Assembly: GCF_006345805.1 (NCBI RefSeq)
Contig: NC_043011.1
Location: 22,394,464-22,458,463 of the forward strand
DNA length: 64,000 bases
Reading direction: 5' to 3'
Source of the DNA: Octopus sinensis
Taxonomy: Eukaryota
In this document: one piece after another, positions 1 through 64,000 of the stretch
Numbering within the stretch: position 1 is the stretch's first letter
Layout of the letters: the number at the start of each line of letters is the position of its first letter
Made by a program: the position numbers and the translations under genes
The notes under the pieces: model-generated
The model's database searches: none
What the model saw: only the letters and a program-made list of their open reading frames with translations
Told to the model about the DNA's origin: nothing

Positions 1-630
1 CACAATGCTCCTAGATGTCTCCCCTGTGTATGTGATGTTCATGTCTTTACAAGCATCTTCTATGCATCTTATGCTGTAAACTACATTTCTAGTTCTACAG
101 TTAATGCCATGGCTAATCCTATGTCCCATGCAGTTATCATTGGTGCATATGGTATTCTCAAAGAGGTACGTCCTACATAGTTGTGATCTGATGGAGTTCC
201 TTGGCTTTTCAACAATCTTAATGTTAAGTTTGGTTTCCTTCACAGCTTTCCTAAATCTATGGGCTAGTACTCCATGGGCTGTGGCCTCTACAAACATCAC
301 TCCTTGATATTTGTCAGTTTTATACCACATGTTCACCCTGTTTGCTTTATCACAAGTTCTTTGTATCCTATTCCAGTCTTTGTTTCTATATCTAGGGCAG
401 GTACCACTGGTATCATTACACATAATGTTATCTAACTTCTTTCTAGCACCCCTGTATACTCGAACCCTATCTTTTTGATCATATCCAGAGAATTGCATGC
501 GATGCATGAAGTTCTGTACACGTTTCTTCGTTTCGTGAGGTTTGCATAGTGGGGACATGTTGTTCATTATTCTAACTAAGTCTGCTATCAGTATGTTAAT
601 TTTCATGTTGTGTGACAAAACTGGAGTGTG
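1..630 (-). mobile_element. Penelope-like retroelement (PLE) ORF fragment: RT thumb/linker plus N-terminal part of GIY-YIG endonuclease, running off the window edge
   Basis: Manual translation of the minus frame is open from 630 to 1: ...MKINILIADLVRIMNNMSPLC...RMQFSGY...CPRYRNKDW...WYKTDKYQGVMFVEAT...CTNDNC...NCRTRNVVYSIRC...YTGETSRSIV. VVY...YTGETSR preceded by a Cys-rich linker is the PLE GIY-YIG signature. It is missing from the ORF track because there is no stop inside the window. Confidence 0.88.
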
Positions 631-947
631 TTAAATTATAAGGCACTAAAAGAGAATGACTCTTCCCAGACACAACAGTATAAATATAATTAGGTAGATT
701 AACTGGAAAATCAGGAGAATGTAAGTTTGTTGTATTTGTCCATAGACAGGTAAATATCCAGAGTGTTCTTACTCTAACCTCACAGGTAACGGAAAGGAGA
801 ATCTGGGAAATTCTTAATAGCTGTTTCTGGGCCTTGTTGATCAGTAAGTGTAGTATTATACATTGTTTATACATATACATGATGTAAATTGGGGTTAGTG
901 AATGCATATGCCAATAACACAAATTAAAATTATAATAGTACTTACAC

Positions 948-1246
948 CAGTGATTTTGAACTGGGGTTCATATAAGATTCTGTGGGGAGCCAAAATACTA
1001 AATAGCAAAATATTAAATTGGAGATCCACAGTAGTATTTTAAGCATCCATATATGTATTGCAAGAAACAGATTAGTTTCTTTCTCTAACATTGTACATAG
1101 TTCAACCTATATAAGGGAATGAGTGAATAACAGAATATGAAAGAACTATCTATAAAATTAGTTCTTAGACACCAAATAGCTATAGGGGTCCACCAGAATA
1201 AAACAGTAAACAAAGGGGTCCATATGAAAAAAATAGTTGGGAACCT
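948..1246. mobile_element. Degenerate hAT-like non-autonomous element (MITE)
   Basis: Ends resemble CAGTGGTTCTCAAC-type TIRs (cagtgattttgaactgggg ... gttgggaacc). The internal sequence matches a second copy at about 40590-40866. Confidence 0.55.
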
Positions 1247-1527
1247 TATACCATCATTAGAAGTAAATAAAATTTTGGCAGTTGAAGGTAATTAAAAAAA
1301 ATGTAAATACAAAGCCCATCACAGTAGAGGAAGAGAGTAATAGAGTAGGTAATAGAAGGCTTAAAAGTAAGAACACTATCTATAATATGTTAGAAGTATG
1401 GGAGGGCATAAATAGAGTGATATTTACAAGTCCCTTAATCCCTTGGGAGTTGTTGGAGTACTACAGCCATGCAATGTATCTAGGGTGAGAAAGTCTTGTG
1501 GAGCCCCTCCCTCTCCTGGCAAAACTC

Positions 1528-1822
1528 ATTTCTATAGCTGAGTGGACTGGGGTAACATGAAATGAAGTGTTTTTCTCAATAACACAATGGATTGCCTGGT
1601 CCAAGGATTGAAACCGCAATTTTACGGTCATGAATCCAATATCCTAACCACTAAGCAATGTGCCTAGACTAGTGGTACTCATTTCTACAGCTGAGTGGAC
1701 TGGAGCAACATGAAGTGAACTGTTTTGCTCAAGAACACAACGCATCACCTAGTCCAGGAATCGAAATCACAATTTTATGATTGTGAGTCCAACACTCTAA
1801 CCATTAAGCCATGTGCCTCCAC
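1528..1822 (-). mobile_element. Two tandem tRNA-derived CORE-like SINE copies
   Basis: Minus strand shows an A box (TGGCTTAATGG), a B box (GATTTCGATTCC) and GTGTTCTTGAGCAAAACA...CAGTCCACTCAGCTGTA. Units lie at about 1528-1667 and 1683-1822. Confidence 0.75.
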
Positions 1823-2284
1823 TTGATATATAGAAGAACAAAAACCTAAAAAAAAAAAAATGGAGAAAGGTGAGAAGACTGAAGATACATAGAAGAGATG
1901 GTGGGATGTAACAAAGTAATGGTCAGCCTCTTAAAAGACAGTAAGGCGACCCCCAAAGAGTGTATGAACCTCAGAAGATATCAAAGAAATATTAAAGCAA
2001 TGAGGAGAAGAGATAAGAATAAATAGGGAGGGCTGACCAGTCTTCAGCTAAGAATGAGTCTGCCTAAAAATCAAGCTGTGAAAATGTTGAAGATTAATCC
2101 AAGTGTGCAAAAGCATGACTGCCTCTGTAGAATAGTAAGAAAAGGATGTAAATACAAATAGGAGCCAGGGGTTATCTGATTGGGGTGGGGGTGAAGTAGT
2201 AGCAAGAGAAGTATATTATGACAAATTATCGCATGTGTGTTTATATAAATAGATAGATATATACACATGCATGTATCTTTCTTT

Positions 2285-2692
2285 TCTTTTTCTCTTTTAC
2301 TTGTTTCAGTCATTTTGACTGTGGCCATGCTGGAGCACCTCCTTTAATCAAGCAACTCGACCCTGGGACTTATTCTTTGTAAGCCCAGTACTTATTCTAT
2401 CGGTTTCTTTTTGCTGAACCGCTAAGTGACGGGGACATAAACACACCAGCATCGGTTGTCAAGCAATGCTAGGGGGACAAACACAGACACACAAACATAC
2501 ACGCACATACATATATATACATATATACGACGGGCTTCTTTCAGTTTCCGTCTACCAATTCCACTCACAAGGCTTTGGTCGGCCCAAGGCTATAGTAGAA
2601 GACACTTGCCCAAGGTGCCACGCAGTGGAACTGAACCTGGAACCATGTGGTTGGCAAACAAGCTACTTACCACACAGCCACTCCTGCGCCTA
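2285..2692 (-). mobile_element. Full-length tRNA-derived SINE (family A of this window; Octopus-type)
   Basis: tRNA-like head on the minus strand (AGGCGCAGGAGTGGCTGTGTGGTAAG...GGTTCAGTTCC), an internal (TA)/(TG) microsatellite and a 3' stem-loop CAGTC-AAAAT-GACTG. Near-identical copies lie at 7775-8193 and 37440-37720. Confidence 0.88.
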
Positions 2693-2754
2693 TGTATATA
2701 TGTATATATTATTAATTTGTTGTTAAATGTATTATCTAATTGGAATCCTAAAAC

Positions 2755-2895
2755 CAAGGTGCCACATAAAAAGCATGGGTATGGGTGCTGGTATCATATA
2801 AAGAGCATTGGTGGTGGTGCCATGTAAAAAGCACCCAGTACCCAGCTCATGCTAACATGGAAAATGGATGTTAAATGTTGATGACAATGATGGTG
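2755..2895 (+). repeat. RTE-3'-end-related short repeat with (GAT)n tail
   Basis: AAAAGCACCCAGTA...CATGCTAACATGGAAAATGGATGTTAAATG(ATG)n; the same motif recurs many times in the window. Confidence 0.6.
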
Positions 2896-3110
2896 ATTGA
2901 TGAAATAGTTACAAAACTTGTGAGATCTGTGGAAATGTCACCATGTAACTCAGAGTTTTAGATACAAGCAAAAAATTTCAAATCAAAACTGTACTTTTAA
3001 ATATAATCAAAATGAACTGAGAAGACATTGCTGCTTTTAATATGTTTGACAGATATTATGTGCTTTATAGTTTAAAGAAATAAAAGATGAATTAAAAAGA
3101 TAAAACCGTA

Positions 3111-3156
<46 letters not shown>

Positions 3157-3366
3157 TGCATTTTTTTTTGCTGTCCAACCACTACCACCACCATGAAGGC
3201 TCAGTCCAAGTTATTTACCAATTGAGATTATTTCCATTTCATTTCAGTTCAGCTACCTATCTATTTGTATATCTATTAATATATATATCTCTATCTGTGT
3301 ATCTATTGATATATCTGTAGACTCATCTATGTACCTAGCTGTGTGTCTGTCTAGCTAGGTATCTAG

Positions 3367-3645
3367 ACCAAAGCTTTGTGAGTGGATTTGGAAAATAGAA
3401 ATTGAAAGAAACCTCTGTGTGTGTGTATGTGTGCGTTTGGTGTTTGTGTCCAATGACCACTTGACAGCTGCTATTGGTGTGTTTATGTCTCCATAACTTA
3501 GCAGTTTGGCAAAAGAGACCAATAGATTAAGTACCAGATTTGAAACAAAAAAAAAATGTACTTGGGTTGATTTGTTTGACTAAATTCTTCTAGATGGTAC
3601 CTCAGGATGGTTGCAGTCCAATGACCGAAACAAGTAAAATAAGAT
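3367..3645 (+). mobile_element. 5'-truncated family A SINE
   Basis: ACCAAAGCTTTGTGAGTGGATTTGG...CAGTCCAATGACCGAAACAAGTAAAA matches the 2285-2692 element. Confidence 0.75.
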
Positions 3646-4471
3646 AGATATAATTGTTTCCATATTTTGCAGTATTGAATAATCTGGATGTTATTCACTC
3701 ACATTGAGCATCCAAAATCTGCAGCCAGTATAGCAAGAATGCGACTTGATACTCTTTAAAAGTACTAAGTTTTCACTCTATTTATAAACATTGTTTAATG
3801 ACATTTAAACATTTGACATTTCATAGAATGCTGTTTGACATCATTATGATGTCCAACACTTCCCCTTTTTCTGTACTAACAATGAAGCCACCCCAAATAG
3901 AATTCAATAATCTTACGAGACAAAACACTGCAGTGATGATCTTTTTTTTTCATTCATTTTAGTCATTAAAAACTTTTTTCATTGAAAAATACAGAACACG
4001 TCTTTATTGCATGCGTAACCAACTTTTATCTTTTTACATATTTCAATTCACGATTACATCACTGTACATAAATCCCCTCACTAAACAAGTTTTTCGAAAC
4101 CCTTTTTTTTTGTGTGTACATATATATTCCCCTCCCCTTACCGAAAGCTGAACAGTTATCTCCCTTGCTCACAACAACAACAATAATAACGATAACCAAT
4201 TACCTACCCTTATTTTTCTACTTGTGAAGTCATTCACTCGTAAATATCATCACATACAACATGGACAAAAATTTCTTAAGAAAAGACATATTCAAATAAG
4301 TAAAACATAATATCATGAATAGCGAAAGCGAAACCGGTTGATATATTAAAAAATATATATTAAAACTATGTAAAGTGTGTGTATTTTCCTTTTTTAATTT
4401 CTTATATCTATTACAACTCACCCCATGGGGATAATTGAAATTCTTCTTTTCTGTTACTACTACTACTATAC

Positions 4472-4504
<33 letters not shown>

Positions 4505-4506
<2 letters not shown>

Positions 4507-5359
4507 GGATCACCTCATAAATAATGTGGTTTTTTACACTTCTTTTATTTTTCAAAATATTAATAAACAAACTTCTTTTTTAATCAAAAATATACTCTCC
4601 TTCATTTTCTACAATGCTCTTATATCTATCTGGTAGACTTGCAAGGCCCCTCTTCCAAAATTCATTTGTTTGTGATGAAAAATACTCCTCCAGTACTGTT
4701 CTGACCTTATCTACAGAATTCATATTTTTTCTATCCAAATGATTTTGAAGACTGCAGAGTAAATGATAATCAGATGGGGGCAATGTCTGGCGAATATGGG
4801 GCATTGTTTCCCATTCAAACTGCTCCAGCCTTTGGACTGTCATCCTTGCTGTATGTGGCCAAGCATTATCCTAATGGAAGAACACCTTTCATCTTGAAAC
4901 CAATTTGCTGACTTTTCTGATGGCATGCAGGTGTCGATCAATGTTTGAATAACCAGATCCAAGCTTCTCTGCTAGTTCCTCAACAGTTATGATGGGATTT
5001 CGTTGCACCAGGGTTTGCAGGGCGTCCTCATTGAGCTCTACAGATCTTCCAGGATGAAGCTCGTCTTCTAGGCTGTAGTTTCCGGCTTGGAATTTCTGGA
5101 ACCACTGTTGACACTAGCTTACACTTATTGTCTGATCCCCATATATTGCATTAATATTCCGTTGCCTTGTTTGAATTTGTAAAGCAAATTGAACAAATTA
5201 CTATTAAAATCGAACTGCACTCTTCAAAACTTGCACTAAAAATAAGGACAAGGTAAAATTACTACCTGCTTTTATAGCAAGTTGATGCAGGTAGTTTATC
5301 CCTTCTCCTTCTGACTTTTAGTTCATGCAGTTGAAAAACCGCATTATTTATGGGATGAC

Positions 5360-5363
<4 letters not shown>
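4505..5363 (-). mobile_element. Internally deleted mariner (DD34D-type) DNA transposon
   Basis: TIRs TTGGATCACCTCATAAATAATGTGGTTTTT / AAAAACCGCATTATTTATGGGATGACCCAA within TA repeats. Decayed transposase motifs WFQKFQAGNYSLEDE, FH*DNAWPH and PSDYHLLCSLQNHL (ORF 4580-4843). About 860 bp versus about 1.3 kb for a full element. Confidence 0.9.
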
Positions 5364-5397
<34 letters not shown>

Positions 5398-5400
<3 letters not shown>

Positions 5401-5560
5401 GCTTCTTTCAGTTACCATCTACCAAATCCACTCTCAAGGCTTTGGTTGGCCTCAGGGCTATAATAGAAGAAACATGTTGAAGATGTCACACAGTGGGACT
5501 GAACCTGGAATCAAGTAGTTGGGAAGCAAGCCACTTACCACACTGCTATGCCTGTGCCTG
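5398..5560 (-). mobile_element. Family A SINE head
   Basis: GGGCTTCTTTCAGTT...CCACTCTCAAGGCTTTGG...CTTACCACACTGCTATGCCTG. Confidence 0.75.
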
Positions 5561-5593
<33 letters not shown>

Positions 5594-6292
5594 AGCACTA
5601 TGGAGGCACAGATATGGCTGTGTGATTAAGAAATTTGCTTTCTCTCTGTGTATAAATGAACCTGATCGAATTAGGTTTCTATTTGAAGTCTGTGAAACTT
5701 TAAGTTACATGGAACTGAATCAAATTGTTTTAGATAATACTATATGTAACTCCTACTAATGTGTTGAGTGCTTTTGCTTTCATTTTCTCTACTCACTCAT
5801 GTATTTATATATATAGATACACACACATATACATACAGATAATGATATAAGATGTAAAGACAGATATCTATACAGATGAAGAGCGTATAAGATGGATTAA
5901 AATAGAGGAGATAGAGGCAATTGACACCAAGACATATATGCACCTATAAATAGATATATAGAGGAATTTCACGGGAAAGAAATTCCTTCCATGGATGCTT
6001 ATGTCTATACATGTATGTATGTGTATATGTTTGCATTCTATATATATGTGCTTGTATGTAAAATATGAGAGAAAATAAATGGAATTCATGAATCCCTTTA
6101 TTATTCATTATGATCATTCAGACCCATTGTGCACTGGTGCCTTGCAGGTGAGCTGCTGTATAAACCGTTGTGGTACATCATTGTCAAATGATACCCCCTT
6201 TTTTAATCTCTGTTTCACTTATTTTGGGTTTACTTCAAGGTGTATACCCAAATTTAAAATTATTATTTATGTATGTGTGTGTGTGTGCATGA

Positions 6293-6455
6293 GAAGGCAT
6301 GTAGCCTAGTGGTTAGGGTGTTGTACCTATGATTGCAAGATCATAGTATTAATTCCTGGACTGGGTGGTGTCTTGTGTTCTTGAGCAAAGCACTTCATTT
6401 CACACTGCTTCAGTCCACTCAGCTGTAAACAAGTAACCCTGTGATAGACTGGTGT
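6293..6455 (+). mobile_element. tRNA-derived CORE-like SINE
   Basis: GGCATGTAGCCTAGTGGTTAGGG...GTGTTCTTGAGCAAAGCACTT...CAGTCCACTCAGCTGTAAA; same family as 1528-1822. Confidence 0.7.
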
Positions 6456-6579
6456 AAAGAGACGCCAGTCATTTATATGCAATGGAAACAATTGAGTCCT
6501 AAGACTCAGTGGAAGCCCTATGAGTCCTAAGACTCGAGACAGTAATTTCTAGAGGTTGATGATGACGACAATATATATA

Positions 6580-6909
6580 TGTTAAAATAGTACACTGCTT
6601 CCCATGTGACCAGGTGGTATGAGAGGCCATTTTAATGTCAGACAGTCAGTTATTGTAGGAGGTCAGTAGCAGAGTCGTTGTACGAGTTCTCAGTTGGAGT
6701 TAGTATCAGTTATGTGATATATATGAGTTCAAGTTACCATCAAGGTAGATGTTTCAAAGTTGTCTTGCAGAGCTATCAGTGATAGCATGATAGACGAGTC
6801 AGAGATAATAAAGATGTGGAATACTGCCACAACATAATAGTGGCAACAAGAATATTACAGTGTTGACAACAATATACAAGTATGCAAGTGGATGAAGATC
6901 CACAGTACA
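6580..6909 (+). repeat. 5' LTR of Gypsy element
   Basis: Starts TG, ends CA, contains AATAAA and is colinear with 10002-10490. Confidence 0.8.
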
Positions 6910-7774
6910 ATAGTGGCAACGAGGCAATTCATGTGGACAACATTGAAAAAACAAAAAAAAATTTTTTACGAGAAACTACACAATTCACAAATTTGAAAAC
7001 TTTTTCACGTGGAGAAATTAAAAACTCAACAGAGGAGTAGCAAATATTTTTGTTGTATATATTTTACAAAAAATCTGTAAAATTATGGAAAACTTGAGGG
7101 TTTAGTTAAGTTGCAAAAACAGCAACAACACCATCTCAAAGAACAACAACAAATGCTACAACTAATGAAGTTGGTAAAAAAAAACTGGAAAATACATTTT
7201 CACCAGACCATGTAGCAAATTCAATAAATGAATTTAAATATGACCAAAAAGAAAGAATCACTTTCGAGGCATATTACTGAAGATTTGAACAATTTTTTGA
7301 AAAAGAATGTCAAGATTGGATGGAGGAAATGAAAATGCATCTAATTCTGAGGAAACTGGTGATAATAGAGCATGAGAAATATTGTAACTTTATTTTGCCT
7401 AAAAAAGTTTCTGACATAAATTTCACAGACATAATTGTCATTTTATGTAGGATGTTTAGTGAAAAAAGTCATCATTGTTCAACACATGTCGGAAGTGCTT
7501 GAACCCTGAGAAAAGCGATGACGAAGACTTTACCACATATGTGGGTAGAGTAAATAGAGAGTGCGAGAGATTTAAACTGACTAAACTAACTCCAGACTTG
7601 TTCAAGTGCCTGATTTTTGTTCAGAGACCTACCTCTAAAAAGGATGCAGAAATCGGAACAAAAATTCTCACAAACCTGGAAATGAACTAGGATATAACTC
7701 TCCAGAAACTGTCAGAAGAGTGTGATATGATATTAAAAGTAAGGTACGACACAGAAGAAATCCAGTGCAGAGAT

Positions 7775-8193
7775 TTTTACTTTTTACTTTTACTTGTTTC
7801 AGTCATTTGACTGCGGCCATGCTGGAGCACCGCCTTTAGTCGAGCAAATCGACCTCGGGACTTATTCTTTGTAAGCCCAGTACTTATTCTATTGGACTCT
7901 TTTTGCCGAACCGCTAAGTGACGGGGACGTAAACACACCAGCATCGGTTGTCAAGCAATGCTAGAGGGACAAACACAGACACACAAACATATACACACAC
8001 ATACATATATATATATATATACATATATACGACAGGCTTCTTTCAGTTTCCATCTACCAAATCCACTCACAAGGCTTTGGTCGGCCCGAGGCTATAGCAG
8101 AAGACACTTGCCCAAGATGCCACGCAGTGGGACTGAACCTGGAACCATGTGGTTGGTTAGCAAGCTACTTACCACACAGCCACTCCTGCGCCT
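7775..8193 (-). mobile_element. Full-length family A SINE inserted into Gypsy gag
   Basis: Near-identical to 2285-2692; interrupts gag upstream of the zinc knuckle. Confidence 0.9.
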
Positions 8194-8869
8194 ATTGTTT
8201 ACAGATAAAACCTGTGCAAAAAAGTTGGAAGATGGATAAAGTATTTCACAAAAAATCATGATATATATTGGAGATAAACCCATGTATGGCACCTGAGAAA
8301 AGAGTGTCCATTTAAAAAAAGTGAAGTGTTTGCATTGTGGGCACACAGGACATATTAAATTGCACTGCAGAACTAAGATGATGAAAAATTGGACCAGGCG
8401 AGAAAAAAAAAAAGGTTGTCATCAGAAAAGTTTGTATAAAGAAAAGAAAATTCATAAAAGTGAAAGTCAAAACCATTAGAGTGTAAAGGCAATTAGACAT
8501 GGGTTGGGACATCACTATCATAAATAAAGAAACATGGTGACAAACCGGTAAGCCGAAATTATATAAATCAAATAAAGTAACATATTGTGTTACAGGAAAG
8601 GAATTATATTTCATGGGTGAATATATCTGCAATGTAATTTTTCAAGGTGAAATGAAAGGGACAATAATTTATGTGTTGAAAAAGTCACTAAACCTATTTG
8701 GCACAGAATGTATGAAGTTATTTAAAATATGGGATACCCCCATTAGTGTTCTCCGTAAAAATGTAGTTGGCACGGTTGAAAGTTCAAATGAAGTCGAACA
8801 ACTGAGACAAAAAATTAAAAAATTGTTTTCCAAATGTTTTTTAGGAAGGATTAGGTTGTTACGCTAAAC

Positions 8870-9800
8870 AAAAGTGAGGATCATGGTAAAAGAAAAGGCA
8901 ACACCTGTTTTCAGGCCCAAATGGAATGTGCCATTTGCAGCGTTGAACCAGGTCAATAAAGAGCTAGAAAGTCTAGTTATAATTGAAAAGGTCAACCATT
9001 CAGACTAAGCATCTCTGACGGTTTATGTAAAGAAAAAATATAATAAACTAAGAGTGTGTGCAGACTTTTCAACTGGATTAAATGACTGTTTACTTGAACA
9101 CAACTGTCCATTACCAGGCCTAGAAGAAGTGTTCTCAAAACTAAATGGAGGAAAAATTTTCTCAAAGTTAGGCCTCTTGGAGGCCTATCAACAGATACAG
9201 GTAAAGGAAGATTGCACACACCTCTTAACAATCAACACACACCGTGAGTTGTATAAATTCAAGCAGCTTCCTTTTGGAGTAAAAGTGGCACCTGCCATAT
9301 TCCAACAAGTAATGGACACAATGTTAAATGATTGCGACTTTGCCATCACTTATCTCGATGATATTTTGATAAAGAGCAATACTTCGAACATATTAAAAAA
9401 GTATTTGGAAAAATAAACGAATACGGGTTTAGACTAACAGTGGAAAAGTGTGAATTTTTTATGAAAAAATAAAATATTTGGGTCAAGTAATTGACAAAAG
9501 GGCAACAACAATATGGAATATGCCTCCCACAATCAATGTCAAATTGTTACAAGCATTTTTAGGGTTGGTAAACTACTATCAAGTATATACCCCAAACATA
9601 CACAACACAAGGGCTCCTCTAAGCGAGCTGTTAAAAAAGGATGCCAAATGGCTTTGGTCAGAAAAAGGCCAGAAGGCATTTGAGGAACTAAAAAGCATGT
9701 TAATTTCAGATTTGTTGCTTACACACTTTGATCTAAAGTTGAAAACAATACCGGTGAGTGTGGGGTAGGTGCTGTACTCTTACACAAGTGTGAAGACATT
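8870..9800 (+). pseudogene. Gypsy pol pseudogene (reverse transcriptase / RNase H)
   Basis: PVFRPKWNVPFA, CADFSTGLN, TINTHRELYKFKQLPFGV, YLDDILI, LQAFLGLVNYY and LLTHFDLKL, broken by frameshifts. Confidence 0.9.
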
Positions 9801-10001
9801 CTAGGTACCAACACTGTTACAGGTGGTTGAACCCATGTGTCCAAGTGGAAGAAAAAGGAAGAACACAGAGTTCCTACAAATAGACGCCAAAAAGAAAAAA
9901 AATATTAAGTCAAAAAAATACCTGCTAAAAAGAGAGGTGGGGCGAATAAAGTAAAATTAAATTATTTGCTCCCGAAAGAAAAAAAAAACTGAAAGGGGAG
10001 A

Positions 10002-10490
10002 TGTATTGAAAATGGTACACTCCTTCTCATGTGACAAAGTGGTATGAAAGCCACTATGAAGTCAGACAGTCAGTCGTTGTAGGAGGTCAGTAGTAGTAGA
10101 GTCATTGTACGAGTTCTCAGTTGGAGTTATGTGATATATATGAATTTGAGTTACTGTAAAGGTAAACTTTTCATAGTCGTCTTGTGGAGCTATCAGCGGT
10201 AGCATGATAGATGAGTCAAAGATAATCCTTTCTGCTATAGGCACAAGGCTTGAAATATGGTGGGAGGGAGCCAGTCGATTGGATCGACCCCAGTACGCAA
10301 CTGGTACTTAATTTATCAACCCCAAAAGGATGAAAGGCAAAGTCGACCTTAGTGGTATTTGAACTCAGAACATAAAGACAGTCAAAGATAATAAGATGCA
10401 GAATATCACCACAACATAACAGTGGCAACAACAATATTACAGTACCAATAACAATATACGAGAGGGCGAAGATCCATATTTTAACACACA
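10002..10490 (+). repeat. 3' LTR of Gypsy element, interrupted by a SINE
   Basis: Follows the PPT, starts TG and aligns with the 5' LTR on both sides of the 10227-10379 insert. Confidence 0.8.
10227..10379 (-). mobile_element. 5'-truncated family B SINE with 13-bp target-site duplication
   Basis: AGTCAAAGATAAT at 10214-10226 and 10380-10392. The body is the reverse complement of the 10718-10940 element. Confidence 0.88.
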
Positions 10491-10717
10491 TATATATATA
10501 TATATATATAGGAACCAATTTATGGATTCCATTGGCTATCTATAGGAAATATAAGGAAGAAGAGAACTGGTTCCTTCAGTGGTCAGTGTGGCTTAGTGGT
10601 CTGAAACACACCTGGCAACACAAGATAACAAAAAGAATGATCCAGGTTTGAATGCAGCATGAGGACACCTAGGAATCCTGACCTAAGTGTGTCTGGCTCC
10701 CATAGAGTGTCAGGTAA

Positions 10718-10940
10718 AAGGCGGCGAGCTGGCAGAAACGTTAGCACGCCGGGCGAAATGCTTAGCGGTATTTCGTCTGCCGTTACGTTGTGAGTTCAAA
10801 TTCCGCCGAGGTCGACTTTGCCTTTTATCCTTTCGGGGTCGATAAATTAAGTACCAGTTACGCACTGGGGTCGATGTAATCGACTTAATACCTTTGTCTG
10901 TCCTTGTTTGTCCCCTTGTGGGTAATAAAGAAATAGGTAT
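10718..10940 (+). mobile_element. Full-length tRNA-derived SINE (family B; Octopus-type)
   Basis: AGGCGGCGAGCTGGCAGAAACGTTAGC...GAGTTCAAATTCC (B box)...CATCC/TATCCTTTCGGGGTCGATAAATTAAGTACCAG; near-identical copy at 48908-49143. Confidence 0.88.
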
Positions 10941-11762
10941 AAGGGCTAAAACACTTGTCAGATGGGAGTTCTTTCTCTGAAGATCTCTCCTGCTGTGCAC
11001 TTGCCTTGCATTGATTTTCTGATATTTAATACAAGTAACATTTCTATACATACTGGTGCTAATATGCTATCTTAAAGGTAATATCATTGGAAGTGACACT
11101 GGCTTCTCTAAAATCTATAGCCTTTTATCCTTGCCTCACTAAAATAAAAGCAAGAGAAATATGAAATGCAAAGTTGGAGGTCTAAGTGTAGGTCTACAGA
11201 AGTAGAACTAAAGTGTAAGAGTTCTGACACCACTAGATAGGCAAACATACAGGTAGATAGATAGTAAATGGACACAGATTGATAGAAAGATAGATACACA
11301 CACACACATAGCTAGTGGTAAATGGTGAATTAGGAAACTGAAGTTGAAAGCAAATTTCTTTTGATGTATCTCTGTTTATGTGTATATATTTCTTCATCTG
11401 TATGTATACAGTGAATGGTGTTGTTGCAATTGATAATGTTTAGCACTAGATTAGCCTTGCACGAGCATAGTTATGATCCATGGCTTTCTATCTTTGTTGA
11501 TTGATTGTTTACCTCTATAGCAAGGAAGAAAATCGTCTGACCAGAATCCATATTTTTAATACATTTTTCTCATTAGTGAAAAGTATAAAAAATATCTTCA
11601 TGCATTTATTTAATTAATTCTTTTCCCTTTTTATTTTCTTGTAATCATTGTGTCTATAACATATATAGATGCCATTTTGATCTAGTTGGATTTCTTCAGT
11701 ACTAAAGTGGTTAAGAATCTAGGCTCTATTAAACATTAATTTAAAGTAAATGATCAATTTTA

Positions 11763-11905
11763 CAGGCATAGCTGTGTGGTTGAGAAGTATGCTTTTGAGT
11801 TTGTCCCGTTGAGTAGCATTTTGGGGAAGTATCTTACACTTTCCAGGAAGAACAAATCCTTGTGATCGAATTTGGTTGATGGAAACTGAAAGAAGCCTGT
11901 TATAT
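11763..11905 (+). mobile_element. Degenerate family A SINE head
   Basis: CAGGCATAGCTGTGTGGTTGAGAAG...GGAAACTGAAAGAAGCCTG. Confidence 0.65.
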
Positions 11906-11920
11906 ATATATGTATATATA

Positions 11921-13507
11921 CCGGGTGTGTAAGGTATTTGAGGACATACCATTTTTTGCTAACTCTGTATAATCTTTGTTTCAGAAAATAATAATGGCAG
12001 ACCCTCAGCTTACTCAAAAAATGAAGAGGCATACTGTTATTGTGGCTATAAAGACTGAGCATAGTGATTTAGAAATATCTCGATTTTTAAAAGTTGCCAG
12101 ATCTTTCATCTGTGAAGTTTGTAAGGATCTAGAAACTGATGATGGAAACATCGCCAGTATCAAAGCATAAAATACATTCTAAAGGATCTGAAATCATCAG
12201 AACACCTGAATTTATCCAGCAAGCTCAACAGACCATTGATTACAATCTCAGAAAGTCCATGAGGTCAATTGCAAAAGATCTTCATGTGTCAGAAGGAACA
12301 GTCAGAAATGTTGGCCACAAAGACATCAGACATGTCTTATATGATGAGGAAAGGTCAATTTGTCAGAAAAAGCAAAAGAAAATCACCACATCTCTCTCTA
12401 TATAAACGGCAGTTTGTCTGTGCGTGTTTCTGTGTGTCTGTTTTCTTGTACCCTCACCCTGACCACGGCTTTCAACCGATTCTGATGAAACTTGACACAC
12501 ACATAGCCCAATGTCATAATTCAAAACTAACGCAGCGAAAATTTTGAAAAGTTCCCCCAGTTCTGAAAAAAATCGATAAATTCGACATGGAGTCGAGAAT
12601 CAGAAACACAAACAGCAAACTGTCTAGGGGACGCAACTCCACCTTTTTTAACTAAAAAAAAAATTTACCATAATTTTTTTTCCATCTTTTTGCTCTTTTT
12701 TGGCTATAACTCTCTAAAAATGCTTTATAGTTATTTCCCTTACAAACCTGAGCAACGCCGGGCGATACTGCTAGTCAGATCTAAAAGGCTCTAAACAAAT
12801 TGAAAAATCCAGCAGAAGATTTGATTTAGTTTTTCTCAAATGAGAAAAACTTTGACGAAGATCAAAAAGTTAACAGAAGAAATGACAGATGGTTATGTGC
12901 AGACCTTTCTGAAATTTCAAGTATGATGCATACAAAATTTCCTGCAACTGTCATGGTTTTAGAGGTTGTTAGCAATGAAGGGCATGTGATGCCTCCTTAC
13001 TTCTTTCCACAAGGCCTTAGATTTAAACTCTGCCACATACATTGAGGTCCTGGAAATACTTAAGCCCTGGATAGACAGTGTATGCAATTGAAGGCTATAT
13101 GTTTCAGTGAGACTCTGCACTATGACACATGGCTCTAGTAACACAGGAATGGATGGATGAAAATTTTCATGATCACATAATCCCTAACATTTGGCCTCCT
13201 AATTCCCCAGATCTCAATCCATTGGACTTTTTTACATGTGGAGCGTTGTTGAGAGAGAGGTGAATGAATATGGCCACAACACCAAAGATCCTTTGAAAGC
13301 TGCCATAGTCAGAATAATGTCCAAAATGAACCAGGACCACTTGATTCAAACATGTAGACGATTTAGATCTCATATAGAAGCAGTTGTCGAAGCTGAAAGT
13401 GGCTTTATTTTTATCTTCAAAGCATTTTTTGATAAATAAAGTTATCTGTTATTATATATATATATTTTATAAATATAAATGTGTCCTTAAATATCTTACA
13501 CACCCTG
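11921..13507 (+). mobile_element. Tc1/mariner superfamily DD37D (maT) transposon, decayed, with nested Helitron
   Basis: TIRs CCGGGTGTGTAAGGTATTTGAGGACA / TGTCCTTAAATATCTTACACACCCTG flanked by TA. Transposase relic includes SMRSIAKDLHVSEGTVR, FFSNEKNF and D-SAL*HMALVTQEWMDENFHDHIIPNIWPPNSPDLNPL-D (37 residues counted between the two Asp). Confidence 0.92.
12391..12774 (+). mobile_element. Non-autonomous Helitron
   Basis: 5' TC(TC)nTATATAAA, 3' hairpin CCTGAGCAACGCCGGG followed by CTAG, inserted between A and T with no TSD. The first ~200 bp match 56110-56300 in reverse. Confidence 0.9.
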
Positions 13508-13760
13508 TATATATATATATATATAATATATATAATAATATATTATATTATGTGAAATAGAAAGATGAATATCTTGTAGTAGATTAATCAAATTTACCGA
13601 TACCTTAGTAGCAAAAATCACAGCAGTAAACAGCACGGTTGGAGGTACAACCATCTGGCGTTGCAACCGTGCGTTGGTGCGGATAATTGAAATTAAAACA
13701 TTATTGGTGAATTGAAGAAATGGAGCTGAACGCAGATTGAACAGAAATCGTTTTATTTCA

Positions 13761-13839
13761 TTCTACACGTGTTTCGAAAGGCACAATTACCAAAATCTGA
13801 TTGAATAATGGGACCATATTGTGTCTTTCTCTTCAGAAG
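13761..13839 (-). ncRNA. Minimal type I hammerhead ribozyme motif (copy 1)
   Basis: Minus strand: CTGAAGA-GAAAGACACAA...TTGTGCCTTTC-GAAAC-ACGT-GTA^GAA. Confidence 0.75.
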
Positions 13840-14139
13840 AAAAGGGAAATCCGTTGGAAAAACAAAACAGAACAGAGGCGGAGCAAAAAACAAATCGAAC
13901 TGTGCTCCTAAGAGCCCATCATCATCTAATCCTTTGTCATCTCTCCCATGAGACTCCATCCAATGTCATTCTTCACCACTTTGTCCTACATCATCATGAG
14001 TCTCCCTCTTCCACAGTTTCCATCCACATTTAGCAATTGGACATCTTATACATATACAAAATATATATATATATATAAACATTATTGTGAATTGAAGAAT
14101 GGAGCTGAACGCAGATTGAACAGAAATCGTTTTATTTCA

Positions 14140-14215
14140 TTCTACACGTGTTTCGAAGGCACAATTACCAAAATCCGATTGAATAATGGACCATATGTGT
14201 CTTTCTCTTCAGGAA
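14140..14215 (-). ncRNA. Minimal type I hammerhead ribozyme motif (copy 2)
   Basis: TTC-CTGAAGA-stem II-GAAAC-ACGT-GTA^GAA on the minus strand; cleavage triplet 379 nt from copy 1. Confidence 0.75.
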
Positions 14216-14339
14216 GAAAAAAGGAAATCCGTTGGAAAAACAAAAACAGAACAGAGGCGGAGCAGGGCTCTTAGAGCACAGTTCGATTGTTTTTTGCTCC
14301 GCTCTGTTCTGTTTTTGTTTTTCCAACGGATTTCCTTTC

Positions 14340-14419
14340 TTCCTGAAGAGAAAGACACAATATGGTCCCATTATTCAATCGGATTTTGGTAATTTGTGCC
14401 TTTCGAAACACGTGTAGAA
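14340..14419 (+). ncRNA. Minimal type I hammerhead ribozyme motif (copy 3)
   Basis: TTC (stem I), CTGAAGA 14343-14349, stem II GAAAGACACAA/TTGTGCCTTTC, GAAA 14405-14408, palindromic CACGTG, GTA 14414-14416, GAA (stem I), then AATAAA. Confidence 0.8.
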
Positions 14420-14709
14420 TGAAATAAACGATTTCTTTCAATCTGCGTTCAGCTCCCTTTCTTCAATTCACCAATAGTTTTTATATATATATATATTATG
14501 TGAAATAGAAAGATGAATATCTTGTAGTAGATTAATCAAAATTTAACCGATACCTAGTAGCAAAAATCACAGCAGTAAACAGCACGGTTGGAGGTACAAC
14601 CATCTGGCGTTGCAACCGTGCGTTGGTGCGGATAATTGAAATTAAAACATTATTGGTGAATTGAAGAAATGGAGCTGAACGCAGATTGAACAGAAATCGT
14701 TTTATTTCA

Positions 14710-14788
14710 TTCTACACGTGTTTCGAAAGGCACAAATACCAAAATCTGATTGAATAATGGGACCATATTGTGTCTTTCTCTTCAGAAG
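14710..14788 (-). ncRNA. Minimal type I hammerhead ribozyme motif (copy 4)
   Basis: Same core as copy 1, in the duplicated block. Confidence 0.7.
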
Positions 14789-15097
14789 AAAAAGAAATCC
14801 GTTGGAAAAACAAAAACAGAACAGAGGCGGAGCAAAAAACAAATCGAACTGTGCTCCTAAGAGCCCATCAGTCATCTAAATCCTTTGTCATCTCTCCCAT
14901 GAGACTCAACATCCAATGTCATTCTTCACCACTTTGTCCTACATCATCATGAGTCTCCCTCTTCCACAGGTTCCATCCACATTTAGCAATTGGCACATCT
15001 TTATACATATACATAAATATATATATATATATAAAACATTATTGGTGAATTGAAGAAATGGAGCTGAACGCAGATTGAACATAAATCTTTTATTTCA

Positions 15098-15178
15098 TTC
15101 TACAACGTGTTTCGAAAGGCACAAATTACCAAAATCCGATTGAATAATGGACCATATTGTGTCCTTTCTCTTCAGAAG
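15098..15178 (-). ncRNA. Minimal type I hammerhead ribozyme motif (copy 5, small indels)
   Basis: CTGAAGA...GAAACACGTTGTAGAA on the minus strand. Confidence 0.65.
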
Positions 15179-15305
15179 AAAAAAGGAAATCCGTTGGAAA
15201 AACAAAAACAGAACCAGGCGGGCAGGGCTCTTAGGAGCACAGTTCGATTTGTTTTTTGCTCCGCCTCTGTTCTGTTTTTGTTTTTCAACGGATTTCCTTT
15301 TTTTC

Positions 15306-15385
15306 TTCCTGAAGAGAAAGACACAATATGGTCCCATTATTCAATCGGTTTTGGGTAATTTGTGCCTTTCGAAACACGTGTAGAA
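15306..15385 (+). ncRNA. Minimal type I hammerhead ribozyme motif (copy 6)
   Basis: TTC-CTGAAGA (15309-15315)...GAAA (15371-15374)-CACGT-GTA (15380-15382)-GAA. Confidence 0.8.
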
Positions 15386-15492
15386 TGAAATAAACGATTT
15401 CTGTTCAATCTGCGTTCAGCTCCCATTTCTTCAATTCACCAATAATGTTTTAATATTATAATATATATATATATATATTTATGTATATGTAT

Positions 15493-15655
15493 AAGAGTGC
15501 AATTGCTAATGTGGATGGAACCTGTGGAAGAGGGAGACTCATGATGATGTAGGACAAAGTGGTGAAGAATGACATTGGATGTTGAGTCTCATGGGAGAGA
15601 TGACAAAGGATTTAGATGACTGGCAACTTGCTATACTCAAGAAAACCCATCCATC
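15493..15655 (+). mobile_element. RTE LINE 3' fragment (segment C of the array, continuing into the flank)
   Basis: Translates, with lesions, as NVDGTCGRGRL..*DKVVKND...MTKDLDDWQLAILKKT, like the RTE C-terminus at 36985-37200. Confidence 0.7.
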
Positions 15656-16369
15656 TCAATACAAATGAGACCCTAAAAAGCATACAGTTTATGTATATGC
15701 CCCTAGCATGTCTCTTCTCTACAGCTCACCTTCCCCTTCATTCTTCTGACTATGGCACTATTCATTCAGCTGTTGTAACTATATGAATAATTTTGTATCT
15801 CACACTCTCAGTGTCATCCCCTACCATCTTATTTTCCTCTGAATGCACCCTGTTGTCTCTGCTCTTCCCCTGTACACCCATTCTTTCATTTTCCCAATGG
15901 TAGCCTCCCTCCCACTGCTTATGTCCCTGGCATTGTGCATATCTTGCATACTACTCACACTTCACATCATTTCTGCTGCCACCTATCCTCTCCCTGACCC
16001 AATCTTGTTTCTTTTACCTTTCCTCCTCCAAGCTATTATTCACAATTGACCACACACCTGCAAGCTGATATTCACAATTGACCATGCACCTCCATTTGTG
16101 TTCACCATTCACTTCTATCCAGTCGCCACTCTCCTTTTACACTGTCCAGTAGCTTTGAACCATCTCTTTATTATTTATTTTCATGTACCTGAGGGTATGT
16201 CCTGACACCTCTGCATCATCTTCTCTCCTTTTCTTACTGGAGTAGTCCTGTATCTCTTCTGCTGCAAAACACCTGTTTCTATCCTTCTATCATACTTTAA
16301 CCTCTCATCACCTGGCATAAAGCCACTTTGTTCAGTACTACAACACTTCATTTCCAATCATCTCTGACC

Positions 16370-16700
16370 ACAAGGAAATATTTACCTTGCTTGGAAACAA
16401 GTGAGGGTTGGCAACAAAAATGGCTTCTGGCTATAGAAAATCTTCCTTGATAAACTCTGTCTAACCCGTGCAAGCATGGGTTGGACAGTTTGACTGGAGC
16501 TGAAAAGGGTGGAGAGGGACAGAGGGCACACTATCTTTGTTGCCTGTTGTTTCTACAACTGGATGCCCTTCCTAATGCCAACCTCTTTAGGAAGTGTACT
16601 GGGTGCTTTTTATGTGAAACTAGTACTTTTAATATAGCACCAGGATGAATGCTTTTTATGTGGCACCAGCACTTTTAGCATGGCACCAGTATGAGTGCTT
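16370..16700. repeat. Two RTE-tail-type short repeats fused tail-to-tail
   Basis: A + copy ending AACCCGTGCAAGCATGG overlaps a - copy beginning GCATGGGTTGGACAGTTTGAC...GGATGCCCTTCCTAATGCCAACC. Confidence 0.6.
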
Positions 16701-17199
16701 TATATACATATATATAGTAATTGCACCCTTGCTGTAGTTTAAAGCATTTAGAAATCCCATGTTATGTTGATAACATTTTGTGAAATTGCACATTTTAAAT
16801 GTGTAGGTGGCGGTGGTGACCCATAATTAGTGTGTATGTGAGTTATAAGAAGTAGTAGTCCGATCTAATTTCAATTAAGTCCGTTGGACCTTTGGTAATA
16901 CTTTCAAACATTAATATGAGTATTAGATCCATTATTTTCTCACTGGCTTGCCTGTCTGTTTTAATGCTAAAAATCAACATCCTCATAATATAAAACATCT
17001 AAATATAGATACATATAAAATATCTAAATTTGATTTAAAAACTTTTTGGTTCTCTTTCAGTTATTTAATGAATTAATTTTAGCACAATGAGAAACTTCCT
17101 AAGCAAAATTTCCTCTTTAAAGGTCAATGTCATCAACTAACTTCGCATTTCTTCTATAAACAAAACTTGGTCCCGTGCCAATTGAAGAGAAAAAAAAGT

Positions 17200-20100
17200 T
17201 ATAATGATGAAAGAATCATCACTGCGAAAGGGTAAAATATTGAAGAATTAATAATAGTTAGAATTAGTCATACAATAGTAATAATGATGGGAATTCCAAA
17301 ATCTGAAGAAGTTTTCCAAAAAAATCGTTTAAATTTACGTCTGTATTACTCTTATATCCACTCGTTGTAGCAGTTCAAGAAAGTCTCATTTCTCAGTTCA
17401 TTCAAATTCGATGAGGTCACTTTGCATTATCTCACTTCAGGTTTTCTTGACCTACCTTCCCTATCGCCGTACACATTAGTTACCAAGTTCTATGAAAATT
17501 GAAATAATGTACTGCGTAGGAACCAAACCCGCTCATAGTAACAGGGTATCTCGCAGGAATATTACCTCAAAATTCCACCAAACATTTAATGCAATCAAGG
17601 AATATAAGTTAACTTAATGTAGAATAATAATATTTTTTTCCAATAGAATCCGTATTATATGACATGCACAAGTTGGCCCTGTTGTATAATGAAACAGTTG
17701 GAGAATCTGGCTTGTCGCTATAGAATATCAATCAATGTGACCCACTTGGAATTAGTTGGAACTCTTCCGGAATTTTCTGCAGACCATTATTTAACGGAAA
17801 AGACAGATGTCTAACTAAAAATAAAGTAATTAATTTACTCGTGTGTTACGTGCATGTATTTGATTTTGCTGAAATAATTTCAAAAATGTGTTTTTTTATG
17901 ATTAAGATATTAAAAACACGCAAGAAACATTTTCCATGTCAACATATTGAACCGTCTGCTTTGATTGGGACAATTTTTTTTTTTTACACACGTGACACGA
18001 AATATTGACGAAACCGAGGTACGATGTAGTAAAGAGTGTCAATTGTCAACAAAATAGACCCACTCAATATTATCCATATATTCTGAAAAATCATCGACAA
18101 AATTCTTAAAAATTAAACTTTTGCGCACACGGTCTGTTGTGTAGGAAGATATACTTGTTATGTATTTCAATATTCCAGATTTCCTTATTCACTATGGTTA
18201 TTCCGGGTTCGTGTTGGCCGGCGAGTCACACGTAACCGGGTTGAAGAGGAGACGGTCCTAGCCTGACGGAAGTCAGCGTAGGAATAAAACTAGATGGAAG
18301 CGAGGCGGTAGTAGCAGCAGCAGGAAGAAGCCGGCATTCGTTGCCAGTTTTTACTGAAACTCTCCTTCACATTGGAGAAGTCGCCTGCTATTATTGTCGC
18401 TCAACACTACGTCTGACAGTAGGAAAATCTAAGAAGGTTTGTTTTTCTGCATATCTCTGCCCTTTCTCCAAATCTCTTAGAATTATCCAAAGGACCTTGA
18501 AGACTTTGTTGTGTGTGTGTGTATATATATATTATATATAATGGTAACTCTATAATCGACTGACGGGACATTACAGTAGAATTTGTTTGAGTGTGTGTTA
18601 TTTCATAATTAAATCGGAATATTATTAGTTTAAGATTAAATATTCAATTGTTAGGGACTTGCATCGCTGCATTTATTTCATTTACAAAAGTAATTGAAGA
18701 TGCACCTTGATAACTGTTCCTTCGTTTTGGCAACTCCTTTCTCAACCCCCCCCCCGCCAACTCTTTTTCAGTCGCTCATTGCTGGCCATTGTTGTCATTC
18801 CTAGTTTCACCTGTTGACTTCAGTCCAGCACTCCTTCACAGAAATAGGCACGTCATTGGTTATTTTGTAACCTTCAGTTATGTTTTACAACAAATCGGTT
18901 CTCTTCGCACATAGAACAATATCCTAGAAAGACTGTGTTGTTAGAGATGACCTCTCAGAAGGGAGAATAACTAGAATGCAATGCTAAGGAAATGGACAAA
19001 TGCCTGACTGCCTGTCCTCCTCCCGTCTTTGAAGAATTCATTGTCCTCCGTCAGAATGTTATATTTTACTTTGATTCCATTGTTTCATTCGACTTTTTTT
19101 CTTCTTTCATCTCTCCCCACTTCTTATCTAATACAATCTATATTTTGAATACAAACTATTGATTTGCTTTAGTTTTTGTGATAATTAAGCGGTGCTTCAA
19201 GCTAAACTGTTCATGTAGATAGTTCTAATGTGGATATTTTATGAATGATGTTTTATCCGTCTGCTATATGGTGGTTTTCAAGTTACAAACATTATAACAT
19301 ATAAGTTATTGGAAATGTTAAAGTTTTGTGTGTGTGCTGGTTATTGATTTATAAAATATATAAATTGGCTTTTCTCCCCTCGGAATTCACTGAGCCAAAT
19401 CTAATTGAAGTTGTTACGAGTGATAATATTTTAAATAGGTGTCGCATGTGGAGGAATTGTTCATTCAGAGTTAAAAGAAAGAGTTCCCATTGTAAAAGAT
19501 CCCATTCATTTCACAACGACCAACTCCTGCTACTTTTGGAACTTTATATCATCAAGATAGTGCATGTTTTCTCTTCGGAAATCCGAGCAGCTGTTTACTC
19601 TTTACAAGACTCAGTGGAGTACTGCTTTTATCGTATGGCATCTATTTCTAGCATTGGTATGCAAGAATATATGTAAAATGTTTGATCGATAACATCTTTG
19701 ATTCTTAATCCATCTAAATGCTTTGTTTCCTGAATCCCGTGTCACTGCATTACTTTATAACAGACTCGTCAGAATTATCGAATTGTACCTTCACTTTTCC
19801 TCTTCTCAGTACTTGTACTGCTTCTTTTTCCGCATTTCATATCAGTCATTATATACAGAGTCCTTTCTTCCCATGACTGCTGCTATGTAGAACTCCTTAC
19901 TCTCCTTCCATAAATATAATCAGTCCTATAATAAGCCAGCACTCAATTGTTTAAGATTCGAATCAACGATATCTATTTCTTACTTCTTTCTGATATCACG
20001 GGTCCCCTGTAGGCTACGCAATAAACCAATGTTCTTTCATGCTACAAAAATATAAATATCTGGCACTGAAATATGTTTACTGATAACTTTTTTTCTCTAG

Positions 20101-20700
20101 ACAAAATTTTACTTTCTTTGACAAGCCTTTTATTTATCACTATATGAAGAACAAGCCATTCCAGCCGCTACCATCGAATCCCCATCTCCGTCATAAAATA
20201 GCATTTATTTATTGTTTGTATGTGTTTCTGTGCTTGACATTTATAATTCTATATATTTACATTTACGTATTTTATTAGTCTTTGTAAAACGTGACAATAA
20301 ATTAAACGTAATTAAATCATGCAACTCATTGTTCTAGATCATTACCCGGGAAGTAGTATACTTTTTTTGCTCACACAGTAGCATGTTTACTTCCATATAA
20401 AAATTAGGTGTAAGGTTTCATTCCAGCTGTACTAAGATACTTATCATCGTAAAGAATTTATCTTCAGTGTTATTCGTTTCAAGCTTCTGTGCGCAGTACA
20501 GTGAAGTTCTGTGTCAGTTTTCAAAAATTAGAAGTTGTGATTTATGTTACTTGTGTTCGTAATTGTTTCGTCTCTAATTTCTTTTTATAAATATGTATTA
20601 TGAATGTTTATTGTAAACAAAGCTTTCTATACACACACGCGCGCGCAAAATCAATACGAATATAGCGTTGAAAATAAATACAGACTTTTAGATATGAAAA
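17200..20700. promoter_or_regulatory. CpG-retaining, repeat-poor promoter / first-intron region
   Basis: Visibly more CG dinucleotides than the flanks and almost no TE insertions. E-box CACGTGAC near 17990, ETS-type CGGAAGT near 18268, TTCCGG motifs near 17765 and 18201. Confidence 0.6.
18190..18436 (+). other. Probable non-coding first exon (5' UTR), likely of the DPP8/9 gene
   Basis: GC-rich stretch ending in donor AAG|GTTTGT at 18437; contains a short uORF (ATGGAAGCGAGGCGGTAG). The start and the link to DPP8/9 are inferred. Confidence 0.5.
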
Positions 20701-20834
20701 TAATTACACGACTAGTTGTCGAAAAACGTATGGAGCAATGATGATGGCTTAGGTTTGGAGGGGTCCCACAGCATCTCGTCACTTGTTGCTGCCCTTCATC
20801 TTGCACACCCCCAACAGATGTAACTTTGATGTTC

Positions 20835-21005
20835 GTGTGTGTGTAAGTATGTTAGGAAGTTTGCTTCTCAACTATATGGTTTTGGATTCAGTCCCACTGC
20901 GTGTCACCTCTGATGTCTTCTATAGCCCTGGGCCGACCAAAAGCATGTGAGTGGTTTCGGTTGATGGCAACTGGAAAAGCCCATCGTTTGTGTGTCTGTG
21001 TCTCC
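20835..21005 (+). mobile_element. Family A SINE head
   Basis: GGATTCAGTCCCACTGCGTGTCACC...GGCCGACCAAAAGCATGTGAGTGG. Confidence 0.7.
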
Positions 21006-22099
21006 TTGTCTTGACCGCATGATAGTTGGAAACGTCACTATCATACAAATGATGTCATTCATTTCCAATCTTTTTTGGAAACTCGTCTAGCAAGGGGAAA
21101 ATGTTAGTTTGCTCTGCCCTCTCTCTCTCTATATATATAAACATATGATTTAACATCTATTTTCCATACTAGTATGGGTTGGATAGTTTGACAGGATTGA
21201 ATGAGTTGGAGGACTGTGTTATGCTCTAATGCCTTTTTTGGCATGTTTTCCACAGCTAAATACCTTTCCTAATGCCAACTACTTTACAGTATACTGGGTG
21301 CTGTTTTTATGGTACCAGCACTAGTGAGGTCACCTTCCCACTTACATGACGAAAAGCCTAAAAGGGCTTCTATAACTGAAGGAGAATAGAAAAGAGGGTA
21401 AATAATAATGTGGGGAACAGATTTATAGTTAAAAGCTTGTGGTAGTGGAGATATTATTGGGAAGGAAGTATGGAAGGGACTGGAGAAAAGATGAGGATTA
21501 ATGTCAGGAGTTAGAAAGTCAGGGACAGCATGGGAAGAGTAATGAGGTAGGTTATGTGGTGGGGTCCAAGGATATTCCACATAAGAGTATGGATGGAAAG
21601 TGAGGGAAAAGGAACGTGGGATGTGGTCATGGGAGTAGGCCAGGGAGGGAGGGTTGAAAGGGTGTTAAGAATGAAACTGTGGGGAGAGGAGAGTAAAGAG
21701 AAAACAAGGCAGTGGGTGAGAATAAAAAGAGCAGTGAGTGAAAGAGAGTACCATAGCTAGTGGGAAAAGAGGGTAGGGAGTACCCTAGATGTTAGGGGAA
21801 GAGCAGAGAAAGCCTTAAAGAGAAGTTGATGAGATAAAGGGAAAGAGGGTGGTAGATAAATGCAGTGAGAGAAAGAAAGGCTGGAGAATAACCTATGGGA
21901 GGAGGGAATAGAGAGTGAATAAAATGAAATAAGGAGAGTTTGGAAGGAGAAGAGTGCCATAAATGTTGGAAGGAGCAGAGGAAGAAAGCAGTGAAAGAAT
22001 CTCTGGCAGGAGTGGGTTGCTAAGGAGCGGAGTCAGTGAAAGTATCCCAGGCAGGGAGGCTGAGGAGAGAGGTCAGTGGAAGAACAGTGTGTGAATGTT

Positions 22100-23480
22100 G
22101 CAAGAGTATCCCAGCTATCAACATCTTGAATTTTCGCCACTTCGTCCTACGTCTTCCTAGGTTTTTCTTTTCAATAGGTACCATTCACTTTGAATACTGT
22201 TTTATGTAGCTCTTGTCATCTGTGAGCATTACATGCTCATACCAATGCAGTACAAACTACATTTGATACATCTTATGCACAGTTTTTCTCTTAGGTCATT
22301 TGGACTGCATTATTTGTACATAATGATATTACACATCCAGCAAATGACAAGTCTTGTTTCTTTCTAGCTTTTGCAAATCCTTTACAATCAGGGCCGAGGT
22401 CTCATTACTACTTTGTTGCACTGTGCTTAGTATACAAGCATCATACAATCTGCTCTTCTCTCTGAGGGAGAGGCCTTTTGTCGCCAGTACAGATAGTAGT
22501 TCCCTGAATTTTTTTCACCTTCTTCTTACCTTAGCTATGCTGCTTTCAGAGTTAGCTAGGTAAGAAAAACTATTGATTACTTAGAGACTTCTGAGCATTT
22601 GAGAGGATCTATTTCCTAGGTACACTCTATACTTAATGCTCCTGTACACCTGATACATTATGATTTTGCTAATGTGCATACACAGCCTGTTTTGAACTCT
22701 CCTGTGATGGCTTCAATCTGCTAGGGTGAATAAGAGGAGGCTGAGGGCTGAATCTGAATGAACCTCTACCTTCATGCTAAATTTGTTACTGAACCCATTG
22801 TTTAGTTACTGTACCATTTGTTCATAGCTTGTATTGCTTGATTAAGCCATTCATCCACCCTATGTTTCTTTAGTGATCACCATATTACAGAGCATGGCAC
22901 CCTATCAAGGGCCTTCTCCAAATCAATGACTGCTAGTGTTTTACTCTTACCTAAGTATTTCTCCTGTGGTTGTCTCACTAGGAAGATTGCATCTATGGTA
23001 CTCTTTCAAGCAAGAGTCTGAATTGCATTTCATCTAGGCTAATTCTGTTCCTGTGCTATGATTCATTCTGTGACCTTCGTAGCCTGATTCATCAATTTGA
23101 TGTCTCTAATTACATCTCTTTTGTGTTTGTATCAGTACTACTATGCCAGATATCTGACACCTCCTGTTACTACCTGATTAACTATTCTAGTGACTAGCTT
23201 GTATCCTATTTTGTCAGACATTTTTAACGTTGGAAACTCTCCCTGATGGACAAGCAGCTTCCCCTACCTTCAAATCCTTGATCACTGTCTAATCACTCTG
23301 TTAACTTGAATTGCTGAGCTTTGTTGGATTGGCATATGGCAGCTTCTTATCCCATGCGTTCTCCTCAGTCAACTACCTCTCATAACAACACTTTCATACC
23401 TCTTTCTTATTATTAGCAGCAAGAGCAAGTGTACCTCCATCATTTAAGATATATTTCAACTTGTTGGCATCTCCGTTTTT
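22100..23480 (-). mobile_element. Decayed RTE-clade LINE reverse transcriptase relic
   Basis: Minus-strand translation relics DLEKALDRVPCSVIW*SLKKHRVDEWLNQAIQAM, VEVHSDSALSLLLF (a QGS.LSP.LF relic) and WYEHVM...GRRRTKW. Confidence 0.8.
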
Positions 23481-23644
23481 TTCTAGCACAATGTTTTGTA
23501 TAACATATATATTATGCAAAATATGACAGGCACACTTGCTCTTGTTAAAAAAGAGGCATGGATTTGGAATTGTTGTTATGTGTGGTTGTTAAATGAAGAG
23601 AATACAATACATAGAATAAAGAGAAGCTACCTTTTTATATGTAT

Positions 23645-24140
23645 GCATTTAGCATGAGGAAGGGCATCCAGTCATAGAAACCATGGCAAAACAGGCAATA
23701 GAGCTTGGCACAGTCTTCCTGCTTGTCAGCTCTTTTTAAACCATCCAACCTATGACATCATGGAGAATAGACATTAAATAATGATGATGATCATTGTTGT
23801 TTAATGTTTGCTTTCTATGCTGGCAAGGGTTGGACTGTTTAACTGAAGATTGGCAAGCCAGAAGGCTGAATCGGGCTCCAATCTGATCTGGCAAGATCTC
23901 TACAGCTGAATACTCTTTCTAACACCAACCACTCCAAGAGTGTAGTGGGTGCTTTTTACATGTCACTGACATGGGAGTCAGTCAGGTCAACAACCACGCT
24001 TGAATGTTGCTTTTTACACCCCACCAGTATGGGAGCCAGTCAGGCGGCACTGGCAACGGCCATGCTTGAATGGTGCTTTTTACACACCACCAGCACAGGA
24101 CCAGTCAAGCAGCACTGGCATCAACCATGCTCAAATGATA
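23645..24140. repeat. Tail-to-tail pair of RTE-tail-type short repeats
   Basis: The + copy ends ...TAAATAATGATGATGA, then the - copy starts TCATTGTTGTTTAATG...CTATGCTGGCAAGGGTTGG and carries internal tandem ATGGTGCTTTTTACAC units. Confidence 0.65.
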
Positions 24141-24172
24141 ATATACATATATAATAGAATATGTATTATATA

Positions 24173-24212
<40 letters not shown>

Positions 24213-24213
<1 letters not shown>

Positions 24214-24927
24214 CAATGGATCAAATATCCCAAAAAGAAGCACGCTCTAAATGTTAGAGCAGTAATATATTTACTGGAAGTTAATTATATGTCTGGTCAT
24301 AGTGACCAATAGTTTTGCATTCATAATGTGCTTAGCCTTATAGGCACAACTCGTCAGACTCCTCCATTTTGCACATCTTCCCTAACCGACCTCTCCCCTC
24401 CTTCAAACATACCCCACCTCTACCCCCACCCTCAGCCTAACCCACACCCCACCTTTGCTTTCTCTCACCTCCCCCACATCCCAACACCATCACACCACTA
24501 CACCATACACTACCATACCACACAACACCACATCACATCACATCACACCACCATGCACACACTAGCACTGACCACTTCCCAACTCCACACACCTACACCT
24601 ACACATACATGCACATGTCAAGGTCACCAGCCCTCTTCCACATGCACAAACATGCTCTCTTATACACACATATTTGCACCTTCGTTTTGGGATCACCATT
24701 ACTTTATTATCTCCCCTCCTTCCTAGCTTTTCTGTGTGTCCCCTCTGTCCGGCATTCGCTATGATAGATTGCTAACCACTACACATTCTTTATTTTCTCT
24801 CCTTGTTTCTTTCTGTGTTCCTTTCTCTGAAAGAACATATGCTCGAAATGTTAAAGACTTTTTCACTTCCTGAGTGTTTGTTGTCTACACCATCTATCTT
24901 CGTCTTTTGTTTCTTTTTGTGAATTCT

Positions 24928-24930
<3 letters not shown>
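24213..24930. mobile_element. PLE-derived relic between (TA)n tracts with decayed hammerhead motifs in opposite orientation
   Basis: Minus 24301-24360: AGT-CTGACGA...AAAA-CTATTG-GTC-ACT. Plus 24827-24857: CTGAAAGA...CGAAATGTTAAAGA. Confidence 0.5.
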
Positions 24931-24987
<57 letters not shown>

Positions 24988-25039
24988 GCGGTGCCCCAGC
25001 ATGGCCTCAGCCGGATGGCTGAAACAAGTAAAAGAGTAT

Positions 25040-25415
25040 ATAGGTACAGATGTGATAAGAAATTTTTTTCCCAGCTACTTGGTTCTGGGCTTGCTCTCAC
25101 TGTGTTGGTCTTTTGGCAAGTGTTTTTCAGTATAGCCCTGGGCTGACCAAAGCACTATGAGTGGATTTGGTAGTCAGAAACTGAAAGAAGCCTCTCATAT
25201 ATGTCTGTGTGTCTTTGTGTTTGTCCCTCTCCATCACAAACCAATGTTGATTTATATCCACATCACTTAGTGGTTTGGCAAAGAGAGAATGATCAAATAA
25301 GTACCAAGCTTAAGAAAAAAGTGTGGGAGTCAGGAGTCAGTTTGTTTGGCGAAACCTTCAGAGTGATGGCCCAGCATGGCCACAGTCCAATGACTAAAAT
25401 AAATAAATAAATAAA
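25040..25415 (+). mobile_element. Family A SINE
   Basis: Degenerate head, GACCAAAGCACTATGAGTGGATTTGG and tail CCAGCATGGCCACAGTCCAATGACT. Confidence 0.75.
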
Positions 25416-25834
25416 AGAGTAGACATTGTAGACACTCATGGCACCTTTGGCATCATATGGTCCTAGACGAGCAGAAGCCTTGTGAGTGGGTATAGTAGAT
25501 GGAAGCTTAAAGAAGCCTGCCTGTTATGTGTGTGTGTGTGCACTTGTTTGTATCTGTCTCCTTGTAGTGGATGATGTGAGGGGTTGAAGCACTCAATATG
25601 ATGGTGATGTAGCCTGTCTTACAAAATTTTAGAATGTTCAGCTACCTTCCTCTTGTGTTTTTCCAACTGTAATTCAGGTGATATTTAGGCATAGAGAAAT
25701 ATGGGTTCATCTAGTGGGGAAAAGTGAGTAGGATGTACCTTAACTTGTCTAATAAGAGTCAAATAGTATTCTGTCATCACAGAAATAATGGTAGATAAAT
25801 AGTGTTTGTTTTAAAGGGAGTTTATTTCATTCTA

Positions 25835-26062
25835 TAACCCTTTAGCATTCAAGTTACTCTGTCCAATTTAATGGTTATTTATTCACATTGTTTTGAATTA
25901 ATCATGCATTATCTTGTGGCTTTGAAATTTCAATGATGTGATTGTTTAGTCTTAGGATGACATTGTAGGGTACAATGAGAGAGGCTGTCCATGGCCAGTT
26001 TGAACAGAAAACAGGCAGAATATTTTGGCCAGATATGGTTGGTTTAAATGCTAAAGAGTTAA
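25835..26062 (+). mobile_element. piggyBac-like MITE
   Basis: TAA-CCCTTTAGCATT ... AATGCTAAAGAG-TTAA ends; same family at 49995, 53164, 61158 and 62124. Confidence 0.75.
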
Positions 26063-26587
26063 TAAATGAAAATTTATCTTCACTAGAGACAGAGAGTTCA
26101 AACTGCTCCTAATGAAACTCTGGAAGTCCAGAAACTCTTAGGCTCCTGATATAAAGAATCCTTTCCCTTCCTAAAACCCATGATTTCTATAAAACTTGAC
26201 TAACAAATTTCCCCCCCCCCCAAGTGCATTGATGTATGATCTCATTTAGGCATACACATGAGAGGATGCTATGGCAGAAATAAACATCCCATTAAATTTA
26301 ACCATGTTAACAATATGCTACCCAAAAGCGACTTATTTCCTTTAATCTTTCCCCTTTTTTCCACCTGCCTCCTGTAAAGATATAATCACTATCAACATCC
26401 ACTTTTCCATGTTTGCATGGGTTAGATGAAATTCCTTGAGGCAGATTTTCTATGGCTAGATATGCCTGTCCTGACGCCAACCCTTACTTGTTTTGAAGTA
26501 TAGTAACACTTCCTTGCAACTGGATTGGAAATGGATACCACTTGTATGAAGAAGTTCATTTACAAACTATCCCATGATGTCAAGACA

Positions 26588-26623
<36 letters not shown>

Positions 26624-27169
26624 TGTAATAAAAGATGGACATGAGTTGCTAAAGATATCAAATTATTTGTAACAGTTGTGGAATTGAGTATAAAAATATA
26701 TAGATTTAGTTGAAAAACTGGAGAATCAGAAAGGCAAAAGTTCATAGTTATTCCTTAGAAGTATTCAAGTAGCCTGGGGTTGCCATGCTCTTACATACTC
26801 AGTGACTTCCTGCAGCTTCATAGCTAGACAGTCAGGCAGTATACACAGCAGGGAGCTGAATTTTCTCTCCCTTTTAATTTTACTCTTTCTATTTTACTAT
26901 TTTGATGTTTCATTCTTCTGCACATTCACTCATAGGACTGACTCATTGTTTTGGCTGACTGACCATTATATTGCCATTATAGCTGTACCCACTTTCTCAG
27001 TTGTCATTTTTCATTCAGTTTTCTTGTTCTGTTTTTCCCATGGCTTCCTTCTCCTTTTCCAGCACTATCCCATTCTTCATCTTTTTCTCCCTGTCCTCTG
27101 TCTAGTACCTTCCCTATTTATTTCTCTCTCTGCAGTGAGGCTACCTACCTATTTGTATGACTGTTTATA

Positions 27170-27555
27170 TCTCTTACTCATTTCAGTCATTTGACTGTAG
27201 CCATGCAGGGACACCATTTTGAAGGGTTTTAGTTGAACAAATTGACTCTAGGACTTATCTTTTAGGCCTGCTGGTACTTATCCTCTTGGTCTCTTTTGCT
27301 GAACTGCTAAGTTATGAGAATGTAAACACATTAACGCTGCTTGTGAAGCAATGGTGGGACACAGACAAATGCGCGTGCACACACACACACACACACACAC
27401 ACTTTCAGTTTCTGTCTACCAAATCCACTCACAGGGCTTTGGTTGGTATGAGGCTATAGTAGAAGACACTTACTTACTCAAGAAGTCAAGCAGTGGGACT
27501 GAACTCAGAACCATGTGGTTGGGAAGCAAACTTCTTACCACACAGTCATACCTGA
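27170..27555 (-). mobile_element. Family A SINE
   Basis: TTTCAGTCATTTGACTG...CCACTCACAGGGCTTTGG...CTTACCACACAGTC. Confidence 0.8.
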
Positions 27556-29569
27556 ACTTATTTGTATATATTTATATATTAAGGTTTTCTTTACTTAAAC
27601 TTCATTCCCGTCTGACGATATGATGAAGTGATTCATGTAGTTCAAACTTGTGCTGATTCATATACATTTGCCAGTACTAATCTATTTTGAGTATATGAAT
27701 ACAATGCATTTTATTGCTTTCACTGAAAACACCAAACTCCAGTAACAGCTGTAAAGGATTACCTGCATGCTTCACTCTCTTACTTGTGAGGTTTTAGTAA
27801 TTTCCAGGACTTTTTACTGGATCTAGTTGGTTTGGCTGCCAGCATCAATTCTGTTTGAATTGATTTCATATTCAGAGTAATGATACATTTTTATTGGTTA
27901 ATGAAAGATGTAAAAATCATTTTTGTTATAAATAAATAAATAAAGAGTTGTTAGCAATTAAAGTTTGAAAGTTTTGGCAATTTTAGCCAATCATAAGCCA
28001 CAGACACATTCATGCCTGTTTCCATAGTAATAAGCAGAACATGAGAACTCTTTTGTCTGCAGGAAAGCATGTGTTGACAAATATATTGAAACTACTTTGT
28101 TTTACCTGTCTGTTGAGAATTGAGCATGTAAGTTTATGAACTGGTCAACAAAATGTTTGGTTTTTAAAAATATTTAATTTGTAACGTGTTGTTCATTGCA
28201 TTCACATTAACATGAGCATTTTTTTTTCTTTAAGTTGGGTGGGCATCAAACTTTTGTGGAAAGTATTTAATTTCACCTGTGTTTTTAGTCTTGTGCTTAA
28301 GAATTTCTAATTTCTCTTTCCCTATAAATATAAAATTTTGCTCTTTATTTACATTTGACGGATTACTTGTTTCTGTTTGTCATTGAGGTGGTTGTGAGCT
28401 GTGCTAAAAATATCAGTTAAATAACGTTTTTTGGATAAAATTTTATTTACATGAAAGAAAATTACCAGAGAACTTTCATCTAATTCTTCCAAATCTTTCT
28501 GTTAAAAATTGTAATGTGTTGTTCATCGCATTTGCATTAACAACATATTGAATGCTTGACACTACTTGTTTACTCATTTCTTTTTGTCATTGAGGTGGTT
28601 GTGAGGTGTGCTAAAAATAACAGCTAAATAACACTTTTTGGGATAAATCTTTTAAGTTTGTGCTGTCGCATATGCACATTGAATGCTTCAAACTACAAAA
28701 CATATTTACAAATATTGACAGCACATGCTATTTTCAGGATGCTGATGACAAAATGTGCAGTCATGCAGCTTTAATTTAACTATCTCGTCAGTGATGATAT
28801 TACAATGTGAACCTCCTGGTTTTGTACTTTTCTTTGAGAAGTAACTATGAAGTTTCACTCTTCTGATTCTCCAGTTTTTCTGCTAAATTTATATATTTTT
28901 ATACTCATTTTTACAACTAAATCATAAATGATTTATTCTTTTAGGATTGATGAAAAACAAAAGTACCAAATCAGAGCAGTGGCTTAGAATTCTTAAACAC
29001 AATACCTTTCCAGTATTTGTTTTGGCTCTTTGTTTTCTGACAGCAATGCCTGCAGTGACATTGGTGCTGAGCTGTATCAGCCCAAGTCAGTGGCCTTTCC
29101 CTTGGATAAACAATCAGGAAATTCAAAAAACATCTTGCCCTGACTTGCATACTGGTTGGCTTTTCCTCTATTGAACAACCACTCATTTATTCCCTTTTGT
29201 ATACTGTTACAACCTTATCTGACAAAAGCCCTGTATAAGATTTGTGAATAGTAACCCATGCTTTTGTATTGCTTTATGGAATTGTCAACTTTGTCTGTTT
29301 AAACCATTTACTTTTACTGTTCACGAGCACTATTTTGTTGTGAATTGACAAGTGATGCTGTGCTTTGGTGGTTTAATTCTTGCAACTCTACTGGTGTTAT
29401 ACTGGTGTTTTTGAATCTTCAAAACTTCTTATTCTGAAAACGTATATGCAATTTTATATGGTGTTGCTTTGTTATAGGAATAAGAACAGGGTAAATGAAG
29501 AGGAATCAGCCAGTGAAAGAAAGCACAATACGACAAATTCTTCTTCAGTTTATCACATTGTAGCAGCTC

Positions 29570-30440
29570 TTTACATTCAGAGGTCAAATTCTGCTGAGGT
29601 TAACTTTGCCTTTCACTCTTCCTCAGTTGATACAATAAAGTACCAGTCTAAGTACTGGGGTTGATGGCATTAGCTAACCCCCACTACACAAAATTGCTAG
29701 TTTTGTGCCTAAATTGGAAACCATTAAACTGTTAGATGAAATGCCTTGTAGTATTTATTCTGGCTCTTTATGTCCTGAGTTCAAATTCCATCAAGGTCAA
29801 CTCAAATTCTACATGAATTGACTTTACCTTTCATTTTCTCAAGGTTGCTAATAACAAAGTGCAATGTTTATGCAATAGACTGTACTTTCCCTTAACGTTT
29901 TTTGTCTGTTAGAAGCAGTTTTTTTTTTCTGTGGAAGAATAGAATACTTGACAAAATACTTTGAGGTATGAGATATTTGGTTATGTCCTTCAAATCCTGC
30001 CAGTCTTGACTTTGTCTTTCATCCAAGAAAAGTTGATGAAATAAGTACCAGTAATGTATGAAAATCCAGTCAGTTGACTAGGTTTTCTTTCCCTACAAAT
30101 GCTTTGTGCCTAAGGCAAACTATTTTTAACTCTGAGATAATAGTTTGACTAAATGCTTTGCAATATTTACTTAGATTTTGATTTCAAGTGCTGGTTGATT
30201 CAGTAAACTAACCTCTATTTTTCAAATTTGTGGCTTTGTACAAATGTAAGAAACCATTATTGTTATGTGACTTGTTTACATTCCTCTACATTCTCAGTTC
30301 AAATCTTGGCACGGCCAACCCTTTTTCTTTGATCCTTTAACAGCAGAGGTGGATAAGTTGATAAAATAAGTACTAGAGGTTGATTGAATTAGCTACACCC
30401 TCGAAAAATGATTGGCATGGTGCTAACATAAGAAGTCATT
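29570..30440 (+). repeat. Cluster of several degenerate family B SINE fragments
   Basis: Repeated GAGTTCAAATTC...AACTTTGCCTTTCA...GATAAAATAAGTACCAG motifs at about 29580, 29775, 29990 and 30295. Confidence 0.6.
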
Positions 30441-31069
30441 TTTAGTCTTTGGAGTAGAATTAGGCTCATGGTGAGAAGTTTGTAACTTTTTATATTTTCA
30501 CTTGAACCCATTAATGATTGACATTAATGGCTCCTTATTTAAAGTTTGTATTTTTGGTTTTTCTTTGAATAAGGACATGTGCATTTTTTTTACAGCAAGT
30601 TGGGTGGGCTGTTTGTGGTGGTGGTGGTGGTGTCATTCTTTTTTTTTCTTTTCTCTCTTCCTCCTTCTCTTTTTCAGGAACAATAGTGGTGATTTCTTGG
30701 TTTGCTATAGTTTCTGGGTTTTCTTTGTTGTTGCTGATGGTAGTAGTGGTGGTGTTGGCACTGCTACTTGTTGTGATTGTGCTGTTCAGAGGGGGGAAAT
30801 CTTGAGTGTACTGGCTGTCAGAACAGCCACTGCCACTTCCCTCGACAGAAGAAACCATTTTGTTTTTTCATCAAATGCAAAACAAAAAATATTGTAAATG
30901 GACAAAAAGTCCAAAATTTGTTCCTAAAAGGGGGAAATTTTCAACAAAAGAACCCCTTCTGCACACCAAATCGGGTTTGGGAAACAAAAACAAACAGTCA
31001 ATAAACTTGAAAAAAATCACAACAAAATCCAAATTGATGGAGCTCTGGAAAACACATCTTACCTCGGTG

Positions 31070-31260
31070 ACAACAATAATAATAATAACATTGGAAAAAT
31101 ACCTTAGAAATGAGAACCCAGGTTTGAAACCCCTTCAGGACACCTGATGAAGGCAGGAGAGTACATCAGCCAAAATGTTGTATTAACAACAAACAAAATG
31201 AGGACAAATATCTGTCAAATGTAAATAGTGTACATAATTCCTCATCTCTCAAATATAGAA
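31070..31260 (+). mobile_element. Short PLE-type repeat with decayed hammerhead
   Basis: ACAC-CTGATGA-AGGC...GCC-AAAA-TGTT-GTAT at 31140-31183. A reverse fragment of its tail (ACATTTGACGGAT) occurs near 28351. Confidence 0.5.
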
Positions 31261-31530
31261 TTGAAATTTTGCTGTTATTTGCAGAGATTTGATCTGCTAA
31301 TTATGCATGTTTGGCCTCACCAACAGAGCCAACCTACTATACAATGACTTGTAGAATTGGGTTATAAAGACTTGCTATAGGTTAAATGATAAAGTATTCA
31401 TTCCTATGTTAGAAATTATGAACTTGTAAGACTAGATTCAGGATGATATTTACTTTAATGATCTATGCACAGCATTGCCATCAAAAACTGAATTGTTATA
31501 CAAGAGTTGTTTCTGGTTCACTTTTTGCTT

Positions 31531-31561
<31 letters not shown>

Positions 31562-32869
31562 TATATAATCATCATCATAAGTCTGTGTTCCATGCTAGCA
31601 TGAGTGGGATGGTACCATAAAAGCCGGCCAGGCTGGAACCTGCACCAGACTTCTGTGACTGTTTTGGTAGGATTTTTACAGCTGGATGCCCTTCCTAACA
31701 CCAACTACTCAGCAGAGTGGACTTATTGCTTTATATATATATATATATATATCTCATTAGACATAGACACCATAGTGTTGGGATTAAATTATTGGAATCA
31801 GTGTATACTGTATTTATTTTGGGATCTCATTGTTTTGAGGTGATAATGTATTTATTATCATTGGTTGTATATTGATAAAATAAGTGCCTGTAATATTGTG
31901 AGGAAGATTTGACTGCAATTTATTTCTTAAAAAAAAAAAAAACTCATCTAAGTCAAAAAGAAATCCTTGTTAATTAGTTGATTGGAATTGTGATTCACTG
32001 ATAATATCTTTTTGATCTGGTTTGTGTTTTAGTTACGTTTATGTTGCCATTGTTTTTAGTAATCTATAGATATTTTTGTTGACCAAACTTTTTTGAAAAT
32101 TACTTTCATATCACCTTATATGCTAGGTCAACACTGTGCAAATTTTGTCCTGTTCTTTCATTTCTAAGCAGTAATTTGTAAATGACAAAACAAATTTCTT
32201 AAAATCTTTGTAGTTGATATCTCCAAGTAATTATCTTTCTATTTGATCTGCTCTAAGAAATGATAAAATATTGCTTTATAACCAATCATCCCAGGCATTT
32301 CTTAGGGTGCAGAAATATGAAACCTGATTAAAGAACTTACAAGCATGTTAATATTCTCAATGTGCTCATAAATGCATTAAGCTTGGAATAATGTGGCTGT
32401 AGCATAAATGGATCAGATAACAAACAACTTTCAATGTCCTTTATTCATTTCATTTCAAATCTGCCTTTCCATGTTGGTATGTTGCCAACCTTTGCTTGTT
32501 TTCAACTATGGGATTTTTATATATTCCAATTGCTTTTGAAAGTGCAGAACTACTGGGTGTACTGCTTATAGGGATTGTAAACATGATATTACCATTTTGC
32601 TCATGGGAAAATGTTTCACTCAATAGCAATCCCTCATTTGTAATACTGTTCTCTTCACCCATATTTTACATTGATCACTTTCCTAAGCCACCAGATTATC
32701 TCACTTTCTCTACCACATCTTTCATTCTCTCCATGTACTATGCTTACCTCTTCCCTCACACTCTTGCAACCTACCCAACCCCACATCACCTCTCTCATCC
32801 TTCTCCTTCCTGTTTACTGTATCATTATTAATATTCTGCTGCTCTGCAGCAGAATGTTAATAATGCGAC

Positions 32870-33050
32870 AAGCTGGCAGAATCATTAGCATGCTGGGCAA
32901 ATTGTTCATCTTTATGTTCTGAGTTCAAATTCTGCTGAGGTTGATTTTGCTGTTTGTCCTACTTGGGTTAAAAAAATAAGTGTCAGCTGAGCACTGGGGT
33001 CAATGTCCTTCCCCCAAACTTGCTGGCCTTGTGCCAAAATTTGAAACCAA
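32870..33050 (+). mobile_element. Family B SINE, degenerate
   Basis: AGCTGGCAGAATCATTAGC...GAGTTCAAATTCTGCTGAGG...GCACTGGGGTCAATG. Confidence 0.7.
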
Positions 33051-33476
33051 TATTTTGCTGCTCTTCATCTCTACCGTTTTCTGCAGTCAATCATCTCTCC
33101 CCTATCTCACTCTCAATTCATTTGTAGTGTAGATCATATCCCCATCTCTTATTCATCAGTCACTGCAGCCACCCCTCAACCATACCAGATCTTTACAGTT
33201 GTCACCTACTCTTCCCTACCTTCCCTACTTATCATTCACCATTTTTCATTCATTATATTCACACCCTCACCCATTCCCCCATCTCTGAACATTTCTTTCT
33301 CTCTCTGAAGTTTTGCAATCTCTACCAATCCACACTCCTTGTTCTCCTGTCTCCTATCACTTCTACTCACATGGTACCTTAAAAGTCCATCCTGACACCT
33401 CATTACCATTATCTTTTCTATCTTTTTCACTCCATTCTGGTCACTCTCACCTTCACTTTAACGTGAGTGGCCATGT

Positions 33477-33584
33477 AGCTCCTTTGTAGCAAGAAACCTG
33501 TTCTGCTTTGGTCCCTTCTCTCTATTTCTCTCTCAGCTCCTTTGTAGCAAGAAACCTGTTCTGCTTTGGTCCCTTCTCTCTATT

Positions 33585-33594
<10 letters not shown>
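33477..33594 (+). repeat. Perfect ~59-bp tandem duplication
   Basis: AGCTCCTTTGTAGCAAGAAACCTGTTCTGCTTTGGTCCCTTCTCTCTATTTCTCTCTC occurs twice. Confidence 0.9.
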
Positions 33595-33649
<55 letters not shown>

Positions 33650-33795
33650 CATTTCTGTACCAAGTTCATCCACATGGCATTGGGCAGTCTTAGGTTATAG
33701 TAGATGACATTTGCCTAAAGTGTCGCACAGTGGGATGGAACCTGAAACCACATGGTTATGCAGTGAACTCCATATCCACACAGCCATGCTTGTAT
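33650..33795 (-). mobile_element. Family A SINE head, degenerate
   Basis: CACAGTGGGATGGAACCTGAAACCACATGG...CCACACAGCCATG. Confidence 0.65.
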
Positions 33796-36700
33796 CTATC
33801 AAGTCAAATTTATAAAAGTTCTTGTTTGAAGATGTTGAGAATCAACTTTACATACCTGTTGTGAAATGAGCTCATGATCCTTTTCATAGGAGAGCAGATT
33901 TTTTTTCTTTTACATCATTGAAATTACCTAGCTTCTTGTTTTATAATAAGTAAACTCAAATGTCTGTATACTTAAGTTTAGTTCTGAGATATGAATATCA
34001 TGAATGTGTTCTAAGATTCAGTGTAATTGAATTAAAGCAAATTGCTCTAATTATATCAGTCTATTTAACCCAGAAAATAGATTCACAGTTATGTTATTAA
34101 AATGGCAAGTATGTGGTGAAGTGGCCGTGCAGATAGAAATATTGCTTAAGTGGGTCTATCAAACCCACATAAACTAGAAATGAGGAGTTGCATTGATGAT
34201 AATAATACTGAAATTACATGGAACCTATGTAGAAATGGTAACTTCAGTGTTTACTAATTAGGAACAGAAAACAATGCCTTATAAGTGGTTCAACTCATTC
34301 TAGTTCTTTAAGATTCAAGATATAAATGAGCGACTTGTTAGTTTTCTTTTTCTATTGCATTGAAAACCTATTTTCCTCAGAACAGCCAAGTAGGTTATGT
34401 AGAGCAAGTTTAAGAGCACAAAACAGCTTGTTTTTATCAACATAGAAACATGATAATGAATATGTTGTTTATTCTTTTCATATTTGCTTTTTATTATCAA
34501 GAAAAAAAAAAAAAAGGAAAAGAAAACTGTATCTTTGGTGTGGTATTAGTTTGAAACTATAATCACTTTCAGATGTATGTGATACCATTTCATGCATGAT
34601 TATATATAATTTGTTCCTTTTTAATTTTCAGATTGTTTTTTTTTTAGTTAAAACTTAAAAAACATTTTGTTTGGAATCGTAATATATTATTAAGAACCCA
34701 TTTGCTCTCTCTAACTTATTTAATGTTACACATTGTATAGTGCCATGATATTGCATTATTATTAGATATTTGTGTAAGAACACTGAACTAACAGTAGTTC
34801 TATCTCTATGTTTTAAGTTCAATTTCCATCTGAATAAACTTTTGTCATACATCTTTCAGTGTGGTGGGGTGAGTGACCTTTTTAGTACAGAAATTAGATA
34901 TACCCACTCAAAATTTACCCTTAACTGTGGAAAGCAAGTTTTTTTTTTATACCAATCTATCTTTTGTTGAAGAAAGTCATATTTGAAACTATTTTTTGTT
35001 GAGATGAGTCAAATTTATTGAAGCAATGTGACTTGCAGAAAATACCAAGATATTTAGCATCATTGCTGGGATAACAATGAGATTTAATTTTGCAGTTAAA
35101 GGGTCAATAAAATTAAGTACTATTATACATTTGTTGGCAGAAGTAGGTTGTTAAACTAAATTCTTTAGTACTTTCTTTTGTTCTTGTCTCTCTAGGTTTT
35201 GAGTTCAGTCCTCACCTAGCAAAAAATCTCCACAAAAAAAAAAAAGAGACTGGTTTTGTGCTGTACACAGAGAAACATACATGTCATTTAATCTCTCACC
35301 AGTCTCAGAGGGCTTGTGAGATCAGGGCTACTGCCCAACTCCTGAGTGACCCACCTCATCCCTTAGCCCCCTCCGAACATGGTGTTTTATATTATTAAAT
35401 TATGTTATGGGGAAACATAAAACTGAATATTATTGTAACATCAGTTGGTACACTATAAACTAAATTAATAAAAGTTAAAATAGTTTGCAGCACATCTCAT
35501 CAAATAAGGTTGAAGAAAAAAATAAACAAATAGAATTCATTTATCAAGGTTGTTTTCAAAGTGAAGAAGAAAACTAAGCATAAAGGAAGTTTATTTTAGC
35601 ATTCATAAGAATGCAAGGTTATTTCATAAGTGTAATAAAAGTAGGGGTTTGGTTTTTTTCTTTCTTCTATTTGTTTAGCTTCCAAAGAAATTGGCAAACT
35701 TACAAACTATGTTACAGAACTGAACAGTTGGAAAGTTGCTGAAGAGTGTGTGTGTGTGTGTGTATACATATATACATGTATGTTATGTGTATGTATTGAT
35801 GGTAGGCAGTTGGCATTTATAGAAGCTTTACCACCATGTGACTATATGTGTGTGTGTGTGTACAATTATTTTAATGTCTTCTTTTCCATGGTTGCATGGA
35901 TCAGACAGAATTCATTGAAGCAGATGTTCTACAGTCGGATGATGCCCTTCCTGTCACCAACCTTCACTTGTTTCCAAGCAAGGTGATTTTTTTTCATGGG
36001 GTTGGACATGCTTTAGCCTAAGATTGGAAATGGACAACTTTTTTACAGCTATTTCATGATATCATGACAAACACACACACACACACACAGTCACACTTTC
36101 ATTTTCTGTTCACCAAATCACTTAAAACTTTGATTAGCTCAGGGTTGTGATGACTTGCCCAATCAATGCCAACATATAAAGTGAACATAAAAGATGATGT
36201 ATGTGAGTGTGTGTATCTATCTATATGTATCTATACATGCACATGCATATTTGTGTTATGTGTTTATAGTCATTCATTATATTTTATCTAAATAAAATGC
36301 TGGGTGACTGCCTTCATTGGGAGCAGATTGTCAGACTGTGGAGTAAAAATTTGTTTCTGGAATAAATATTACATGGAGTGGGAATGATTTTATGACTGAT
36401 GAGTACATTGCGAAAAAGGTGATTGGTTACTTGATGCATTTGTTGATTCTTCTCCTGTTTCACTACTTCCTTAACCAAACTCTTATTTGAGTGCACCTAT
36501 CAGCCATGATCCCTCCCACTCTAGAGTAAATAGATACTCTAGAAAGTGAAATATTTATTGGTTTGATACTGGCAAAACTTTGAAGACAGTCACTCTGCAT
36601 TATGTCTGAATGACTTAGGTTAATTCTGTGCCACATAAACCTCTGTCATCAGAGGCAAACATGCATGCAATGTAACACAAACATTTTCCTCCATATTGAT

Positions 36701-36869
36701 ATTGAGTGAAAAGGCAGAATGAATTGTATCTTAATTTTCACTATATTCAATGTATTATAGAGCTAAACTCATGGCATCTGTGTTTATTTAATGTTACATT
36801 TAATATAAAATATTGCACTCGAAAGGTGCAGGAAATTGTGCATGTCTAAACATCAAAATATTAACCATT

Positions 36870-37200
36870 ATACATCATGAAGCAAGTATTCTTTGCTGGA
36901 TGTGCAATGTCAGTGTGTATGTTCAACAGTGTAAATATTTTGAGAGAAAAGCTAGGCATAGGGGGCACCAGATGTGGTGTGTAAGCGAGCCGACTGCACT
37001 GGTATAGTCATGTGATACGTATGGATGAGGACAGCTGTGTAAAGAAGTGCTGCTCTCTGGGGTAGAGGTAGACCCAGGAAGTCATGGAACGAGGTGGTGA
37101 ATCATGATCTTCAAACGTTGAACCTTACAGAAGCAATGACTAGTGACCAAGACCTTTGGTGATGTGCTGTGCTTGAGAGGACCTGTCAAGCCAAGTGCAC
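36870..37200 (+). mobile_element. RTE LINE 3' coding relic
   Basis: EASILCWMCNVSV...LREKLGI...RLHWYSHVIRMDEDSCVKKC...GRGRPRKSWNEVV...AMTSDQDLW. Confidence 0.85.
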
Positions 37201-37439
37201 CCATGCTGCTGGCATGTAAAGAACACTTTTTGAGTATTGGGCCTCACGGAGGCAAAGTGGCCAAGTTTCTTTTGAGCATTGAGCCTCACAGGTAAAGTGG
37301 CTGAGTTCTTTTCGAGTGATGGGCCTCACGGAGGCAATGACTGAGACCGTTGGCATTGTGTTGTACTTGAGAAGAGCCTCATCAAGCCAAGCAAAATCGC
37401 AATCATGGCAGATACCGGTGTCATGCAGTTGGTGCCTGT

Positions 37440-37720
37440 GGTAAGTAGCTTGCTTATCAACCACGTGGTTCCGGGTTCAGTCCCACTGCGTGGCACCTTG
37501 GGCAAGTGTCTTCTGCTATAGCCTCGGGCCGACCAAAGCCTTGTGAGTGGATTTGGTAGACGGAAACTGAAAGAAGCCTGTTGTATATATGTATATATGT
37601 GTGTGTATATGTTTGCGTGTCTGTGTTTGTCCTCCCAACATCGCTTGACAACCGATGCTGGTGTGTTTACGTCCCCGTAACTTAGCAGTTCGGCAAAAGA
37701 GACCGATAGTATAAGTACTA
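37440..37720 (+). mobile_element. Family A SINE, young, 3'-truncated
   Basis: GGTAAGTAGCTTGC...GGTTCAGTCCCACTGCGTGGCACCTTGGGCAAG..., nearly identical to the reverse of 7775-8193. Confidence 0.88.
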
Positions 37721-37724
37721 GTAC

Positions 37725-38010
37725 AGTGTGCTAATGATTCTCTCGGCTCACTGCCTTAATAATATCAATGATGGTCTTCATCCAGAAAATTGTCAATTTT
37801 CTCAACCAGCTCTGATGTCCCTTTCCCTCCCACACTTCTCATCATCTCTCACTCACTTTCTACCATCCCTTGAACCTCTTGTGCCAGTGAAAAAAAAAAA
37901 AAAACAAACAGATTCTTGTTTCATGTATATTAAAGCACTCTGGAGCATTTCTTAAGTTTCTGTTGTGTTTTTGCCCAGTTTAACATGAAACTTGATTGCA
38001 TAGCAAGCTT
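37725..38010 (-). mobile_element. Mariner transposase N-terminal relic
   Basis: Minus-strand translation AIKFHVKLGKNTTET*EML...WHKRFKG, a mariner HTH region. Confidence 0.65.
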
Positions 38011-39028
38011 CTAAATTGCCTTCATGTCCCAACTGCATTCTGCAAGTTAGTCAGCTGTGACAAGCATCGTTTAATAGGGTATGTTCAAAGTGGTGTTATA
38101 GCTGTTTCCTTCAGTCTTGAATAAAAAAGATTTCAGCAGGTCATCTTATTAGATATATATATATGACACTAAAATTACAATAATTAAGGAAGTTATAACA
38201 TATCAGCAAAGTATGTTTAAAAACTTGGAAACAATTTTTTTACCATGACTACTATTTATTTACATAAATTAATTTTTTTAAATTCTATATTGGAGTTATT
38301 TTACAATGCCAAACTTAAATCTCAAATGTCTGATAGTTACAAAACTAGAAAAGAGCTTTTTACACATTTTATTATACAAATTTACGAGTTTTTTTTTTAT
38401 ATTTGAAACTGAGATTTTATTGTTACTACTCCCTGTTGCTGTACTATAATAATCTAATTGCGTTGAAAACTAATAATATCGAGAACTTGGAATAAAGATA
38501 GAACAAACTCACAGCTTTGATTGCATGAATCAGCTCTGCTAGTTACATATACGTAAAATCATCATCTTTAACATATATTTAGCTATACTTCTCTTTGATG
38601 CTATTCCAAGTTTCCTGTATCTATTTTTTCAAGCAATAGTCTATGGAAGTTGATTTTCAGTAACTTGTTGCACTTTTGTATATTTGAGTTTAGTTTTGCA
38701 TTTTAGATTGCATTTATTTTGGTGGGGGTCTTAAGTTTCTATAGTTTTATTAATATTACTTTTATCTATATGTAAGTTGTCAAATCTGTTAGAAGAAACA
38801 TACATTACTGTCTCTAAATTTTGATAAATTAATGTAAACTGACTATATAGAACTAACTTACAATAAATTAACTTGACAATGTATGCCAGGCAGTATATAG
38901 GTCTGTTTACTATTTGGTATTAAAATATTGACCTTCACAATACCACTAATGGTTTATGGATAAAATAAAGTAGGTTATTTTGAATTGTCTAAAACTAAAA
39001 TGTCATCACACATGCATGTATTCTCTCT

Positions 39029-39064
<36 letters not shown>

Positions 39065-39509
39065 TGTCTGACTGTCTGTCTTTACCGAAAATTTAAATGT
39101 GTCAGAATTTCTGGGTTATTTTTATGTTAAAATTGAATGAAAATGAATGTTTTGAAGTCATCACAATCTTTTTTTTTGTTTGTGGTTCTATTCTCTTCTA
39201 AATTCTTCAGTGGCAAGAGAGAATTTTTAATAATATTTTTCTGAAGTGTTAACAATAAATAATAATGGTTATGTCAGAGGGACTCTACTTGGTGCTGTTG
39301 TATCCTTTGCTTGTTAGATTTGAAGTTAATTAGTCTAATTATAACAGGTTAAATTACTGCAAAGAAGCTCTCACCATCTTTGATAAATTTTGCCTGCTTT
39401 TTGGAGTTCATTTCTTGGTTCATTTATAGTAATTTACAAATTGTAAAATTCAGCACTGCCTACCAAATAATCGCATATACACATATATATATGTATATAT
39501 ATATATATA

Positions 39510-39718
39510 TATGTGTGTGTGTCTTTGTGTTTGTCCCCTACCACTGCTTGGCAATGGGTATCAGTGTATTTACATCCTTGTAATAGAGCAGTTTAGAAAA
39601 AAGAGACCAATGGAATAAGTACCAGGCCTAAAAGGAAAATAAGTACTGGGGTCAAGTAAAATTGCTCATGGCAGTGTTCCAGCATGGCCACAGTCTAATG
39701 ACTGAAACAAGTAAGAAG
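39510..39718 (+). mobile_element. Family A SINE 3' half
   Basis: GTGTTTGTCCCC...AATAAGTACCAGG...CAGCATGGCCACAGTCTAATGACTGAAACAAGT. Confidence 0.75.
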
Positions 39719-40589
39719 ATAAAAAAAGAACTTGTGATAAGGTAATAAATTGCAAGGGATGCTGTCACTAATCTACAGAAATTCAAAACTAATGCAAACT
39801 AAACAAGAATAATATAATTTTGTTTCTTCCTTGTTCTAGGATAGCTTGAAAAATGCTGTGGAGACTGCCACTCTCCTTTTTACTACAAAGAATATGAACA
39901 AAATCTAGAATATTTAAAAGTAACACTCATTACAATTTATTCATATTCAACAGGATCTAGAAAAAAATTTGGGTTTTACTTTTAGCATAGGTTTTTTTTA
40001 AAGTAAAGTAGAACTAAAATGAAAATAAAATACAAAACTGAAATGAAAACGCAGTTAATGTTTGTTGCTTTGTTTGGTGAAAATAGCAGTCAACTCTTCC
40101 TCAAATCACACTTCTCTAGCTTAGAAAAAGATATTGTGGGTTTATTATGTTCCTTGCATCTATGAAAAATACAAGATAGTCACAACTGCAATAACTTAGA
40201 TCATAAGTCTGCTTGATTAGGGCTGAACTAAGGCTAAATAAAAACAACAACAAATTTAATGTTTGTTATTAAAAAAACAAAATTCTCATGGAATTTCTGT
40301 TTTGGCTTTTTATTTTCCTGAGATATATCAGAAAATTTTAAAATTTTCTGTTAAAAGAACTTTCTAGGTATTTTGTTTCTGTTATCTTGGACAGAAATGT
40401 GTCCCTCAACTGTGAGAGGAATATTTTATTGTACTTCTTTTTATTCCTTAATATTGTGCTGAAGAGAAAGATGTATATTGTATGTGTGAGATGTGCTATG
40501 AATTTTGGGCGTCAGACATGGGGAATGAACACACAGCATCAGAAAAGGCTGGGAAGAACAGAAGTGAAAATGGGTTCCACATAACCCTC

Positions 40590-40866
40590 AGAGTCCATGC
40601 AAGCAAAATAGTAAATTGTGGACCCACACTAGTACTTTAAGGATCTATGAAAAACGTTTGTTATAAATGTATTTATTGCAAGGAACAGCTCAATTTCTCT
40701 AACAATTTACATACTTCAACCTACATAAGGAAATTTGTGGAAAACAAAATAGGAATTTTAGAAGTATTCATGAAACTAGTTTTTAACCATTGAATGACTA
40801 TGGGGGTCCCCCAGAATAAAATGGTAATTAAAGAGGTCATAGATAAAAAATGGTTGAGAACCAGTG
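40590..40866. mobile_element. hAT-like MITE, second copy
   Basis: Ends GGTTGAGAACCAGTG; internal match to 948-1246. Confidence 0.55.
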
Positions 40867-41717
40867 GTTTAGTGAATGAATGGAATATCATCAAGAGAGA
40901 GGAAAACACAGAATAGTGGAGAATGATAGGAATAGAGCCAATGATGGATGTTGTGAAGAGAAATAGTTGGGTCATGTCCTGAGGAAGGATGAAAGTGACT
41001 AGGTGAGAGGAGTGAGGGAAATTAATATGGAAGGAAGTTGAAGAGGAAGATAGAAACTGAGAAAGACATGGTTAATGATGATGGCAGAAGAAATGTAAGC
41101 AGGTTGATGAGGGAAGATGTAGATGATGGCAGGGCAAATGGTTTTGACAGTTATTGGACTTGCAAGACTAACCCTTGCTTTAGTATGGAAAAGGATGTTA
41201 AAATGCTTGTTGTTCTTTGAATACCTGTACATATGGATTCAAATAATGACACATGAGTAAATATGAATATGGAGTCAAACCCATATATTTAACAAAGATA
41301 TATTTAAGTCCTACTGTGAAATTAGGACCCATAGTTAAACCACAAGACTTGGAATTAGTATCACCCTAACTAATTTCAGTGCATTTATAACTCATCAGGA
41401 TTTGCCTGTTTCTCTTACAAATATGCTAATAGTAACAGAAAGCTGTATAACAAGTCAATTAGGGAACTTCTACAAGCTTGCTTAACCTGCTAGAAATAGC
41501 AATCAAATCTCCCTCAAATCATACTCTGCTAAGGACATGTTAAATGATATAGTTTGGGGTACACTAGTTGTGAAAATATGACAGGATGGGGATTACATCT
41601 GGAAAGCTTTTGATCATAGATAGGACTGCTCTTTAATTTCTGATTAGAAATTAAAGAACATTGATATGTGTGTGTTGTTGATTACACTAGGATTGGGCAC
41701 CAAATATGTTCTTTTAT

Positions 41718-41938
41718 TCCTTTACTTGTTTCACTCATTTGACTGTGGCCATGCTGGAGCATTTCCTTTTAGGGGTTTTTTGGTTGAAGAAACTGACACC
41801 AGGACTTATTCTTTGCAAGCCTAGTACTTATTCTATCAGTTTCTTTTGCCGAATTGCTAAATTAAGGGGCTGTAAATACACCAACATCAGTTGTCAAGTG
41901 ATGGTGGGGGACAAACACACACAAATATACACATATAT

Positions 41939-41971
<33 letters not shown>

Positions 41972-42130
41972 GGGTTTCTTTCAAGTTTCCACCTACCAAA
42001 TCCACTCACAAGTCTTTGGTTGGTCCAAGGCTATAGCAGAAAACACTTGCCTAAAAGTGCCATGCAGAGGGACTGAACCCAGAAATATGTGGTTGGGAAG
42101 CAAGTTTCTTACCACAGTCTCACCTGCACT
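41718..42130 (-). mobile_element. Family A SINE
   Basis: Full-length match to 2285-2692; explains ORF 41706-42152. Confidence 0.85.
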
Positions 42131-43006
42131 TATATTTACATTCTTTAAATAAAGAAACCACATGTATGAGCACAGATATAATTGAGAATAAAATTGTGAA
42201 AACCTGTTCTTAATTACTCTGACATTAACAAGATCTGGGTTTATGTTTCATCAATTCTCTCAGTTTCATTCTTTCTGTTGCATGTTTAGCTGTTTAAAAT
42301 GTAAACATACTCATTCACACATGTATAATGTGTGTATGTGTACCAGTGGATGAAAAATTTAAAGTGCTTCAGCTATTTGGTGTCATATTTTAAGCACCAT
42401 CTGCTGCTAAATGTAATACATAAACACCTGCTCTCCTGTGAAACATTGTTACATTTGCACGCGAGAATTAAACAATCACAAGGTCTTACATTTGTTATAT
42501 AAACTTTGCACCACTTTTTGTATATGGCATATGCACAAACAAGTAAATCTGAGATGAGGATGCAACTATTAGTTTTAAATTCTTTACCTGATAAAGACGT
42601 TGGACATACAATAGAATTTTTTCTGTTGGTTTAAAAAGTTCATGACAAAGTGGTCCTATTTACATTTTTAGCAGTGTTCATTGTATTTGTGAATTATTTT
42701 GGTTTCATTTATTAAAGAACAAATTGCTAGTTTATGATGGTTATATTGTTAATGGCAAGAATCCAGCATTAAGCTTTGCACTGTTTTTAAGTAAGATGAA
42801 TTATTTCACTTGCCTTTCACTGAAAAACTAGATATCAGTGCATCTGACTCACCCCGTTCTATCACCTTTACTCAGCATCCTATGCCATCATCTTTTGAAA
42901 TGAATGAGCATTATTTGGAACTCTTTTTTCTGCCTACATTCTCTTTCCATTTAAGTATTGTTCACACTAAACTTCTTTGTTATTCCTATTAATAAACTAC
43001 AAGAAG

Positions 43007-43229
43007 TTAATCCTTTTGTTACCGTATTTATTTTGAGATGCTCTGTTTCTTTCAATTAATTTTAAATATAACAAAGAATTTAGTAAAATAACTTAGTTAT
43101 CATTAAGCTAGTGTTAGGAGCATAAATTATGACAAAGGTTTGGTGAAAGATTTTAATTAAAAACTTATGAAAACAAGACATTTGTATTACAGAGGCAGTT
43201 TCAACTGGGTTGGTATCAAAGGAGTTAAA
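43007..43229. mobile_element. piggyBac-like MITE (different family)
   Basis: TTAA-TCCTTTTGTTACC ... GGTATCAAAGGAG-TTAA. Confidence 0.6.
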
Positions 43230-43613
43230 GAGAATGTAAGCATTGCTTCTTCTCAAATAATGAATTTATATAAAAAAAAAATAATTTGAGATTTTTGGAA
43301 GGAAGTTGTAAAGCTCATTTTCATTCAAATATCCATGTTTTTTAATGACCTTTTACCAGTTTTATCAGAAAATTCTCATTTTAAGAAATTATAGGTTTGA
43401 TACACATTGTTTTTCATGATTTGTCATATGGTATATATTGATTTGTTTATTTTTCTTATAGAGGATCAAAGTCTACGTCTTATAAAGATGAAGAAATTGG
43501 GTTATGTTTTATCATGCTTTTGTTTTTTTTCATTCAAAATTATAACTAGGTTATATAGACATAGCTTTTTAGTATTTTACTTTTATTTTATGGTTCTCAA
43601 CACAGCTTATTCA

Positions 43614-45213
43614 TCTCTCTATATATAAAACTGAGAATGTGTGTGTCTGTCTGTGTGTTTCCCTAAAACTTGAGAACTACACAACCAATTTCATTCAAAT
43701 TTTACACTTGCCTTACTTAGGGTCCATGTAGTTTCATGGGCAAAAAAAAATGTTCAACTTGCCTAGGGCGAGCCCATAGCAATATCATATCTTCTCCACT
43801 ATTTCAGTATTACGTGTTAAAAGTGAAACAAAAACATTCTCTATTTTATGTCAGATACTTTCACTTTAACAATAAAAATTAGAGATAATAATAACAATTG
43901 AATTATATGTAGTAAGTAATAATTAAAATCAAACTAAAGTATAATATAATTAAATTGTAACATAACAAAAGTAAAAATAGCAATTGGTATAAAATTGCAT
44001 CAATGACTTGAACTTGAATAAATGGTTTCACATGAATGGGAATAAATTAAAAATAAAATTAGTGTGCAGAAATGGAATAGTCCAGATGGAGCTGTGCACA
44101 TACCTTTTACCAAGGCTTTTACATTAGATTATCTGCTAATTAGCTAGCATTACGTATCTATATGAAGTTTGGCTGTATGTAATGTCTGTTTTCTTGAACA
44201 GCCGCTTCTACTGAGTACTGCTGTTGGTTTATTTCTTATACATAAAGGACTATAGCTTCAACTGCGTACTGCTTTTTGATTCACCGTAAGGTTTGTTGTT
44301 ATTATTACTGTTTAACTATTGTTATCACGTTTGTTGGTTCCTTGAAAGGAAAACGTTGTTGTGTTGCATTTGTTAAATAATTGTAAAACGTAACCCTCCC
44401 CCTTTGGGAGAAGGAGCTTTGGTTATTGTTTAAAAATTGAATTGTGTCCCTGTTTGGGGAAATTGACAATATTTTCACCGTTTATACGGAAGCATTTTTG
44501 TTAAAATGCCTTCGATAGAAGAAAGTCCAAAAATGAATTTCGCTGCAGCCGTTGGTGGGCGCGAACTCATTAAAATTAAAATGGAAGAAATACAAACCTA
44601 TTTCGGATTGATCACCGACAAAGACGGTGAATCTAGGATAACACCACCAAACGAAATAAAAAATTAAATTAAAGAAAAGACTATTGTCTATAAAGTATAC
44701 AATGTAGAGAAAAAAAAAAAGATTTGAACACCTGGAGGAAAGCACCATTGAAAAGTGTCTTGGTGCGACTATGAAAGATATCAAGTATCTAACCAGAGGC
44801 GATAAATTCGCCACAGTAGAAGCAACGTTCGAGTCAACGGAGCGTGCAAGGGAGTACTCAACTCGAACCTTGCAAAGTGGAAATATTTCATTTTTACCTT
44901 TATATCTGGGACATAGGACGTCCCGGAAAATTAAAAATGTCCCCCAAGAAGTAGAGGTAGGCTGGACTGTAGCCACACTTCTATACAAGAGGGAGGACAA
45001 GATACAATTGATCAAAATTGCAAGAGACGAGCCTACAATTCCAGTCTGTTATATATTTTGAGTATTGTTATCACTAGTGATATCAAGATATAACTTTGTA
45101 TTTTATGTGTAGCTGTATATATATAGATGTACATGTAATATGTACACATATATATATACACATATATACATGCACTAGCACTATGACCCGGCAACGACGG
45201 GTCATAATGCTAG
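43614..45213 (+). mobile_element. Non-autonomous Helitron (~1.6 kb) carrying a LINE ORF1-like fragment
   Basis: A|TCTCTCTATATATAAAAC start; end TATGACCCG-GCAACGA-CGGGTCATAATG-CTAG|T; no TSD. Confidence 0.8.
44506..45061 (+). pseudogene. LINE (L1/Tx1-like) ORF1 N-terminal fragment
   Basis: MPSIEESPKMNFAAAVGG...KTIVYKVYN (one stop, frameshift in an A-run near 44710), then MKDIKYLTRGDKFATVEATFES...FLPLYLGHRTSRKIKNVPQEV. An N-terminal [S/N]FAAAV motif plus an RRM-like pattern; the family assignment is by resemblance only. Confidence 0.55.
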
Positions 45214-45983
45214 TATTTTATAAATGAGACTGTTTTTTTTTTTAGTAGTAACAGTATTTAGTTGAATTTGTTCATTTTTTTGAAGTCCCTTTGAAATTCA
45301 CCTCCTTTCTCACTCCTTTAACCCAATAATATAGGCACCTGTATTCTATAGGTTTAAATTAGATTTTTGTACATGCAAAACCTACTTTTGTAGTTTAAGT
45401 TTTGGAAAATAGTTTGGGACATTAAAGCAGATGGAAACTATTTTTGCTATAACTAGAATCTCTTTCAGGACCATAGAGAGAAATGTAGAGTTTTTAATAT
45501 TTGTTCAATGAAATAAACAAAATCTATAATATATATTTACTACTTCCAATTTTACCTGAGTTGCTTAAGGTTAACATTTCCTTGAGTCAAACGACCATTT
45601 AGAAGTTTCCTCCTATTTATTGTTTTTAAAAGAAATATATATTGATTGATGTACTTTGAACAGAAGTAGAGTATAACATTTTGGGAAGTACTCTCACTAA
45701 GGAGTGAGAAAGTATTTCTTTTCTCCCCAATGGAAATTACCACCTCACACATCAGTCTCTGTTTCTCATGGTTCACCAAATAAGGCTACTTTTGTTTATA
45801 TTTACCATTTGGTTTATGCTGATAGATATCATCTCTAGCCTACCAATTAAAATGTGTTTAGTTGTTTATACATTGTATTCATACAAGCTAAATTTACTAA
45901 CTTGAAACATTCATTTATATTTCAGTTTTGCTGCTGCTGCAGGTTGGGTTTCCTTCTCCCCTCCTATGTGAGTGGGTTACAGC

Positions 45984-46475
45984 ATGGCTTCAGAACTATT
46001 AGCAGACCCTTTCCACATGATGTGCAATTCTCCTGCTCCTGAGCCAACAAAATCTGGCAAGAAATCGTGGTTGGAATTGCGCAAAGCTGTCCGAGATACA
46101 CGTAAAGTTATCACTAGCCTTGCCAGTAGTGTGCCATCACAGTTTGTATTCCGGAAAATTCACACTGATACTGGTACTCTAACTCGATTGTATTTTCTTG
46201 GAGTACCTGCAAAAAGTCGTGAGAACACCTTTCTTTATGTTGACATTCCTGAAGAATCTGTAGAACCAGTTCCTTACTTGACATGGAAGCAACTTCTACA
46301 TCCATTCCAGATGATGCCTCTCTCAGGACATATGTCCAAACAAGAACAGCTACTGCGAGAACGGAAAAGGCTTGGTGTTGTTGGTATCACTTATTTTGAC
46401 TTTGTTGAAAAGGAAGGCAAATTTGTGTTTCCTGCTCACAATAGTATGTTTTTTTGCAAAGATGATGACATCAAT
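45984..46475 (+). CDS. DPP9: Dipeptidyl peptidase 8/9 (S9B family), first coding exon (164 codons)
   Basis: [72 protein letters not shown] closely matches the DPP8/DPP9 N-terminus ([39 protein letters not shown]). Acceptor TTTCAG at 45925, ATG at 45984, phase-0 donor AAT|GTAAGT at 46476. Later exons were not found in the window. Confidence 0.93.
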
Positions 46476-47684
46476 GTAAGTATTTTGTTTTATCATAAAA
46501 TTCTTTATATATATCTGTGTTTTTGGTTTAGATACTTCTTTCTGATGGTTGCTTTCTATTTTTATGATTATTTTGTATCAACATTATTTTTGTATTTTGT
46601 ATTATTTTTGTGAAGAGAAGCATGTGTATATCATCATAATCATAATTTTCATCTTTACCACTATCAACACCATCAGCAGTTACAGTTGGTGGTGGACTGA
46701 CCAGGTTGCCAGCTTGTCTGATGGCAAGTGGGCCTCTGCGCCATTAGAATCCATATATGGGGGCCCATATTCGTATCTAAGGGCTCATCCCTCAAGTTTG
46801 AGAATTTTTTATTCACTCCTGGAAGAATGCATTAATTATTTCAGCCTGGCTGTGTTTGCAGACTGTTGAAAAGAATACTTTTAACAAAAAACAACAAAAA
46901 AAAACAAACAAATGATAACATTGTAGTTGTTGGTGGGCCCCCTTAGTCTCCTGGCAACCAATAATTTTAGACCCAGTCTGCCACTTGCTACAGTACTAAT
47001 AAAAAATATTCTCTAAAATATTGCCCTTTTCGTAATATGATTTATCTTGATCAAACTGTTAAATCTACTGTCCTACTCTTAATAAAATATCTATTTTGGC
47101 AGGTCAAGCTCTAGATTCTAAACCTTGATTGATGAGCTGTATCAACCATTCTCATGTTACTTGTCTGTATTTTGTCAGTATTACATAAAGCTCTTCATGT
47201 GTAACATCTCTACGTGGTATCATATGTTCAGTCTATTCTTCCCTAACTTTTGTACATCTTATAGCTTTGTTGCCATAATTTGATAACTTCACAGAATCAT
47301 ATTTCTGATATCTGTGTCACACATTGACATTTTCTGTATTGAAGGAAGCTTTTTGTTCCTAATAATAGTTCCCTTAATATTCATCTCAGAATTTTTGACA
47401 TTACCACTTAGTCATTGTTTCCATTCCCAACAATAACTTCTTTGCCTAGATTATAGTTAGAAAATATTTGAAATGGCATATTTCTTTTGACATAATCATG
47501 AGTATTTGTATGTTATACTTTCTTTATCAATATTTTTATATTCATGTTTCTATGTTAACATATGTCTGGCATGGATTTTATAGAATATTGTCCTCTGTTT
47601 TATAGTATAATATATATTATAACATGATTATTAACTTATGATTATCACCAGTCATTTTGAGTCTTTACAACATCATTATCATTT

Positions 47685-47927
47685 TAGCATCTATTATTCC
47701 ATGTTTGCATGGGTCAGATGGAATTCATTGAAGTAGATTTTTTTTTGACCAAATGCCCTTAATTTTTCCAACCATCACTAGTTTCCAAGCAAGTTCTGCT
47801 TCTCTGTAACCAAACATGTTTCCATGGAAGATTGAAAATGAGGGACAGTGCTTGTATGATGTTGATGCTCATTTATAACTATTGTTTGATGTCAAGACAA
47901 GGAGACCAAGACACTCGTGTGCACATG

Positions 47928-47958
<31 letters not shown>

Positions 47959-48110
47959 CTGATGAGCTTCTATCTACCAAATCCATTCACAAGGCTCTGG
48001 TCAATGGTCAACACAGTGATATAATGGAAAATGTTTGCCCAAGATGTGTTGTAGTGGGACACTGAATCAGGAAGCATGTAGATGGAAAGCAAATTTAACA
48101 ACATCCATGC
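47685..48110 (-). repeat. RTE-tail repeat followed by degenerate family A SINE head
   Basis: CCATGTTTGCATGGGTCAG...; TCTACCAAATCCATTCACAAGGCT... Confidence 0.6.
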
Positions 48111-48907
48111 CAGCATCTTATTTGCATTTGCTTTTTTATCTAAATCGTCCAACCCATGTTAGCATGGAAAGTGGGCGTTAAATAATGACGATGATGATAG
48201 AACTTCCTAAAATCCAAACTACTCGTAAGTGTAAATTCATGTGTTGATAAAAGTGCTTCAAATTCCTGTTCTTATGTTGGTTGGTCTCTTTTTCTGCTTA
48301 CTTCATTCTATCTATATCGGTTTATCCTTTCAGTATTTAAGAGCAAAGTAAACTTTATCAAACTATCAGTGATATAACTACATAATATAGATAGTCAAGT
48401 CACAAATACTGACTACACACTTTGTACCATATCGGATTTTTGTTTATCCTGTTTACTATGCACTGTTAGCAATTTTTTTTTTTTTTGCTTTAGGTTTATC
48501 TACTAGTGATACTTCTATTCAACTAAAGCTTTGTTCAATGATTAATTATTTTGATTTGAATTTTTTTTTTAATAGTTTACAATCTTTGTATGAATTAATT
48601 TTTTCTTTTAAATCAATCATATTATAATAGATTTCTGTCATATTGTAAAAAAATCAAAATGCTTTAACAAATTATATAAATTTTAAATTGTTTTTTTATT
48701 TCATTTTTTTTAATGAATTATGGTATGTAACATGGTTTTACATGTCTCCTTGGACTTTTCATTCTGGCTCTGAAAAATCTATGAAGATAAACAAAATTAT
48801 GTTATAAAATCAATTATTCCCAGTTGCCTATATATTGCATGCTTCATATTCTAAAGTGCGTAGAACCCATGAAAGTTGTGACATTTTAACTGCTTATACA
48901 AACAAAT

Positions 48908-49143
48908 GTGGTGAGGTAGCAGAAGCGTTAGCACACCGGGCGAAATGCTTTGCGGTACTTCGTCTGGCGTTACGTTGTGAGTTCAAATTCCGCCGAGGTC
49001 GACTTTGCCTTTCATCCTTTCGGGGTTGATAAATTAAGTACCAGTTACGCACTGGGGTCGATGTAATCGACATAATACCTATGTCTGTCCTTGTTTGTCC
49101 CCTCTATGTTTAGCCCCTTATGGGTAATAAAGAAATAGGTATT
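48908..49143 (+). mobile_element. Full-length family B SINE
   Basis: Near-identical to 10718-10940. Confidence 0.88.
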
Positions 49144-49994
49144 TAATACCTGTTTTTTCCAATAGATTGTTGATACTAAGAAAATTTCTCTGGTATGAAA
49201 TTTCTCTTTTGGGAGAGATAACTGAAAAATTAAAGCAACATCTTAAATATGTTACAGTATTCAGTTTCATCTCTAGTAGTTTAGAGATTTCACCTTGGTT
49301 AATTTTGCCTTTTATTTCTTCTGAGAAACAATATAAATACTAGTAAGATAACCATGCATCTTCCTTAAGAACTTGGCTTTGTGTTTATGCTTAGCCATTA
49401 TTTAGACTAGGGTAGTTTTACCACATTACAAATATTGTCTATATAAAGTAATATCTGATATGGATTTATTCAACTAGTACTAACATAGAATTGTCGTTAA
49501 TGCTTGATGAAACAGAATATTTCTTTAAAATGCTATCTTACTACTAATTACTGATCATTCTATTCTGGGTGGTAGCTAAAATAAGTTTATTAAACCATTC
49601 TTAATCTCATATCTCTGGAACATTCTTACAAATCCAGAGTATTGATTTGTTAGCCTTTGTATTTTTCATCTTCTAAATTTGAATGTCTTGACTGTTTCAC
49701 AACCATCCCTCTAGTTTCTTTTCATCTATTTCCATGCTAGAGTGGGTGGGATGGATTTTGTTGGAGCAATTGTTTTCTACTGCTTCCTACCCTTTCTATT
49801 ACTAATCATTCAACTGTGAAGTAGAAATCTGTCTTTGTCAGTCAGGCAAAATGAGGCAAGCAGTGTTGTGTTTTGTCTATGTGTACAACACAGTGGCTGT
49901 TGTTTGTCCAGCCTTATCCTCATTGTGATTTTTTTTTGTGCATGTTGCTGCATTAAGCGATATGTAGCTGTTAGTTTAAATTGAAAATGTTTCT

Positions 49995-50190
49995 TTAACT
50001 CTTGAGCATTTAAACTGGCCGTATCTAGCACTAATATTCTACCTGTTTTATCTTCAAACCAGCCAAATCCAGGCACTCACACCTACCTTACAGTGTCATT
50101 CTCCCAGAGATAATGCATGATTAATTCAAAACAAAATGAATAAAATAAGTATTACATTTGACAGAATAATCTGAATGCTGAGAGGTTAAA
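49995..50190 (-). mobile_element. piggyBac-like MITE
   Basis: TTAACTCTTGAGCATTTAAAC...GAATGCTGAGAGGTTAA. Confidence 0.7.
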
Positions 50191-52719
50191 GTCTTATTTT
50201 TAATTATTTAATTTGTTATACATCTTTTGTATATAGGTGCAGACACAGCTGCATGCTTAGCAACTACATGGGTGTAGGTTCAATCTCATTGTACAGTACT
50301 TTATGCAACTGTCTTTCTTAGTCTCAGATTGGTAAATCTAGTATATTGATTAGTCAGTCATTGTATTTCCATGCTAATGTGAGTAAGATAGTGTTTGTTG
50401 GAGCATTTGAGTGAAATTTTCTTGATGGGAACTGCAGAGGGTTGTCACACATACATGCACCTTCTTTTGGAGTGAGAACCAATATATTTCGAGAGAAATA
50501 CCCTGCAATATTAATGTTTGACTGAAATATTCCTTATATTTTGTCTTCACATTTTGTATCTTATGAGAACGAGGAAATAAGTCCTGGACAATGTGCTGGG
50601 GTTGATGTAATAGATTTTAAAAACTCACTGGTAATATCGTGGCATGGCCACAATCCATTGGTTAAAGCTAGTAAAAAATTCTGTAGCCTCTTCCTTCTTC
50701 CATTAAATTATTTATGTAACACTGTTCTGAAAATTCACTCCTGAAAGTGTTATTACAGTAAAAACTGGGGGAAAAGAATATTATGAAAATTATCAAAAAT
50801 TCAAAATATTGTTCTTGTTTGAATAATGAACAAAATCTGTTCAAAGTTTAGTTTAACTACAATATACACACCCACACATGTACAGGCATATCCTGTGCTA
50901 TGACCATCTCAGTTTATGGGATTTTGTGCTTATGGAAATTGTAAAGTATGATCACTAATTTTAGGATATGGTCTGTAATTGCATTATTATTGAAATTCAC
51001 ATAAATTCAAAAAGTTTAAAAACTACACTCTGTTCTTAGTCAAAAGGTCACTTCTTGGCATTTTAACTAAGATCAAAGTAGTTAACAATTTGGAAAACTG
51101 TAATCATGATGCATGCATATGTATGTAAATGTTTGTATATGTGTCACTATAAACATTTATGGGGTATGAGGTGGAATTTTTCAGTTTGAATATTTGTGTG
51201 TTTGTGTATCTATCTCTTTATTAATCAACCTTCACCAACATCAGTACTATACAACCGACTATTTCTGACCCACTGACTCCTTAATGACCACCACCACCAA
51301 GAGCATGAACAAGACAAATAACTCCATCTGAAATAAGATACATGAGATAATGTGATACTTGAGTGTATTTTAAATGTTGAATGAAATGTCTTTGATCTTA
51401 GGTCAATTCAGATTGACTTGAAACTAAACAGAAATAACATTATAATTAAGAAGAACAATATCACCACTGCCACCACCAACAATGCCCCCACCAACACCAC
51501 ATCACCAATACAAAAATTAATACAACCACCACTACCACCAACTTTTGAATAACCTATTAGCAACAACAATAGTATCAGTATGATGACAATGTCTGTAGCT
51601 ACATATTTTGTATGTCACATTGGTGTATGGCATGTGTGAATAGAATGTAAAGGTTTTATGGCTCAAGTCAGAATTGCAAGGGGTATATGCCCATGAAACT
51701 GATAACCCCTTAACTAACTGTAATCACATAGTTCTTCCTCTCATCTCACTCCTTTACCCTTCTGTCTTCTCATTTTGAGCCTTACATTCATAAGAATAAG
51801 GCAATTTTTTTTGCTCTTTCTTCGTGCTGGTTTTTTTTTATTACATATTTATTATGAATAATTGTTGATCAGTGTTGGATTTATGTGCAATTCAAGTTGT
51901 CTGGAAAGAAGCTATGAAGTGGAACTGAAGGTCATAACATGAAAAGGAACACTAAAAGAGTCACACTGGTTATTAAACTTTATGGTCTTAAAAAGGATTG
52001 ATGTGTGAGAAAAAATTAGCCACATTACTAAAATATTAAAGCTTGCAATGTATACAGTGGAAACAATACGTAATAATAGAGAGAAAATCAAGTGCTCAAG
52101 AAGATACTCTGTTAGCTGCTTGTATATACTCACATACACAATTGTATATATTTTGTTATTGAATCTTGTTTTCACACTTTTGTTATTGTACATTATGAAA
52201 AACTGATAAAATAAATTACCAGTTATAAATTCATCAGATGCAAACCATATGTTTATTGGTCACAGTAAATGTATGCAGCTTAGTGTAGTAAATTTAAGGT
52301 TTTTATTAGTTGTTAATGTACCATTGGCACATAGATATTAGCTTGGCTTATGGTCATTATAATATTAAATATCCAAATTTCATTTTGTTAATATATAGCT
52401 AATTGCGAAGTTAATTAACTTTTGTAAACTATAGATAACCTATTTAAACTTAATACCGGAAAAAAAATTTAGTCTCTACTAGTTAACTACATATCCATGT
52501 TTATTAATAAGTTTGTAAAATGATCTTGTTTCAACTTGTTCTGACATTTGTCCTTTGGTAATTTCCAATTCTTATAACTTTATTACTGGAGTGTTTTTTA
52601 ATCTTTAGTTTTGTTGTCCATAGGATATACATTAATTAAAGTTTTTTTTTTTTTAAATGACTTTACATAGTTTATTTAGATAGTGTTTACAACTTTGCAG
52701 GTATGTATCTATCTACGTT

Positions 52720-53078
52720 AATCTTTTACCTTTTTTCACTCGTTTGACTGTAGCTATACTGGGGCACTGCCTCAAAGGGTTTATAGTTAAACAAACCAAC
52801 TTCAATACTTTTTTTTTTCCGAGCCTGGTACTTATTCTATCAATCTCTTTTTACTAAACTGCTAAGTTATGGGGCCATAAACAAACCAGCACTGGTTCTC
52901 AAGCAGTGGTGGCACACACACACACAACTAACAGGCTGCTTTTCAGTTTCCATCTACCAAATCCACTCATAAAGTTTTGGCTGACCCAGAGCTATAGTAG
53001 AAGACACTTGTCCAAGACTGAACCTGGAATCATGTGGTTGGGAAGCAGATTTCTTACTACACAGTCATGCCTGTGCCT
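52720..53078 (-). mobile_element. Family A SINE
   Basis: TTTGACTGTAG...GGTACTTATTCTATC...CTACCAAATCCACTC...CTTACTACACAGTCATGCCTG. Confidence 0.8.
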
Positions 53079-53163
53079 AGTACTTCACAAATTTAAAATT
53101 TTTGCTTTCCTTCACTTTCAAAAAGATTTCTTCTATATTCCATAGATAAAATTTGACAGTGTT

Positions 53164-53388
53164 TTAACCCTTTAGTATTTAAACTGGCCAGATATGACCA
53201 AAATATTCTACTCGTTTTATGTTCGAACGAGCCAGATCCCGCCTCTCACATCTACCATACAATATCATTCTAAAAAATTAATCACATCATCAAAATCTCG
53301 AAGCTACAAGATAATGCATAATGAATTAAAAAAGTATGAATAAATAAGCATTACATTTGACACAGTCATCTGAATGTTAAAGGGGTAA
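53164..53388 (-). mobile_element. piggyBac-like MITE
   Basis: TTAACCCTTTAGTATTTAAAC...GAATGTTAAAGGGGTAA. Confidence 0.72.
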
Positions 53389-53894
53389 TAATTGAAGAAA
53401 TTATAACATCTATCTTTAAAAAAAAAAAAATGCCTATTGAATAATTTACTCTGTTCAATACAGCACTATACCTGAAGTAGACTATAAAAGCTTTGACTTA
53501 AAGGTCATGAAGCTAAAACTCAATACTTTGTCACTCATTAAATAGTATGCATGACTTTTTTTTTGTTCAGTCAAATGTCATTAATAATTGTAAATATTTT
53601 AGAGAATTGAAAAGAAAAACTAGAAATTTTGTGGCAGGAAGCAGTCAAGTAATGGCCTCCATCAGTATTTGACTATTATCTTTATTGACCTTGGCAGGAT
53701 GAAAGGCAAAACAGGCCTCAGAAGTAAATAAAAATGTTTAGAAGTTCCTCTATTCATTTAAAAAAAAAAAGGCAAAAAAATCTTATTAGATTAGAAAAGG
53801 TTGTGATAACAATATATCATAAATCCAATTGATGCAAATTACACACCATGGAGGAGACATGAGGTCTAGTGTTTCAAGCAAAGCCTGTCTTCAG

Positions 53895-54000
53895 AGAGAA
53901 AGATTTTAAGTGTTTAGGATAGCACTGAGCAAATCTATTTATTTGGTGATAGCGTAAAGACTATTTACTCAGTGCTAATCTAAACACTTCAAATTTCTCT
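53895..54000. repeat. Imperfect ~38-bp-stem hairpin
   Basis: AGAGAAAGATTTTAAGTGTTTAGGATAGCACTGAGCAAAT is complementary to ATTTACTCAGTGCTAATCTAAACACTTCAAATTTCTCT; 28-nt loop. Confidence 0.85.
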
Positions 54001-54779
54001 TTACAAACAAGGATGTTGCTCAAAAAGTTAAAGCCTGCACTTCTTTATGACAAACAAACTTGGGTTTAAATTTACTAACTTCATTAAAAGATTTGCTTGT
54101 TGCACATTACTGCTTTGTTTCTTTGGATGCTGGCTTTATAAATCACTAATTTTTGAAGAAATTTTAGCAATATAATTACAATAGTTCTTTTTAATCCTAT
54201 TGCAATGTTTTTTCATTATTTAAAAAAATGATGTATGTGACTACTGTATGTGAATTACGTATTAAAGCCTTGTCGTTTAACAAACTTAAGTCATGAAGTG
54301 TTATTTCTGTCACACTGATAATGTCCTCAAATTTTTAAGTGTTAGTTGACTTAGTACTCTGAATGCTGAGATTAAAGCGGCATATTTAGTAAAACTGACA
54401 TAAATAAGTAGACAGAAATAGATTGCTACAGTTAGTCTTAAAAACAGGTTAGTTTATGGGTTTCTTTCAAGTTTATTTTTTAATAGGCACAGCCGAAAGG
54501 AAAGTATTTATTTTACACAAAAGATTAGCAAACTCAACTGACAAATATTAAAACAATAAAAATACAAAAATGACTTGTCATCAGTCATCATGCAATTTGT
54601 GTTCTGTTTGGGTCATGGCCAGGTAACAAGTTTACTCCCTTCCTATCACTTTTTATATTTTTTAGCAATGAACTAGAAAATTTTCATAGTTTCTCAACCT
54701 CCTGCTGTTTCCTTTTTATATTCATTTCCTTTTTTTTTTTTATGACCGCATAGATTGGATGGATCTACAAATATGTCAT

Positions 54780-57700
54780 CATCCAGATAATTTTTATGAC
54801 CACTTTTCCATGCTGGCATGCATTATACATGTTATCTTTCTGAAGCCCAGCTACCTGATTTTAGTTCTCATTAACTCTGCCCATGTCATCTATTATTATC
54901 CTCTTCTGCAGGTTCCTTCAGCTTATATAATTTAACATATTGTAAATGAACTATCTTCATATACACTATATGTCTGTAACATCATGGTATTCTCTTCTGC
55001 ACCTTATAACAGACTAGCAGCATAGCCCGGCATTGCCCGGGTATGTAAGAAACTTTGTCGATAAGCAATGCCCTTTACCTTTTTACCCTTTTTTGTACTC
55101 ATTGAACCGTTATTTTGTAAAATGAAGCCTAAAAGCATTAAGACATTCAAAAGCATTAAGGCATTTTCTTCTTGCATGCATGAAGAAAATATATGACAGT
55201 CAAAGTGCATTTTCTGGTTTTGTTTAGCACACCCAACCCAGTTCTGCGGGATCAGTGTTGTGATGGGAACACATGGGTTGGGAGTTTGACAGGCAGAGGT
55301 GATAAGGTTGCACATGCCGGCCCTTTCGACACCGCCTCCCCGAACCCAAGTTGGGTTCGGACCACAGCTAAGCCCTACCTAATCCTAACTTAAGTCTAGC
55401 GAAAGGGGGCTCGGGAGCCTCTAGTAGGCAACGACTAATCCCGATCTAGTCCTTTCCCTCTAGGGAATGAAGGCGCATGTGTAGGTTGCAACGTCTTTCT
55501 AGTAACCTTTATGATAAAAGCGGCAAAAATCGACTAAATCGCCTGAAATCCGCCAACTATTTAACAAAAGTCAGTTTTGTAGGGTTCGCATGGTCGGTCT
55601 CAAAGTGATATGGTTTTGTCGATTTCTCCCAATACTTGTTAACTGCATTGACAAAAGGTCGTTAGTTTGACATTTAATGCAAACTTGATGTCCAACATCG
55701 GTGTAGGGAAAATCTATGTGAACTTTCAAAAAATATCGCAGAAAAATCGGTTTGCTATGTGTACCACACATGATGTAATTAACCAATTTTTTTCCAGTAA
55801 TAACATATCCTATTGGAATCAAAAGGGCCATATAGCTCCTTGGAGCAGACATGATGCTCACTGTGAATTTCAAAAAAAATTCCTGCCAGTTTGTTAAAGA
55901 TATTGTTGAAAATATGTCATCTTGAACTTGAGCGCGATTTCCCAAAATGGTATGATTTTATCGATTTTTTTCTTATGGTAAGGTATTGCATGGAAAACTA
56001 ATGTCAGAATTAAGTTCCTTAGGGTAACATTAAGCTTCACCATGAGTTGGGTGAAAATTGATTGCAATTTGCGAAAACTACAATGGAAAATGTGTTGCAT
56101 ATGATAAGCTTAGATTCTCGACCCCATGTCGAATTTATCAATTTTTTTCAGAACTGGGGGAACTTTTCCAAATTTTCGCTGCGTTAGTTTTGAATTATGA
56201 CATTGGACTATGTGTGTGTCAAGTTTCATCAGAATCGGTTGAAAGCCGTGGTCAGGGTGAGGGTACAACCTGACAGACACAGACAGACAAACTGCCTTTT
56301 ATATATATAGAGAAGAGATAGCTATGATGCCTAGTTTTTGAGTACATTTGTGCATGCTTACTAACACAACATAGTGCAGTTTGTATACCCTCTGCACTTA
56401 TTATTTATCTTTGGCTATCATGCAGTATTGCACTTCATATATAAGTAAACATCATACAGTATACTTTCCATTTAGAAGGAGCTCTTTGTTGTAAAACAGA
56501 AGTACTAGCTATCTGAATCTTTCTATCCCATGTCTTGATTACTATATTTTCACAGCACTCAGTTGATTGCTAATAAAGCCAACTAACTATCAAAATCCTT
56601 CTCCATAAGCTTGCACATCATACTTTTTGTATACCCATTGTGCACATTATGTGTACTATATAAAGTTCCTATCTACTCACTTTCTGAAAATTGAGAATAG
56701 CTACTTTTCAGTAGCTAGTAGTGTTCAGTTTTCACTCCTGCTAAGACTTTCCTCTTTATTGATTCAGTCTTTAGGACTCTTGATCCCAGATCTTACTTTC
56801 ACTTTAATTATTTGACCTTGTAACTCTCGGAACTAGTTTGCCAGCAGACAGGGGTTCCCACAGACAACCAGTCTTGAACTTGTCTGAAGAACTAAAATAG
56901 GAAGGACCTGAGAAATGAAACCTGGTTCACATCTACCTGCATAGTGAATTTGTTATTGAACTTGTGGCTGGCTCTTGCTTATTAACATCTGTATATGGTT
57001 TGCACAGATTTTAGAAGTTGTTCAAGTACTGTTTTGTGACCACCAGATGGAATAAGCTTTCCTTGAGTCAACAAATGTGAGGTGTAGTGGCTTGTTTTTG
57101 GCTAAGAATTCCTCTTGCAGTTGCTTCACTAAGAAGAGGTTACAGTTGGTTTCATGTCTTCCATTTAAGCCAGTTATCACCCTGAATGGTTTGCTATAAC
57201 TTTCTGCCACTTTCATATCTTGGCCCATCAGTTTAATGTCTCTAATTACTTCCTTCCAAAGTATCTTCTGTACCTTTGTAACAGTTCATGGTGATGCTGC
57301 CACACCAGTCATTGCAGATAACACTTTCCTGCACTATCTCATTAATGAGTTATCAGTGTGTGTGATCTTTTGTTTGATATTTTTAGTATCTTTGTAACTA
57401 TCTCTGATGGAAATATTGCTTTCCCTGCTTTCATATCCTTAATGAACCTTTCTGCTATACAGCTGTCAAACTCATTAGTCATTCCCCCTGTTGGCATTGC
57501 TTGAGGTAACCTCTCATTTCCCCACTTATTCTACTTGCAGTATTGTTTCCATGCTATTTTTATTTCACCATTGGTGAGAGCATGTGTTTGACTATTATTC
57601 CAAGCACTCTTTTCACCAACATCTTGATTTACACTACCTGATCGCCTTACAATTCTGATCACCTCACTTTGATTTTTATAGTGTAGAACATTAGCAAACC

Positions 57701-57880
57701 TCTTAGATATACCTGGTCCTGGAGCTTCTTTCTGAATCAGTTGATATTGTGTCTTTTTTCCTCACTTTCCTCTATATTTTTTTCTTACAAGCTTGCTTTT
57801 CTGACCTTGTCTTCTGTAGAATTCCATCACTTTCCATCCTCCTGGCTGGGATCATGTTTCATTCATATATTAGTCTGTTG
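54780..57880 (-). mobile_element. Decayed RTE LINE interrupted by a Helitron
   Basis: ORF 57022-57228 (FLVKQLQEEFLAKNKPLHLTFVDSRKA...IWWS) is an RTE RT relic; 3' parts flank the 55014-56318 insert. Confidence 0.7.
55014..56318 (-). mobile_element. Non-autonomous Helitron (~1.3 kb)
   Basis: Minus strand starts A|TCTCTTCTCTATATATATAAAAGGCAG and ends CCCGGGCAATGCCGGGCTATGCTG-CTAG|T; its 5' ~200 bp are shared with the 12391 Helitron. Confidence 0.88.
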
Positions 57881-57884
57881 CATG

Positions 57885-57938
<54 letters not shown>

Positions 57939-57969
57939 ATATATATATTGCGTGTGTGTGGGGGTGATC

Positions 57970-58340
57970 GCTGTATTGCTGTGTGGTAAGAAGGTTACTT
58001 CCAGTCATATGGTCTCAGGTTCAGTCTCATTGTGTGACATTTTGGGCATACTGTAGCCTTGGACTGAACAAATCCTTTTGGTTAGTGGAAATTGAAAGAA
58101 GCTTGTCCTATATATATATATGTGTGTGTGTGTGTATCGACTTTAGTATTTGTCCCCCGCCACCACTTGACAACTAGTGTTGGTTTGTCTACATCCCTGT
58201 AACTTCACAGTTTGGTAAAAGACTGGTAGAATAAGTATCAATCTTTAGAAAATATGCCCTGAGGTCAATTTGTTGGACTAGTCCCTTCAAGGCAGTGCCC
58301 AGCATGGCAGCAATCCAATGACAGAAACAAGTAAAAGAAA
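57970..58340 (+). mobile_element. Family A SINE, degenerate
   Basis: GCTGTGTGGTAAGAAG...GGTTCAGTC...CCCAGCATGGCAGCAATCCAATGACAGAAACAAGT. Confidence 0.75.
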
Positions 58341-60683
58341 TAATATATAACATTTATGTTTGCATTAACACATCCTTACTAAGTGTTTTATGACAGAGAT
58401 AAAAATCCAATCAAACATCAGGCAACATAAAGTCAGTGACCTTCCATGAAGGTTCTCAAATTCATGTGAGCTTCCTCCTCATCTTCTCCATCTTGTATTT
58501 GCTCTGGCCTTTCATTCTGCATTCAAGTCCTACTGAGGTTAACTTAGCCTTTCATCCTTCCTAGATTAATAAAGTACCAGTCAAATACTGGGGTTATAGA
58601 AATTTCCACTATTCTGTGTATGTTAAAAATTCTTTTTTTTTTTTTTTCTTTCTTAAAAAATTTATCTTTTTCTTACTGCTGTCCTCTTTTTTCATCTTTC
58701 TTCTCCATTGCTCTTCTCCCCAATTGCTGCCTTTCATATCTTTCCGGCTGCTAACTTTGTGTGCCAGCAACTTCTGGCCCAGTAACACTGAACTATCATT
58801 CATAATATTTTTATATTGTTATATGTTATTTATAGTTACAGGAATATCCTTATTTGCGTATTATTGCTAATTTCAATCACTGTATTATGACTGGATTCTA
58901 CTTAACACTTTTTCCATACTTTTAGATTCTATGTTTTTCTTTACAATTAAAATTTTCTGTAGCCTTTTCATATTGTGACTTAGAATTCAGCTCCTCTCCC
59001 ATGCCACCAGCCTCTTCCTCATTCCACATCTTTTTAACTGTAGTTTCTTTTGTAATCAAATTTCTGTTTATTACACTATTTAATTATAAATCTCCTTTTC
59101 CTTTTTCTCTCTCTGAATCTAGTTATAATTCTCCCTTGAACTTCTTTAGAAACACCGCACTTCTTCTCTGACAGATACCCACCTCCCTTATTCGTTTCAA
59201 TTTAATATAAAATTCCTTTATCTTCTATAGTTATATTTAGAAAACCCATGTGTTCAAACATCATCATTGTTGCTCGTTCTTTGCTATAAATTTCATCAAT
59301 TGAACTATTGTTACTCTATCTCTTCAACTGTATGTGCATCTTTTATTTCAACATAGTCTGCTGAGGATCATTGTGTTTTAATACTTTGAATATTGGAACA
59401 AAAGCATGGTACAGAAATATCTAATATATATACCACATTCTGTGAGACTGTCTAGGAGTGCATATTGAGGACTGTGCCCCGCCCCCATATCCTCCTCCAA
59501 ACATATATAAAGGAGGTAGATACTACAGAGTAAAATTAACCCATTCAACCTTGCACACTCCTGTAAAAAATAGAGTAAGATAGGTTTCTGTCTCCTTTTC
59601 TTCTACCCTTTTCCTTCAATCTTGAGCTTTTTATTTTTTTTTTTTACCATTTCCTTTATTTTGCATTTCTACTACTACTGCCCCTTTCTACTTTTGCCCT
59701 TCTGCTTTGCCCTCCCCATCTCTCTCTCTCTCTCTCTTATTAAAAAAAAAATTTTTTTCTTTGCTTCAAAAACTAGAATAAATGTATGTTAGTATTTAAC
59801 TTCAGAAATTGTACTTTCTTAGTTGTGAAGCTGCTGAAGTTGACATTTGTTTGTATTTCAGTGAAGTTAAGATAAATACCAGTGATTTCAATAGGATTGA
59901 TTTCATTGATTATACCTGTTTGCAACAAATTTGTAGTTTTGTTCCAATGTGAGAAATTATTAATATTTCTTAAGGTGGTGGAGTAGATAGATGATAGGGT
60001 ACCAAAACAAAATCACTTACAGTAATTATATCAAGAGTCCAGCTTTGTTTTCATCCTTCTGGAGTCATTAAGATAATTACCAATCAAATATTAGAAGTTA
60101 TTTAACTAGGTATCTTTTTCCAAAATTTGAGTTCATGTTATGTCATCATCATTGTTCCGACAAGGTTGACTTTGTTTTCATTCCTCCAGGGTCAATAAAA
60201 TACAGTACCAGTCAAGTACTGGGATCAGTGGTATCAACTATCTCCCACCCTTTCTTCAAAACTACTGGCCTTTCATCTAAATTGGAAGCAATTACTATTA
60301 ATTCTTTGGAAAGCTGTCTATTATTGTTTCTCTACTGAAGACGACAAACTTTTATGTAGTTCAAAAATAGTAAGAGTGTCATTATTTAACATTTAGTAAT
60401 ATCATCATCATATGTCCATGTTCCAGATTTGCATGGATTGGATAGCCCTTCCTAATGCCAACCATTTTTACAATGTGTACTGGATACTTTTTGTGCCAGC
60501 AGCACTATTGAGGTCATTATGCAACTATGAACCCTTAGGAGATGAAGGGTTAAAATATGAATGAGAAAGTAGGGGTGGTGGTGGTGGTGGACAGAGCAGG
60601 TTCTTGCAGAAGAGCTGCATGGTTCACTTTTGTTTTAGTGAGATGGTGAGAATGATCCAGTAGGAGTTGCTATGAAATATATA

Positions 60684-60903
60684 CAAGGGGTTGCTGAAAA
60701 GTTCCTAGCTTTGGGCAAAAGAAAATACCGGAGGATAGTTATAATTTTATTCAACATATCTCTCTCTCTCTCTCTCAGATTCACACTCTTATTGCAGTGG
60801 TCTTTCAGCTTTTCTGAGCCCTGTAAAAGGACTCGGAAAGTTGGGCCTCCAACCAGGCCTTTCGTGATACCTTTAAAGCCAGGAACTTTTCAACACTCCC
60901 TTG
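60684..60903. mobile_element. Mariner-derived MITE
   Basis: TIRs CAAGGGGTTGCTGAAAAGTTCCTAGCTTT / AAAGCCAGGAACTTTTCAACACTCCCTTG, with TA on the left. Confidence 0.75.
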
Positions 60904-61157
60904 TGATGATGAGGTAAGGTGTTTGGATGGCCTCTCAAAGTACGAGGTGAGTGGAAGTGGGTAGCTAGGGGGTTTGCAAGAGTATATAGAGAGCTGGGGG
61001 AACTGCATTTATTAACCCAGTCCCCATTGCCTCCTCCTATTGGTTACTACAGCTTGAAGATTCTGGCGTAGTCTTGTCACTCAAGCTTTTAGCTCCCCAC
61101 CAGAATACCTTGGATGGCTGAACTAGATATGCCTGAACAACTGAGCAGGATTAACTT

Positions 61158-61511
61158 TCACCCTTTAGCATTCAGATCACTCTGTCAAATGTCATCATCT
61201 TCATTTAATGTCTGTCTTCCATACTAGCATAGATTGGATGGTTTGACAGGAGCTGGCAAACCAGGGGACTGACCAAGTCCCACTGTCTGTCTTGGCTTGG
61301 TATAGTTTTTATGGCTGGATGCCCTTCCTAATGCCAACCACTTTACAGAGTGGACTGGGTGCTTTTCACATGGCACCAGTGCTGGCACAGGCATTATCTC
61401 ATATCCTTAAGATTTCAATGATATGATTGTTTCTTTGCAAAATAACATTGATGGATAATTGTGAGAGAATATTTGGGCTGGATATGGCTAGTTTAAATGC
61501 TAAAGGGTTAA
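61158..61511 (+). mobile_element. piggyBac-like MITE with nested RTE-tail repeat (61190-61390)
   Basis: CCCTTTAGCATTCAGAT...[CATCATC...GGATGCCCTTCCTAATGCC...]...AATGCTAAAGGGTTAA. Confidence 0.72.
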
Positions 61512-62123
61512 ATTGCTGTTTTGGGGTCAATGAATATTCTATCTTCTTTTCCTAATGACATTTTTCTAAAATATGTAAAACAATATATACTAAAGGCTAG
61601 TCTCAACAAAATGCAAAAATTGTATTAAAAATGAAATTGTAACAAAATAAAGAAGTAAAAAATTTATATGACATTTAAAGGGTAATGGGACTTCTAAATC
61701 ATTTTGTATATTATTGTTAGAGTAAACAGTCTGCAGTTGAAATTTACCATATTTTATAGAAGTAATCTTAAGGTATCTACACCACTTCTCATATCCATTC
61801 CTGGAGGAAAAGGTTTTTAAGATGATCAGAACACATTGTAAGATCTCGCCAAATTGTATAGCCCAATAATTTTCCAGCCACATAGTGGTGACCTTATAAT
61901 GAAGTAGTGGTAAATGTTCAGAGCTGGTAGGGATAATTGACTCTTAGAAAATAATTGTTGTTAAATGTTAAACAGTTTGCAGTAGAAATTTAGTGTATTT
62001 TATAAAATTTATAAAACTGGAGAGGAGAGCTGTAAAACAGTTCTATGTAGATCAGTGGTTCACATATTTCCTCCCTGCCTCCTATGATGTCAAATATGCC
62101 TTGCTGCCATTTGTTCAGTAGTC

Positions 62124-62341
62124 TAACCCTTTAGCATTCAGATAAGTATGTGAATGTAATGCTTATTTGCTCACATGGTTTTGAATTAATCCTGCATTAT
62201 CTCATAGCTTTGAGATTTTGATTGTTTATTTTTAGAATGACGTTGTAGACAAGGTCTGAGAGGCTGGATCAAGCTGATTTGAAAATAAAACAGGTAGAAT
62301 ATTTGGGTTGGATGTGGCTGGTTTAAATGCTAAAGAGTTAA
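62124..62341 (+). mobile_element. piggyBac-like MITE
   Basis: TAACCCTTTAGCATTCAG...AATGCTAAAGAGTTAA. Confidence 0.75.
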
Positions 62342-62419
62342 ACTATTAACATGGAAATAAACATCCTCTTTTTAATCCATACCTCAATTTCAATGCCATA
62401 TATTTCAGACAAATGCTCC

Positions 62420-63425
62420 CCTAATACATGGAGAGACTTAGCTTCATAGACGTAGAGAAAGTGATGCATTTTGGAAGTTAGGCAACTTGCATAACCCTGA
62501 CAGTTTATGAAATGGGTACCTCCTTATCTGGACAGAGTAGTCATGGTTTCTGCAAGCTGTAATGAAGATGTACTGTAGGAGAGCAGAAACTCAGAATCAA
62601 AGACTGAAATAGAGTAGCAAGAAATGAACTATCTTGAAATAGCACATCTTTAGTGCTGATAGTATAGAATTCTCCTTGATCCAGCTGCAAAGTAGTTGAT
62701 GACATCCAGCTAAGAAAACCATGTCAACATTTTGACAGTCACATATACAATGGAATCTATAGTTATGTACAGAGGATTAATATTATCAGTAGTGGGATGC
62801 ACAATGTAACCTGTCGATACATGAAGTGCAGCAGGATCACAGAGAAGAAAGACTTAATCTGTGACATGCACAAGTGTGGTTAGCAGTAAGAACATCCATA
62901 AATGAATTCTTTTAAAATACTTAAAGTATTCTGAAAGCTCAGTAGCCAGAGTGAGAACAGGATGGAAAAAGTTTAAAGAGTTATTTCTTTTGCTGGTAAC
63001 AAATAGATTCCCTCTTCAAGTAAAGGGTAGATTGTATGAAACTTGTCTGAAGTACAGTGTTGCTTGATTGCAAGACACAGGCATTGATTATAATGGATAT
63101 ACAAAAGTTAGAAGGAAATAAGGTGAGCATGCTCCCACTTGAGTGTAATGTTGATGTGCATAAATGACAGAGCACAAATGGAGCAGAGAGCAAAACAGGA
63201 TATGAGAAGAAGCAGATATAGTATGCTCAAGAGATGTGTAAAGAAGTACCAGCAATCCAAGTAGAAGGGAGCCAGGAAAGAGGAAGACTGAGGAAGTCAT
63301 GGGAAGAAGTGAAGGAAAATCTCAAAAGGAGATGACAAAGATCAACAATAATAGGTGAGATGCTGTGCCAGAAAAGATCTGTCTAACCTGTGGGTAAAAT
63401 GGATGTAAGCCTGATGATGTGGAAG
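62420..63425 (+). mobile_element. Decayed RTE LINE relic
   Basis: SESSVARVRTGWKKFKELFLLL...LQVKGRLYETCL (62930-63050), an upstream FIDVEK relic and a (GAT)n tail. Confidence 0.72.
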
Positions 63426-64000
63426 TCAAACAAAAAATTAAATAGTAAACATCAGTTTTTAAGCTTTGATTTCATCTTCAACAGTTTTGTTTACCCTGTA
63501 ACTAATGGAGATTCTTGACTAAATATTTTAGTGTGATAGAAAATATATAGTTATACATTGTACGTGACCTCACTTGACCTTGTATTTGGTTACTAAAATG
63601 CTAGTAAAAATTATGATGAGATTTTAATAGAAGATTGAAAACAAAAAGATCATTATTTGTCATAATTTTTTTTGTTATATACCAGCATTGTTGGTGAAAT
63701 AACAAATAGAAGTGTACTTAAATTGATGTTTTAGTATAATATATAAACAAATTCATTATGTTTTAAATTCATTCATACTTGTCTGCAGCAGATTTGGCTG
63801 AAGGTAATATATGCTCAGGAAACACTGTCTACAGACAATTGAAACAAATACCAGAAATAACGTAATTATTATCTCCTATATTGAAAGTCACTGACCTTGT
63901 TTGTGAAGATATCGGTTTTTCTTTTTTATCTTCATCTGTCTGGTATTGCATCACTTGCCCATTATAAATATGGAACATTGATAAAATCAAACTAATCTTA

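Follow-up and report, generated by a model that had tools for sequence, protein, structure and literature searches.

The hammerhead unit that recurs six times between positions 13508 and 15622 of the window (the whole 64,000-nucleotide stretch of Octopus sinensis DNA analyzed here) is the 3' end, or pseudo-LTR (pLTR), of a young 3.65-kb Penelope-like element (PLE). The array itself is probably a 5'-truncated inverted insertion of this element in a (TA)n tract, rearranged by a fold-back copy of its flank and by a doubling. The hammerheads are likely to be passengers at this locus, which is likely not a dedicated circular-RNA element.

The parent Penelope-like element

When the unit was searched against its own genome (2.72 Gb), 839 candidates were obtained, and the 40 that were scored gave 44 near-full-length matches at 97 to 100% identity. 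The preliminary description of this DNA had assigned the unit to PLE pseudo-LTRs and proposed a genome-wide count together with a check for linkage to PLE ORFs. Both bear the assignment out: the genome contains 2,869 exact copies of a 28-mer taken from the hammerhead (versus 0 for its reversed control), and at one locus, L036, the unit adjoins an ORF with RT and GIY-YIG domains. With over a thousand near-identical insertions, the RT family is young.

The architecture of the element was defined on 20 loci around the best-scoring matches, which are a biased sample. L036 holds a 3,650-nt unit as a direct partial tandem, in the order pLTR, 156-nt segment, ORF region, 3' UTR, pLTR, and (TA)n; direct partial-tandem pLTRs were found there and at L025. 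The ORF of the L036 copy is interrupted by small indels in its 5' part. Judging from motifs, homologs, and a paper supplement, the family ORF encodes a PLE-type RT together with a GIY-YIG endonuclease at the C terminus. Pfam searches with six family ORF pieces and with the family protein (P0001) gave no meaningful match, and a sequence search of the PDB with the family protein returned 0 matches. The protein has 92 homologs, and both the RT and the endonuclease blocks are conserved in the 12 that were aligned. One homolog, P0040, matches it with E values of 1e-53 over the RT part and 2e-11 over the endonuclease part, and itself matches the Pfam GIY-YIG family with an E value of 3.7e-4, below the cut-off.

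The family protein (L036, 5386 to 7494) also contains two inserts that are not found in the 12 aligned homologs. The first, of about 60 residues, lies in the thumb region, while the second places about 95 Ser/Asn-rich residues where the cysteine linker would be and resembles the Asn-rich inserts of rotifer Penelope elements described in the accessible portion of PMC3846280.

Among four runs compared with the L036 unit, two putative RNA runs (X16 and X19) include contigs of 2,534 and 1,651 nt, respectively, along the ORF. A contig joint from 8259 to 4613 of L036 was considered as evidence for a circle and rejected, being the normal genomic adjacency of pLTR and tail. A candidate GT...AG intron of ∼77 nt lies in the 5' UTR of L036 at about 4704 to 4780 and spans the tail end; no spliced joint was found for it among the listed contigs of four runs. 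Our literature search, with most subscription papers, Repbase, and Dfam outside its scope, returned no paper on this family or on cephalopod long-stem hammerheads.

The closest clade appears to be Hydra, which comprises endonuclease-containing PLEs, according to motifs compared by eye with the proteins of a published supplement. The family is called Hydra-like here, rather than a strict member, because the CxCX5C linker is absent. The features that Craig et al. (2021; PMC8557442, accessible in part) give for the clade include DKT, RWK, CxCX5C, CxxC, CxH, (TA)n, and a hammerhead. DKT is present in the family protein (as QSDKT), and so are CxxC (CNLC) and CxH (CPH) around the C-terminal part of the endonuclease. 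RWL stands where Hydra has RWK, and the CxCX5C linker before the endonuclease, present in 12 of 12 aligned homologs, is replaced in P0001 by the Ser/Asn-rich insert. The family is further like the clade, Hydra-1_Obim included, in its RT motif set (by eye), its C-terminal GIY-YIG domain, its (TA)n targeting, with 1,121 exact tail-(TA)n junctions, its hammerhead near the 3' end, and its inverted 5'-truncated copies. It is unlike it in its length (3.65 kb versus under 3 kb) and in its stem II, discussed below. Hydra-1_Obim is another family, with a different hammerhead, and the peptide SDIGIIS is absent from the portion of the PMC8557442 supplement consulted. A placement in the Nematis clade was rejected after comparison with the Hydra proteins and the Hydra feature list in the same portion.

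Anatomy and origin of the array

The first 100 of the 2,869 matches to the 28-mer fall into 69 clusters: 38 single copies, 29 outward inverted pairs with 164 to 6,698 nt between the members, one direct pair, one inward pair, and none larger. Inverted pairs often lie within (TA)n. Their arms end at two fixed points, the end of the pLTR or 154 to 156 nt beyond it, both of which join (TA)n; genome-wide, there are 1,121 exact tail-(TA)n junctions versus 72 read-throughs from tail to ORF. Two such fixed ends are what a one-sided tail made from two RT start sites would be expected to leave. The hammerhead cut site is read through in both arm types, so the templates must have been uncut or religated there.

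This insertion layout matches those known for other PLEs, as far as the accessible parts of the reports go. For a lizard PLE in vitro (PMC11167929), these describe two RT start sites, cutting of both strands, and AT-rich targets, with hammerhead cleavage dispensable and protein-assisted; no RNA ends at the hammerhead cut site were found for it. Inverted pLTR pairs with one tail and the capture of host DNA are described in PMC3846280 and PMC8557442. The Adineta vaga Penelope (PMC3846280, same portion) is like the octopus family in its direct and inverted pLTRs, one-sided tail, palindromic inversion junctions, host DNA captured between pLTRs, and Asn-rich ORF inserts, and unlike it in having a tail of about 31 nt versus 156 nt and a low copy number versus thousands.

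Two family loci show odd junctions, a 128-nt local re-copy at the ORF start (L022, about 5286 to 5414) and a 12-nt unit repeated five times at the inversion point (L034, 3544 to 3604). These suggest template jumps by this RT.

Read from left to right, the array starts at the (TA)n tract of the left target site (13508 to 13547, from Tandem Repeats Finder). It continues on the minus strand with arm A1, composed of a 156-nt tail (13546 to 13693), which is the 5' UTR segment that follows the pLTR in the element (L036, 4613 to 4762), and a pLTR copy (13694 to 13919) whose hammerhead (13836 to 13764, cut after 13764) is without the stem I closing C. The end of the A1 tail is the first of the family's two fixed junctions with (TA)n. 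X'1 (13922 to 14060, minus strand) is an inverted copy of the right flank at 15480 to 15619, with 95% identity and 5 indels, and is followed by (TA)n copied along with the flank (14061 to 14076). A fold-back copy of arm B, with the pLTR from position 35 (14077 to 14264, minus strand; hammerhead 14212 to 14143, full motif), then abuts arm B1, a tail-less pLTR on the plus strand (14265 to 14482; hammerhead 14343 to 14416, full motif).

A further (TA)n (14482 to 14495) marks the junction of two ∼950-nt blocks. The second comprises arm A2 (14490 to 14868, minus strand), with tail and pLTR, a hammerhead at 14785 to 14713, and A1's private changes; X'2 with its (TA)n (14869 to 15032, minus strand), an inverted copy of the right flank at 15462 to 15622 with 97.6% identity; another fold-back copy of arm B (15032 to 15221, minus strand), with a hammerhead at 15175 to 15101 that has ACGUU and no stem I closing C; and arm B2 (15225 to 15454, plus strand), a tail-less pLTR with a full-motif hammerhead at 15309 to 15382. 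Arm B2 ends at the second of the family's fixed junctions with (TA)n, here the tract of the right target site (15451 to 15478), after which X (15480 to 15622, plus strand), the source of X'1 and X'2, starts the right flank. The block repeat at 14485 to 15470 is 95.0% identical, with 41 gap columns and 9 mismatches. The six copies of a ∼220-bp unit reported earlier are all there, but their sizes are uneven (190 to 230 nt), two being 5'-shortened to ∼190 nt and two bearing the 156-nt tail. In the array region Tandem Repeats Finder detects (TA)n only, also at periods up to 2000, and the tandem ∼380-nt array once proposed is not among its results.

A short series of events would probably account for this arrangement. 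The GIY-YIG endonuclease would cut both strands within (TA)n, and the RT would prime at the two start sites of the family, so that arm A, with its tail, would form on the left and arm B, without one, on the right, each stopping once ∼230 nt of pLTR had been made. Near its end, the newly made strand of arm B would fold back, and its extension would copy the strand itself, the (TA)n, and ∼140 nt of the right flank before it was joined to the end of arm A. Finally, misalignment of the (TA)n tracts on either side would double the block, whether in the genome or in the assembly. This order is inferred from one assembled sequence, in which A1 and A2 share private changes that the B copies do not have, as expected if the doubling came last. 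No microhomology was evident at the fold-back junction or at the X-to-pLTR junction.

The flank DNA also accounts for the ∼380-nt spacing between same-strand hammerheads. Of this interval, ∼66 nt come from the end of arm B and 155 nt from the start of arm A, with (TA)n and 140 nt of local flank in between, and it thus owes its length to ∼140 nt of flank DNA that is found at high identity in the window only. Among the best 40 of 1,678 candidates, which were scored, X is matched at 95 to 100% identity at its three window places only, the other 37 matching at 70 to 82%; judged by these matches, X is part of an old dispersed repeat. A spacing pattern of 367 to 397 nt between same-strand motifs has 5 exact matches at 4 loci genome-wide. 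The first pair of the window is one of them, and the second pair is missed owing to an extra base. At the three other loci a local sequence has been doubled between (TA)n tracts, with a different make-up at each (L056, a truncated pLTR with tail present twice in copies 99.5% identical; L058, an inverted pair present twice; L059, two inverted pairs). The ∼380-nt monomer is not a dispersed family. Flank capture was seen at 1 of 30 other loci examined, L021, where 188 nt of a 212-nt insert at the inversion point (3441 to 3652) are a 100% inverted copy of the flank 274 to 461 nt beyond the tail-less arm.

We consider it rather unlikely that the PLE insertion is real and the six-copy array partly an assembly or read artefact, in which case the true allele would have two hammerheads (a plain inverted pair) or four (one block), the others having arisen when a long read changed strand at the hairpin or when an overlap was mis-joined at (TA)n. 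The two blocks are 31 indel events apart, 20 of them single-base homopolymer changes, compared to 8 events in the direct repeats of L036 and 2 in the tandem of L056, and X'1 and X'2 each differ from X by 5 indels. Each window copy has 6 to 16 differences from the family majority versus a mean of 1.4 in 35 other copies, although the latter are top matches and understate normal noise. Such insertions are known to trouble assemblies, according to the accessible part of PMC8557442. As the block is rich in indels, the doubling may be an assembly error; the 31 indel events and 8 substitutions between the blocks fit a noisy consensus as well as real divergence, and the doubling may be absent from the genome. 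An artefact does not sit easily with the fact that both junction types fall at the same positions in both blocks, nor with the private changes of A1 and A2, and both a clean flank capture (L021) and a clean doubling (L056) are present elsewhere in the assembly.

Part of the stretch is present in 20 of 24 listed sequencing runs, none of which is recorded as an RNA run. Over 13000 to 14076, one contig each from runs X2, X17, and X6 spans X' (13928 to 14029) and continues with 655 to 702 other letters, and the X' region is uncovered in run X1. The X'-pLTR junction is bridged by no listed contig of four runs in this interval (76 to 98% of three large runs read), which is no proof of absence, as the contigs are possibly from other animals or species.

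Elsewhere in the window, an exon for the N-terminal domain of dipeptidyl peptidase 8/9 (45972 to 46613, plus strand; PF19520, E value of 3.8e-19) lies 30 kb to the right of the array, and a fragment of an LTR-type reverse transcriptase is present at 9009 to 9416 on the plus strand (RVT_1, E value of 1.7e-15). The left flank, at about 12770 to 13507, is a high-copy repeat, which we take from its look to be a decayed mariner-type transposon ending at the target (TA)n.

Hammerhead motifs and their long stem II

Cleavage is predicted after 13764, 14143, 14713, and 15101 on the minus strand and after 14416 and 15382 on the plus strand. Re-derived coordinates confirmed the six copies, four on the minus and two on the plus strand, and recomputed same-strand spacings agreed with the 379 and 388 nt given before. 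The pattern CTGANGA-N40-70-GAAAC-NNNN-GTH has 5 matches in the window versus 0.02 expected, and at least 5 matches were found in 0 of 100 shuffles of the window. The pattern misses the copy cut after 15101, the loop 3 of which is 5 nt long, one extra base.

CUGAAGA, GAAA, and GUA are undamaged in 6 of 6 copies and AATAAA lies downstream of every one, in agreement with the intact cores already noted. The complete string UUC-CUGAAGA...GAAAC-ACGU-GUA-GAA, which had been ascribed to each copy, is present in three (14143, 14416, and 15382) and absent from 13764, 14713, and 15101, where the stem I closing C is missing. The ACGUU of copy 15101 also breaks the palindrome ACACGUGU, which is undamaged in 5 of 6 window copies. 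Stem I or the palindrome is in this way damaged in 3 of 6 motifs, with at least one such motif in each same-strand pair, and this damage possibly reflects consensus errors. Outside the window, the motif is complete in 32 of 35 family copies, all of them top matches.

As had been recognized, the motifs correspond to the minimal type I hammerhead whose stem III is palindromic. They have CUGANGA, GAAA, NUH, a G10.1-C11.1 pair, and a palindromic helix III. The Rfam search that had been suggested returned 0 matches at the gathering score for the whole window. Folds of the whole motif, calculated for 3 copies, were no more stable than shuffles (z of −0.14 to −0.84) and give no support. As a ribozyme, the hammerhead is predicted to require a dimer or a protein and to serve the RNA of the parent element.

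In the window copies, the segment between the core halves is 51 to 55 nt long, with a proximal helix of 5 + 6 bp opened by the G10.1-C11.1 pair. Stem II had been called unusually long, and it is so in comparison to the Hydra clade, for which File S2 of PMC8557442, the one table from which we took stem II lengths for Hydra-like elements of other animals, gives at most about 24 nt in its 26 Hydra rows. The same file lists one spike-moss PLE, as a deviant, with about 53 nt, which provides a precedent for a long stem II.

A long-stem pattern that excludes the core variant of the window has 233 matches in the genome versus 3 for the control. At 30 loci examined we obtained 12 distinct stems of 52 to 63 nt. 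Three or more groups that bear no sequence relation to this family are represented among them, and each of the 12 stems outperforms 95 or more of 100 base shuffles in folding (single-base shuffles, with the closing pair forced). One of the groups (L091) flanks remnants of a Hydra-like RT and endonuclease (tblastn, E value of 5e-26). At the six loci examined around other long-stem hammerheads, tblastn gave matches at one and an endonuclease-like frame was seen by eye at one, and no coding link was found at the remaining four by tblastn with RT and endonuclease or by eye. Other hammerhead families with the ACACGUGU palindrome and a 52- to 63-nt stem II are present at L062 to L090, L091, and L093. 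Next to L093 is a frame that, by eye, encodes a GIY-YIG-like domain with a CxxC linker, a hint of the same long-stem variant in another PLE clade. Five near-identical copies of one long-stem variant (L076 to L080) lie within 0.6 Mb of one contig, at 159.67 to 160.29 Mb, and are possibly a segmental repeat.

Minimal hammerheads on opposite strands 100 to 700 bp apart, with weak dimer cleavage, are described in the accessible part of PMC4209133. The octopus motif is like known minimal hammerheads in that helix I is short, helix II is enlarged, a G10.1-C11.1 pair is present, helix III is tiny and palindromic, copies are dispersed in thousands, and opposite-strand pairs lie at such distances. It differs from them in a far longer helix II, with an 11-bp proximal stem containing one mismatch and a ∼32-nt apical part, and in having no extra unpaired base after A9.

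Relation to retrozymes and significance

The locus had been described as a retrozyme-like array, a view that is not supported: it is a PLE of the autonomous type that the unit terminates, and the spacer is a copy of the insertion's own flank. Retrozymes are defined as homogeneous tandem monomers in the portions consulted of PMC7229834 and 10.64898/2026.07.22.740005, and a homogeneous head-to-tail array of 150- to 450-nt monomers is absent from the window (Tandem Repeats Finder to period 2000 and segment map). Compared with metazoan non-LTR retrozymes as described there, the locus is alike in having same-strand type I hammerheads at a distance of ∼380 nt, no coding capacity, low GC, and pLTR-derived sequence. 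It is unlike them in that its monomer is not dispersed, half of its copies are inverted, its spacer is local flank DNA, its motif is PLE-minimal and not canonical, and it is known from assembled DNA.

That the locus acts as a nascent non-LTR retrozyme is very improbable. A transcript would have to start from a pLTR near the fold-back centre, two same-strand hammerheads would pair via their ACACGUGU palindromes, and a ∼380-nt RNA with the captured flank would be cut out and closed by ligation into a circle, which the PLE RT could copy in trans. Such a birth is conceivable because an origin of retrozymes from PLE pLTRs is argued in the part of 10.64898/2026.07.22.740005 available; the genome also has a young RT family, the core nucleotides of all six copies are undamaged, and the size is that of mussel retrozymes (350 to 390 nt in the same extract of PMC7229834). 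High-identity X is nevertheless confined to the window among the best 40 of 1,678 candidates scored, with no progeny found, and the 5 spacing-pattern matches at 4 loci differ in make-up. In each pair, one motif or both are damaged. Cleavage by the minimal hammerheads of PLEs is weak even in dimers (PMC4209133), and no RNA ends at the cut site were detected for the lizard PLE (PMC11167929), both as far as the accessible parts of the papers report. The excised RNA would, moreover, have the tail-less RT start site and neither the tail start site nor the ORF sequence that the lizard PLE protein required (PMC11167929, same part).

Calculated folds bear on this question as well. In the transcript 14262 to 13690, the dimeric core of the first pair, with an 8-bp ACACGUGU helix III, lies only 8.2 kcal/mol above the free minimum, and with this penalty a transcript starting inside the array may release a ∼380-nt RNA. 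The penalty for the second pair, in a transcript from the fold-back centre, is 19.3 kcal/mol. With the antisense arm included, the dimeric fold costs 121 and 151 kcal/mol, and one or two motifs in each fold are fully paired to the arm. Sequestration of the ribozymes by the antisense arms is predicted, and the likely main product of a read-through transcript would be long dsRNA hairpins, in keeping with the earlier proposal that the inverted arms would produce dsRNA if transcribed.

We see a slim chance that a retrozyme has been caught at birth here, with flank capture and (TA)n doubling as a route from pLTR to retrozyme and the ∼55-nt stem II as the functional module of an undescribed hammerhead subtype. 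It is an equally slim prospect that this module is protein-binding or dimer-stabilizing and has been kept by several unrelated PLE families. Should this reading be true, the locus would give a direct view of PLE ends turning into circular-RNA retrozymes.

Most likely, the array is an ordinary by-product of a known retrotransposon class, and it cautions against calling a retrozyme from hammerheads that share a strand and lie within a few hundred bases of each other. Hammerheads with a long stem II are missed by Rfam and would likely be missed by short-spacer descriptors too. What modest use there is lies with the family, not the locus: a very young Hydra-like PLE in which the RT starts at two sharply fixed sites and flank DNA is now and then captured offers genomic material on how PLEs integrate.
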